Assembly: GCA_031425235.1 (NCBI GenBank)
Contig: JANPIZ010000006.1
Coordinates: 30,803-94,802 of the forward strand
DNA: 64,000 bases
Source of the DNA: Candidatus Nomurabacteria bacterium
Lineage (GTDB): Bacteria; Patescibacteriota; Minisyncoccia; Phycocordibacterales; UBA9973
Direction of reading: 5' to 3'
Below, in pieces: positions 1-64,000 of the stretch. Position 1 is the stretch's first letter; every line of letters begins with the position of its first letter. Position numbers and translations under genes: made by a program. The notes under the pieces are model-generated. The model did not search any database, was not told where the DNA came from, and saw only the letters and a list, made by a program, of their open reading frames with translations.

Positions 1-213
1 TTTGAAGACGGCGAAATACGGGGACATTATGAATATACTCCCGAAGCACATCCGATAGCTCATTTTGATGAAAAAGGTGAAACATTTCGAAAGGATGATT
101 TCTTGAAATTTTTAGGCGAATTTGTGACTGATCAAAAAAACCCTATGCATTTAACAATCGACCCAGATGCCTATAATCCAGATTCTGAAATTTCTTTTGA
201 GGGTACGAAGTAA
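1..213 (+). CDS. 3' end of unidentified CDS (partial, starts upstream of window)
   Basis: Open frame from position 1 to TAA at 211-213 (…DPDAYNPDSEISFEGTK*); convergent with next gene. Confidence 0.4.
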   Translation, partial: FEDGEIRGHYEYTPEAHPIAHFDEKGETFRKDDFLKFLGEFVTDQKNPMHLTIDPDAYNPDSEISFEGTK

Positions 214-257
214 ACTCTTTCTTGGCATACTTTCTAAAAAGCACACCTGCAACAAGT

Positions 258-1457
258 TTACTTTATTTTAGATTCTGGCAAAACAAGGTCCCATAGTTTT
301 CCAGCTACATTTACTGGTTTACCAAAAAGGGGATAGTGATGAAGATCAATAAATGGTAAACTATTGCATTCGATAATGCCACAGTGTTGCTCCTCCTTCC
401 AGGATTTCGTAATATCTTCCATTATAAAATCAACTCCGATAAGGGGATCATTCAAAAACTTTCCGACATGCTCAAGCATGGCTTTATTTTCTGGGTGGGC
501 AATCTCAGTTACTTCGGTGGTTGTGCCGCCACAGCCACGGCTTGTCTTTTGTGAAAAGGTTACTATTCTTCCTTTTTCCGGTATATCGGCAAGCGTTATG
601 TTTTGCCGTTTTAGTTCTTCTTCAGCTTCTTTATCTATTTTTATTTTATGAAATATTGGACCACCGCGCTCTGGTCTTTTATTTTCTGCATCTAAAAGCT
701 CTTGCACTGTATGTATGGTGTCCCCGAGTACTTCTGGTTGGTCACGCTTGACCACTCCTACTAGTTTCCCGTCTATGAGCGTGCCTCGAAAAAGAAATCC
801 ACGAAGTTCTTCCTCAATGATTACAAGAGGTGAAAGCTTTTTAGCTTTCTTGAATCCAATTTTCAGTTCATCTACTGTATTCATGTGGATCATAGTGTGG
901 CGACTGCGGGAACCCAAGTTTGGCTTGGTTATAACAGGTTTTGTGATTCGATTAAATATGTTGAGCGCTCCGCGCCACGTAAAAGCTATCCCTCCATCAG
1001 CAACAGGCAAGCCTTCTTTCTTGAATTTTGTTTTCATAATACCCTTGTTGTCCATCCATTTGAGAGCGGGAGATGTTTGTGTGGTTGGTCGCGGTAGTCC
1101 ATCGAACAGGATTACTTTCTTCTTTTTACCTTCTCCGTATTCTGCGACAAAGCTGTTGTCGACAAAACCTAAATGAAATTCTCGCATTCGTATTCCACGC
1201 CTCTTGGCTTCTTCCCAAAAACATCGGGTACGATAGCTGTCTTTTGCTTCTGGCTCATAGGAAAAACGGCCTAGTTTCAAGAACACCATGAGATTGAAAA
1301 AAGGCAAGGAAAGGTAATCAGCTATCCTGTCAGCACTATTTTTAAAAATCATTTCCATGAAATTAAAAAAAGGCTCATCGATCCAACCCATAACAACCGA
1401 AGTATAGGCAACAAAATGGCTTTCCTGAGCCGGCTCACAATCTTTACAATGTTTCAT
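258..1457 (-). CDS. ATP-grasp family ligase-like protein
   Basis: 399-aa ORF; Lys/Gly-rich ATP-binding segments and fold pattern reminiscent of ATP-grasp (RimK/cyanophycin-synthetase-like) enzymes; assignment by eye only. Confidence 0.45.
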   Translation of the reverse strand: MKHCKDCEPAQESHFVAYTSVVMGWIDEPFFNFMEMIFKNSADRIADYLSLPFFNLMVFLKLGRFSYEPEAKDSYRTRCFWEEAKRRGIRMREFHLGFVDNSFVAEYGEGKKKKVILFDGLPRPTTQTSPALKWMDNKGIMKTKFKKEGLPVADGGIAFTWRGALNIFNRITKPVITKPNLGSRSRHTMIHMNTVDELKIGFKKAKKLSPLVIIEEELRGFLFRGTLIDGKLVGVVKRDQPEVLGDTIHTVQELLDAENKRPERGGPIFHKIKIDKEAEEELKRQNITLADIPEKGRIVTFSQKTSRGCGGTTTEVTEIAHPENKAMLEHVGKFLNDPLIGVDFIMEDITKSWKEEQHCGIIECNSLPFIDLHHYPLFGKPVNVAGKLWDLVLPESKIK

Positions 1458-1508
1458 GGCATTCAGTATACCAGTTTTGTTTTTGGATTAAAATGGTAGT
1501 ATTAAGCA

Positions 1509-2543
1509 ATGGAGAAATTTTCAGTAAAAAATAAGCTCGAAGAAAATGAGTCTAAAAGTGGATTGAATGAACTTTTCGCAGCATTAGGTTGTGCTGATTT
1601 AGAATCTTTTTATAAAAAATACCAACCATCAATTTTAAAAAAGTTTACTAATCTTGCCATAAACGCAGGGCTGCATAACCCTCAAGTTATCGCTGAGGAT
1701 TTAACAAGTGATTTTTTCGTAAAAAAGCTAACAATAGAAAAAGTTAAATTCGATAAAGAAAAAATGGTAGACGAACATGGAGCTGAAGCATTTGTACATA
1801 GAATAGCACGGAATTATTTTATTGATTACATTAGAAAATATAATATAACTGAAAAAAAAGGGTTTTCAACAGAAGAAGAAGGTGTTCCCGAACCCAGATC
1901 TTGCAAATTAAATCCCTTAGAGGAGTTAGAGCTAAAGCAAGATAAACAAATTTTAACTCAATCATTCAATATACTCCCAAATAAGATGAGAGCAATCTTA
2001 AAGGCTCGTTTCATAGAAGATCTAGATTATGTAGAAATCGCCGAAAAGCTGGGGATACCCTTAGGGACAGTAAAAAATAATATTAATCGGGGTAAACTTC
2101 TGCTTAGAAAAAGAATAAAGAATCCAGCACTAATTAAAAAAATAATTTTAACGAAAGAAAATCCCATATCTCAACCTAAAGATATTAAAAAAACACTCTC
2201 TAATAAGTTAACTTCTAAAAATACTATTATAAAAAATAATTTTCAACAAGATTCGATTTCACTAAAAGTTAATAAAGAAAATATAGAAAAAGAGGAAGAA
2301 ACACACCTATCACCAGCTTCAATGCTAAGTATTAACCCAGAAGAGTTTAAGAGAATTAGAAATAATTTATCAGAACAGCAAAACCTAGCACTCCAACTGA
2401 TTTACGAAAAAAAGATTTACAATGATATAGAAAAACTTGCAGAAATATTAGATTGTGAGCCTGAAGAGGTTGGACACATAGCTAAATTAGCGAGAGAAAA
2501 TTTTGAAAGAATTCAGAAAAATGAATCTTTATTGAAATCTTAA
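1509..2543 (+). CDS. sigma-70 region-4-like DNA-binding protein with long Lys/Asn-rich C-terminal extension
   Basis: Motif ILKARFIEDLDYVEIAEKLGIPLGTVKNNINRGKLLLRKRI matches sigma-70 region 4 HTH. Confidence 0.5.
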   Translation: MEKFSVKNKLEENESKSGLNELFAALGCADLESFYKKYQPSILKKFTNLAINAGLHNPQVIAEDLTSDFFVKKLTIEKVKFDKEKMVDEHGAEAFVHRIARNYFIDYIRKYNITEKKGFSTEEEGVPEPRSCKLNPLEELELKQDKQILTQSFNILPNKMRAILKARFIEDLDYVEIAEKLGIPLGTVKNNINRGKLLLRKRIKNPALIKKIILTKENPISQPKDIKKTLSNKLTSKNTIIKNNFQQDSISLKVNKENIEKEEETHLSPASMLSINPEEFKRIRNNLSEQQNLALQLIYEKKIYNDIEKLAEILDCEPEEVGHIAKLARENFERIQKNESLLKS

Positions 2544-3208
2544 TGAGCAACCGTAAAAGCAATGACTTTTCTTGCCCCCGCAGCCTTGAGGACTTTTTTC
2601 GCTTCAGATAGCGTGGCACCAGTGGTGAGGATGTCGTCTATTAGTATTATATTTCTTTTGTATACTATGTTTTCTTTACTAGCTTGTATTCCGAACGATC
2701 CGACAATGTTTTGCAAACGTTCTCGGCGGTTTCGAATACGTGCTTGATGTTCCACATCTTTTATTTTTATTAAGACATCATTTGCGAGAGTAAAATTTAT
2801 ATTATTATCAATCTTTACCAATTCTTCCGCTATTAACTCAGCTTGGTTGTATCCTCGCTCGCGGTACCTCTTTTTTGAAAGAGGAATAGGTATAAGGAGT
2901 GGCTCACGAAAATTTTCCATAATACTTAATTCCGAGAGTTCTTCTATAATTTTGCCATAGAGCACCTGAGCAAATGTGTGGCCGAGTTGTTTCTTGTTTT
3001 TATATTTTAAAAGCCACAAGGCTTTTTTGACGGGAGGATGTCGGTAGTCGAACAGAGGTGATACCCATGGCAGACCCTCGCGTTCGGCGGCCGGCGAATC
3101 AGCCAAACATGGAATACATAGGTAGGAACCTCGCTCCTTACAACCCATACAATAGATAGGAAAAAGAGTATCAAGCGCTCCAGATAGTATAGTGTTTAAA
3201 AAAGTCAT
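2540..3208 (-). CDS. comF: ComF-family competence protein (phosphoribosyltransferase domain)
   Basis: N-terminal Cys4 zinc finger (CMGC…CIPC) plus C-terminal PRTase motif ILIDDILTTGATL; typical ComFC architecture. Confidence 0.75.
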   Translation of the reverse strand: MTFLNTILSGALDTLFPIYCMGCKERGSYLCIPCLADSPAAEREGLPWVSPLFDYRHPPVKKALWLLKYKNKKQLGHTFAQVLYGKIIEELSELSIMENFREPLLIPIPLSKKRYRERGYNQAELIAEELVKIDNNINFTLANDVLIKIKDVEHQARIRNRRERLQNIVGSFGIQASKENIVYKRNIILIDDILTTGATLSEAKKVLKAAGARKVIAFTVAH

Positions 3209-3280
3209 ATATGTTATACTTTAATAGCATTTTAGCATAAATTTTACTTGAAAAATGGAATGATACATGCTAAGTAATAT

Positions 3281-4411
3281 ATGGATAATCCTTTTAAAAA
3301 AATTTTTGGCGATATAAGTAATCTCATAGACAATACCTCAAAAGATAGCGCTATCGGTGTCGATATTGGTTCTTCGGCCATCAAAATAGTTGAAATAAAA
3401 CGAAAAGGTAGTAAGGCTGTACTCGAAACATATGGGGCAATAGCACTCGGCCCTTATGACGGTCAAGATGCGGGTCGGGTCACAAATCTTCCCATTGAAA
3501 AAATTTCCGAAGCCCTAAGTGAAGTTTTAAAGCAATCAGGAGTTACTACTTCCGAAGGTGCTTTTTCTATTCCCGTTCAGTCCAGCTTGATCTTTACGAT
3601 TAGCCTACCTTCACAAATAAAAAAAAATGATATGGATAATATTGTTTCTACTGAAGCTCGCAAATATATTCCAGTGCCAATCGGAGAAGTATCAATAGAT
3701 TATTTTATTTTGCCAAAGAAAGAGCCTTCTTTTGAACAAATGAATAACCCTGATTTTGCAGCTGTGTCAAATGAGAAGATAAACGTCTTGGTAGTGGCCA
3801 CGCAAAATGACGCAGTTTCTAAATACCGCTCTATTGTTTCTGGGTCCAGCCTTAAATCGTCTTTTTTTGAAATTGAAATATTTTCTTCAATTCGTTCAAA
3901 TTTTGAACATGAGCTTTCACCCGTGCTCCTCATGGACTTTGGTGCATCACGGACTAAACTTTCAATAGTGGAATTTGGTATGGTAAAAAGTTACCACACT
4001 ATCGAGCGCGGCGGAGCTGACATCAGTGATTCAATTTCAAAAGGCTTGAGTATTCCGTTCGCGGAAGCAGAGAAAATGAAAAAAGAATTTGGACTTTTTG
4101 GCAATCCTACCGAGCAAAATCTATCTGACATTATAAAAATTCATATGGACTATATTTTTTCTGAAGCGAATAATGTTTTGTTAAGCTACGAAAAGAATTA
4201 TGATCGGATTATTAGTAAGGTAATATTTACGGGAGGCGGAGCCCTCATGAAAGGACTTCCGGAAGTGGCTGCGAGTAATTTTAAGGCTGACATAGAGATA
4301 GGACATCCTTTTTCAAAAATAAACGCGCCGGCTTTTTTAGAAAAAGTTTTACTCATCATGGGCCCCGAATTTGCTGTGGCTCTCGGCCTTGCCTTGCGCA
4401 AGTTGCAATAG
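3281..4411 (+). CDS. pilM: type IV pilus assembly protein PilM (actin-like ATPase fold)
   Basis: 376 aa; GVDIGSSAIKIVEI N-terminus, FGASRTKLS, GGGA motifs; first gene of pil cluster. Confidence 0.8.
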   Translation: MDNPFKKIFGDISNLIDNTSKDSAIGVDIGSSAIKIVEIKRKGSKAVLETYGAIALGPYDGQDAGRVTNLPIEKISEALSEVLKQSGVTTSEGAFSIPVQSSLIFTISLPSQIKKNDMDNIVSTEARKYIPVPIGEVSIDYFILPKKEPSFEQMNNPDFAAVSNEKINVLVVATQNDAVSKYRSIVSGSSLKSSFFEIEIFSSIRSNFEHELSPVLLMDFGASRTKLSIVEFGMVKSYHTIERGGADISDSISKGLSIPFAEAEKMKKEFGLFGNPTEQNLSDIIKIHMDYIFSEANNVLLSYEKNYDRIISKVIFTGGGALMKGLPEVAASNFKADIEIGHPFSKINAPAFLEKVLLIMGPEFAVALGLALRKLQ

Positions 4412-4427
4412 GTGAGGTAATAAAAAG

Positions 4428-4934
4428 ATGAACCAAGAAGCATTTCAACAAAATCAGCAGGAAGAACGAGAGATCCAAGAAAAAGTTGAATCTATTATAA
4501 GTAATAATTTCACTTTCAATAAATTTTACACTCCAAAAGAAATTAAAGAACTGTTTGGTTATGAGGTTACAAAATTAGTAAAATATTTAAATAATATGGG
4601 CGTCGCAGCGAAGGAAGTACCAAATGGTACTATAATACTAACTGACACAGAGGCAAAGTTTGAAAAAAAATCTGAACACATAACAAGTTTTTCTAAAGAA
4701 GAAGAATGGCATACAGTCAACTATTTAAATAGTCTATATCACAACGAACCATTTGAGGCTGAAAATTTATTTCCACTCATAAAGAAAAATGAATCTTTTA
4801 AAACTCAAACGCTTAAAGATCTCAATGCCCTTCTGGAATCCTTGAGAAAAGACGGGATGTTAGAAATTTATGGTGATAGTTATAAGGTTTTTCCTAGGTG
4901 GGATATCATTTTTAATGATAAATGGGGGAAATAA
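4428..4934 (+). CDS. hypothetical protein
   Basis: 168-aa ORF between pilM and pilN-like gene; no recognisable motif. Confidence 0.4.
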   Translation: MNQEAFQQNQQEEREIQEKVESIISNNFTFNKFYTPKEIKELFGYEVTKLVKYLNNMGVAAKEVPNGTIILTDTEAKFEKKSEHITSFSKEEEWHTVNYLNSLYHNEPFEAENLFPLIKKNESFKTQTLKDLNALLESLRKDGMLEIYGDSYKVFPRWDIIFNDKWGK

Positions 4935-5016
4935 ATAAGAAAAGTATTGAAAACCCGGTAAAGTTATACACAATTTGCTTCATTTAAATTTTCTTTTGTA
5001 ATATAATATAAGAAGC

Positions 5017-5652
5017 ATGGAGCAAAATTTTCAAACATCCTTTATACCAAAGAAACCAATGGTGAAAGAGTACTCAGCAGGTCCACGACCTATAGGTTTG
5101 TTGACCATTGTTTCGCTTTTTATTTTGTTCACGGTTCTCTTAACTTCCGGTGGTCTTTATTTTTATAAAGGCATAATGACAAAAAAAATTGCAACTATGA
5201 AAAGCGATCTTGAACGAGCCCAAAATCGCTTTGAGCCGGCAAAAATAAAAGAACTTCAAATTTTAGATAAACGCCTTACCTCAGCCAACCAAATTTTATC
5301 TAAGCATATAGCTATAAGTCCTATTTTTGAGGCACTCCAAGAAGTCACCATGAAAAGTGTTCGCTACACTAAGTTCGGTTACGACTTCGGTGAGGGTAGG
5401 GATGCCAAAATAAATATTAAAATGTCCGGAGTTACCTTGGGCTATAGTTTCCTCGCATTGCAGTCTGACCTCTTTGCGACAAACAAGAATTTTATTGATC
5501 CCGTATTTTCAAATCTGGCATTGACTGAAAATGGTAATGTTACATTTGATTTAAATTTTTCAGTTGATCCAGCATTTGTCGATTATAAAGTTATGCTCTT
5601 AACAAACGAACAAGAGAATAACGCAGAAAACATAGAACCAATCACACAATAA
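5017..5652 (+). CDS. pilN: PilN-like type IV pilus assembly protein
   Basis: Short cytoplasmic N-terminus, single TM helix (LLTIVSLFILFTVLLTSGGLYFY), coiled-coil; positioned after pilM. Confidence 0.55.
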   Translation: MEQNFQTSFIPKKPMVKEYSAGPRPIGLLTIVSLFILFTVLLTSGGLYFYKGIMTKKIATMKSDLERAQNRFEPAKIKELQILDKRLTSANQILSKHIAISPIFEALQEVTMKSVRYTKFGYDFGEGRDAKINIKMSGVTLGYSFLALQSDLFATNKNFIDPVFSNLALTENGNVTFDLNFSVDPAFVDYKVMLLTNEQENNAENIEPITQ

Positions 5653-5653
5653 T

Positions 5654-6238
5654 ATGACCAGATTTATAATGCCGATTATTTTCATAGCAATTGCAGTCAC
5701 TGGTTTTTTGATGTTCACGAAGCCTATATATGAAGACATAACGGTCCTTCGAGCTGACGCAAGTAGTTACGACGAAGCCCTTAGTAATTCTAAAGCGCTT
5801 GAAAATGAGCGAGATAAACTGACTTCAAAATATAACGCGATCAGTAAAGAAGATTTAGACAAACTGCAAAAGCTTTTACCAGACAATATCGACAACATTC
5901 GTTTGATTTTAGAAATAGGTAAGATAGCATCTCCCTATGCCATGGTACTGAGAGATGTAAAATACAATGCAACAGAATCACAATCAAGCGCTGGAATGGT
6001 GGCGCAAGCGGGAGGAGCGCAAACGCCAACGCAAAAGGACTATAAAATTTTAGATATGGAATTTTCTGTCACGGGTACGTACAGTAATTTTATTAATTTT
6101 ACCAAAGATCTCGAAAGCAACTTACGAATCGTAGACATATCCTCAGTTGTCTTTTCCTCAGATGGAGATGCAAAAAGTAACCCATCTGGAGCATACAAGT
6201 ATAATTTTAAAATTAAAACATACTGGTTAAAAAGTTAA
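5654..6238 (+). CDS. pilO: PilO-like type IV pilus assembly protein
   Basis: N-terminal TM helix followed by coiled-coil region; gene order pilM-N-O. Confidence 0.5.
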   Translation: MTRFIMPIIFIAIAVTGFLMFTKPIYEDITVLRADASSYDEALSNSKALENERDKLTSKYNAISKEDLDKLQKLLPDNIDNIRLILEIGKIASPYAMVLRDVKYNATESQSSAGMVAQAGGAQTPTQKDYKILDMEFSVTGTYSNFINFTKDLESNLRIVDISSVVFSSDGDAKSNPSGAYKYNFKIKTYWLKS

Positions 6239-6255
6239 AATCCAATAATAATACA

Positions 6256-6705
6256 ATGCTAAAACCCAAAAACATTATAATATTTGTAGCCATCGGAGCA
6301 GTACTTGTTTTGATCTATATATTTTTTATAAAACCAGCACCGGAAGAAGCTGGGCTCGTTTCAACCTCTACAGACAAAAGCGGAATAACTGGAAGTCCAA
6401 ACACATCAGGTGAAGATTCTCTTGGTGCTAAAAATTTCCTATCAATTTTACTGAATGTAAAGAACATAAAATTAGATGATAGTATTTTTTCTGACATAGC
6501 TTTCAGCACACTGCGTGATTCTAGTATTATTCTTACTCCTGATGGCACCGAGGGGCGACCAAATCCATTTGCGCCGATAGGTATCGACAAAGCTACGCTG
6601 CCTACTAATGTTCCTACGACTTCTTCTGCCGCTTCCTCAAATCAGCAACTGCCTTCAACATCCACCTCCACTCCATCGCTCGGAGCACCAAGTGTTGTAA
6701 ACTAA
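6256..6705 (+). CDS. membrane-anchored Ser/Thr-rich protein (possible PilP-like pilus assembly component)
   Basis: N-terminal TM helix; low-complexity S/T/P-rich C-terminus; within pil operon. Confidence 0.4.
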   Translation: MLKPKNIIIFVAIGAVLVLIYIFFIKPAPEEAGLVSTSTDKSGITGSPNTSGEDSLGAKNFLSILLNVKNIKLDDSIFSDIAFSTLRDSSIILTPDGTEGRPNPFAPIGIDKATLPTNVPTTSSAASSNQQLPSTSTSTPSLGAPSVVN

Positions 6706-6709
6706 TATT

Positions 6710-8467
6710 ATGAGTTTTCTAGAAGCATTAGCACAAAAGGCCCTCATAAAAGAGAGCCAAATAAGCGAAATTAAAATTCGCGCCAACGAAAAGTATAAAG
6801 GAGATATCTCTAAAGTTTTATTGGAATTAGGAGTCCCAGAGGAAAAAATTCTCCAAGAAAGGGGAAAATATCTTAATATACCTATTGAAAAAGTAAATAT
6901 CAAAGAAATGGTTTTTGATCTTCTGAAATACATTTCCGAAGACTCAGCCCTGCATTATCGTTTTGCCCCAATTGCACTTGTGGACGGAGTGTTGCATGTA
7001 GGCGTGACTGATCCCGAAAATGTGCAAGCTATGGATGCACTTCAGTTTATCTCCACAAAAATCGGCCTGCCCTTTAAAATTTTTTTAATATCAGAAACTG
7101 ACTACCAAGCTGTTCTTGATGTATATAAAGGTATGTCAAACCAAGTCGCCGACGCGCTTGAAGAGCTTGATGAGGGAGAGACATCTAATTTAAATAAAAT
7201 AAGCCAAGAAAATCTAAACAAAGAGATAGATAATATAAAAGGGAGCACCGAAGAAAAAATAGTCGAAGACGCTCCAGTGATAAAAATAGTGGCAGTTATA
7301 TTACGTAATGCGATCGAAGGAGGAGCTTCTGATATCCATATCGAACACACAGGAGAAAAAGTAAAAGTTCGTTTTCGAGTCGATGGTGCTTTGTATACTT
7401 CGATTATATTACCTATCAATGTGTATAGTGGAGTTGTTGCTCGTGTGAAAATTTTAGCCAAGCTCCGACTTGATGAAAAACGAAAACCACAAGACGGAGC
7501 TTTTAGTGCAAACATAGATGAACACAAAATTGATTTTCGTGTCTCTACGATGCCAGCATATTATGGGGAAAAAGTAGTTATTCGTATCCTTGATCCAGGG
7601 AAGGGGGTTAAATCCTTGGATCAGCTCAATTTGTCCGACGCCAATCTGAAGATGATTCGTGAAGCCCTCTCCAAGCCATACGGCATGATACTTATCACGG
7701 GTCCTACGGGTTCCGGTAAATCGACTACTCTGTATTCAATGATGAACGAACTCGATCGTGAAAAAAACAATGTGGTTTCACTTGAAGACCCTGTGGAATA
7801 TCACATGCCTGATGTAAGTCAGTCGCAGGTTATGCCGGAGATCGGGTACACTTTTGCGGTAGGTCTCCGCTCAATAGTGCGTCAAGACCCTGATATTATT
7901 ATGGTTGGAGAAATTCGTGACAAGGAAACAGCTCAGCTTGCTATACAGGCTGCGCTGACGGGGCATCTAGTCTTGTCGACCTTACATACGAATAGTGCCA
8001 TAGGTGCTATTCCTCGATTGGTAGATATGGGAATTGATCCGTACCTTATCGCGCCGACACTTATCATATCAATAGCGCAGAGACTTGCTTTACTGACGTG
8101 TGAAAACTCACGCAAGCGTGTGCCAATGGATCCAAGTATTAAGTTGCAAATGGATGAACTCACAAAAGATTTACCTGATCAATTTAAGAAAGAAATTATC
8201 GAGCTTGAACGTAAAAATGAAATGTATGAAATAGTTCCATCGGAGGATTGTCCTTCGGGTACGCGCGGCCGAGTAGCAGTGTTTGAAATGTTTACTGTTG
8301 ATAAAGAAATGCAAGCAGTTATTCTAAAAAATCCTACTAATGAAGCTATTTATGAAGTTGCCCGCAAAAAAGGGATGCTGACAATGAGAGAAGACGCCAT
8401 GCTTAAATCTCTCCAGGGGCTCATACCATTCAAAGAAGTATATAATTTTAGCAATGAGAGTGAATAA
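6710..8467 (+). CDS. pilB: type IV pilus assembly ATPase PilB (GspE family)
   Basis: 585 aa; Walker A GPTGSGKSTT, Asp box, His box, tetracysteine-like CPSG motif; GspE N-domain. Confidence 0.9.
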   Translation: MSFLEALAQKALIKESQISEIKIRANEKYKGDISKVLLELGVPEEKILQERGKYLNIPIEKVNIKEMVFDLLKYISEDSALHYRFAPIALVDGVLHVGVTDPENVQAMDALQFISTKIGLPFKIFLISETDYQAVLDVYKGMSNQVADALEELDEGETSNLNKISQENLNKEIDNIKGSTEEKIVEDAPVIKIVAVILRNAIEGGASDIHIEHTGEKVKVRFRVDGALYTSIILPINVYSGVVARVKILAKLRLDEKRKPQDGAFSANIDEHKIDFRVSTMPAYYGEKVVIRILDPGKGVKSLDQLNLSDANLKMIREALSKPYGMILITGPTGSGKSTTLYSMMNELDREKNNVVSLEDPVEYHMPDVSQSQVMPEIGYTFAVGLRSIVRQDPDIIMVGEIRDKETAQLAIQAALTGHLVLSTLHTNSAIGAIPRLVDMGIDPYLIAPTLIISIAQRLALLTCENSRKRVPMDPSIKLQMDELTKDLPDQFKKEIIELERKNEMYEIVPSEDCPSGTRGRVAVFEMFTVDKEMQAVILKNPTNEAIYEVARKKGMLTMREDAMLKSLQGLIPFKEVYNFSNESE

Positions 8468-8509
8468 TATTTTATATTAACCACTTGCACGGCTGGCATG
8501 TGTTTAAAG

Positions 8510-8518
8510 TTATCCACA
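8510..8518 (+). promoter_or_regulatory. perfect DnaA box (TTATCCACA) upstream of pilus-locus response regulator
   Basis: Exact consensus; adjacent to TTGCAC promoter-like hexamer. Confidence 0.35.
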
Positions 8519-8571
8519 CTCCCTCCTTTTAATACTGATTTTAATGGTTCATTATATAGTGTACTACCAAT

Positions 8572-8970
8572 ATGGAAGGAGAAAAGAAAAAAATCTTAAT
8601 AGTTGATGATGACAATTTTCTTTTAGATATGTATGCTCTCAAATTCAGCCAGAGCAGTTTTGAGGTTTATACTGCTCCGGGTGGCAAAGACGCCATTGAA
8701 AAACTTCAAGGAGGACTCGCGCCTGATGTTATTCTTATGGATATTATCATGCCAGAAATGGACGGTTTTGAAATGCTCGAAAAGATAAATAATGACAAAT
8801 TATCACCTCACTCAATAAAAATAATATTATCTAACAAAAGTGAACAACAAGACGTAGATCGAGGTAACTCTCTTGGGGTATCGGGATATATAGTTAAGGC
8901 AAACTCTACACCTCGTGAAGTTATCGAGCAAGTTGAGCATATTTTAGCGAGCAAAGTTGTAACTACCTAA
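8572..8970 (+). CDS. single-domain CheY-like response regulator (PilG/PilH-like)
   Basis: KILIVDDDNFLLDMY…DVILMDIIMPEMDGFEML receiver-domain signature; no output domain. Confidence 0.8.
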   Translation: MEGEKKKILIVDDDNFLLDMYALKFSQSSFEVYTAPGGKDAIEKLQGGLAPDVILMDIIMPEMDGFEMLEKINNDKLSPHSIKIILSNKSEQQDVDRGNSLGVSGYIVKANSTPREVIEQVEHILASKVVTT

Positions 8971-9050
8971 ACTGTACTTTTTTTGTAGCGTAAACATTCT
9001 AAACGAGTTATAATAACTTAGTATTAATAATTTAAATAACTTCTAATAGG

Positions 9051-10109
9051 ATGGATTATAAAAAAGTATTTGAAGATCTTGTGTTAACCATCATTAGGGA
9101 GGGTGGTTCTGATTTACACATAGGAACGAATCGCGTTCCTATCATTCGCGTGTCGGGTGAACTTATTTCTCTCGTCAAGCATCCCGTATTGACAGCCGAA
9201 GATATGTTTGGAATTTTGAATGTTATTTTAGATAAAAAAAGAGTTGATGCATTTGTAGCCGACCAAGAGCTTGATTTTTCGTATGATTTTCGCGGGGAAG
9301 CCCGCCTTCGAGGTAATGGATTTTTTCAGAAGGGTCTCATCAATGTTGTGTTTCGTCTTGTGCCAAAAGTAAAAACCCTCAAAGAATTACACCTTCCTCC
9401 AATACTAGAAGAAATTACTCGTAAGAAACAAGGATTTTTTCTCGTGGTAGGTCCAGTTGGACAAGGCAAGTCGACGACATTGTCGGCCATGGTGAATCTT
9501 ATCAACAATGAACAAGCTCGCCACATAGTAACTATTGAAGATCCTATTGAATATATTTATACACAAAATAAATCTATCATCAATCAGCGAGAAGTCGGCA
9601 TTGATACAAAAGATCCTCACGAGGCATTAAAGTCCGTTTTCCGTGAAGACGTCAATGTCATATTGATAGGAGAAATGCGTACACCAGAAACAATAGCAAC
9701 TGCTGTAACAGCCGCAGAGACAGGACATCTCGTGTTTTCAACATTGCATACTAATAATGCAGCACAGACTATCGACAGAATTATCGACTCATTCCCAGGC
9801 ACACAACAAGATCAGATACGTACTCAACTCTCCTCATCGTTGCTTGGCATTTTTTCCCAGAGACTTATTCCTCGAGTTACGGGGGGCTTGGTACCAGCAT
9901 ATGAATTACTTTTAAACAATAATGCAGTATCAAACTTGATTCGTGAAAAGCGCACACACGAAATAGATGTAGTGATTGAAACAGGAATGGAATCTGGTAT
10001 GGTCGACCTCAACCATTCATTAGTTGAGCTTGTCCGTGCCGGAGAAATATCAATAGAAAATGCTCGTGAGTATTCACTTAACCCTAAAGGGCTAGATCGT
10101 ATGGCGTAA
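9051..10109 (+). CDS. pilT: twitching motility retraction ATPase PilT
   Basis: 352 aa; Walker A GPVGQGKSTT; PilT-type His/Asp boxes; AIRNLIRE-like motif (AVSNLIREKR). Confidence 0.9.
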   Translation: MDYKKVFEDLVLTIIREGGSDLHIGTNRVPIIRVSGELISLVKHPVLTAEDMFGILNVILDKKRVDAFVADQELDFSYDFRGEARLRGNGFFQKGLINVVFRLVPKVKTLKELHLPPILEEITRKKQGFFLVVGPVGQGKSTTLSAMVNLINNEQARHIVTIEDPIEYIYTQNKSIINQREVGIDTKDPHEALKSVFREDVNVILIGEMRTPETIATAVTAAETGHLVFSTLHTNNAAQTIDRIIDSFPGTQQDQIRTQLSSSLLGIFSQRLIPRVTGGLVPAYELLLNNNAVSNLIREKRTHEIDVVIETGMESGMVDLNHSLVELVRAGEISIENAREYSLNPKGLDRMA

Positions 10110-10129
10110 TTAATTTAAAATAATAATGT

Positions 10130-22251: not shown

Positions 22252-23961
22252 TTATGATCTGTTTATTTCCTTATAAACTTCAATGATTGGTTCAGGAATA
22301 TCTTCGACCCTGATATTTGCAGTGGAATATTCTCCTTTGTATTCGTTTTTGCCCCAACTGAATATATATAAAGCTGTCGGTATATTTTTCTTTTCCAACT
22401 TGGCGATCAGCTCGGCGAGTTTAGTTTTGTCTTCCTTGAAATATATAGCCATCTGTTTGCCCTTACCTTCAAATATTTGCCACCAATCGTTCTTTTCTAC
22501 TTCATTGAGTACATCCTCACGCACAGCAATCATTTCGCCTGCTTGGTAGGTGATTTTGATTTTTGCTTCATCGGAGACTTTATGAATTTGCTCGATGTCT
22601 ACGAGGTCAGTTTTGTAGTAGGAAAGGTTACTTGGTATACCTGCAACTTTTTCGTTTTTCTTGTTTTTGTATCCTTTGATAACCGCTTTTATTCTTGGAT
22701 AACAAACTGACTCCGCTATTCCACCCTTTCCATCATTGTTGTTCTCGTTATTAGTGCAGACAATAAACTTACGGTTACCGCCATCAATTTTATTCATTTC
22801 CAAAACAGCATGTCCTGTCGTTCCAGAGCCAGCGAAAAAGTCCAGAACAGTTGCGTTAGGTCTATGACCGACCACGGCAAACAAACAGTCATAAACTGTG
22901 TAGAGAGATTTCGGAAAATCAAAATCACAATTTGGCAAAATCTCTCTCAAAAGTTTTGTTCCAAAAATATTGGCATTATATTTTCCATCCGTCCAAACAG
23001 TTTTGTAGTTGAACATTGTTTTTGTCCTAACAATATCGAGAATTTTTCTGTTTCTATTTTCTACTACTGCCAGCTCATCCTTGATACTCTCCACGGTTTG
23101 GCGAGCAAAAACCCACTTTCTTTCATTGCCACTTGGGTCAATAGGGTAAATCTCTGTTACCCCGTCTTTACGTATTACATTCGCTGATTTCGGATGGAAA
23201 GAGTCAGGACTCACATCACCAAAACCAATAATCTTTCCGTCTTTTACAAAAATTGGATAGAAACAGTTTTTTGCATCTTCTCGCAAATGATTTCCCGTTG
23301 AAACATCACGCAATGGTCTAATATCTGGATTGTCTGTCCTGTCCTGTAACCCAATTAGCGTTTTATTCTTTGGCACTAAAAATATGGCGTATTCGTGCGT
23401 GGAGTGGAAGTTATTTCCTTGCGTACCTCCAGGGTTATGAATGATTGTAATTGGGTACTGGTCGTAATTAGGAAAAATCTGCTCTATCAAAACACTTAAA
23501 TGAGCTTGCTCATTATCGTCAATTGCACAAATAAGCACACCGTCATCTTTTAGTAAGTTTTTCGCCAGATTTAGGCGGTGACGCATGAAAGAAAGCCACT
23601 TGCTGTGTCGATACTCATCATCCCCATCTACATAGTCATTATTATATTTCCAGTTTCTAGCGCCAGTATTGTATGGAGGATCTATGTAGATGACATCAAT
23701 ATTCTTTTTGTGAGTGTAGTTGAGAACTGAAAGCGCAAGGTAATTATCACCCTCAATCATCAAGTTGTTTGGATATATCTCACCCAAATCAAGTTGGTTT
23801 TTTGTGACTTCTTTCAGAACTGGTACTTGAGTTTTTGATTTCTCAACAACTTCTTCCGTCTTATCCTCAAAAACAAGCCCCAGATTATTTTTTTGGAGTT
23901 TTCTGATTTGGGACTGCAAGTCCGCAATTTGTGTTTTCATTTCCTGTTCTGACATAATCAT
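22252..23961 (-). CDS. mod: Type III R-M Mod subunit (N6-adenine/N4-cytosine beta-class DNA methyltransferase)
   Basis: Motif IV DPPY (IYIDPPYNTG) preceding motif I FxGxG (DFFAGSGTTGHAV): beta-class order typical of Type III Mod. Confidence 0.8.
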   Translation of the reverse strand: MIMSEQEMKTQIADLQSQIRKLQKNNLGLVFEDKTEEVVEKSKTQVPVLKEVTKNQLDLGEIYPNNLMIEGDNYLALSVLNYTHKKNIDVIYIDPPYNTGARNWKYNNDYVDGDDEYRHSKWLSFMRHRLNLAKNLLKDDGVLICAIDDNEQAHLSVLIEQIFPNYDQYPITIIHNPGGTQGNNFHSTHEYAIFLVPKNKTLIGLQDRTDNPDIRPLRDVSTGNHLREDAKNCFYPIFVKDGKIIGFGDVSPDSFHPKSANVIRKDGVTEIYPIDPSGNERKWVFARQTVESIKDELAVVENRNRKILDIVRTKTMFNYKTVWTDGKYNANIFGTKLLREILPNCDFDFPKSLYTVYDCLFAVVGHRPNATVLDFFAGSGTTGHAVLEMNKIDGGNRKFIVCTNNENNNDGKGGIAESVCYPRIKAVIKGYKNKKNEKVAGIPSNLSYYKTDLVDIEQIHKVSDEAKIKITYQAGEMIAVREDVLNEVEKNDWWQIFEGKGKQMAIYFKEDKTKLAELIAKLEKKNIPTALYIFSWGKNEYKGEYSTANIRVEDIPEPIIEVYKEINRS

Positions 23962-24146
23962 TTTTTCTTTTGCTTTTTGATGTTAGAACGTGAATCAATA
24001 AAGCGTTGAAGATCACTCTTTTCGACTCTCCAGTATCGAATTTTTGTCGCACGAAGTTGTTTACTGTGTATATATCGATACACAGAACGTTCACCAACGC
24101 CCAACTCTTTTACCACTTCCTGTAATGTCAGAAATGTCTTCTTCAT
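23958..24146 (-). CDS. excisionase-family HTH DNA-binding protein (possible controller/Xis)
   Basis: 62 aa; LTLQEVVKELGVGERSVYRYIHSKQLRATKI matches MerR/excisionase-type HTH_17; 4-nt overlap with mod start. Confidence 0.6.
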   Translation of the reverse strand: MKKTFLTLQEVVKELGVGERSVYRYIHSKQLRATKIRYWRVEKSDLQRFIDSRSNIKKQKKK

Positions 24147-24209
24147 GGATAATCACAGTTTAGCAATTTGGAGTCAGAATGGCAATTTGTGTCATGTTTG
24201 ATTTTTAGC

Positions 24210-24218
24210 TGTGGATAA
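24210..24218 (-). promoter_or_regulatory. perfect DnaA box (TGTGGATAA)
   Basis: Exact 9-mer consensus immediately upstream of iteron-like repeats. Confidence 0.45.
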
Positions 24219-24220
24219 CT

Positions 24221-24260
24221 CTTTGTATCTATTTGTATCTAGTTATATCTATTTATATCT
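24221..24260. repeat. four tandem 10-bp iteron-like direct repeats (consensus ATTTRTATCT)
   Basis: cTTTGTATCT ATTTGTATCT AGTTATATCT ATTTATATCT with exact 10-bp phasing. Confidence 0.7.
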
Positions 24261-24289
24261 CTTACCATAGACATATTTTTATAAAACAA

Positions 24290-24475
24290 ATATCATTAAG
24301 TTATCCCAGGGTGAGGCGATAACTTCATGAATCACCCCATGCTTTCGTAAGACAAAGCATCGCGTCGGGCGAAGGGAAACCCGCTAGGTAGGAACCATTG
24401 AGAAGCTACCATTTCACCTCACTTTTTTGTGAGATGCGATGGTAGCTTTTTTAGCTCTCAAAGCATCCAACAAAA
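24290..24475. promoter_or_regulatory. three consecutive hairpins in divergent intergenic region (putative origin/control region)
   Basis: AGTTATC-(12)-GATAACT; ATGCTTT-(8)-AAAGCAT; AAGCTACCAT-(~30, with inner CCTCAC/GTGAG stem)-ATGGTAGCTT followed by TTTTT. Confidence 0.4.
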
Positions 24476-24568
24476 AGTCTGGCGATAAATCCCTGGAATT
24501 TGCGAAGCCCGTTGCTGGCTTTGTAGGTCGCCTTCCAGGGATACCTACCAAGCCAATAGCGGGCTTTT

Positions 24569-24763
24569 ATGTTGAGCACAGAAGCACTACAAGAATTCAA
24601 AGAAATATGGAAGCAAGAATTTGGAGAAGAAATCTCTGATGAATTCGTTATGGACGAAGCAGTAAATTTGCTCACCATGTTCAATGCTATCTATCGCCCA
24701 ATCAAAGAAGAATGGCTATCAGAAATAAATTATGAAAGAACAACAGAAACCAAGACCTTATAA
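24569..24763 (+). CDS. small hypothetical protein
   Basis: 64-aa ORF, acidic; overlaps start of next gene by 32 nt. Confidence 0.3.
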   Translation: MLSTEALQEFKEIWKQEFGEEISDEFVMDEAVNLLTMFNAIYRPIKEEWLSEINYERTTETKTL

Positions 24764-25532
24764 CACATTGCCTCGCTTTCTTGCGGAGGATTATTTGGAT
24801 AAAAAACTCACTCGAAGTGAACTCATTTTACTTCTATGGCTACGCTCAATTGCAGATATATTTGGTGTAACTACAACCAGTGCATCAACGCTTCGAGATG
24901 ACATGTTCCCTGGTGTTGAAGTAAATACAGTTGAAAAACTTCTGCTGTCAGCAAAGAAGAAAGGTTACATTGATTATCCAAATCACCAGGGACGCAGAGG
25001 CTCCATCCGAATTCAATCAGACGAATGGCTTATAAGAGGCAAGGGTGTTTTAAGAATTACAAAACTCTCCAATCCTAGTGAAGTCATAAGCGTACCCCAA
25101 AACACAGGTGAATCTGAAGCAGAAGTAAATCATAAGTTAGGTGTTGTAAATCAGAAGTTTATTGAGCAAAAGAATCAATTAACTCAAAGGTTTTCTATAG
25201 TTCCAACCGACCATGCAATCACAAGTCACCATAACGAACACGAATATGAAAATAAGAAAGAGAATGATACATCTGGATCGACTTTTAAGGGAACGTTAGT
25301 AAATGACTTTAATCCAACGAACGGTGAGGGAATACGACTGAAAGAGGTAGCTTTGGAAATCGGTGAAGAAAACATAAATACTTTATTAAACGAATCACGA
25401 AAACCACGAGGGATGTGGGTTATTGAAAAAGCCTTCGAAATATACGAACGCGATAAGAAAGACGGTAAACGTATATCGAATCCGCCTGCTTATTTGATGG
25501 GCGTAATTAAAAAGATCAGAGCAAAGATATGA
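24732..25532 (+). CDS. putative winged-helix replication/regulatory protein (Rep-like)
   Basis: N-terminal helix-turn-helix-like segment (TRSELILLLWLRSIADIFG…), downstream of iteron/DnaA-box region; assignment tentative. Confidence 0.35.
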   Translation: MKEQQKPRPYNTLPRFLAEDYLDKKLTRSELILLLWLRSIADIFGVTTTSASTLRDDMFPGVEVNTVEKLLLSAKKKGYIDYPNHQGRRGSIRIQSDEWLIRGKGVLRITKLSNPSEVISVPQNTGESEAEVNHKLGVVNQKFIEQKNQLTQRFSIVPTDHAITSHHNEHEYENKKENDTSGSTFKGTLVNDFNPTNGEGIRLKEVALEIGEENINTLLNESRKPRGMWVIEKAFEIYERDKKDGKRISNPPAYLMGVIKKIRAKI

Positions 25533-25936
25533 AAATGTATATTCACAGTTATCAGCTTGTCAGGTTTTGTCAGGATGCTATAATTACTATGCGTCCTACA
25601 AGTCAGAGTATATGCACAGGGTATTTGCCTTTTTATGGCTCCAGATGTGAGCAAAGAGGGGCGACTATCCTCCGCATCTGGTTGCCTTGTGCAATTCAGA
25701 CTTGTGGGACGCAGGCTCTGGTCGTCCCTCTTTTCTATTATGGGGACGCCAATAAATGCATGGCAACCCCACAAGACAACAAAAAGAAAATAAGTCCGTG
25801 GATATATTTCCTCGGCATAGCTTTCCCAATAATTTTAATCCTAAAAGGGCTGGAAGATTTTTTCCCTTTCATTACTACCGAATGGTTCTTTGTAATTGCC
25901 TTCCTCATATTTTTTATAATCATCGGCAGAAAATAA
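25529..25936 (+). CDS. hypothetical protein with C-terminal hydrophobic helices (ORF may be partly spurious over a structured region)
   Basis: 135-aa ORF; Cys-rich N-terminus overlies GC-rich segment with long-range complementarity. Confidence 0.3.
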   Translation: MKMYIHSYQLVRFCQDAIITMRPTSQSICTGYLPFYGSRCEQRGATILRIWLPCAIQTCGTQALVVPLFYYGDANKCMATPQDNKKKISPWIYFLGIAFPIILILKGLEDFFPFITTEWFFVIAFLIFFIIIGRK

Positions 25937-25937
25937 T

Positions 25938-27641
25938 ATGACACCAAAAAACCAACCATTAAAATATATTGCTTACACTCGTAAGAGTACTGTTGGGGAA
26001 GACAGGCAGATGCTTTCTCACGAAGACCAGGAGGCAGATTTGAAACGAATGGAAGAGAATGAGCACTTGGATGTGGTGGAGAGACATACAGGAAAAGAAA
26101 AAGGTGAAAGCCAATCAGCTCATAAACGTGGACGACCTATCTTTTCTCATGCAATGAAACAGATTGAAGCTGGCAAAGCGAATGCCTTGCTGGTGTGGCA
26201 CCCTAACCGCCTTGCTCGTAATGCTTTTGATGGTGGCTGGATAATTACAGCTATGGACGAGGGTAAACTGCTTGAAGTAAAAACAGCCAACGGCACTTAT
26301 CGCAATACTTCTAATGACAAGTTTATGCTCCAGTTGGAGTTTGGTATGGCGAAGAAGTCGTCGGATGATAACGGCGATGCTGTGAAGCGTGGTATTAAAA
26401 CAAAACTCGCAATGGGATGGTATCCAGGCTTCGCAACGCTGGGTTACTTAAACACAAAAAACTTTGAAGAAAAGGGTCAGAACAAAATCCTTAATGACCC
26501 AGAAAGATTTGATACAGTGAAGCAGATGTGGCAAATGATGCTGACAGGAAATTATACTCCTCCACAGATACTGGAAATCGCAACAAAAGAATGGAACTTA
26601 AAGACACGAGAAACGAAAAGAAATCCTTCAAAATATCTCTGTCGCTCAACGATCTATAAGATTTTTCACAATCCTTTTTATTCAGGTTGGTATGAATATC
26701 CAAAAGGCAGTGGTGAGTGGCACAGAGGTAAACACGAGCCAATGGTAAGTGAAGAAGAATATCAACACGTGCAAGCTCTGCTGGGTAACAAGACAAGACC
26801 ACGACCACTTGCCCGCAGATTCGCATTCACTGGGATTATGCACTGTGGTAATTGTGGAGCTTCAATTACAGCAGAGGAAAAAATCAAAAGACAAAAGAAT
26901 GGAAACGTTCACCGCTATATTTATTATCGATGCACGAAACGCATTGATGAGAAGTGTCCTCAAAAAACTATCGAGCTTTCACTACTCGCTCAACAAGCAG
27001 ACCTCATCATTCAAGGTCTAACTATCTCTGACAGATTCAAAGACTGGGCAATAAAATATCTCCACGAAGTACGACAGAACGAAGCGCAGAGCAACGAGCA
27101 GGTTCTCGCAAAGAAACAGACTCGTTTACTAGAGATAACCAAACAATTAGACAATCTTCTACTTCGCCTCACGTCGCCTTCTAACGCTGACGGAGGATTG
27201 ATTAGCGACTCTGAATACAAGAGCGCCAAAGGAACTCTCTTGAAGGAAAAGAACGCCCTGGAAGCTGATCTACAGGCACAAGGTAAAGCTATAGAGCGCT
27301 GGCTAGAATTGAGCGAGCGAACATTCAACTTCGCACGTTACGCGAGCCTCTGGTTCCTTAAAGGCGACCTGGAGACGAAGAGAGCCATCTTTGCATGTCT
27401 AGGTTCGGACTTCATCCTCAAAGACCAAAAACTCAATATAACGCTTCATAAACCATTCAAATTCATCTTCGATAACCTCGAAGAAATAGAAAAAGAATTG
27501 GTTGAGGTTAGAACCTCTGAAAACCAAACAAACACAAGACAAAAGGTTTCTTTTGTCTCTAACAATCTACTAGGGCGGAGGCGGAGAGATTCGAACTCTC
27601 GATACCTTTCGGTATGCCACCTTTCCAAGGTGGTGGAATAA
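25938..27641 (+). CDS. large serine recombinase (integrase)
   Basis: N-terminal resolvase domain (YTRKST… catalytic Ser, …LLVWHPNRLARN), recombinase domain, Zn ribbon (CGNCG…YRCTKR…C), C-terminal coiled coil; ORF 3' end reads across the tRNA on the other strand. Confidence 0.8.
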   Translation: MTPKNQPLKYIAYTRKSTVGEDRQMLSHEDQEADLKRMEENEHLDVVERHTGKEKGESQSAHKRGRPIFSHAMKQIEAGKANALLVWHPNRLARNAFDGGWIITAMDEGKLLEVKTANGTYRNTSNDKFMLQLEFGMAKKSSDDNGDAVKRGIKTKLAMGWYPGFATLGYLNTKNFEEKGQNKILNDPERFDTVKQMWQMMLTGNYTPPQILEIATKEWNLKTRETKRNPSKYLCRSTIYKIFHNPFYSGWYEYPKGSGEWHRGKHEPMVSEEEYQHVQALLGNKTRPRPLARRFAFTGIMHCGNCGASITAEEKIKRQKNGNVHRYIYYRCTKRIDEKCPQKTIELSLLAQQADLIIQGLTISDRFKDWAIKYLHEVRQNEAQSNEQVLAKKQTRLLEITKQLDNLLLRLTSPSNADGGLISDSEYKSAKGTLLKEKNALEADLQAQGKAIERWLELSERTFNFARYASLWFLKGDLETKRAIFACLGSDFILKDQKLNITLHKPFKFIFDNLEEIEKELVEVRTSENQTNTRQKVSFVSNNLLGRRRRDSNSRYLSVCHLSKVVE

Positions 27642-27659
27642 ACCGCTATCCGACGCCTC
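27575..27659 (-). tRNA. tRNA-Ser (anticodon GGA), class II with long variable arm
   Basis: Acceptor GGAGGCG/CGCCUCC, anticodon stem CCACC/GGUGG with loop UUGGAAA, variable arm AUACC-GAAA-GGUAU, T-arm GAGAG-UUCGAAU-CUCUC, discriminator G. Confidence 0.8.
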
Positions 27660-27731
27660 CGTGCTCTTTTAATTTACAGTATTTTCAAAAAAAAGCTAGA
27701 AAAAGAAAGCAGGGAATGTTACAATTCAAGC

Positions 27732-28184
27732 ATGTCAATTCGCAGACTCGATATCACACTTATACATTTTTTTAGAAAGGTTTCTGTCCCTGTAGCTCGG
27801 TTTGGTTTATTCGTAATTTTCTTTTGGTTTGGAGCTTTGAAAGTCGTAGGCCTTTCTCCAGCGAGCAATCTAGTTCAAAATCTTTTTGAGCAGACTATTC
27901 CTTTCATGAATTTTTCTACTTTCATTATACTTTTTGGTTTGTTCGAATGTTTGATTGGAATACTTTTTCTTTTCCCCGGTTATGAACGCATTGTCATACC
28001 ACTTTTATTCATACATATGGTTACGACCTTTATGCCGCTGTTTCTTTTACGCGAAGTTACCTGGATTAAATTTATGGTTCCGACATTGGAAGGCCAGTAT
28101 ATAATTAAAAACCTCGTGGTAATAGCTGCAGCGATAGGTATAGCAGCTCACTTACACCCACTTTCTAAATCTAAATATAGTTAA
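27732..28184 (+). CDS. small integral membrane protein (4 TM)
   Basis: Hydrophobic helices; no diagnostic motif. Confidence 0.45.
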   Translation: MSIRRLDITLIHFFRKVSVPVARFGLFVIFFWFGALKVVGLSPASNLVQNLFEQTIPFMNFSTFIILFGLFECLIGILFLFPGYERIVIPLLFIHMVTTFMPLFLLREVTWIKFMVPTLEGQYIIKNLVVIAAAIGIAAHLHPLSKSKYS

Positions 28185-28185
28185 C

Positions 28186-28983
28186 GTGGATACTCTCTTT
28201 AAAAAAGTCACTATTTTAAATAAAAAAGAAGGGGAGACTCCACTCGAAGCTCTCGAGCGTTTTCGTCGATTACATAATAAGGGAAATAAAAAATCTAAAC
28301 CCACAAAGATGACTTATGCGGGTAGGCTCGATCCGATGGCGAGCGGCCTTCTTATTCTACTTGCGGGAGAAGAAACAAAAAATAAAGAAAAGTATTTGGC
28401 GCTCGACAAAGAATATGAATTTGAAGTTCTTTTTGGGTTTGCTACGGATACATATGATATTTTAGGTAAAGTAGTAAAGCAGGATTTCAGAATAGCCACG
28501 CTCATAAAGCAAGATTTAGAAAAATTAATACGAGACAAACTGAACGAATTTACTGGTACATTTATCCAAAAGTATCCAATATATTCTTCAAAGACAGTCA
28601 AAGGTAAGCAGCTTTTTGAATATGCACGAGCCGGGGAAGAAGTAGATGTGCCGGAGAGGGAAGTTTTTGTAAAGCAATTTCAATTCTTAAAACTAAGAAA
28701 AGTAAGCGCTGCTAAACTTTTGGTAAATATAGATACGAGGATTAAAAAAGTAAAAGGCGACTTTAGGCAAAAGGAAATTTTAAAAATTTGGTATAAAAAA
28801 CTAGCCACAAAAAAAACCAAAGAAGCATCAGATTTTTTTGTGGCGAGTTTTAAAATAAAATGTGGTAGTGGCACGTATGTGCGGGGGATAGCCAATAGCT
28901 TGGGTGAAAAAATGAATATTCCTGTTCTCGCTTTTTCTATAAAAAGGACAAAGGTCGGCAAATGGAGTACAATAACTATATGA
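28186..28983 (+). CDS. truB: tRNA pseudouridine(55) synthase TruB
   Basis: Catalytic motif AGRLDPMASGLL (GTLDP…G) and overall TruB pattern. Confidence 0.8.
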   Translation: MDTLFKKVTILNKKEGETPLEALERFRRLHNKGNKKSKPTKMTYAGRLDPMASGLLILLAGEETKNKEKYLALDKEYEFEVLFGFATDTYDILGKVVKQDFRIATLIKQDLEKLIRDKLNEFTGTFIQKYPIYSSKTVKGKQLFEYARAGEEVDVPEREVFVKQFQFLKLRKVSAAKLLVNIDTRIKKVKGDFRQKEILKIWYKKLATKKTKEASDFFVASFKIKCGSGTYVRGIANSLGEKMNIPVLAFSIKRTKVGKWSTITI

Positions 28984-29900
28984 TGGCTCAAGAAGTTTTA
29001 ACCATAATATTCGGAGTTTTAGTTGTCGGCTTTTTGATAGCCGACCTCGGTTTTTTGAATAGAACCAGTCACAAGATAGGTTTTCGTTCAGCCCTGTATC
29101 AATCCATCTTCTGGGTGGTTATTTCACTTACCTTTGGTGCAATGATTTATATATTTATGGGGCAAATTTTGGCTGTTGAATTTATCAGCGCCTATGTTAC
29201 CGAAAAGATGCTTTCAGTTGATAATCTTTTCGTGATAATGCTCATATTTAGTTATTTTAAACTTGAAGAAAAATACCACCACCGGGTTCTTTTTTGGGGG
29301 ATACTAGGAGCGATAGTATTTCGTGCCATTTTTATTGTATTAGGTGCATATATAATAGGTCAGTTCTATTTTGTCCTGTATATTTTTGGTGCAATTCTAC
29401 TCTATACGGGAATAAAGTTGCTTGCTGACAAGAAGGAGGAACACATTGATTTTAAAAATAGTAAGGTTGTTAAATTTGCTCACAAAATACTTCCTTTTAC
29501 CGATAGTCCTCATGGGGGGAAGTTCTTTTTTAGAGAAAAAGGGAAGTTTTTCTTTACTTCACTTTTTATGATCGTGCTTTTAGTAGAGGCAACCGATATC
29601 GTCTTTGCTGTCGATTCTATACCAGCGGTGTTTGCTATTTCCCAGAATCCATTCATTGTTTTTACTTCAAATATTTTTGCGATTTTGGGATTGAGAGCAC
29701 TTTTCTTCCTTTTGGAAAATATTTTACACCGATTCCATCATTTACAAAAAGGCCTAGCTGTAGTGCTCATTTTCATTGGACTTAAAATGCTTATTGGTAT
29801 ATTGGGGATACATATTTCCTCACTCATTTCTTTTTCAGTTATAATGTTAGCTCTGATATTTTCAATAGTTCTCTCCTATATTTTTCCGAAAAAGATTTAA
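28962..29900 (+). CDS. TerC-family integral membrane protein
   Basis: 312 aa, ~8 TM, duplicated TerC-like halves. Confidence 0.6.
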   Translation: MEYNNYMMAQEVLTIIFGVLVVGFLIADLGFLNRTSHKIGFRSALYQSIFWVVISLTFGAMIYIFMGQILAVEFISAYVTEKMLSVDNLFVIMLIFSYFKLEEKYHHRVLFWGILGAIVFRAIFIVLGAYIIGQFYFVLYIFGAILLYTGIKLLADKKEEHIDFKNSKVVKFAHKILPFTDSPHGGKFFFREKGKFFFTSLFMIVLLVEATDIVFAVDSIPAVFAISQNPFIVFTSNIFAILGLRALFFLLENILHRFHHLQKGLAVVLIFIGLKMLIGILGIHISSLISFSVIMLALIFSIVLSYIFPKKI

Positions 29901-29924
29901 ATTAGTTTATGTATAATATGTAAT

Positions 29925-32900
29925 ATGTTTGTATCTAATAAGGTGGAAAAATCATTCGAATCCGAATATGAAAAATTAAATAAAGCCCAAAAGGAGGCTG
30001 TGGATACGATCGATGGACCAGTCATGGTGGTTGCGGGTCCAGGTACGGGTAAGACTCAGATATTGGCACTACGTATCGGTAATATTCTACAAAAAGGCGC
30101 TGCATCCGCTGACAGTATTTTGTGTCTGACTTTTACTCGATCTGGAGTTAAAGCAATGAAACGGAGACTCGAGGAATATATGGGGATTGATGCAAACAAT
30201 GTACATATTTCCACATTTCATTCTTTTGCAAATGAGCTTGTTGAAAAACATTACACTCTTTTAGATTTTGAAACTATCCCAAAATTACTGGAGGACGACG
30301 AAGCTGTGTTTCTCGTAGATGAGATAATGCAAATGAATGTTTGGGACTATTTACGCCCTCGCTCAAACCCCACAATGTATTTCAACGATCTAAAGCAGCT
30401 GATTTCAGTTTTAAAGCGCGAACGGCTAACTCCAGAAGAATTTTTGTCTTGTGTTGAGAGTGATATTAAGAATCTAAAAACCAGCCCGGATAGTATATCT
30501 ACTCGTGGTGAGAGCAAAGGCAAAATAAAAAAAGAAGTTGAAAAAAAAATAGAATCTTTGAATCGCACTCGCGAAGTAGTTTCATTTTATCGAATTTATG
30601 AACAGGAAAAAAAGGAACGCGGCCTGATGGACTATGATGATGTTTTAGAATACGCGGTTCGGCTCGTAGAAGAACACGAAGACGTACGCGCTGATATATA
30701 TGAAAATTATCTGTATGTATTGGTGGACGAACATCAAGATAGTAGCGGAGTGCAAAATAATTTCTTAAAAGCCGTATGGAAGGAAACGGAGAAGCCAAAT
30801 ATTTTTGTAGTCGGGGATGACAGGCAGCTCATATATGCTTTTTCCGGTGCCAAGCTTTCATATTTTGAAGAATTTGCGAATTTTTTTGGCAAAGCCAAGC
30901 TTGTCACTTTGGTAGAGAATTATCGTTCGACACCCGCCATTCTCGCTCTTGCGGATGACTTACTAAAGAGTTCTATTACAAAGGAAAAATTACATTCGAA
31001 CACAAAAGGGCAAGAACGCATCTTACTCGAAGAGTATAGCTATCCGAGGGATGAGATCATAGGCGCTGGTCTTTATTTTAAAAATAAAATTGAAAAAGAA
31101 GAATATAAACCACAAGAATGTGCTATTTTGCTCCCAAAGAATTTTCAGGTAAGGAGTGCTATGGAAATATTAAGCAATTTAGGTTTACCTGTCTCTACGG
31201 GGAAAAGCACTTCACTTTTTAGTGCTAAAGAAACCCATTCTTTTTTACGAGTGTTAAATATTATTAATGACCCTTTTAATTCAATTCTTATTTCAGAATC
31301 CCTTTTAGATAATACGAGCGGCGTACAAACTTTCGAGGCACATAAATTTTTAAAAAATAACAAAGCTGAAAAAATCACCTTAGAGGATCTGGTAAATAGT
31401 GGAACACACGATGGGCTTTTTGCATCAGAAAACGAAATTTCTAAATGGGGGAAATCTCTAAAAGCTTGGGTGGAATCACAAAATGATAAACTATCAGCCA
31501 TAATAAGTAAAATAGGTAATGATTTTTTGATTAATAATTCTAAAAATCATGATGAGCTTTTAAGGCGAGTTGAAATAATTCGCAGCTTTATTCATTTAGC
31601 TATAATGTTTGAACAAAAAAACACGAGAGCGAGCTTGAAAGATTTTCTAGAATACTTAAAAAGACTCGAGACCTATGGGAACCATATACATATAGCTACA
31701 TTTGGCGCCGAGAAAGGCATAGCGGTGATGACTCTACATAAATCAAAAGGCTTAGAATATAAAAGTGTTTGGGTAGGGCATATGAATGAAGATGTCCTCA
31801 TGTCAGAAAAGAAGAACGGTTTTACACTGCCAGAAAAAGTAAAAGAGCATTTACACGAGCGTGATATAGAAAATGCGAAGCGAGAATTGTACGTGGCTAT
31901 AACTCGCGCTAAAGAAAATTGCGTTATTTCATATGCAGCTGAAAATTATAATGGTAGAGAAATGGATTTGGCGCAAATCATACGAGAACTTCCCGAAAAC
32001 CACTTTTTGAAAAAGAGTAAAGAAGACACTGAAGCAGAAATATTTAAGGGCAAAGAGGGTGTTAACATATTTACGTCTTTTCAAAAAGTAAAAGAAAGTG
32101 AGACATTAGAAGAGATTAAAAATTTCGTAAAAGATAACTATAAAGATAATAAAGTTTCTGTATCTCTTCTTAATAATTTTTTTGAATGTCCCTGGAAATG
32201 GTATTTTAGAAATTTTTTGAGATTACCAGAAATAAAGGGGGCTTCACTCGCACTTGGTTCAGCGGTGCACTCTACCATAGAATTTATTTTAAAGAGTAAA
32301 TCAATACCACAAGAGTCGGAGATACAAGACAAGATACTTTTTGAACTTACACGAGAGGGACTTCAAGAAGAGAAAGAACTAAAAATAATTTCCAAAGAAG
32401 CAAAAAATGCTGTCAATAATTGGATCAATAATTATTATAAAAATATTGAATCCAACTATAATTCGGAGAGATCTATCCAGTTTAGAGACCCGCACTACAA
32501 AGATCTTCTTATGTACGGCAAAATAGACCTCACCGAGAGGAGTCCTGATGGAGATATAACAATCACTGATTTTAAAACAGGGAGACCTCGGACAAAAGGA
32601 GAGATAGAAAAAATAGGTGAAGATGGCAGACTGTCTGGATATATGCGCCAGCTCGCTATGTATTCGTATTTAGTAGCAGGGGTCGAAGGAGGTAAAAAGG
32701 TTTTTCTATCTAAACTTCTTTTCTTAGAAGTAGATCCTAAAGATAAAAATTCTATGTACTCTACGTTTATAGAAAGTGAAAAAATAGATTTATTAAAAAA
32801 AGATATTGGAGACTATGTGGAGAATTTGGAAAATGGAAAATGGGCAAACCTAGAGTGCCATTATAAATCCTGGGGAAGCGGCAAAGATGAATGTGAATAT

Positions 32901-32927
32901 TGCGCTCTTGCGAAGAGGATTATTTAG
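29925..32927 (+). CDS. UvrD/PcrA-family SF1 helicase fused to C-terminal RecB/Cas4-like PD-(D/E)xK nuclease with Cys cluster
   Basis: Walker A AGPGTGKTQ, motif II VLVDEHQD, UvrD motifs; C-terminal …YGKIDLTERSPDGDITITDFKTG… plus CHYKSWGSGKDECEYC. Confidence 0.8.
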   Translation: MFVSNKVEKSFESEYEKLNKAQKEAVDTIDGPVMVVAGPGTGKTQILALRIGNILQKGAASADSILCLTFTRSGVKAMKRRLEEYMGIDANNVHISTFHSFANELVEKHYTLLDFETIPKLLEDDEAVFLVDEIMQMNVWDYLRPRSNPTMYFNDLKQLISVLKRERLTPEEFLSCVESDIKNLKTSPDSISTRGESKGKIKKEVEKKIESLNRTREVVSFYRIYEQEKKERGLMDYDDVLEYAVRLVEEHEDVRADIYENYLYVLVDEHQDSSGVQNNFLKAVWKETEKPNIFVVGDDRQLIYAFSGAKLSYFEEFANFFGKAKLVTLVENYRSTPAILALADDLLKSSITKEKLHSNTKGQERILLEEYSYPRDEIIGAGLYFKNKIEKEEYKPQECAILLPKNFQVRSAMEILSNLGLPVSTGKSTSLFSAKETHSFLRVLNIINDPFNSILISESLLDNTSGVQTFEAHKFLKNNKAEKITLEDLVNSGTHDGLFASENEISKWGKSLKAWVESQNDKLSAIISKIGNDFLINNSKNHDELLRRVEIIRSFIHLAIMFEQKNTRASLKDFLEYLKRLETYGNHIHIATFGAEKGIAVMTLHKSKGLEYKSVWVGHMNEDVLMSEKKNGFTLPEKVKEHLHERDIENAKRELYVAITRAKENCVISYAAENYNGREMDLAQIIRELPENHFLKKSKEDTEAEIFKGKEGVNIFTSFQKVKESETLEEIKNFVKDNYKDNKVSVSLLNNFFECPWKWYFRNFLRLPEIKGASLALGSAVHSTIEFILKSKSIPQESEIQDKILFELTREGLQEEKELKIISKEAKNAVNNWINNYYKNIESNYNSERSIQFRDPHYKDLLMYGKIDLTERSPDGDITITDFKTGRPRTKGEIEKIGEDGRLSGYMRQLAMYSYLVAGVEGGKKVFLSKLLFLEVDPKDKNSMYSTFIESEKIDLLKKDIGDYVENLENGKWANLECHYKSWGSGKDECEYCALAKRII

Positions 32928-33085
32928 AAACTCCTCGGTCCATTGTCGAGCCAGCCGAGATAAAAACCTATAGAAGCCAGAATTATGATTATAATGATTA
33001 AAAACCAGTCTATCTTTTTCATTCCTAAACTATAGCACAATATTTTTTGCTTGTAATTTTGCCTTTTTGCCGCTAAGATAGTTTT

Positions 33086-34048
33086 ATGACAACTGAGCAA
33101 TATCAAATAATTCTTTTTTATAAATATGTGCATCTCGATGACCCAGAGGCAGTTAAGATGTGGCAAAAGGAATTATGCATGCGGCTCGGAATGACAGGTA
33201 GGTGTATCGTTGCAAGCGAAGGAATTAATGCAACCTATGAGGGTACGAAGGAAAATATAAGGCAGTATATAAAAGAACTACAAAAGAACTCTAAATTTAA
33301 AGATATCCATTTTAAATTGAGCGATGGTACAGGGAATGCCTTTCCAAAACTTTCCGTAAAAGTTCGCAACGAAATTGTGTCGCTCAATTTAGGTACGTGT
33401 GATATCGACCCAAATGAAATCACTGGCATACATTTGAAACCAAAAGAGCTGCACGAGTGGATACAAAACAAAAAAGAATTTTATATAGTTGATATGCGAA
33501 ATGCCTACGAACACAAGATAGGGCATTTTGAAGGTTCCATTTTACCGCCGATCGAAAATTTTCGTGATTTACCAAAAGTTGTCGAGCAGATAAAACATTT
33601 AAAAAATAAAACCGTGCTTACTGTGTGTACCGGCGGAGTACGTTGTGAAAAAGCATCCGGATTTTTGATCACTCAAGGATTTACAGATGTGTATCAGCTC
33701 GACGGCGGCATTGTCAGCTACATGGAACGCTACCCAAATGAAGACTTCAAGGGTAAGCTCTATGTGTTTGATGGACGAGTAGCTATGGGTTTTTACACAG
33801 ATGATGCAAAGCATAAAATAGTCGGCAAATGCGATGCCTGCAAAGAGCCATCAGAAAATTACGTAAATTGTTCAAATCCAGTGTGCCACAGGCATTTCAT
33901 TTGTTGTGAGAAATGTTTAAAAAATGAAGGTAAACCTGCCCGCAATGCTTCTAGCATAGCTAGTGCAGGCGGGGCTTTTTGCATAGGTGGATGCGTGCTT
34001 TCAAGACACGGACGAAAAATTAGCCCCCTCGAGGTGAATTTGGTATAG
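33086..34048 (+). CDS. trhO: rhodanese-domain tRNA U34 hydroxylase TrhO (YceA/UPF0176)
   Basis: N-terminal MTTEQYQIILFYKY…, rhodanese active-site Cys region (VLTVCTGGVRCEKAS), C-terminal Cys cluster; contains one 39-bp repeat insertion. Confidence 0.75.
   Translation: MTTEQYQIILFYKYVHLDDPEAVKMWQKELCMRLGMTGRCIVASEGINATYEGTKENIRQYIKELQKNSKFKDIHFKLSDGTGNAFPKLSVKVRNEIVSLNLGTCDIDPNEITGIHLKPKELHEWIQNKKEFYIVDMRNAYEHKIGHFEGSILPPIENFRDLPKVVEQIKHLKNKTVLTVCTGGVRCEKASGFLITQGFTDVYQLDGGIVSYMERYPNEDFKGKLYVFDGRVAMGFYTDDAKHKIVGKCDACKEPSENYVNCSNPVCHRHFICCEKCLKNEGKPARNASSIASAGGAFCIGGCVLSRHGRKISPLEVNLV
33935..33973. repeat. 39-bp in-frame palindromic repeat copy A (encodes [13 protein letters not shown]) inside trhO
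   Basis: CCTGCCCGCAATGCTTCTAGCATAGCTAGTGCAGGCGGG. Confidence 0.95.
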
Positions 34049-34078
34049 TTATGTATTATAAGTTTATATTTTTATTAT

Positions 34079-34333
34079 ATGGCAGAAATAGAAATACATG
34101 GTAAAAAAGTAAAATATGATGAAAGCAGCGACTCAACAAAGTACGCTGTTAAGTATTTACAAAGATTAGATAGTAGTGAAGCTAAAAATTATTTTAAAAC
34201 TGCAGAGAGAGATAAATACTCACGATTTGAGACACCAGACAAGCCTGGGGATAGTAGTATAGAGCATAATATGACTTTAGAATATGATGCGAGCGAAGGG
34301 GAGTATAATCTTAGAAAAAGAACACGACGCTAA
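34079..34333 (+). CDS. hypothetical protein
   Basis: 84-aa ORF. Confidence 0.35.
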   Translation: MAEIEIHGKKVKYDESSDSTKYAVKYLQRLDSSEAKNYFKTAERDKYSRFETPDKPGDSSIEHNMTLEYDASEGEYNLRKRTRR

Positions 34334-34376
34334 TTAAATTAAAATTCTTATTAATAATTAAATATTAAATAATATT

Positions 34377-34610
34377 ATGTCAGACGAAAAGGAGGTAAAA
34401 TTAAAAATTGGAGAGCATGAGATTAATCAAGACCATCATCCTCATGCGTATGCTGCAATAAAAGGGATGAGTGAGACTATGCGAGAACAACTATTTCACA
34501 ATGCTCACAATTCAGGACACGGCGGTATTTTTAACGTACACATAAACGGAAAAAATTTTGAATATAGATTATCAAAAAATGGAGAAATTCACCAGGCACA
34601 CCATAATTAA
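34377..34610 (+). CDS. hypothetical His-rich protein
   Basis: 77-aa ORF; GGAGG RBS-like sequence upstream. Confidence 0.4.
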   Translation: MSDEKEVKLKIGEHEINQDHHPHAYAAIKGMSETMREQLFHNAHNSGHGGIFNVHINGKNFEYRLSKNGEIHQAHHN

Positions 34611-35308
34611 TGAAAGAAGAAAATAAAAAGGGAACAATGCATCCGCTTTCAATAGTAACAAGCCAGCTTGTTGATATTTTTATTGATCTTGGTTTTGAAA
34701 TTGCCCTAGGTCCAGAAATTGCAACTGAGTATGACAACTTTGATTCCTTGAATGTTCCAAAAGATCATCCTGCTCGAGACATGCAAGACACTTTTTGGTT
34801 AAAAGATTCACCAGGAAAAGTATTGAGAACCCATATTAGTTCAATGCAAGTACCGTATATGAAAAATAATAAACCTCCATTCAAGATGATTTCTCCTGGC
34901 AAGGTCTTTCGAAACGAAGCTACTGATTCTACACACGAGATGCAATATAATTATATGGAAGGATTAGTAGTTGCGGAAGGTCTTTCTGTGTCACATTTAA
35001 AAGGTATTTTACTTGAATTTTTAAAAAGATTTTTTGGTGACAGTGCAGATATAAGGCTGCGTCCCAGTTTTTTTCCTTTCGTGGAACCGGGATTTGAGAT
35101 TGATGTATGGACGGGTAAAAAATGGATAGAAATATTAGGTGCAGGTATGGTTCATCCAAAAGTTTTAGAAAACGGGGGAATAGACCCAAAGAAATTCAGT
35201 GGTTTTGCGTTCGGGATGGGAATAGATAGAATTATGCTTTTAAAGTATGAAATTCCAGATGTGCGACTTTCTTATCAAGGAGATTTACGCCTTAATCAAT
35301 TCAACTAA
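34610..35308 (+). CDS. pheS: phenylalanine--tRNA ligase alpha subunit (short form)
   Basis: Class II aaRS motifs: FRNEATDSTHE (motif 2 region), GAGMVHP…GFAFGMGIDRIMLL (motif 3). Confidence 0.9.
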   Translation: MKEENKKGTMHPLSIVTSQLVDIFIDLGFEIALGPEIATEYDNFDSLNVPKDHPARDMQDTFWLKDSPGKVLRTHISSMQVPYMKNNKPPFKMISPGKVFRNEATDSTHEMQYNYMEGLVVAEGLSVSHLKGILLEFLKRFFGDSADIRLRPSFFPFVEPGFEIDVWTGKKWIEILGAGMVHPKVLENGGIDPKKFSGFAFGMGIDRIMLLKYEIPDVRLSYQGDLRLNQFN

Positions 35309-35317
35309 AATATCAGC

Positions 35318-37273
35318 ATGAAAATTTCTTATAATTGGCTCAAATGGTATATTCCCGATGCACCCGATGCAGAAAAACTTGTAGATATTTTGACATTCCA
35401 TGTGTGTGAAGTAGACGGTCTAGAAAATTTGCCCAATGGAGATGTTGTGCTTGATTTAAAAATCTTACCAGATCGCGCACATGATCTACTTTCGCATCAA
35501 GGAATAGCTCGGGAGCTTGCTTCACTTTTAAATATAAATTTTGTAGATCCCCGTCCGAACGGAGATTCATCCGGGCGGGCAACGCCAAAATACAAAATCC
35601 CCGAATCCAAACCCACAAATTTAAAAATAAATATTTTAACAAATAAAGACCGCAGACATGTGGGCAGAATAGTTCGTAATGTAAAAGTCGGACCCTCACC
35701 AGAATGGGTGGTGAAGCATCTCGCATCAATAGGACAGAGAAGCATAAACAACATAGTAGACGCTACAAATATAACCATGTTTGATTGCGGGCAGCCGACA
35801 CATGCTTTTGATTTAAACAAAGTTGAAGGTGTGGAGCTAAATATTCGAGATGCAAAGGCTGGAGAAAAAGTGACTTTGCTTACTGGAGAAGAAAAAGAAT
35901 TGAAAGAAGGAATGATAGCTATATGTGATGGAGCAGGAAATATACTCGATACTGGTATAAAAGGGGGCAAACACGCAGAGATAACTACGAGCACAACTGA
36001 CCTTATCTTAGAAGCAGATAATTTTGACCCAGTCTTTGCAAGGAAAACTGGGCAGGCTTTGAATATCGTTACAGATGCAAGAAAACGTTTTGAAAATGAT
36101 TTATCACCAGAGCTTGCACCATTTGCGATGATGGAGCTCTCGGCTCTTATAGCCGAGATGTGCCCTGAAGCAACCTTTGAGGAAATTGTAGATACCTATC
36201 CACAAAAACAAAAGGAGCAAAAACTTAAATTTTCACTTGCAAAAATATCAAAGATTTTAGGGCTCGAGGTTTCTGTGATTGAAGTAGGAAATATTTTGGA
36301 GAGATATAAAATTGGATACAAGAATGAGGGCGATGAATTTGAAATCGTTGTGCCTCCTATGCGCCTCGACCTAAACATCGAAGAAGACATGGCTGAAGAG
36401 ATGGGGAGAATTTTAGGATATGATCGAATACTGGGAACAATACCAAAAGTACCTGCCCGCAATGCCTCTAGCATAGCTAGTGCAGGCGGGAATGAAACAT
36501 ATGCCAAAATTAGAGCTGCCAGAGCTAAATTAATAGAGGATGGCTATAGCGAAGTCATGACGTATGTATTTTGCGACAAAGGGGAAGTGGAAGTGATGCA
36601 AAGTGCTTCTGATAAAAAATTCCTGAGGACAAATTTGAGCGATGGTATAAAGGAAAGTTTGAAGTTAAATAAACTAAATGCTCCATTTTTAGGATTGAGT
36701 GATGTGAAAATTTTTGAAATCGGCACTGTGTTTTTGAAAGACAAGCCTGCCCGCAATGTCTCTAGCATAGCTAGTGCAGGCGGGGAAGAAATGCGAGTGT
36801 GCTACGCCAATAAAAAAGAAGTAAAAGAAATGACCTTAGAGGAATACTGCAAAGCCGAGCCTGATGCTTTTACTCAGGTCCTCGGTTCCCCGGGGGCCCA
36901 ACCCCGGCCAGACCATGAGCAAAAGCACACAGGCTCGGCTTCTGAAAAATTCAACATGTGGTCATTGTTTCCATTTATCGCGCGCGATGTAGCGCTATGG
37001 GTACCTGCCCGCAATGCCTCTAGCATAGCTAGTGCAGGCGGGCCTGAGGGAGTCTCGAGTGGGGAAGTGCTCGAGATCATAAAAAGTGTTTCCTCCCCAC
37101 TTATTGTCCGAGGCCCAGAGCTTTTTGATGAATTCAAGAAAGATGGCAAGATTTCGTATGCGTTTAGGCTGGTTTTCCAGTCGTATGAGCGTACTCTGAC
37201 TGACACAGAGGTAAATGAAGTAATTGCTCAAATATCCAATAAAATAAAGGAAAAAGGCTGGGAAGTTCGATAA
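35318..37273 (+). CDS. pheT: phenylalanine--tRNA ligase beta subunit (short form, carries three 39-bp repeat insertions)
   Basis: N-terminal MKISYNWLKWYIPDAP…, B3/B4 and FDX-ACB-like C-terminus; follows pheS. Confidence 0.85.
   Translation: MKISYNWLKWYIPDAPDAEKLVDILTFHVCEVDGLENLPNGDVVLDLKILPDRAHDLLSHQGIARELASLLNINFVDPRPNGDSSGRATPKYKIPESKPTNLKINILTNKDRRHVGRIVRNVKVGPSPEWVVKHLASIGQRSINNIVDATNITMFDCGQPTHAFDLNKVEGVELNIRDAKAGEKVTLLTGEEKELKEGMIAICDGAGNILDTGIKGGKHAEITTSTTDLILEADNFDPVFARKTGQALNIVTDARKRFENDLSPELAPFAMMELSALIAEMCPEATFEEIVDTYPQKQKEQKLKFSLAKISKILGLEVSVIEVGNILERYKIGYKNEGDEFEIVVPPMRLDLNIEEDMAEEMGRILGYDRILGTIPKVPARNASSIASAGGNETYAKIRAARAKLIEDGYSEVMTYVFCDKGEVEVMQSASDKKFLRTNLSDGIKESLKLNKLNAPFLGLSDVKIFEIGTVFLKDKPARNVSSIASAGGEEMRVCYANKKEVKEMTLEEYCKAEPDAFTQVLGSPGAQPRPDHEQKHTGSASEKFNMWSLFPFIARDVALWVPARNASSIASAGGPEGVSSGEVLEIIKSVSSPLIVRGPELFDEFKKDGKISYAFRLVFQSYERTLTDTEVNEVIAQISNKIKEKGWEVR
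36452..36490. repeat. 39-bp in-frame palindromic repeat copy B inside pheT
   Basis: CCTGCCCGCAATGCCTCTAGCATAGCTAGTGCAGGCGGG ([13 protein letters not shown]). Confidence 0.95.
36746..36784. repeat. 39-bp in-frame palindromic repeat copy C inside pheT
   Basis: CCTGCCCGCAATGTCTCTAGCATAGCTAGTGCAGGCGGG (PARNVSSIASAGG). Confidence 0.95.
37004..37042. repeat. 39-bp in-frame palindromic repeat copy D inside pheT
   Basis: CCTGCCCGCAATGCCTCTAGCATAGCTAGTGCAGGCGGG ([13 protein letters not shown]). Confidence 0.95.
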
Positions 37274-37336
37274 ATAAGTAACCGCTTTACATATATTTTC
37301 TATATGTTATAATAGATAGGTAAGCAAATAAAAGCT

Positions 37337-37392
37337 AATTTCCTTGCTCCGTAAGGAAATTAAGACCTTCAACCGAAGGCCTATTTTATTTG
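37337..37392 (+). terminator. tandem hairpins/terminator after pheT
   Basis: AATTTCCTT-GCTCCGT-AAGGAAATT then CCTTC-AACC-GAAGG followed by CTATTTTATTT. Confidence 0.55.
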
Positions 37393-37606
37393 TATTAGTT
37401 CTTAATTATTTTGTTTTCTGGAGGTGTTTTTTGAAAGATAGGTATGAAGAAGAAGATCTTCGTAAATATAAGGAGTACGAAGAGGTAAAGAGAGGAGCTG
37501 GTGGGAAAGAGAATAATCTCGGAGAGGAAGAAAGTTTTCCCTCAGGATATGATTCTCGTTACGAAAAAAAAAGGGCTAATTTTTCTGCACCAAGGAGAGT
37601 TACATA

Positions 37607-37759
37607 ATGTCTCAAGAAGGTCAAAAAAAAGCGAGGGATTCAAAACCCCCGCAGCCAAACGAGGCTCCGAAGCCTAAAGAAAAAAAATCGGAAGAATATC
37701 ATCACTATTCTGAAGGCTCTAGCGGAGCCTATGAAAAGTGGGGTGCTCCTATTTTATAG
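37607..37759 (+). CDS. small charged protein (50 aa)
   Basis: AAGGAGAG RBS 7 nt upstream of ATG; TAATG overlap with preceding 87-aa ORF (37344-37607, doubtful); followed by terminator at 37801. Confidence 0.35.
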   Translation: MSQEGQKKARDSKPPQPNEAPKPKEKKSEEYHHYSEGSSGAYEKWGAPIL

Positions 37760-37800
37760 GGGCAAAATCGAACAAGGGAAGGAAAATCAATCAAGGTTAA

Positions 37801-37835
37801 AAGCTGAAGCGCAACAAAACGCTTCAGCTTTTTCT
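37801..37835 (+). terminator. rho-independent terminator
   Basis: AAGCTGAAGCG-CAACAAAA-CGCTTCAGCTT + TTTTCT. Confidence 0.65.
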
Positions 37836-37843
37836 ACTTCTAC

Positions 37844-37852
37844 TTATCCACA
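37844..37852 (+). promoter_or_regulatory. perfect DnaA box (TTATCCACA) in long low-coding region upstream of gyrB
   Basis: Exact consensus 9-mer. Confidence 0.4.
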
Positions 37853-37903
37853 GTAGGCTTTACATATATTTGATACATGATAATATAAAAATATGACATT
37901 ACA

Positions 37904-38039
37904 GGTAAGGAAAAATTATTTCTTTAAGCAACTCATTTGTCCTTCAACCCTTAGAAGGCTGATATTTGCGCTGTAAAAACTCTCAAAAACTTACAACCCA
38001 AACACCAGCCTTCTAACGAAGAAGTCTGGTGTTCTTTTT
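37904..38039 (+). ncRNA. candidate small RNA or cis-regulatory leader (promoter-like TTGATA…, ~130 nt, intrinsic terminator)
   Basis: TTGATA at 37869-74 with weak -10; no ORF; ACACCAG-(17)-CTGGTGT hairpin + CTTTTTAT at 38001-38039; ~100 nt upstream of hypothetical gene. Confidence 0.3.
38001..38039 (+). terminator. rho-independent terminator
   Basis: ACACCAG…CTGGTGT stem followed by TCTTTTTAT. Confidence 0.6.
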
Positions 38040-38143
38040 ATGAGGGTTTTGATTTTTAAACCCTTCGTTCTTTGGCACCCTTGGTTTATTTACAACCAAG
38101 TTTACCCATATTGGAAAATATGGGACTTTCTCGGAGGAGAAAA

Positions 38144-38398
38144 ATGCAAAAAAATAACTTATCTGATGACTCCGACTTTGAAAAAACTTTAGAAGACTGG
38201 GACCGCTTTCGCGACACCCCCGGTGATTTAAAGCCTAAAATTCGGGAATTCTATTCATCAACTGATGCAAAAGTTGATGACTTACGTAACAACTTTCCTG
38301 TAATTGTGGAAACACAAGAAAAAGAGAAAAAACCGAAACGTCACCGAGGCGATCTTCGATCCAACAACTCTCGTTTTGTGAGAGGCGCTACTGGGTAA
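38144..38398 (+). CDS. hypothetical charged protein
   Basis: GGAGGAG RBS at 38133-39; ATG 38144 (ORF caller extended to TTG 38072). Confidence 0.4.
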   Translation: MQKNNLSDDSDFEKTLEDWDRFRDTPGDLKPKIREFYSSTDAKVDDLRNNFPVIVETQEKEKKPKRHRGDLRSNNSRFVRGATG

Positions 38399-38443
38399 GA
38401 AGCAAAAAATCAAAAAAGAGAAAAATCGAATAAGGGAATAATT

Positions 38444-38485
38444 TTGGGGCGGTGTTTTACACTTAGCCCCAATTCTTATTTTATA
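38444..38485 (+). terminator. rho-independent terminator
   Basis: TTGGGGC-(loop)-GCCCCAA followed by TTCTTATTTTA. Confidence 0.55.
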
Positions 38486-38597
38486 CATAAAACTCTCAAA
38501 TTTAAGCGTGGTTTTCACTAGTAAATAGATAATATTTCTGCTACCCTGTAGTAGATTTTGCTAAGGCAAATTAAGGATAATTTGCGAATTTATTCAT

Positions 38598-40733
<2,136 letters not shown>

Positions 40734-40764
40734 TTTATTATTTAGTCTACTTTTAAAACTAAAA

Positions 40765-41376
40765 CTATATAATTTCACCTTTTCTCGATCTTATTATTTT
40801 AAGATTCTTAGGATCCTGACCCAAAAACTTTGCCAACTCTCTTCTTCCTCGAGACACCCACGTTTTTGCTGTTGATTCTGGAATGTTCAGTTCTGTTGCT
40901 GATTCTCTAGGTGATAATCCCCGGAAGTCTCTTGTAAGGGCTTCTTGGTAATTTTCGGGCAATTTTTTAAATGCTTCCATGAAAATTTCCTTTCTTTCTT
41001 TTTCTATTATGAGATCTTCAGCACTTTGTCCTTTCTCAGCAATATCAAAGTGATCTTCTATATTTTCTGTACCTCTTCCGACAAGATCTCTGTTAGCTTT
41101 TCTAAGATAGTCAACAACAGTGTGTCTTGCTATGCTTGCTAGCCAAGTATGTAAGTTTGATTTATTTTGATCATAATTTGTTGCACTTGTATAAGCTTTA
41201 AAAAGTGACTCATTCGCAAGATCTTCCGCTGCAGAAATTTTATTTGTGCCACCAAGCATTTTGTTACATATTTTAAGTATAAAAGTTCCTTCCGTTAAAA
41301 TTTGTGCTTTTATTTTTTCCAGATCCTTATCTTTTGATGTTTCAGTCTTTTGTTTGTTTCTATTAAATCCTTCCAT
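40765..41376 (-). CDS. ECF (sigma-24 family) RNA polymerase sigma factor
   Basis: Region 2 (…WLASIARHTVVDYLRK…) and region 4 (LPENYQEALTRDFRGLSPRESATELNIPESTAKTWVSRGRREL). Confidence 0.75.
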   Translation of the reverse strand: MEGFNRNKQKTETSKDKDLEKIKAQILTEGTFILKICNKMLGGTNKISAAEDLANESLFKAYTSATNYDQNKSNLHTWLASIARHTVVDYLRKANRDLVGRGTENIEDHFDIAEKGQSAEDLIIEKERKEIFMEAFKKLPENYQEALTRDFRGLSPRESATELNIPESTAKTWVSRGRRELAKFLGQDPKNLKIIRSRKGEII

Positions 41377-41432
41377 AATTTATTTTTACTTTTAATTTCT
41401 TATAAAATTTTTTACAGCAAATCTTCCTTAAT

Positions 41433-41849
41433 TTATATTTCTTTAAAACTATCTCCAGCCCATTTTCCAATACCGAGACTTAGGAATATTGACAGTACTA
41501 AAAAATAAACTAAAGAGACAACCCATTCATTTGCATTGATATTGTGTGAGTATAATATACCCGGAATCCAACTAGCGCTTCCCCAAGCATGACCTACAAA
41601 TGCAAAAATGCCTAAAGGCAAAGAATATTTACTTGGAAGTTTGAATAATAAGAAAGCCAAGATGCTTATATACACAATGGATCCTATGATAAAAATTATT
41701 GGTCCGTGCCCGAGTAGTGTAATCAAAGCAGCTTCGTTGGACTTAGCGTAATTTTGCCAGTATTCTGACGGTTGCCCAAGCAATGTAACTATGTGATCAA
41801 TTACATTTGGTAATAAAACTGCGATGACAAATATACTTTTTGATTTCAT
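41433..41849 (-). CDS. integral membrane protein (possible anti-sigma/partner)
   Basis: 138 aa, 4 predicted TM helices. Confidence 0.4.
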   Translation of the reverse strand: MKSKSIFVIAVLLPNVIDHIVTLLGQPSEYWQNYAKSNEAALITLLGHGPIIFIIGSIVYISILAFLLFKLPSKYSLPLGIFAFVGHAWGSASWIPGILYSHNINANEWVVSLVYFLVLSIFLSLGIGKWAGDSFKEI

Positions 41850-41863
41850 TTTATCAATAAATA

Positions 41864-42067
41864 TTAAACTTGTTGGGCAGGTCTTCTCGGTACAATTATT
41901 GCAGCAATAAGATAACCAACCAGAGCAGGGAAGAATGCTGTCAGTATAGCTAATAGTATATAAGCCAATCTTAATACCGTTGGGTCTGTGTCGTAATATT
42001 CACCTATTCCGCCGATTACTCCAAAGAATACTTTATTTGTATCGCTTTTATATAATGTTTTTTTCAT
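41864..42067 (-). CDS. PspC-domain small membrane protein
   Basis: LYKSDTNKVFFGVIGGIGEYYDTDPTVLRLAYILLAIL matches PspC domain. Confidence 0.65.
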   Translation of the reverse strand: MKKTLYKSDTNKVFFGVIGGIGEYYDTDPTVLRLAYILLAILTAFFPALVGYLIAAIIVPRRPAQQV

Positions 42068-42083
42068 AGATTATTTTTTATTT

Positions 42084-42659
42084 TTAATTTTCTAAACGTT
42101 TTCTTAATTCTTCGCGACCTCTAGAAATACTGCTTTTAACAGTATTTAAATTCATGTTTAGTTTCTTTGCTATTTCTTCATAACTCATCCCTTCACTTCT
42201 TAACATAAGAGGCATTTGATATTTTTCAGGTAAACCTTCAAAAGTCTTTAATAGGATTGCGCTTTTTTCTTTCTTTAATAAAAGTTCTTCTGGATTAAGG
42301 TTTTTATCTTCAAGGTAGTATAAATCATCTATATTAGCTGCTTTCTTTGATTTAATTCCAATAGGATCTGATTGAATTCTACGAAAGTAATCCGTTATAA
42401 CATTTTTAGTAATAGTTGTTAGCCATCCGTTTATATCTTCTCCTTTCTCCTTTTTTAGTTTGTCTGCATTTCTGTAAGCTTTATAAAGTGCTATATTTGT
42501 AAGTTCTTCCGCCATTTCTGTTCTATTCTCTTTATACAAAATTCTATAACATAATTGTTTTATAAAAGTCTCACTCTGTAAGATTTTTTCCTGAAGTTTT
42601 TTTATATTATCTTCTTCGGAATTATTAAATTGTTCGTTAGTTTTATTAATTCCTTCCAT
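42084..42659 (-). CDS. ECF RNA polymerase sigma factor (second copy)
   Basis: Region 2 and region 4 (LPEKYQMPLMLRSEGMSYEEIAKKLNMNLNTVKSSISRGREEL); start set at internal Met to avoid overlap with thrS. Confidence 0.7.
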   Translation of the reverse strand: MEGINKTNEQFNNSEEDNIKKLQEKILQSETFIKQLCYRILYKENRTEMAEELTNIALYKAYRNADKLKKEKGEDINGWLTTITKNVITDYFRRIQSDPIGIKSKKAANIDDLYYLEDKNLNPEELLLKKEKSAILLKTFEGLPEKYQMPLMLRSEGMSYEEIAKKLNMNLNTVKSSISRGREELRKRLEN

Positions 42660-42660
42660 T

Positions 42661-44508
42661 TTATTTCTTATTCTTAATTTCTTCTTTCCATAAATCAATC
42701 CACTCATCAAGTTTTGAAGGTACCAGCGATCCTTCCATCTTCATGTCTCTCATTCCAACACTGATAGTTTCAGTTTCTATTTCTTTATCACCGATGACTA
42801 TCCAATACGGGATTTTATTATTTTTTGCATCACGAACTTTTTTGCCGAGGTTTTCATCGCCATCATCAAATTCGGCACGAATATTATTTTCCTTTAATAT
42901 TTCAAAAACTTTCCGTGCATACTCGTTGTGATTTTCACGTACTGGTATGATTTTCACTTGCACAGGGGAGAGCCAGAGAGGGAATATTCCTGCAGTATGT
43001 TCTATATACACGGACAAAAATCTTTCTATAGAACCCATCAGAGCAAAGTGGATCATCACAGGTGTTTGCGGTTTACCATCGCTATCTGTATATGTTAAAC
43101 CGAAACGTTTTGGTTGCACAAAATCCAGTTGGGGGGTAGCAAGCTGCCATTGTCTACCGAGGGCATCTATAGCCATGAAATCTATTTTTGGACCATAAAA
43201 GGCCGCTTCCCCAGGAGCTTCAAAATAATCAAGGTTATGCTTTTTGGCCATGTCTAATATAATTCCTTGAGCTTTTTCCCATAATTCTGGTTCTCCTAAA
43301 TATTTTTCTGGGGTTTTTGGGTCTCTAAAAGAAAGTCGTGCACGGATTTTCATGCCAATAACTTCATAGAATATTTTAGTAACCTCAATCAGTTGCGCAT
43401 ATATTTCTTCAATTTGATCAGGCGTGCAAAATGTATGACTATCGTCTTGGGTAATGCATCGAACACGAGAAAGTCCTAAGAGTTCTCCAGCTTTTTCATC
43501 TCTATATACAGTTGTTGTTTCCATATATTTAATAGGAAGTTCTTTGTAGCTATGCGGTGAACTCGCATAGATCTGTTGATGATGTGGACAATTCATAGGT
43601 TTCATAACTAATTCATCAGATGTTTCCTGACTTTTTACTAAAAATAATTCACCGCCAAATTTATCCCAATGTCCTGATGTCTTGTATAAATCGTTTTTAG
43701 TAATATGAGGGCTCCATACTTTTTGCCAACCTTTTAGAGACCGCAGAGACTGAGAGTATTCATTCAGGAGTTCTCTTAGTAATGCACCTTTTGGTGTGAA
43801 TAAAGGTAAGCCTTTTCCTACTTGCTCAGAAAGAGTAAATAAATTCAACTGCTGTCCCAGCTTTCGATGATCTCTTTTTTCCGCTTCTTCGCGTTGCGCT
43901 ATATACGCATCAAGTTCACTTTTTGTTTCAAAAGCGAGTCCGTAGATACGGGTAAGCATTTTATTTTTCTCATCTCCTCGCCAGTAGGCACCAGCTACAC
44001 GATCGAGTTTGAAAGACATAGGGTCGATTTCTGTCGCAGGATGCTCGAGGTGTCCTCCGCGACACAGGTCAGTAAAACCTCCACAAGTGTATGTGGTTAT
44101 TTTTTCTCCGCGCTCTGCGATTTCATTTATTAGCCCTTGCTTGTATTCATTTTTGAAAAAGTCGAGTGCTTCATCCTTGCTGATTTCTTTGTGTGTGAAT
44201 TCTGTCCATTTTGGGAGGATTTTTCTCATTCGATCTTCAATTTTCTTTAGGTCTGTATCTGCGACTTTTTCTCCACAGAAATCTATGTCGTAGTAGAAGC
44301 CATTTTCAATAGCAGGCCCAAGAGTGAGTTTGATTTTATCAAATTTATATATTTCTCCCACAGCCGCTGCTAATAGGTGAGCCAGTGTATGCCTTAGATG
44401 CTCCAGTTTGTCGTTTTTGTCCATAAACTCAATACTATCACTTTTTATTTCTTTTCTCAAAATTTCCTTTGTTGCTTTTTTACTTATATATGCTAGTATA
44501 GAACACAT
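42661..44508 (-). CDS. thrS: threonine--tRNA ligase (short form)
   Basis: HRDHRKLGQQL, class II motifs, Zn-binding C…HH, anticodon-binding C-terminus; true start may be Met at 44424 (leaving room for divergent rpmF promoter). Confidence 0.9.
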   Translation of the reverse strand: MCSILAYISKKATKEILRKEIKSDSIEFMDKNDKLEHLRHTLAHLLAAAVGEIYKFDKIKLTLGPAIENGFYYDIDFCGEKVADTDLKKIEDRMRKILPKWTEFTHKEISKDEALDFFKNEYKQGLINEIAERGEKITTYTCGGFTDLCRGGHLEHPATEIDPMSFKLDRVAGAYWRGDEKNKMLTRIYGLAFETKSELDAYIAQREEAEKRDHRKLGQQLNLFTLSEQVGKGLPLFTPKGALLRELLNEYSQSLRSLKGWQKVWSPHITKNDLYKTSGHWDKFGGELFLVKSQETSDELVMKPMNCPHHQQIYASSPHSYKELPIKYMETTTVYRDEKAGELLGLSRVRCITQDDSHTFCTPDQIEEIYAQLIEVTKIFYEVIGMKIRARLSFRDPKTPEKYLGEPELWEKAQGIILDMAKKHNLDYFEAPGEAAFYGPKIDFMAIDALGRQWQLATPQLDFVQPKRFGLTYTDSDGKPQTPVMIHFALMGSIERFLSVYIEHTAGIFPLWLSPVQVKIIPVRENHNEYARKVFEILKENNIRAEFDDGDENLGKKVRDAKNNKIPYWIVIGDKEIETETISVGMRDMKMEGSLVPSKLDEWIDLWKEEIKNKK

Positions 44509-44509
44509 T

Positions 44510-44737
44510 ATGGTAGTACGAATGAGACATACAAAATCGCATACGAAAAACCGCCGTTCTCACCACGCTTTGGTGAGTACGAGTTTTACTAAATGTACAA
44601 ACTGCACGGCTTTAAAGCGACGTCACACTGTGTGCCCGACTTGTGGATATTACCGTGGTAAAAAAGTTTTAGACTTGGTAAAAAAAGTAGAGAAGAAACA
44701 AAAGAAAGCTAAGGCTAAAACAGCAGCAGCTAAATAA
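44510..44737 (+). CDS. rpmF: 50S ribosomal protein L32
   Basis: MVVRMRHTKSHTKNRRSHHAL…CTNC…CPTCGYYRGKKV; ORF caller's upstream Met 44408 is spurious. Confidence 0.85.
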   Translation: MVVRMRHTKSHTKNRRSHHALVSTSFTKCTNCTALKRRHTVCPTCGYYRGKKVLDLVKKVEKKQKKAKAKTAAAK

Positions 44738-44817
44738 CAAGCAAAGCGAGTAGGCTCTGAGCACTAGGCTTTAGTTATGTACTAAAGCGGAGAACTTAAA
44801 ACCTAACGCCACACAAA

Positions 44818-45744
44818 ATGGCAAATAGGCACCTTTCAAGATCAATAGTACTTCAAACACTTTTTGAGTGGGATTTCTTGCCGATTGAAAAAAAAGAAAG
44901 TGGAACTGTGGGCGAAGAGATAAAAGAAGGCCTTAAAAGAAATTTAAAAGAATTTGGTCCTGGCCTTGAGGATGATGTGTTCGTGTTTTCACTCATGAAT
45001 GATATATTGAAAAATCATAAAGTGATTGATGAAATAATAGAGAAAGCAGCACCTGACTGGCCTATCGATAAAATATCTATTGTTGACCGTAACATCTTGC
45101 GTATTGGGTTGCAGGAACTCCTGTTTGGCGACAGGTCCCAAGTGCCTCCGAAGGTAGCTATCAATGAAGCTATTGAGCTCGCAAAAACATTTGGTGGCGA
45201 AAATTCGAGCAAGTTCGTAAATGGAGTGCTCGGTGCAGTCTATAAAGAAATAGGTGAGCCGGGTAAGGAACAAAAAAGTAAGGCACGTGGTAAAAAATCT
45301 GATGAACCCGTAGATATAAGTACATTACAAGTGGAAGAACTCGGCGGGGCGATCGTATATTCCCAAAAAGATAATGATACAGTGTTTGCTCTTGTTCATG
45401 ATGTATTCGGCTACTGGACTCTATCGAAAGGAAAAATGGAAGAAGGAGAAAGTGTCGAGGAGGGCACTAAGCGAGCACTCAAAAAAGAAATAGGTTTAGA
45501 CATAACCCTCGAAGAGAAGTTGGGTGCAAATGAATACGTCGCTTCACATCCTGAAAAAGGAAAGACATTGAAACGAGTTACCTACTTCCTTGCAAAAAGC
45601 GATTACAAAGAGCTCGAACTTGAAAAGTCCGGCGGACTCGATGGGGCGAGATGGTTTCCACTCTCGGCAATAGCTGAACTTCGGATGTATGGTGACATGA
45701 TCCCAATCATTGAAAAGGCTGTAAAGATTATAAATTCCAAATAA
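44818..45744 (+). CDS. nusB: NusB transcription antitermination factor fused to C-terminal NUDIX hydrolase domain
   Basis: N-terminal NusB fold ([17 protein letters not shown]…); C-terminal Nudix box [23 protein letters not shown] (Gx5Ex7REUxEExGU). Confidence 0.7.
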
Positions 45745-45754
45745 TTACAAAAAA

Positions 45755-46450
45755 ATGATAAATTTTTCAGATTTCGAAGAAAAAACAAAAGTATTTTTTA
45801 AAGATAAAGATTTACTCAAACAAGCTTTTATTCACAGGTCATACATAAATGAAAATACAGGAACCAAGCTTTCACACAATGAACGACTCGAATTTTTGGG
45901 TGATGCGGTGCTCGAACTTATCGTGACTGACTTTTTATATAAAAAATATCCTAGCTACACTGAAGGGGAACTCACTTCGATCCGTTCAGCGCTCGTGAAT
46001 GCTATTATTATATCTGAAGTAGCAAAAAATGCTGGAATGAATGATTTTCTACTCCTTTCAAAAGGTGAAGCCAAGGATCATGGCAAGGCGAGGCAGTACA
46101 TACTCGCCAATACATATGAAGCGTACATCGGAGCTTTGTACCTGGATCAAGGATACGAGGCCGTCAATGTGTTCTTGAAAGAAAATTTGCTTCCAAAAAC
46201 TGACGAGATAGTAAGGAAAAAATTATGGCGCGATGCAAAAAGTTTGGTACAAGAAAAAGCTCAGGAGTTCGTATCAGTTACACCGCAATATAAAGTAATG
46301 AGTGAATCCGGACCGGATCACGACAAGCATTTTACCGTAGGGATATTTTTTGGTGGTAATAAAATAGCCGAAGGAAGCGGTAAATCTAAACAGGAAGCTG
46401 AAGTAAAAGCAGCCGAAGCAGCGTTAAAAGCAAAAAACTGGCTTGATTAA
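45755..46450 (+). CDS. rnc: ribonuclease III
   Basis: Signature ERLEFLGDAVLEL; C-terminal dsRBD. Confidence 0.9.
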   Translation: MINFSDFEEKTKVFFKDKDLLKQAFIHRSYINENTGTKLSHNERLEFLGDAVLELIVTDFLYKKYPSYTEGELTSIRSALVNAIIISEVAKNAGMNDFLLLSKGEAKDHGKARQYILANTYEAYIGALYLDQGYEAVNVFLKENLLPKTDEIVRKKLWRDAKSLVQEKAQEFVSVTPQYKVMSESGPDHDKHFTVGIFFGGNKIAEGSGKSKQEAEVKAAEAALKAKNWLD

Positions 46451-46468
46451 ATGCTATAATACTACGGT

Positions 46469-48700
46469 ATGCGATTAAAAACTCTTGAAATAAACGGATT
46501 CAAATCTTTTGCCCACAAGAGTGTTTTAGAGTTTGAAAGCCCTATCGTTTGTATCGTCGGACCGAATGGCTCGGGTAAATCAAACGTGGTGGAATCATTC
46601 CGCTATGTACTCGGCGAGCAATCAATGAAGTCCATGCGCGGAAAATCAGGTACCGACCTGATTTTTAAAGGATCAAAAAATCTATCAAAAGGCACTCGTG
46701 CTACTGTGACCGTACATTTTAACAATAGTGACAAAGTTTTTAAAGTAACCAACGACAATGGTGAAAACATTGATCTCAACTACGACACCATAAGTGTTGC
46801 TCGACAAGTTTTTCCTGATGGGCTAAATAAATATATATTAAATGGCTCAGACGTACGGCTGAAAGATATTCACAATCTTCTTGCTTCAGTAAATATTGGT
46901 TCCTCCGGGCATCACATTATTTCTCAAGGTGAAGCGGACAGGATATTGAACGCAAATCCAAAAGAACGCCGTGAGATGGTGGAGGATGCACTCGGACTCA
47001 AGGTGTATCAATATCGAATAAAAGACTCAGAGCGTAAACTCGAACGAACAAATGAAAACATGAAAGAGGTGAGCATGCTTCGCCGTGAAAACGCACCACA
47101 TTTAAACTTTTTGAAACGTCAGGTTGAAAAAATAGAGAAGGCTCGCGATATGCAGCTCGAGCTCGCGGGACTATATCGAAGATATTTAAAATACGAAAGT
47201 ACCTACCTCGAAGAGGAAAAATCAAAACTTGACCAGGAAAAAGAAGTTATTTCGAAGGAGCTAAAAATTGTAAACGATAAAATCGCTGGAGCAGAAGCAG
47301 AGGGTAATATACAAGGAAGCAAAAAAATAGATGAACTCCGCACACAAGAGAAAAAAATAAATGAGGTTCGAAGTATAAAAAATGAAATGGAGCGCAAAAT
47401 CGGACGCATCGAAGGTATGATCGAAATGGAGGAACATCGCCAACGTGAGGCGCCCGAAGCTATAGTGATGTCGCCCGTTGAGGTAAAAAGTATTTTAAAT
47501 GAAGTCCATGGCTCTATAGATGAGGCAATTTCAAAAGAGCATATTTCAGAAATTCGACCTATTCTTGAAAGAATAAAAATTATCTTAGATAGATTTAACA
47601 AAAACAAAGAACTCAAGGATACATTTAGTGACACGGTAGAATTAAAGAAAAATCGGCAGGAAATTCTCATTGAGATGGAAAAAATCGAGAGAGAGGAGCA
47701 AAAAATTACTGATTTTGCGCGAGAGCTTCGAAGAGAAATAGATCAAGAATTAGAAGTACTTCGTGACCTCGAACGCGAAAAGTTTACCTGGAAAGTGAGA
47801 CAGCAAGAACTTGCCTCAGCCTTAGAACTCGCTTACATAAAAGAAACAACTTTAAGAAACAGACTCGAAGCTTTTGAAAACGAAATAAAAGAAGGGGTGG
47901 CATTGATTGGGCAGGAAATATTGTTGTACAAACAACACGCACCCGAGAACGAAGAAATGCCTGAGGACGGAGAACTCAAGCGTAAAATTGAACGTATTAA
48001 AATTAAGCTTGAAGACGCTGGTCTCGGCAATGGGGCTGACATAATGAAAGAATATAACGAAGTCACTGAACGAGATGCATTTTTAGTAACAGAACTCGTT
48101 GACCTAGAAAAAAGCATCGAATCGCTACAAGCACTTATCGCCGACCTGAAGGAAAAAATTGATGTGGAATTCAAGGAGGGTGTAAGTAAAATAAATGTAG
48201 CGTTTCAAGAGTTTTTCTCTCTTATGTTTGGGGGAGGACATGGAGCCTTGTCAGTCGTAACTCCGCAAAAGAAAAAGAAAAAAGTAAGTGATGAATTTGA
48301 CGGAGAAGATGATATTGAGGATCTTGAAGAAAATGAAGTGCCGGAGCAAGGTATCGAAATAAGTGTATCACTTCCACATAAAAAGGTACGAGAATTGCAT
48401 GCATTGTCGGGGGGAGAAAGGTCGCTCACATCTATAGCGATTTTATTTGCCATGTCACAGGTGAATCCACCACCTTTCCTTGTTCTCGATGAAACAGATG
48501 CTGCACTCGACGAAGCGAATTCTCGCAAATATGGTGACATGTTGGAAAAACTTTCCAAGCATTCTCAGCTTGTCGTTGTGACTCACAATAGGGAAACAAT
48601 GTCGCGAGCTGGAGTGTTGTACGGAGTGACAGTCGGAGCCGACGGAGCCTCGAAGCTATTGTCAGTGAAATTTGAAGAAGCGACCCAGATTGCAAAATAA
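46469..48700 (+). CDS. smc: SMC-family ATPase (short, ~743 aa)
   Basis: N-terminal Walker A GPNGSGKSN, long coiled coil, C-terminal signature LSGGERSLTSIAILFA and Walker B FLVLDETDAALD. Confidence 0.75.
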   Translation: MRLKTLEINGFKSFAHKSVLEFESPIVCIVGPNGSGKSNVVESFRYVLGEQSMKSMRGKSGTDLIFKGSKNLSKGTRATVTVHFNNSDKVFKVTNDNGENIDLNYDTISVARQVFPDGLNKYILNGSDVRLKDIHNLLASVNIGSSGHHIISQGEADRILNANPKERREMVEDALGLKVYQYRIKDSERKLERTNENMKEVSMLRRENAPHLNFLKRQVEKIEKARDMQLELAGLYRRYLKYESTYLEEEKSKLDQEKEVISKELKIVNDKIAGAEAEGNIQGSKKIDELRTQEKKINEVRSIKNEMERKIGRIEGMIEMEEHRQREAPEAIVMSPVEVKSILNEVHGSIDEAISKEHISEIRPILERIKIILDRFNKNKELKDTFSDTVELKKNRQEILIEMEKIEREEQKITDFARELRREIDQELEVLRDLEREKFTWKVRQQELASALELAYIKETTLRNRLEAFENEIKEGVALIGQEILLYKQHAPENEEMPEDGELKRKIERIKIKLEDAGLGNGADIMKEYNEVTERDAFLVTELVDLEKSIESLQALIADLKEKIDVEFKEGVSKINVAFQEFFSLMFGGGHGALSVVTPQKKKKKVSDEFDGEDDIEDLEENEVPEQGIEISVSLPHKKVRELHALSGGERSLTSIAILFAMSQVNPPPFLVLDETDAALDEANSRKYGDMLEKLSKHSQLVVVTHNRETMSRAGVLYGVTVGADGASKLLSVKFEEATQIAK

Positions 48701-48706
48701 ATACTT

Positions 48707-49081
48707 ATGCCAAAAGAAACTTTACCAAAAATAGAAGATAGACAGTTTGCCGCGTATAAAGAGTATCACGCTCTTTTAAAAGAATTAAATGAAATACAAG
48801 AAAATAATGATAATTATTCAGAAAAAAACGCTCCAGAAAATTTCCCCAACTATGGTGTTATTGAAAATATAAAAGGAAAATCTATATTTAGAGGATTAGA
48901 CGGTAAAAGAGGGGTAGCAGAATTTTGCTTTGGTAAGCAAATGAGCACAAACGACCAGGAAGGCAATTATAGGTATGTATCTCAAGCGACTTTTGACACG
49001 ATGGTTGAAAAACTAAAACTCGCTTTATTTTTTCTTGAAAACAAAAACAAAGAAGGAGGGGATAAAATTTTATTGGGATAG
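48707..49081 (+). CDS. hypothetical protein
   Basis: 124-aa ORF. Confidence 0.4.
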   Translation: MPKETLPKIEDRQFAAYKEYHALLKELNEIQENNDNYSEKNAPENFPNYGVIENIKGKSIFRGLDGKRGVAEFCFGKQMSTNDQEGNYRYVSQATFDTMVEKLKLALFFLENKNKEGGDKILLG

Positions 49082-49116
49082 ATGTTGTTTTTCTCTAATT
49101 TGGTATAATAAACTAC

Positions 49117-49689
49117 ATGAAATTAATACTTGGTTCTTCGTCACGATATCGAAAAAAACTCCTTGAAAATGCAGGGTATACGTTCGATGTTGTTATACCT
49201 CATGTGGATGAAAAGGCTATTAAAACAAATAACCCTTATGAACGCCCCCTTATTCTTGCTCGTGCTAAAGCAGATGCAGTATTGCCTCTGGTCACAGAGC
49301 CCGCTCTCATAATAACTTCCGATATTGTTGTGGTAGGAGAGGGTAAGCTTTACGAAAAACCAGAGTCCAAAGAAGAAGCTCGAGAAATGCTTCAAAAATA
49401 TAGTAACGGTCTTAATCCCGAGACAGTGTGCGCTATCGTGGTGACCAACACCCAAACAAAAGAACGTTTTGAAGGAGTTGATATTGCGAAGGTATTTTTT
49501 AAGCCATTTACTGGGCTCATGATTGAAGAATTTATCAAAGAGGGTAGTCCTCTCGAACGTGCGGGAGGTTTTGGTATTCAACATCCGATCATGCAGCCTT
49601 ACATTCACAAAATTGAAGGTACAGAAGAAAGCATCTCTGGGATGCCAATTCATCTATTGAAAGACTTGCTTGCTAAAGCGGGATACTAG
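49117..49689 (+). CDS. maf: Maf-family nucleoside triphosphate pyrophosphatase
   Basis: MKLILGSSSRYRKKLL… N-terminus and overall Maf pattern. Confidence 0.75.
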   Translation: MKLILGSSSRYRKKLLENAGYTFDVVIPHVDEKAIKTNNPYERPLILARAKADAVLPLVTEPALIITSDIVVVGEGKLYEKPESKEEAREMLQKYSNGLNPETVCAIVVTNTQTKERFEGVDIAKVFFKPFTGLMIEEFIKEGSPLERAGGFGIQHPIMQPYIHKIEGTEESISGMPIHLLKDLLAKAGY

Positions 49690-51590
49690 GGTATTTTAGG
49701 TATTTCTTGAAATTTTACTTTTTCTTCTTTTCCTTTTATGACTTGGTCAGGCTGAAAAGCTTTATTTAATTTTACAATATCTTTACGAGTAGTCATACTG
49801 CCGTCTTTATTTAATTTTATATTAAGAAGCATGCCTTGCATGGTGTTTACGCTGAAGCCTTGATCAAAAATAAAATTACCAAGCGAGTAGGCTATGTAGC
49901 TTTGTTTATAGACTTCGGTGTCTTGTATCACGTGTGGATGTGCTCCGATTACAAGTTTAGCGCCATTATCAACAGCCCTATGCGCGAGGTATTCTTGACG
50001 AGCATTGTGTTTCGTCTTGTATTCATCACCAAAATGAAATGATACAACGAGGTGGTCAACCTGCCTTGAAGCGTTTTGGATGATTTCGTCAAATCGTGGG
50101 TTGCTCGCAAGAAGGAGACCAGCTTGATCGGCTGTTGCTTGCATAGAGTTTGGTCCGACATCTGAAAATCCGAGGAAGCCGATTTTCATGCCGTATTTCT
50201 CTATAATTGTAGGAGTTTCTGCATCTACAGCATCGTTGCCTCCACCTGTGTATAAAATTTCGTTTTCTTTTAAGGTTGCGAGGCTGTCAGCATATGCGAG
50301 GCGACCCCAGTCACCGACATGATTATTTGCTACTGACACGATAGTCATACCGGCACCAGCGAGCGCTGGGACTACTGCTGGATCCATTCTAAAAGAATAT
50401 AAGTTCTTTTGATCTGCGCCTTGGTCTGATGCGGGACCCTCTAGATTTGCGAATACAATATCGGACTTTTTGAGTACGGATAGTTTTTCAAATAATGCTG
50501 AGTAGTCGTTGCCAAAATTTTTGACGACTGAATTCCGTACTCCACGGTCAAGCATAATATCACCTCCAAATGTGAGGGTAACAAAGGTGGGGTCACTAAT
50601 GTCAGGGATATTTATTTTTTCGGCTACCCAATTAGTAGTCGCATCTGCTTCACCTCCATAGTAAATATGCTTTTTTAAGTATTTTATTATATTTTCTACG
50701 TCTCGCTCTCGGTCTTTGCTGCCAAGAAGGGTGATAGCAATAGGACGCAATCCTGTTTGACCGAGAGGCAAATTAAATAGTGATACCACTGTTTGCTTGG
50801 CTGCGTCAGTATATCCGCTTTTACCTCCAACATATCCATCATCGCCAAGAAATTGCGAAATATTGGACCAACTATGTTTTTTGTTTACAAAACTTCTTTT
50901 ACCGGTGATGTCGAGTATGTCTTTGTTATTGGTTCGCAAATATCCAACGAGTCGAAACATGTCGGATGCCGTGGATTGATTGTTGCTCGAAAGCCCACTT
51001 GGGTCCTGGAAGCGCGTCGAAGACATTTTTAGATTTTCGGCAACTTGGTTCATTCTGGAAATAAAATTATCACGTCCAAAATGCTCTGCGAGTACTTCAG
51101 CTGCGTCGTTGCTCGACTCAAGGAGGAGGGGATACAAGAGGTCTGTTGTTTTTATTTTTTCCCCAGTTCTCAACCCTCCATTTTTACCGAGTGCCGAAAG
51201 GGCACGATTTGTTACGGTTGCTATGTTGTCAGGGGTATTTATTTCTTTTGTTACAAGAGCCGTCATGAGTTTGGACATGGAGGCTATTGGATATTTTTGG
51301 TCTTGTGATTTTGCAAGTATTACCTCACCAGTATTGAGATCACCCACTATATACGACTGTGCAGAAATTTTTGGTTGAACGGTAGTATTTTTATTTACAT
51401 AATAATACTTTGAATGTGTAACTTCTTTTAGAGGAGCTACGAGCTGGATTACAGCCGCTTGGTTGCCTAGAGGATCGAGTTTTTGTCCTCGCAGGAACGC
51501 CATTGTCGATGAAGTCAAAAAAACACCGATACAGAGCGAGAGTATCGTCCACGCAATAATTTTAGTTTTTGTTCTTAAAAATTCTTTCAT
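49686..51590 (-). CDS. fusion protein: N-terminal D-alanyl-D-alanine carboxypeptidase (S11/PBP5-like) + C-terminal CapA/PgsA metallophosphoesterase domain
   Basis: SxxK (ASMSKLMTA), SxN (ESSNDAA), KTG-like (KSGYT) motifs; then CapA-like …VSVANNHVGDWG…GAHPHVIQD. Confidence 0.65.
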   Translation of the reverse strand: MKEFLRTKTKIIAWTILSLCIGVFLTSSTMAFLRGQKLDPLGNQAAVIQLVAPLKEVTHSKYYYVNKNTTVQPKISAQSYIVGDLNTGEVILAKSQDQKYPIASMSKLMTALVTKEINTPDNIATVTNRALSALGKNGGLRTGEKIKTTDLLYPLLLESSNDAAEVLAEHFGRDNFISRMNQVAENLKMSSTRFQDPSGLSSNNQSTASDMFRLVGYLRTNNKDILDITGKRSFVNKKHSWSNISQFLGDDGYVGGKSGYTDAAKQTVVSLFNLPLGQTGLRPIAITLLGSKDRERDVENIIKYLKKHIYYGGEADATTNWVAEKINIPDISDPTFVTLTFGGDIMLDRGVRNSVVKNFGNDYSALFEKLSVLKKSDIVFANLEGPASDQGADQKNLYSFRMDPAVVPALAGAGMTIVSVANNHVGDWGRLAYADSLATLKENEILYTGGGNDAVDAETPTIIEKYGMKIGFLGFSDVGPNSMQATADQAGLLLASNPRFDEIIQNASRQVDHLVVSFHFGDEYKTKHNARQEYLAHRAVDNGAKLVIGAHPHVIQDTEVYKQSYIAYSLGNFIFDQGFSVNTMQGMLLNIKLNKDGSMTTRKDIVKLNKAFQPDQVIKGKEEKVKFQEIPKIP

Positions 51591-51605
51591 CTCGATTCTA
51601 CTGTA

Positions 51606-53576
51606 CTACGCTAGAATATAATCTATAGTTTTTCTTTCTAGGTCAACTCGTCCTACTTTTATTTTCACACGGTCACCAAGGCGATACCTTTTTTTCTTTT
51701 TTTGCCCGACGAGCTCAAAAGCTTTTTCATTAAACACGTAAAAATCGTCTTTCATATCTCGTACTTTTACAAGCCCTTCACATTTTGTTTCTACTTCTTC
51801 TACATAGATACCCCATTCAGTGATACCGCTTATTATGCCCGCGAACGTTTCACCCGTACGCTTACTCATGTATTCAACTTGTTTGTATTTTATGGATGCG
51901 CGCTCAGCATCTGTGGCACGTTTTTCTTGCTCAGAAGCTACTCGAGCTATTTTTTCAAATTCATATACACTACCTTCTTTTTCTTTCTTGTGAGCTAAAG
52001 CATCGAGCAGAAGTCGGTGTACGATAATGTCAGGGTAACGCCTAATAGGGGAAGTGAAGTGAGTATAGTAATGAAATGCGAGACCATAGTGTCCGATATT
52101 TTTTGTTGAATATATTGCCTTTGCCATTGACTTGATGACTGCACGTTGGACTACATCAGCCTCAGGTTTACCTGCGAGGCTTGCGAGCAAGGTATTAATT
52201 TGATGTGTGGGTATGAGTCCGTCGACAAGTGACACTTTATACCCCAGGCTTTTTAGAAAAAGTACCAAGTCTGCCATTTTTTCTTTACTTGGTAGATCAT
52301 GCACTCGATAGATAGCTACATGTTCTTGTTTCTTGGTAGTTTTTTTATCCCCAGTAATACGCTTTGCGACGTTTTTGTTTGCCAGGAGCATTAATTCTTC
52401 AATCAATCGATTTGAGTTGCCACGTTCTTTTTTTATAATATCTATAGGAACTCCGTACATATTGAGCACAAACTTTACTTCTTCTTGTTCGAGTGAAATT
52501 GCTCCTTCTTTGAATCTTTCTTTTGTTAATTTTTTAGCAATATCGTTCAATATAGCGAGTTCTTTATGCAGAGGAGATTTTGTATTTTTTATGGAAACTT
52601 CGGCTTCTTCATATGTAAACCGTTTTTGTGAATGTATTACCGTGCGTCCATACCACTCACTTTTGACCTGGGCATTTTTATCTATAATGAATACAGCGCT
52701 CATAGTAAGTCTGTCTTTGTTTGGAACGAGACTACATAAGTCATTCGACAATATCTCTGGAAGCATGGGTATGGTTCGGTCGACGAGGTACACTGATGTG
52801 CCACGACCACTCGCTTCGTGATCGAGTGCGCTGCCTGGGGTTACATAATACGAGACATCAGCAATGTGGATACCCACTTCATACTCATCTTTTCCAAGTT
52901 CTTGAAATGATATTGCGTCATCGAAATCTTTTGCGTCTGCAGGGTCAATAGTAAAAGTGAGAACTTTTCTAAAATCCCGCCTATCTTTATAATCAATTTC
53001 TTGTATTCCGCGTTTTTTAATTTCTCGTGCTTCGTTTTCAACTTTGGTCGGCAGCTCAGCATCAAAACCTTTTTCCATGGCAATCGCATGCATTTCCGCA
53101 CTGTTGTCACCAGCTTTTCCGAGTATTTTTACGACGCGCCCTTCTGGGGCCTTACGAGCATCTTTCCATGATACTATTTCTACAAAAACTTTTTGCCCTA
53201 CTTTAGCTTTATTCAAGCTTTCTTTAGGGACTAAAATATCGGTGTACATTTTTGTATCATCAGGTTTCAAGAACAATAGATTATTTTCTTGTTCGAGCAC
53301 CCCAGCAAAGCTCATCTTTGCCCGAGAGATTATTTTGGTTACTTCGGCGGTCTGACGTCCGTGACCTTTTGGATGAAGGAGTATTTCTACTGTGTCACCA
53401 TGGAGAGCAGTGTGAAGGTGTTTGAAATCAACCTCCGGGTCGTTGCCCTTGTTTTTGTCTTCACTAATAGCCACATAGCCTGTACCTCTCGAAGAAATGG
53501 AAATACGACCTTCAACGCGAGAGGTTTTAGCAGCCCGTTGTTTCGTCAAAGTCTTTTTTGTAAATTGTTTTTTCAC
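51606..53576 (-). CDS. rnr: ribonuclease R (RNB family exoribonuclease)
   Basis: Cold-shock/OB N-domains, RNB catalytic domain (…IDPADAKDFDDAIS…), C-terminal S1 domain and basic tail. Confidence 0.85.
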   Translation of the reverse strand: MKKQFTKKTLTKQRAAKTSRVEGRISISSRGTGYVAISEDKNKGNDPEVDFKHLHTALHGDTVEILLHPKGHGRQTAEVTKIISRAKMSFAGVLEQENNLLFLKPDDTKMYTDILVPKESLNKAKVGQKVFVEIVSWKDARKAPEGRVVKILGKAGDNSAEMHAIAMEKGFDAELPTKVENEAREIKKRGIQEIDYKDRRDFRKVLTFTIDPADAKDFDDAISFQELGKDEYEVGIHIADVSYYVTPGSALDHEASGRGTSVYLVDRTIPMLPEILSNDLCSLVPNKDRLTMSAVFIIDKNAQVKSEWYGRTVIHSQKRFTYEEAEVSIKNTKSPLHKELAILNDIAKKLTKERFKEGAISLEQEEVKFVLNMYGVPIDIIKKERGNSNRLIEELMLLANKNVAKRITGDKKTTKKQEHVAIYRVHDLPSKEKMADLVLFLKSLGYKVSLVDGLIPTHQINTLLASLAGKPEADVVQRAVIKSMAKAIYSTKNIGHYGLAFHYYTHFTSPIRRYPDIIVHRLLLDALAHKKEKEGSVYEFEKIARVASEQEKRATDAERASIKYKQVEYMSKRTGETFAGIISGITEWGIYVEEVETKCEGLVKVRDMKDDFYVFNEKAFELVGQKKKKRYRLGDRVKIKVGRVDLERKTIDYILA

Positions 53577-53632
53577 CCTATAAATATAGCATAAAATTGC
53601 AATAGATTTTAGCAGGGGTTATTATTGTATAT

Positions 53633-54256
53633 ATGTCTATGGAAACTATTAGTACGGGCAGGACTCTGGAAGAATACACAGAGCGCGTATTTCCAGAATT
53701 TAAAACAAAAAGCGAATTACTTGATTATCTAAATGGTAAGACAATTGTTGATGTTGGAAGTGGTTTAACTCATAAAAATCCTTATTCATTAATCAACGAG
53801 GGGTTAAGAGATAAAAATCGAAATATAAAATATATCAATCTCGAACCGAAATTAGCCGGGAAAGGGGACTTTAAATTTACATTTAAAGATAAACTAGCGG
53901 AGAAGAGTAGGGTATTGATTGAAAAATTAGATAGGCAAGAGTTATTTAGATTTCCTGAAAAGCCAGCAAAGAAAATGTCGGTAGCGGCTATGGCAGAAGA
54001 ACTACCATTCGGAGATTCATCAGTTGATATTTTGCTATCAGTAGGTCTTGTTGGTTATTGGATAACTGATTTAAATGACTTAGAAAAAATAATTAAGGAA
54101 TTTTCACGAGTATTAAAGCAAAAAGGCGAAGTAAGAATCCACTATGTTAAACCAGAAATTGTGGAACCCTTAACTCAGCTAGCAAAAGTTTGGGATTTTA
54201 ATGTGGGGGCTAATAAGTATACTGGTTTTGTTAAGTTAACAAAAGCAAATCAGTAA
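53633..54256 (+). CDS. class I SAM-dependent methyltransferase-like protein
   Basis: Motif I-like IVDVGSGLT; otherwise unassigned. Confidence 0.4.
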   Translation: MSMETISTGRTLEEYTERVFPEFKTKSELLDYLNGKTIVDVGSGLTHKNPYSLINEGLRDKNRNIKYINLEPKLAGKGDFKFTFKDKLAEKSRVLIEKLDRQELFRFPEKPAKKMSVAAMAEELPFGDSSVDILLSVGLVGYWITDLNDLEKIIKEFSRVLKQKGEVRIHYVKPEIVEPLTQLAKVWDFNVGANKYTGFVKLTKANQ

Positions 54257-54286
54257 TTTCTTCTTAACCTACTAAAACACCTATAT

Positions 54287-54315
54287 TTGACAATGCTATT
54301 TTAATGTTTTAAATT
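54287..54315 (+). promoter_or_regulatory. sigma-70 promoter (TTGACA-17-TAAATT) for small hydrophobic peptide gene
   Basis: Consensus -35 TTGACA at 54287-92, 17-nt spacer, TAAATT. Confidence 0.5.
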
Positions 54316-54333
54316 ACAGTGGGAGGTACGAAA

Positions 54334-54486
54334 ATGCAAAAAACTGAAAAAACCAATGAAGGAATTTCATTGGGATGGGCAGCGATAGTCTTTTTAATTT
54401 TTTTAGCAATGATAATTTGGATTATTTATGAAACAATCCAAATTATCCAATCAATTGCTTCTTTGTTTCTTTCTCTTTTGCATTAA
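54334..54486 (+). CDS. small hydrophobic membrane peptide (50 aa)
   Basis: GGGAGG RBS; MQKTEKTNEGISLGWAAIVFLIFLAMIIWIIYETIQIIQSIASLFLSLLH; followed by strong terminator. Confidence 0.45.
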   Translation: MQKTEKTNEGISLGWAAIVFLIFLAMIIWIIYETIQIIQSIASLFLSLLH

Positions 54487-54507
54487 AAAACAAATGAGAA
54501 ATCAATA

Positions 54508-54556
54508 AAAGCATCGTTTTGCAGGCCTTCCTGTAAACGATGCTTTTTACTTTTTA
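54508..54556 (+). terminator. rho-independent terminator
   Basis: AAAAGCATCGTTT-(loop)-AAACGATGCTTTT 12-bp stem + TTTACTTTTT. Confidence 0.75.
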
Positions 54557-54635
54557 GATATGTAAAATAAAGCTAAAATAGGAAAAATTTTTAATTTTTC
54601 AAAAAACGTGATATATTTTTTTGAGAGGTGAGTAT

Positions 54636-54728
54636 ATGAAAAAAACAATACCTGTGTTGGTGTTCACGGGGACACTAACCACTTGTTTGGTGCTATTTGT
54701 GGCGGTTTTAGTTCTTTTTGCATCATAA
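54636..54728 (+). CDS. small hydrophobic peptide (30 aa)
   Basis: GAGAGGTGAG RBS-like; MKKTIPVLVFTGTLTTCLVLFVAVLVLFAS. Confidence 0.3.
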   Translation: MKKTIPVLVFTGTLTTCLVLFVAVLVLFAS

Positions 54729-54749
54729 GTTTAAAAAGGAGGAAGAAAA

Positions 54750-54965
54750 ATGGACTATGAAGACGAAGATTGGGCTGTTGAGTCCGAAGAATCCTCTTTC
54801 TCTTTGGGAGGATTTGATTCTTGGATTTCGTTATTTTTTGTAGTTGTGTTTCTATTTTTGTTTGTGACCGAGGTTTATCCTTGGTTTGCTAAAACAAAAA
54901 TTGGCGTAATTTTCTTTAATTTTATCTACTGGATTTTTCATAAAATCCAAACTTTATTTTTATAA
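54750..54965 (+). CDS. small membrane protein (71 aa, acidic N-terminus + 2 TM)
   Basis: AAAGGAGGAAG RBS; followed by terminator. Confidence 0.5.
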   Translation: MDYEDEDWAVESEESSFSLGGFDSWISLFFVVVFLFLFVTEVYPWFAKTKIGVIFFNFIYWIFHKIQTLFL

Positions 54966-54966
54966 T

Positions 54967-55010
54967 AGCGTTGCACTAGTAGGGAATTCCCACAAGCAAC
55001 GCTATTTTTT
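54967..55010 (+). terminator. rho-independent terminator
   Basis: TAGCGTTGC-(loop with GGGAATTCCC)-GCAACGCTA + TTTTTT. Confidence 0.7.
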
Positions 55011-55181
55011 CGTCTATTTACAATTATTAGTGTGGTATTTTTAAAGCGGAGGTAAAAAAATGAAAAAAGGGTTATCAAATTTATATGGGAAATCCTAATA
55101 GCAACAAGTCCACTTATTATCGCTTTAGTTGTAATGATAATTCTCTGGATTATTTTTTTTAGATAATTTTAAAACTTGGGC

Positions 55182-55217
55182 GCCGTAGTGAGTTTCTCTC
55201 ACTACGGCACTTTTTTG
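55182..55217 (+). terminator. rho-independent terminator
   Basis: GCCGTAGTGAG-TTTCTCT-CACTACGGC + ACTTTTTTG. Confidence 0.7.
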
Positions 55218-55279
55218 TTTCCTCACTAGATATAAGCTTTATAATTTGCCTTTTTGGCAATCTGTGTTACACTAGAAAA

Positions 55280-55588
55280 ATGTTAAAAATAAGACTTCAG
55301 AGAATAGGGCGCAAGAATGATCCGGCTTTTCGGGTGGTTTTGACTGACTCAAAAAACAGTACAAAAAGTGGACGCTTTTTAGAAATACTCGGCAGTTACA
55401 ATCCAAAGATGGGTGTAAAGACTTTGAATGGGGATAGGATAAAACATTGGATGAAAAACGGAGCACAATGTTCCGATACCATGCACAACTTTCTCGTGCA
55501 CGACAAAATAGTAGAAGGTAAGAAGAAAAACGTACTTCCAAAGAAAAAGCCGACTGAGGCACGAAAGGCCTTGAAAGCTAAGAAATAA
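55280..55588 (+). CDS. rpsP: 30S ribosomal protein S16
   Basis: MLKIRLQRIGRKNDPAFRVVLTDSK… canonical bS16 N-terminus. Confidence 0.9.
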   Translation: MLKIRLQRIGRKNDPAFRVVLTDSKNSTKSGRFLEILGSYNPKMGVKTLNGDRIKHWMKNGAQCSDTMHNFLVHDKIVEGKKKNVLPKKKPTEARKALKAKK

Positions 55589-55662
55589 TTTTGTACAATT
55601 CAGTTAAGCAGTTATCCGTCGCACACTGCAATGATTACAAGAATTAATAATTAAATAATATT

Positions 55663-56019
55663 ATGGAAACAGAAGCAGATAAGATATTTCTAGAATACGT
55701 AGTGAAAGCTCTCGTGGACAATCCCGCAGACGTGAAAATTGATAGGACTGTCGACGAAATGGGTGTACTTATATCACTCACAGTGAACCCTGCTGATATG
55801 GGTAAGATCATCGGCCGAATGGGGAACACAGCAAAAGCTATCCGAACACTTCTTCGAATCATCGGAATGAAGAACAATGCTCGAGTAAATTTAAAGATCA
55901 ATGAACCAGAAGGTGGCATGAAGCCTGAATCAATGCATCACATGGCACCCGGAGCAGCAGCTACTCCAAGTTCATTCAAAACAGTTGACCAAGCCATGGA
56001 AGACTTGAAAGGACTTTAG
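55663..56019 (+). CDS. KH-domain RNA-binding protein (YlqC-like)
   Basis: GKIIGRMGNTAKAIRTLLRIIG KH type II motif; conserved position after rpsP. Confidence 0.75.
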   Translation: METEADKIFLEYVVKALVDNPADVKIDRTVDEMGVLISLTVNPADMGKIIGRMGNTAKAIRTLLRIIGMKNNARVNLKINEPEGGMKPESMHHMAPGAAATPSSFKTVDQAMEDLKGL

Positions 56020-56168
56020 AATAGGCTCCAGGCGTTAGGCACTAGGCTTTAGTAAAAAACATCCCTTTCCAGGGGTGTTTTTTTATGGTATAATTCATAA
56101 AGTTTCAAAAACTTGCAATTTTGTGGGTTTTTGACAATTTTGTTATTTAAAATAAAGGAGAAAAATTA

Positions 56169-56606
56169 ATGTTAAAATTAAAAACTGTTTTGTCTATCGT
56201 TTTTTTGTCAGCTCTGTTTGCACAGGTACACTTTCTATTAACTCAGCTTCTGGGTTATGGGAAGTTTGTTCTGTACAATCCTAACCATAAACTGGACTCC
56301 AGTTTGTGGTTCACTAAAACAATTATTTTAGTTTTAGTAATTGTTTTAGTGAAAACGTTAAGAGAGAGATTGGATTATTACAAACCAAACTCTGTTCTTG
56401 CGTCAGCGTTCGCTGGTATTCTTGGTTTTTCTCTGGTTGTAAGTTTAGTACAATCAGTGATTTTGGGTCAGGAATACTCGACAACGGTGTCGGATGTCAC
56501 TATGACCAGGTCAGCACTCATTGCCCATGTCTTCGTATCTCTTATGGTATCTTGGCTTGGTATTTTGTTTAGCTCTGACTCTACAGAAACCGAAACTGAG
56601 GAATAA
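56169..56606 (+). CDS. hypothetical membrane protein
   Basis: 145 aa, 4 TM. Confidence 0.4.
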   Translation: MLKLKTVLSIVFLSALFAQVHFLLTQLLGYGKFVLYNPNHKLDSSLWFTKTIILVLVIVLVKTLRERLDYYKPNSVLASAFAGILGFSLVVSLVQSVILGQEYSTTVSDVTMTRSALIAHVFVSLMVSWLGILFSSDSTETETEE

Positions 56607-56731
56607 CCTTAAGCCTTTAGTTTCTAAAATAAAAAAGCACTGACTAATCGAAAGATGGTCGGTGCTTTTAAAATTTCAAATACTTACTATCTATGTTATA
56701 AAGGATTTATGCGTCCCGTTAGAGATCACTT

Positions 56732-56986
56732 ATGTTTTATTACACGTATATCTTAAAAAGTAAGAAAGACGGTAAAATCTACACTGGTTATACAAAAGAC
56801 CTACGGAAGCGCCTTATGCAACATAACAAAGGTTTATCTACATATACAAAAGGTAGAGGCCCATTTATTTTGATATACTACGAAGCGTGTTTATTGGAAA
56901 GTAAAGCAAAGTCGAGAGAGGAATTTTTAAAATCGGGAATGGGCAAGCGTTATTTAAAAAATAGATTAGGCGCTTCCTATCTCTAA
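56732..56986 (+). CDS. GIY-YIG nuclease-family small protein
   Basis: YYTYILKSKKDGKIYTGYTKDLRKRLMQHN matches GIY-YIG motif. Confidence 0.7.
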   Translation: MFYYTYILKSKKDGKIYTGYTKDLRKRLMQHNKGLSTYTKGRGPFILIYYEACLLESKAKSREEFLKSGMGKRYLKNRLGASYL

Positions 56987-56990
56987 CGGG

Positions 56991-57689
56991 ATGAGATTTC
57001 ATATAATTACAATTTTTCCAGAGATGTTTGACTCTTATCTACAGGAGTCTATTCTCGGGCGGGCGCTGGGGAATAAATACCGACGTAAAGTTGAGGATGC
57101 GCGATCTAAAGGATCGGCAAAGATTTCAGTGAAATTTTATAATCCGATAAGCTTTTGCAAACCAAAAGAGCGTGTGGATGCTCGGCCTTATGGAGGTGGT
57201 CCAGGGATGGTCTTGCGCCCAGAATTTTTTCTCAAAGCATTTTCGAAGATAAAGATCAAAGATAAAAAGAAGACAAAAGTAATTTTATTTTCTACCTCCG
57301 GTAAAAAATTTGAAACAGCGTATGCAAAAAAATTGGTAAAACAAAAGTATACAGATATCATTTTAATTTCTGGTCGCTATGAAGGCATAGATGCTCGCGT
57401 GCAGAAAATTCTCAAAGCTCAGGAAATATCAATAGGGGATTATGTGCTCACGGGCGGTGAATTACCGGCGATGATATTAATAGATTCTATTTCACGCCAA
57501 ATCCCTGGAGTTCTTGGAAAATATGAGTCCCTCGAAGAGGAAAGAGTGTCGACAAGCGAAGTATATACAAGGCCTGAAATTCTAAAGTATAAAAATAAAA
57601 ACTACAAAGTTCCAAAAGTTTTACTCTCTGGGAATCATAAACTTATTGAAGACTGGAAAATAAAAAACAAAAAACCTAACGAATCTTAA
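56991..57689 (+). CDS. trmD: tRNA (guanine37-N1)-methyltransferase TrmD
   Basis: MRFHIITIFPEMF…, DARPYGGGPGMV, SPOUT knot motifs; basic insertion before the Gly-rich loop. Confidence 0.85.
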   Translation: MRFHIITIFPEMFDSYLQESILGRALGNKYRRKVEDARSKGSAKISVKFYNPISFCKPKERVDARPYGGGPGMVLRPEFFLKAFSKIKIKDKKKTKVILFSTSGKKFETAYAKKLVKQKYTDIILISGRYEGIDARVQKILKAQEISIGDYVLTGGELPAMILIDSISRQIPGVLGKYESLEEERVSTSEVYTRPEILKYKNKNYKVPKVLLSGNHKLIEDWKIKNKKPNES

Positions 57690-57729
57690 TTCATTAGGTT
57701 TTCTAAATATTTTTCTTTTAATAGACATT

Positions 57730-58065
57730 TTAAATGTCTTCATCAAACATTTTTTGTACATTTATATAGAAAAATTCAGTGCATTTAGAGCAAAGCGGTT
57801 TTCCATTTAACTTAAAATCAGCAACTTTTTTTTGAATAATTTTACCTGTATCACTGTTTAGTTCGATGGACTCAAAACCATCGGCAACGATTTCGGTAAG
57901 AATTTCCTGAAAAAGGACACTATATTTTAAATCTTTTCCACATTTTCCACATTTGTGTGGAGTAGCTATTTCCTCCCCAACTTCAGTTGTTAAGTAAATT
58001 GTTAAGTCCCTAGAGTTAAATTTCACACTATAGGGAGTGCTGCAGCCATCATTCGTAAAGTCCAT
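57730..58065 (-). CDS. hypothetical zinc-ribbon protein
   Basis: CGKCGK…CSKC Cys pairs. Confidence 0.4.
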   Translation of the reverse strand: MDFTNDGCSTPYSVKFNSRDLTIYLTTEVGEEIATPHKCGKCGKDLKYSVLFQEILTEIVADGFESIELNSDTGKIIQKKVADFKLNGKPLCSKCTEFFYINVQKMFDEDI

Positions 58066-58324
58066 AAATTCTCCTTTTACTTTTTATTTGTTCTAGGTAC
58101 GGACATATGTGTGTGCACATTACCTATTAATATTGACAAAGATCTATCCTACTGGTGATTCTATATAAAAATTATTTAAATAACAAGTTAACTTGATAAG
58201 CTAGATTTGACAAAAAGCTCAAAATAAGTATACTTGAATTTGATTCACTGATTGAGTTTTGGATGCAATCTCCTTTATTAATAACTAAGTAATTTTAAGG
58301 CTGTAAAGGCTTTTTTGTTTATTT

Positions 58325-61300
58325 ATGCAAACTCAATCAAACAAATTCTCAGTGCCAAAGAAGTATTTTTCTCGATACAAGAAGCCTCTTGTTAAATTTC
58401 CCGATCTTATTGAGGCTCAACTAAAGAGTTTTAAGTGGCTCGTTGAAACAGGTATCGGTGAGGTGTTCAAGGAATTTTCACCCATCAACGACTATTCAGG
58501 TAAAAAATTTCAACTCGACTTTACATCTTTTTCTCTAGAAGAATCTAAATACGACGAGAGTCATGCAAAAATAAACAAACTTTCTTATAACGGAAGCCTC
58601 AAGGCAAAAGTAAAGCTTACAAATAAAATTTTAGGAACTGTTAAAGAACAGGAGATTTTCATGTCTGAGCTTCCGCTCATGACTTCTCACGGTACGTTTA
58701 TCATCAACGGAGTTGAACGCGTGATTGTGCCCCAGCTTGCTCGAAGTTTCGGAGTATTTTTTACTGGGTCTGAAAGTAAAGGCAATAAATATTTTGGTGC
58801 AAAAATAATTCCCGCTCGTGGAGTGTGGATTGAAATAGAATCTGAATCTGACGGGGCTATTTATGTGCGCATCGACAAGAAACGAAAATTCCCTGTTACC
58901 ACACTTCTTCGGGTTCTCGGTTACGATACAAACGAAGCAATAATGGCAGCTTTTGGAAGTGACGAAACACTTGCTGAGGCAATGAAAGCGTGTTTAGCAA
59001 AAGATACAGCAAAGTCTTTAAGTGATGCATACATTGAAATATATAAACGTCTTCGCGATGGTGACATGGCGACTGCTGATAACGCGAAAGAATTTATAAA
59101 TTCACTCTTCACAAAAGAGCGTTATGACCTTTCTCCTGTCGGTCGTTTTCGTTTCAATCAGCGTTTCGACAAAGCTATGGATGTGAAAGAAATGGAACGT
59201 CGAACTATCTCAAAAGAAGATTTAGTCACCGTAGTTACTCATATTGTTACCTTAAACAACACACCAGGAGCTCACTCCGACGATATTGACCACTTAGGTC
59301 AACGGCGTGTGCGTTTTGTTGGTGAAATACTTCAACAAAAAGTACGTACTGGTATGATGCAGATCAAGCGAAACATACAAGATCGTATGTCTATTATAGA
59401 TGTAGATACAGCCATGCCGATAGCGATCATAAACCAACGTCCACTCCAGGCTCGTATTAAAGAATTCTTCACAACCAACCAGCTTTCACAATTCATGAAC
59501 CAGGAAAATGTACTGGCTGAGCTCGAACATATTCGTCAACTTTCAGCACTTGGGCCCGGCGGTCTTACACGTGAACGTGCTGGACTTGAAGTTCGTGACG
59601 TTCACCCTTCGCACTATGGCCGCGTGTGCCCGATCCATACACCAGAAGGTCCAAACATCGGACTTGTGTTACACCTTTCTACCTATGCGAAAATAAATGA
59701 ATTTGGAATTATTGAAACTCCTTATATAAAAGTAAAAGCTGGAAAAATAACTGGTGAAGTGCAGTACTTAAATGCCCTCGAAGAGGAAAAATATAACATT
59801 GCGCATGCTGGTATTCCATATGACGAAAATGGAAAAATAACTGAAGAGCGAGTAGAAGCGAGACTTAAAACAGAACCTGGTACTATTTCTCGCATGGAAG
59901 TTGATTTTATCGATGTTGCTGCGAACCAAGCTTTTTCAATCGGCACGTCACTCATTCCATTCTTAGAACACAACGACGCCAACCGAGCACTCATGGGATC
60001 AAACATGCAGAAGCAGGCTGTGCCTTGTGTATTACCAGAAGCTCCACTTGTAGCAACAGGGGTAGAAGAACTGGCATCACGTGATTCAGGACGGCTTATA
60101 TTATCTGAAGAAGAAGGAGTCGTATCATATGTTGATGCAAAAAAAGTAACCGTTGACGGAAAGTCGGGCAACAAAAAAACATACGAACTTGTTAACTTCA
60201 TGAGAAACAACAACTTCTCTGTGTTTCATCAACGCCCCGCGGTGAATATGGGTGAAAAGGTCAAAAAAGGAGATGTGCTTGCCGATACTAGTAGTACAGT
60301 CGGAGGACAAATCTCAATCGGACAAAATATTTTCGTAGCTTTTCTTTCCTGGTCTGGATCCAACTATGAAGACGCGATCATCGTATCAGAAAGACTCGTA
60401 AAAGAAAGTAAATTTACCAGTATATATCTTGAAGAATTTACATGCGTGGTTCGTGACACTAAGCTTGGGCCCGAGATCACAACACGTGATATACCAAACA
60501 TAGGTGAATTAAAACTGAAAGACCTGGACGAAGATGGCGTCGTGCGTATTGGCGCTGAGGTTCGTGAAAACGATATTCTCGTCGGTAAAATTACTCCAAA
60601 GGGCGAAACAGAACTTACTCCAGAAGAAAGGCTTCTTCGAAGTATCTTTGCGGAAAAAGCTCGTGATGTAAAAGACACTTCACTTCGAATGGAACACGGC
60701 AAGCGTGGACGTATTATTGGTGTGAAAATATTCTCTCGTGACATGGGTCATACACTAGAAGCGGGAATTATCAAGAAAATAGTTATTGAAGTCGCACAAG
60801 TAAGAAACATCTCAATCGGTGACAAACTTTCAGGACGACACGGGAACAAAGGAGTTATTTCCATTGTGCTTCCAGAAGAAGACATGCCGTACACAGCTGA
60901 CGGTAAACCAATCGACATCATACTTTCACCACTTGGTGTTCCTTCACGTATGAACTTGGGACAAATTTTAGAAATGCACCTTGGTTTGGCTGCCCACACT
61001 CTTGGCTATCAAGCTATTACTCCACCATTCCTAGGCGCTCGACAAGAAGAAGTTTCGGAAGAATTAAAAAAAGCTGGATTACCAGAAAACGGACGACTCG
61101 AACTTTTTGACGGAAGAACAGGAGAAGCATTCAAACAAAAGGTGGCGGTAGGATATATGTACATGCTCAAACTGCACCACATGGTAGAAGATAAGATTCA
61201 CATGCGTTCTATTGGTCCCTACTCTCTTATCACTCAACAACCGCTTGGAGGTAAAGCTCAAGGTGGAGGACAAAGATTCGGGGAAATGGAAGTGTGGGCA

Positions 61301-61513
61301 CTTGAAGGCTACGGTGCATCTTACACGCTCCGAGAAATGCTCACAATCAAATCTGACGATATTGCTGGTCGAAGTGCGACATTTGATTCTATTATCAAGA
61401 ATGAGACAATCAGACCACCAAACTCTCCAGCTTCATTTAATGTCTTGTTAAATTATTTACGAGGACTTGCGCTCGATGTGAACTTAATGAAAGGCAAGAA
61501 TAAACCAGAATAA
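58325..61513 (+). CDS. rpoB: DNA-directed RNA polymerase subunit beta (short, 1062 aa)
   Basis: Conserved RpoB blocks (…GPGGLTRERAG…, NMQRQAVP-like NMQKQAVP, GGQRFGEMEVWALEGYGA). Confidence 0.95.
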   Translation: MQTQSNKFSVPKKYFSRYKKPLVKFPDLIEAQLKSFKWLVETGIGEVFKEFSPINDYSGKKFQLDFTSFSLEESKYDESHAKINKLSYNGSLKAKVKLTNKILGTVKEQEIFMSELPLMTSHGTFIINGVERVIVPQLARSFGVFFTGSESKGNKYFGAKIIPARGVWIEIESESDGAIYVRIDKKRKFPVTTLLRVLGYDTNEAIMAAFGSDETLAEAMKACLAKDTAKSLSDAYIEIYKRLRDGDMATADNAKEFINSLFTKERYDLSPVGRFRFNQRFDKAMDVKEMERRTISKEDLVTVVTHIVTLNNTPGAHSDDIDHLGQRRVRFVGEILQQKVRTGMMQIKRNIQDRMSIIDVDTAMPIAIINQRPLQARIKEFFTTNQLSQFMNQENVLAELEHIRQLSALGPGGLTRERAGLEVRDVHPSHYGRVCPIHTPEGPNIGLVLHLSTYAKINEFGIIETPYIKVKAGKITGEVQYLNALEEEKYNIAHAGIPYDENGKITEERVEARLKTEPGTISRMEVDFIDVAANQAFSIGTSLIPFLEHNDANRALMGSNMQKQAVPCVLPEAPLVATGVEELASRDSGRLILSEEEGVVSYVDAKKVTVDGKSGNKKTYELVNFMRNNNFSVFHQRPAVNMGEKVKKGDVLADTSSTVGGQISIGQNIFVAFLSWSGSNYEDAIIVSERLVKESKFTSIYLEEFTCVVRDTKLGPEITTRDIPNIGELKLKDLDEDGVVRIGAEVRENDILVGKITPKGETELTPEERLLRSIFAEKARDVKDTSLRMEHGKRGRIIGVKIFSRDMGHTLEAGIIKKIVIEVAQVRNISIGDKLSGRHGNKGVISIVLPEEDMPYTADGKPIDIILSPLGVPSRMNLGQILEMHLGLAAHTLGYQAITPPFLGARQEEVSEELKKAGLPENGRLELFDGRTGEAFKQKVAVGYMYMLKLHHMVEDKIHMRSIGPYSLITQQPLGGKAQGGGQRFGEMEVWALEGYGASYTLREMLTIKSDDIAGRSATFDSIIKNETIRPPNSPASFNVLLNYLRGLALDVNLMKGKNKPE

Positions 61514-61548
61514 GTTCAACATGCATAATTAATTAACATACAAAACAT

Positions 61549-64000
61549 ATGAAAACATTAAACACAACTGAATTTGATCAAATAGCTCTCCGGCTTGCGT
61601 CGCCAGAACAGATCCAAGAATGGTCTTTTGGTGAAGTGACCAAACCAGAAACGATAAATTATCGAACAGGCCGCTCCGAGAGGGGTGGGCTTTTCGATGA
61701 GAAAATTTTCGGCCCAGAGAAAGATTATGAATGTTACTGTGGTAAATACCGTCGTATTCGATATAAAGACATTATCTGTGAAAAATGCGGCGTGGAAGTA
61801 ACTCGCTCTATCGTTCGACGTGAACGTATGGGTCACATCGAACTTGCCACACCAGTGTCACACATTTGGTTCCTTCGTGGTGTACCTTCTCGCATGAGTA
61901 TTCTTCTTAATATTTCTGTTTCTGACCTGGAAAAGGTTATTTACTTTGCTGGATACATTATTATAAAAGTTCATGAAGAAGAAAAAAAATCAATTATTGA
62001 AAATCTTGAAAAAGAGTACAAATCTAAGCTCAAAAACTCGAGTGACGATGAAACAAAAGAAAAGTTAAAAAATTTGCTTTCAATAACAAAGAAAGAAATT
62101 ACTGAAATTTACGAAGGTAAGGTATTGAACGAAATTTCTTTTCATCACTACTCTCTTAAATACGGTACTTGTTTTGAAGCAAATATCGGGGCTGAAGCTA
62201 TCTACTCTATTTTCAAGAATTTAGATTTAAATAAATTAAAGGCTCACACTGAAACCATGCTTGAAAAGGCGAGTGCAGTGGAAAGAGAAAAATTACAAAA
62301 AAGACTTTCTTTAATTCGCGCGATGCTGTATGCGGACATTCGCCCTGAATGGATGTTCCTTACTGTTATTCCTGTGATTCCACCAGTGCTTAGGCCTATG
62401 GTTGCACTCGACGGAGGACGACACGCGACTTCTGACTTAAACGACTTGTATCGCCGAGTGATCAATCGAAATAATCGTTTAAAAAAGCTAAAGGAGATAA
62501 ACGCTCCAGATGTTATTTTACGTAACGAAAAAAGAATCATCCAAGAAGCCGTAGACGCTCTTATTGATAACTCTATCGCCAAACAAAATGATTCGACTGC
62601 GATGAGTCAATCACAGCGCCGACCCCTTAAATCACTCTCAGACAATTTGAAATCAAAACAAGGTTTGTTCCGTCAAAACTTACTTGGAAAGCGTGTCGAT
62701 TATTCGGGGCGTTCTGTTATTGTGGTTGGTCCTGAACTCAAGCTCAATCAATGCGGACTTCCAAAACACATGGCTCTTGAACTTTTCCGACCATTCGTTA
62801 TTTCAAAAATATTAGAAGCAGAACTTGCCTTTAATATCCGCGGAGCAAACAAGCTTATTGAAGAACGCGAAGCGGTCGTGTGGGCAATTCTCGAAGAAAT
62901 TATTCAAGGGAAATATGTGTTACTCAACCGTGCACCAACACTTCACCGTCTTGGTATCCAAGCTTTCAACCCTATTCTTATTGAAGGAAATGCTATTCAA
63001 GTGCATCCGCTCGTGTGTGAAGCTTTCAATGCTGACTTCGACGGAGACCAGATGGCAGTATATGTACCGCTTCTAGACGAAGCTCAGGCTGAAGCAAAAA
63101 ACTTGATGGCTGCAAACAAAAACTTACTTAAGCCACAAAGTGGAGATCCTATCGTACACCCAAGTAAAGATATCGTACTTGGAAGTTACTGGATGACAAA
63201 AAATATGACAGGGGAAGAAGGAGAAGGAAAATATTTTTCAAATCCAAACACTGCCATTCTCGCGTTTGAATACGGCGCTGTGTCGTTCCGTGCAAAAATA
63301 AAGGTTCTCTCGACAGATCGACCAAAATATAAAAAATTTGAGGGAGGACTTTTTGAAACATCGGTTGGGAAGCTTCTTTTCAACAGTATTTTGCCGAGTG
63401 ACTTCCCATACGTAAACGATGAAATGACCCAAGGCCGACTTTCTGCTTTGCTTGACGAACTTATTATGCGATATGGAGTTGATAATACTCCACCTATACT
63501 CGACAAGATAAAAGCCTTCGGATTTAAATACTCGACTGTGTCTGGTACTACCTGGGGACTTGATAACGTAAGTGTACCTTCTGAGAAAGCAGGAATTATT
63601 AAAAATAGCAGAAAATTAGAAGAAGAAATTTTATCGCAATGGAACGACGGATTACTCTCTGGAGAAGAGAAGTATCAGAAAATCATGGAAGTATGGACAG
63701 CAGCTAAAAAAGAACTTGAAAAAGTATTACCAGGCACTCTCGACATTAATGGTTCTACATACGACCTCTTTACTTCAAAAGCTCGAGGTACTATGACATC
63801 ACTTGCCCAAATGGCTGGAATGAAAGGTCTTATTCAAAATAACCAGGGTAAAATTCTTGAATTTCCGATCATTTCTTCGTATCAAGAAGGTCTGTCTCCG
63901 CTTGAATACTTCATCACGACTCACGGAGCTCGAAAAGGTGCATCCGATACTGCACTTAACACTGCGAAAGCAGGATACCTTACACGAAGACTCGTAGACG
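61549..64000 (+). CDS. rpoC: DNA-directed RNA polymerase subunit beta' (5' portion; continues beyond window)
   Basis: Zn finger CYCGKYRRIRYKDIICEKCG, NADFDGDQMAV catalytic motif at ~63030; no stop before window end. Confidence 0.95.
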   Translation, partial: MKTLNTTEFDQIALRLASPEQIQEWSFGEVTKPETINYRTGRSERGGLFDEKIFGPEKDYECYCGKYRRIRYKDIICEKCGVEVTRSIVRRERMGHIELATPVSHIWFLRGVPSRMSILLNISVSDLEKVIYFAGYIIIKVHEEEKKSIIENLEKEYKSKLKNSSDDETKEKLKNLLSITKKEITEIYEGKVLNEISFHHYSLKYGTCFEANIGAEAIYSIFKNLDLNKLKAHTETMLEKASAVEREKLQKRLSLIRAMLYADIRPEWMFLTVIPVIPPVLRPMVALDGGRHATSDLNDLYRRVINRNNRLKKLKEINAPDVILRNEKRIIQEAVDALIDNSIAKQNDSTAMSQSQRRPLKSLSDNLKSKQGLFRQNLLGKRVDYSGRSVIVVGPELKLNQCGLPKHMALELFRPFVISKILEAELAFNIRGANKLIEEREAVVWAILEEIIQGKYVLLNRAPTLHRLGIQAFNPILIEGNAIQVHPLVCEAFNADFDGDQMAVYVPLLDEAQAEAKNLMAANKNLLKPQSGDPIVHPSKDIVLGSYWMTKNMTGEEGEGKYFSNPNTAILAFEYGAVSFRAKIKVLSTDRPKYKKFEGGLFETSVGKLLFNSILPSDFPYVNDEMTQGRLSALLDELIMRYGVDNTPPILDKIKAFGFKYSTVSGTTWGLDNVSVPSEKAGIIKNSRKLEEEILSQWNDGLLSGEEKYQKIMEVWTAAKKELEKVLPGTLDINGSTYDLFTSKARGTMTSLAQMAGMKGLIQNNQGKILEFPIISSYQEGLSPLEYFITTHGARKGASDTALNTAKAGYLTRRLVD

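What the first reader, a model, noticed from the sequence alone, without database searches (positions are those of the whole stretch)
24147..24475. Origin-like control region: DnaA box followed by four phased 10-bp iterons and three stem-loops between divergent genes
A perfect TGTGGATAA lies at 24210-24218. It is immediately followed by cTTTGTATCT, ATTTGTATCT, AGTTATATCT and ATTTATATCT at 24221-24260, in exact helical phasing. An AT-rich stretch comes next, then three sizeable inverted repeats. The last of these is a 10-bp stem, AAGCTACCAT/ATGGTAGCTT, with a T-run after it. This layout of DnaA box, iterons, an AT-rich stretch and structured elements resembles theta-replicon origins and Rep autoregulatory operators. 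It sits between the HTH/R-M operon and the Rep-like gene.
Basis: seen in the sequence. Interest (0 to 1): 0.6.

Follow-up and report, generated by a model that had tools for sequence, protein, structure and literature searches.

The report
Control hub of an integrated island
The flagged stretch is the regulatory hub of an ~8.7-kb mobile island sitting next to a tRNA gene: two back-to-back promoters, a conserved binding site for the host replication protein DnaA, a row of phased 10-bp repeats, and the start of a heavily folded leader RNA that gates the island's replication-initiator-like and integrase genes; whether it also works as a replication origin remains unproven.

Summary
The sequence features are real. 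TGTGGATAA lies at 24210-24218. Four 10-bp tandem repeats at 24221-24260 are the strongest tandem repeat in the window. The inverted repeats are also present.

The region lies inside an ~8.75-kb serine-recombinase island (18850-27601) integrated at tRNA-Ser. In all eight distinct related elements found, probably from candidate-phyla-radiation (CPR) bacteria, the same layout recurs:
- A leftward promoter for a small Xis-like HTH_17 gene.
- Exactly one perfect DnaA box, flipped in one element.
- Three to seven phased ~10-bp repeats of variable sequence.
- A conserved sigma-70-type promoter.
- A ~270-nt structured leader.

The first stem-loop is not conserved. Just outside the given coordinates lies a covariation-supported pseudoknot (24481-24566) that abuts the first start codon. 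Rfam has no match.

The downstream 266-aa protein does belong to a family related to phage replication initiators. However, a sister subfamily keeps that gene while lacking the box, repeats and RNAs. No plasmid-state evidence was found.

Best reading: a promoter/operator switch plus attenuating leader. Its function as an origin is possible but unshown.

The parts
18850..19120 (.). Conserved non-coding left end of the island (attL side). It starts with a remnant resembling a tRNA 3' end (GGCGGAGG...) and holds TGTATC/TAGTAC units like the iterons.
   Evidence: 88% identity to the L001 left end although the cargo differs. The motif GGTGGTGGGTGTTTT is shared with L001, L004 and L014. TGTATCTAG occurs only at 18955 and 24234 in the window. 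There are 6 shared 7-mers with the iteron array, P = 0.005.
23958..24146 (-). 62-aa HTH_17 / excisionase-family (Xis/BldC-like) winged-helix gene. It is the first gene of the leftward operon, followed by the type III-like methylase, the Res subunit and a 280-aa ORF.
   Evidence: Pfam HTH_17 E = 4.5e-14. PHROG excisionase/regulator and TIGR01764. A profile of 8 orthologues hits Pukovnik Xis 4J2N, E = 0.003.
24157..24194 (-). Leftward promoter P_L: -35 TTGCCA (24185-24180), 17 bp, -10 TAAACT (24162-24157). It lies within the conserved motif TGGCAA-N4-TGTCA (24180-24194).
   Evidence: Found by the promoter scan. The same TTGCCA/T-17-TAAACT/TAAAAT/TAGAAT/TAAGCT layout can be read in the 7 relatives that carry the HTH_17 gene (sequences). 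The motif is also present in the DUF5659 subfamily.
24210..24218 (-). Perfect DnaA-box 9-mer (TTATCCACA on the minus strand).
   Evidence: Perfect in 8 of 8 distinct control regions, essentially once per element, and inverted in L258. It sits 22-24 bp from the P_L -35 in all (read). It is absent from the DUF5659 subfamily.
24221..24270 (+). Four 10-bp direct repeats (cTTTGTATCT, ATTTGTATCT, AGTTATATCT, ATTTATATCT) plus a degenerate fifth unit that runs into the -35 of P_R.
   Evidence: TRF score 57. Autocorrelation peaks at lags 10 and 20 in all four class-A loci. The array is in a fixed register with the -35 in class A, and the unit number varies with box-to-promoter distances of 39-84 bp.
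24268..24296 (+). Rightward promoter P_R: TAGACA-17-TATCAT (10 of 12 matches). It lies in the most AT-rich stretch of the region (22% GC).
   Evidence: A T(T)GACn-17/18-TAyAAT/TATCAT promoter sits at the same place in all 8 loci. The transcription start (~24303) is inferred, not shown.
24293..24330 (.). First inverted repeat of the finding (13-nt arms). It overlaps the -10 and the inferred start site. It is specific to this lineage and not conserved.
   Evidence: I11; -13.2 kcal/mol. The 3' arm is an insertion absent from L004 and L258. The pair is broken in L001.
24303..24452 (+). Leader RNA part 1 ('RNA-1A').
- H1: 24309-14/24332-37.
- H2: 24339-46/24353-60.
- H3: 24366-69/24380-83.
- Terminator hairpin H4: 24400-24451, with U6 at 24447-52.
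   Evidence: RNAalifold on 5 distinct sequences gives 4 pairs with compensatory changes. G.U pairs occur only on the plus strand. H4 folds at -27.8 kcal/mol, z = -7.2. No Rfam match. Three relatives carry an unrelated hairpin/terminator leader here instead.
24481..24568 (+). Leader RNA part 2 ('RNA-2'), outside the finding's coordinates.
- Helix P1: 24491-98 with 24533-40.
- Helix P2: 24505-28 with 24543-66, interleaved with P1 (pseudoknot topology).
- It ends 2 nt before the ATG at 24569.
   Evidence: On 6 distinct sequences, 97% of cells are paired and 9 of 28 pairs show changes on both sides. 0 of 500 shuffles reach this, and slid controls give at most 2. The plus strand folds 8 kcal/mol better than the minus strand. 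nhmmer finds it only in this element family.
24569..24763 (+). Conserved 64-aa acidic ORF. It is the first gene of the rightward operon and overlaps the next gene.
   Evidence: Conserved at the protein level in all relatives, including the DUF5659 subfamily. No family match.
24732..25532 (+). 266-aa protein with an N-terminal winged helix, a disordered linker and a C-terminal helical bundle. It belongs to a family related to phage replication initiators.
   Evidence: AF2 model. Its winged helix matches MarR/Fur-type folds. BFVD hits over the full length are replisome organizers and replication initiators, E down to 1.6e-5. Of 59 family members, 10 hit PHROG 'replication initiation protein' and 9 hit 'O-like' families. 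The family has 383 clusters.
25938..27641 (+). Large serine recombinase whose 3' end overlaps tRNA-Ser(gga) (27573-27661, minus strand). This marks the right end of the island (~27601).
   Evidence: Pfam Resolvase, Recombinase and Zn_ribbon_recom. tRNA. The same overlap with tRNA genes occurs in L001, L009, L010 and L014. Homology to L001 ends at 27601.

Best explanation
The region is the genetic switch of a small integrative island; it is not primarily an origin.

- Two promoters fire back to back. P_L drives the Xis-like HTH_17 gene and the restriction-modification cargo. P_R drives a ~270-nt leader followed by the 64-aa ORF, the replication-initiator-like 266-aa gene and, further on, the serine integrase.
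- The phased 10-bp repeats sit from about -40 to -90 of P_R, in register with its -35. I take them to be an operator array on which a small winged-helix protein multimerises head to tail, one protomer per helical turn, to set P_R activity. The adjacent HTH_17 protein is the likeliest binder. P2 Cox, 186 Apl, RdfS and BldC work this way.
- The conserved DnaA box, 22-24 bp upstream of the P_L -35, gives host DnaA access to the switch.
- Transcripts from P_R must pass an intrinsic terminator (24400-24452). They must then open or remodel a pseudoknotted structure that ends 2 nt before the first start codon. Expression of the initiator-like and integrase genes is therefore gated at the RNA level.

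Shown:
- Conservation of the two promoters, the box, the phased array, the terminator and the pseudoknot.
- Family assignment of the proteins.

Inferred:
- Who binds the repeats.
- The sign of regulation.
- The transcription start.
- That the RNA structures attenuate expression.
For: - Both promoters are conserved with 17-18 bp spacers in all relatives.
- The array abuts and is in register with the P_R -35. The unit number varies while the phase is kept.
- HTH_17 is Xis/BldC-family. This family binds variable numbers of ~9-bp direct repeats head to tail, about one DNA turn per protomer, with low sequence specificity. It binds both at promoters and next to att sites (PMC5859096, PMC11963761).
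- Similar units recur on the same strand in the att-proximal left end.
- H4 is a strong hairpin followed by U6 on the plus strand only.
- RNA-2 has 9 covarying pairs, and its G.U pairs fit only the plus strand.
- The whole box + repeat + RNA module is swapped for two protein genes (a 210-236-aa ORF and a DUF5659 protein) in a sister subfamily that keeps the 64-aa, 266-aa and integrase genes. This is what one expects of a regulatory module rather than of an origin.
Against: - L006 keeps the box and the repeats but has no HTH_17 gene.
- The DUF5659 subfamily has HTH_17 but no repeats.
- The HTH_17 recognition helix is nearly invariant while the repeat sequence differs between classes.
- The presence of the repeats correlates perfectly only with the DnaA box and the RNAs.
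- The switch model does not need a perfectly conserved DnaA box.
- The operon does encode a replication-initiator-like protein.
- No transcript or binding data exist.
- Only 8 distinct sequences could be compared.
Confidence: 0.45

Rival explanations
1. It is the vegetative origin (oriV) and Rep-autoregulatory operator of an integrative replicon. After excision by the serine recombinase, the 266-aa O-like/DnaD-like initiator binds the repeats and host DnaA binds the adjacent box. The AT-rich stretch 24260-24300 then melts. The same binding autoregulates P_R, as in P1 oriR/incC. The left-end repeat cluster would be a second, control array, like P1 incA or P4 crr.
For: - A perfect DnaA box is conserved in 8 of 8 elements and is orientation-independent.
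- The repeats are followed by the most AT-rich 60-90 bp of the region, 22% GC.
- The 266-aa family is related to phage replication initiators.
- The gene lies in the operon driven from this region, as with rep-xis-int operons of actinomycete integrative elements.
- There is a second cluster of similar units at the left end.
Against: - The units are 10 bp long and degenerate, not 17-22 bp.
- The helix-turn-helix and wing of the 266-aa protein are almost invariant across loci whose repeats differ.
- L258's protein is closest to L015's (82%), yet their repeat classes differ.
- The DUF5659 subfamily keeps the initiator-like gene without box or repeats.
- AT-richness is marked only in class A and coincides with a promoter spacer.
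- No helicase or primase gene is present.
- No circular contigs were found, and there are no plasmid or phage relatives.
- GC skew is uninformative at this scale.
Confidence: 0.3
2. The repeats are an array of weak DnaA boxes nucleated by the strong box, like the low-affinity site arrays of E. coli oriC. ATP-DnaA would then spread towards P_R and couple island gene expression, or unwinding, to the host's replication state. No island-encoded binder would be needed.
For: - The presence of the repeats correlates perfectly with the DnaA box: 8 of 8 with it and 0 of 5 without.
- In the four class-B relatives the units read TGnATAR, matching TGTGNATAA at 6-7 of 8 positions. They have the same orientation as the strong box and sit at 10-bp multiples. 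Pooled, there are 8 sites against 2.2 expected, P = 0.002.
- L006 keeps the array without HTH_17.
Against: - In the window and the other class-A loci the units match the box at only 3-5 of 8 positions.
- The strong box is flipped in L258 while the array is not.
- The pooled P value treats homologous loci as independent.
- The period is 10 bp rather than the 11 bp of oriC arrays.
- Similar units at the left end have no strong box nearby.
Confidence: 0.12
3. It is nothing more than two ordinary divergent promoters. On this view the repeats are incidental, for example phased T-tracts giving curved upstream DNA, and the box is a chance match.
For: - Both promoters are clear.
- The window's units carry phased T-tracts.
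- A single box is not unusual in this genome.
Against: - The 9-mer is perfectly conserved where its flanks are not, in 8 of 8 elements.
- Repeats without T-tracts occupy the same place in relatives.
- The leader structures covary.
Confidence: 0.08

Closest known systems
P2 Cox / phage 186 Apl / ICEMlSymR7A RdfS switch regions (multimerising winged-helix recombination directionality factors)
   Same: - A small Xis-fold protein is encoded at a divergent-promoter switch.
- Arrays of degenerate direct repeats are spaced about one helical turn apart.
- Arrays occur both at the promoter region and near the att site.
- Primary-sequence conservation of the sites is low (PMC11963761).
   Different: - Those systems use tyrosine integrases; this island has a large serine recombinase, for which DNA-binding directionality factors are not the rule.
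- Here there is also a conserved DnaA box and a long structured leader.
- Binding has not been tested.
- One relative has the array without the gene.
BldC of Streptomyces (HTH_17, head-to-tail multimers on direct repeats)
   Same: - It belongs to the same Pfam family.
- Its recognition logic is an AT-rich 4-mer + N4 + C per unit (AATTxxxxC). The window's units read ATTTGTATC and ATTTATATC.
- The number of repeats is variable.
   Different: - BldC is a chromosomal developmental regulator with 9-bp units; here the units are 10 bp and sit in a mobile element.
- Sequence similarity to BldC itself was not detected. Only Pukovnik Xis was hit, E = 0.003.
Iteron origins with DnaA boxes (P1 oriR/incC, pSC101, RK2 oriV) and island replicons (SaPI ori, SGI1 oriV/rep)
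   Same: - The order is DnaA box, direct repeats, AT-rich stretch, then the initiator gene.
- The promoter of the initiator operon is embedded next to the repeats, as in P1.
- The island is integrative and carries an initiator-like gene.
   Different: - The units are 10 bp and degenerate.
- The initiator has one winged helix rather than the two of RepE/pi-type Reps.
- No replication evidence exists.
- The module is dispensable in a sister subfamily.
Leader attenuation in mobile-element control regions (pIP501/pT181 rep leaders, pCF10 prgQ, P4 immunity leader)
   Same: - A long leader carries an intrinsic terminator between the promoter and the rep/int-type genes.
- A small DNA-binding regulator gene lies next to it.
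   Different: - No antisense promoter was found in the leader.
- The second element is a pseudoknot abutting the start codon.
- There is no sequence or Rfam relationship.
Phage lambda O-like / DnaD-like replication initiators ('replisome organizers')
   Same: - The architecture is an N-terminal winged helix, a flexible linker and a C-terminal helical domain.
- There are PHROG and BFVD matches.
   Different: - The window protein itself hits no PHROG. It matches Pfam only weakly (HTH_36, E = 0.004, below the cutoff).
- No iterons lie inside the gene, unlike lambda ori.

Membership tests
Iteron-type theta origin (oriV) | Tandem iterons of roughly 17-22 bp that co-vary with their cognate Rep protein | tested here: not met
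   The units are 10 bp. The winged-helix reading elements of the 266-aa protein are nearly invariant while the repeats differ. L258 and L015 have 82% identical domains but different repeat classes.
Iteron-type theta origin (oriV) | Host DnaA box(es) next to the iterons | tested here: met
   A perfect TTATCCACA is present in 8 of 8 related control regions.
Iteron-type theta origin (oriV) | AT-rich unwinding element adjacent to the repeats | tested here: inconclusive
   GC is 22% at 24220-24309. However, this stretch is the spacer of a conserved promoter, and class-B relatives are not notably AT-rich there.
Iteron-type theta origin (oriV) | Supports autonomous replication / extrachromosomal copies exist | not testable with these tools
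   No circular contigs and no plasmid or phage homologues. Read depth is not available.
Iteron-type theta origin (oriV) | Origin present wherever the initiator gene is present | tested here: not met
   The DUF5659 subfamily (L010-13, L260, L262, L263) keeps the 266-aa homologue but lacks the box, the repeats and the leader.
Xis/Cox/Apl/BldC-type operator array | A small HTH_17/Xis-fold protein encoded by the element | tested here: met
   Pfam HTH_17 E = 4.5e-14, TIGR01764, PHROG excisionase. The profile hits Pukovnik Xis.
Xis/Cox/Apl/BldC-type operator array | Several direct repeats spaced about one helical turn apart, variable in number and degenerate in sequence | tested here: met
Xis/Cox/Apl/BldC-type operator array | Array and protein gene co-occur | tested here: inconclusive
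   Of 8 arrays, 7 have the gene and L006 does not. The DUF5659 subfamily has the gene without an array.
Xis/Cox/Apl/BldC-type operator array | The protein binds the repeats | not testable with these tools
   Needs EMSA or footprinting.
Intrinsic-terminator leader (attenuator) | GC-containing hairpin followed by a U-run on the transcribed strand, downstream of a promoter and upstream of the genes | tested here: met
   H4 at 24400-24451 plus U6 folds at -27.8 kcal/mol. It is conserved in 5 sequences, with G.U pairs on the plus strand only. Class-B leaders have their own hairpin plus U-run.
Intrinsic-terminator leader (attenuator) | A conserved alternative (anti-terminator) pairing or a known ligand/antisense partner | tested here: inconclusive
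   GGTAG (24388-92) could compete for CTACC of H4 and is conserved in L014, but it does not covary. No antisense promoter was found.
Any Rfam RNA family | Match to a curated covariance model | tested here: not met
   There were 0 hits at gathering thresholds in the window. In 23900-24800 only chance-level miRNA/snoRNA hits appeared, E of about 0.1 or more.
Phage replication initiator (lambda O-like / DnaD-like) | Sequence or fold similarity of the 266-aa protein to the family | tested here: met
   This holds for the family rather than the window protein alone: 10 + 9 + 2 of 59 members hit PHROG replication-initiation, O-like and DnaD-like families. BFVD fold hits reach E = 1.6e-5. The window protein itself has only a weak HTH_36 match.
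Large-serine-recombinase integrative element | LSR gene at one end, integration in a conserved target, and a variable cargo between conserved ends | tested here: met

The most novel reading that the evidence does not exclude
The island family is a previously undescribed type of integrative replicon of candidate-phyla-radiation bacteria. In this reading, a single conserved DnaA box plus a phased repeat array serves both as origin and as switch. Two or three new structured RNAs (a terminator leader, a start-codon pseudoknot and a third RNA ahead of the integrase) gate replication and excision. It would be the first defined replicon/control circuit, and a set of new RNA motifs, for this poorly understood group.
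Probability: 0.2. Interest if true: 0.75.

Novelty: new variant of a known kind. Interest (0 to 1): 0.55.

Why it matters
- Mobile elements of candidate-phyla-radiation bacteria are almost uncharacterised, and no replicon or regulatory circuit from them has been dissected.
- This region offers a compact, conserved and testable circuit. It combines a host DnaA site, a phased operator array, and covariation-supported leader RNAs absent from Rfam. Together they control an initiator-like gene and a tRNA-targeting serine integrase.
- If DnaA really feeds into the switch, the island would sense the host's replication state.
- If the region is an origin, it could seed genetic tools for organisms that currently have none.
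- The islands also carry swappable defence and resistance cargo: type I and III restriction-modification systems, an OLD-family nuclease, copper resistance and ABC transport. Their control therefore bears on the spread of defence systems.

Tried and rejected
- Rfam at gathering and permissive thresholds gave nothing real.
- The DNA-pattern scan of metagenome and viral contigs with GGCTTTGYRGG(N)TCGCC was too unspecific. It returned 240 chance loci, and nhmmer found the motif in none of them.
- The genome-contig scan returned only two loci already in hand. The viral contigs protein scan found none.
- tblastn of the 266-aa protein against plasmids and phages gave no match.
- Circular-contig test: no terminal overlaps.
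- Iterons inside the 266-aa gene, as in lambda: only a non-conserved pair at 25125/25146.
- I first read the two window/L001 differences in the first inverted repeat as compensatory. On checking, they give A.A, so I withdrew the claim.
- The idea that left-end and control arrays co-vary locus by locus is not supported. L001's array shares most k-mers with the window's left end, not with its own.
- An unbiased k-mer cluster scan for further arrays was too noisy.
- GC skew shows only the gene-orientation effect.
- The cluster of near-DnaA boxes at 56.8-58 kb is not oriC. Its flanks are trmD and rpoB.

Full report
**Observation.**
- The sequence is as described.
- TGTGGATAA lies at 24210-24218.
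- Four head-to-tail 10-bp units lie at 24221-24260. TRF gives period 10 and score 57, the top-scoring tandem repeat in the 64-kb window.
- The three inverted repeats exist.
- The stretch 24297-24575 folds much better than shuffled sequence, z = -6.2.
- A lone DnaA box is not special here. There are four perfect boxes in the window, and near-boxes are about 2x enriched overall.

**Context.**
- The region lies inside an integrated island.
- To its left, on the minus strand, are a 62-aa HTH_17/excisionase-family gene (23958-24146), an N6/N4 methylase, a type III Res-like helicase and a 280-aa ORF.
- To its right are a 64-aa ORF, a 266-aa ORF and a large serine recombinase. The recombinase's 3' end overlaps tRNA-Ser(gga) on the opposite strand.
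- Comparison with locus L001 shows two homologous blocks, 18850-19120 and 24157-27601, with unrelated cargo between them. The island therefore spans about 18850-27601.
- The flanks are chromosomal: a SET-domain gene, trmD and rpoB.

**Relatives.**
- The 266-aa protein first gave 17 homologues. A full HMM search found 383 clusters.
- Contigs encoding them share the core HTH_17(-) | control region | small ORF, 266-aa gene, variable ORF, serine recombinase(+).
- The leftward cargo is swappable: type III and type I restriction-modification systems, an ABC transporter, an OLD-family nuclease with copper resistance, and an S49 peptidase.
- The recombinase gene runs into a tRNA gene in five elements: Ser-gga, Ser-gct, Asn twice and Trp.
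- One host record is titled Candidatus Saccharibacteria. I infer a candidate-phyla-radiation host for the window but did not test it.

**Conserved anatomy of the control region.** Eight distinct control regions could be compared: window, L001, L004, L258, L006, L009, L015 and L014.
- *P_L.* It reads TTGCCA-17-TAAACT on the minus strand. It recurs with the same 17-bp spacer in the seven relatives that have the HTH_17 gene.
- *The DnaA box.*
  - The 9-mer is perfect in all eight. Each element carries a single copy, apart from one extra copy inside L006.
  - Conservation ends at the edges of the 9-mer.
  - It sits 22-24 bp from the P_L -35.
  - In L258 it is inverted in place.
  - This is hard to explain unless the 9-mer is a binding site in its own right. 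Its identity with the DnaA-box consensus makes host DnaA the obvious ligand.
- *The spacer array.*
  - Between the box and P_R lies 39-84 bp, changing in steps of roughly 10-11 bp.
  - It is filled with phased units.
  - The 10/20-bp periodicity is clear in the four 'class A' loci, including the window, and weaker in 'class B'.
  - The array runs in register into the -35.
- *P_R.* TAGACA-17-TATCAT in the window, and T(T)GACn-17/18-TAyAAT elsewhere, is conserved in all eight.

**The stem-loops are RNA.** Downstream of P_R lies a ~270-nt leader.
- *Part 1 (24303-24452).*
  - It has four helices.
  - The last helix (24400-24451, -27.8 kcal/mol) is followed by U6 and is a textbook intrinsic terminator on the plus strand only.
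  - Helices H2 and H3 show compensatory changes, and G.U pairs occur only on the plus strand.
  - Three relatives have an unrelated leader with its own terminator at this place.
- *Part 2 (24481-24566).*
  - It is shared by all eight.
  - Helix P1 (24491-98/24533-40) and helix P2 (24505-28/24543-66) interleave as a pseudoknot.
  - 97% of cells pair, and 9 of 28 pairs change on both sides. 0 of 500 shuffles and no slid control come near this.
  - P2 ends 2 nt before the ATG of the 64-aa ORF.
- Rfam has no match for either part.
- The first inverted repeat of the finding (24293-24330) is not conserved.

**Who binds the repeats?**
- HTH_17 is Xis/BldC-family.
- This family multimerises head to tail on degenerate direct repeats, about one turn apart, at promoters and next to att sites (PMC5859096, PMC11963761).
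- The window's units fit BldC's AATTxxxxC logic.
- Same-strand copies of the unit occur in the conserved left end: TGTATCTAG occurs only at 18955 and 24234, and L001's GTTCTAGTAC is found at window 18969.
- Against this:
  - L006 has the array but no HTH_17 gene.
  - A sister subfamily has HTH_17 but no array.
  - The HTH_17 recognition helix hardly varies while the repeats do.
- The same objection applies to the 266-aa protein.
- In class-B relatives the units look like weak DnaA boxes (TGnATAR), co-oriented and 10-bp phased, pooled P = 0.002. The window's own units match poorly.

**Is it an origin?**
- For:
  - The conserved DnaA box.
  - The AT-rich stretch.
  - The 266-aa family is related to phage replication initiators: PHROG replication-initiation, O-like and DnaD-like hits in 21 of 59 members, and BFVD replisome-organizer fold hits.
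- Against:
  - The repeats are short and degenerate, with no co-variation with the initiator.
  - The DUF5659 subfamily retains the initiator-like gene but replaces the box, repeats, promoter and RNAs with two protein genes.
  - There are no circular contigs and no plasmid or phage relatives.
  - There are no intragenic iterons.
  - GC skew is uninformative.

**Verdict.**
The structured elements, however, are a transcribed, attenuating leader.
- The best-supported role is a promoter/operator switch with RNA gating (0.45).
- Origin or Rep-operator function stands at 0.3, a pure DnaA array at 0.12, and plain promoters at 0.08.
- It is a new variant of known kinds of mobile-element control regions. 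The leader RNAs appear to be undescribed motifs.

Noticed in passing
window 25529-25759: - The first half of the annotated '135-aa ORF' does not look coding. Substitutions against L001, L004 and L258 spread evenly over codon positions, and indels are not multiples of three.
- It holds a conserved promoter-like TTGTCA-16-TATAAT (25557-25584).
- It also holds a long-range helix, 25590-25607/25696-25713, that keeps pairing through about 6 two-sided changes in L001/L258.
- I take it to be a third structured RNA ahead of the integrase gene.
   Followed up: partly
window 25760-25936: A conserved 58-aa hydrophobic ORF (MATPQDNKKKISPWIYFLGIAFPIILILKGLEDFFPFITTEWFF...) lies just upstream of the serine recombinase. 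It is the genuinely coding part of the '135-aa ORF'.
   Followed up: partly
window 18850-19120: The ~270-bp non-coding left end of the island is 88% identical to that of L001 despite different cargo. It contains an inverted repeat (TATACCAGGTCTGTC...GACAGTCGAACTGGTATA), iteron-like TGTATC/TAGTAC units and a motif GGTGGTGGGTGTTTT...GGGGGAYACCC that L004 and L014 also share. It could be an att arm, a second repeat array, or a terminator/RNA of the cargo operon.
   Followed up: partly
window 27573-27661 and 25938-27641; L001, L009, L010, L014: The 3' end of the serine recombinase gene overlaps a tRNA gene on the opposite strand in five elements (Ser-gga, Ser-gct, Asn twice, Trp). The island therefore supplies the 3' part of the tRNA and its terminator hairpin. 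Several related contigs break inside tRNA genes.
   Followed up: partly
L010-L013, L260, L262, L263: A sister subfamily replaces the DnaA box, repeats, P_R and both leader RNAs with a 210-236-aa ORF of unknown function plus a DUF5659 protein. It keeps the small ORF, the 266-aa gene and the recombinase.
   Followed up: partly
window 25125-25159: Two 14-nt direct repeats (GTAAATCATAAGTT / GTAAATCAGAAGTT) lie 21 bp apart in the AT-rich linker-coding part of the 266-aa gene. They are not conserved in relatives.
   Followed up: yes
window 19129-23961: The cargo operon is a type III-like methylase (569 aa), a Res helicase-nuclease (757 aa) and an unassigned 280-aa ORF. L004 carries the same cargo. 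The HTH_17 protein also gives a sub-threshold hit to the MADS defence-system HTH protein MAD1 (NF047737).
   Followed up: no
whole window; 56834-57951: DnaA-box-like 9-mers (up to 1 mismatch) are about twice as frequent as expected (36 against 18). They include tandem TTTTCCACA TTTTCCACA at 57934-57951. The neighbouring genes are trmD and rpoB, so this is not an obvious oriC.
   Followed up: partly
L004 / L016 (CAZMHV010000013.1): A 9.1-kb contig consisting almost wholly of one such island is binned in a MAG titled 'uncultured Gammaproteobacteria'. All other context points to candidate-phyla-radiation hosts, so it is probably mis-binned.
   Followed up: no
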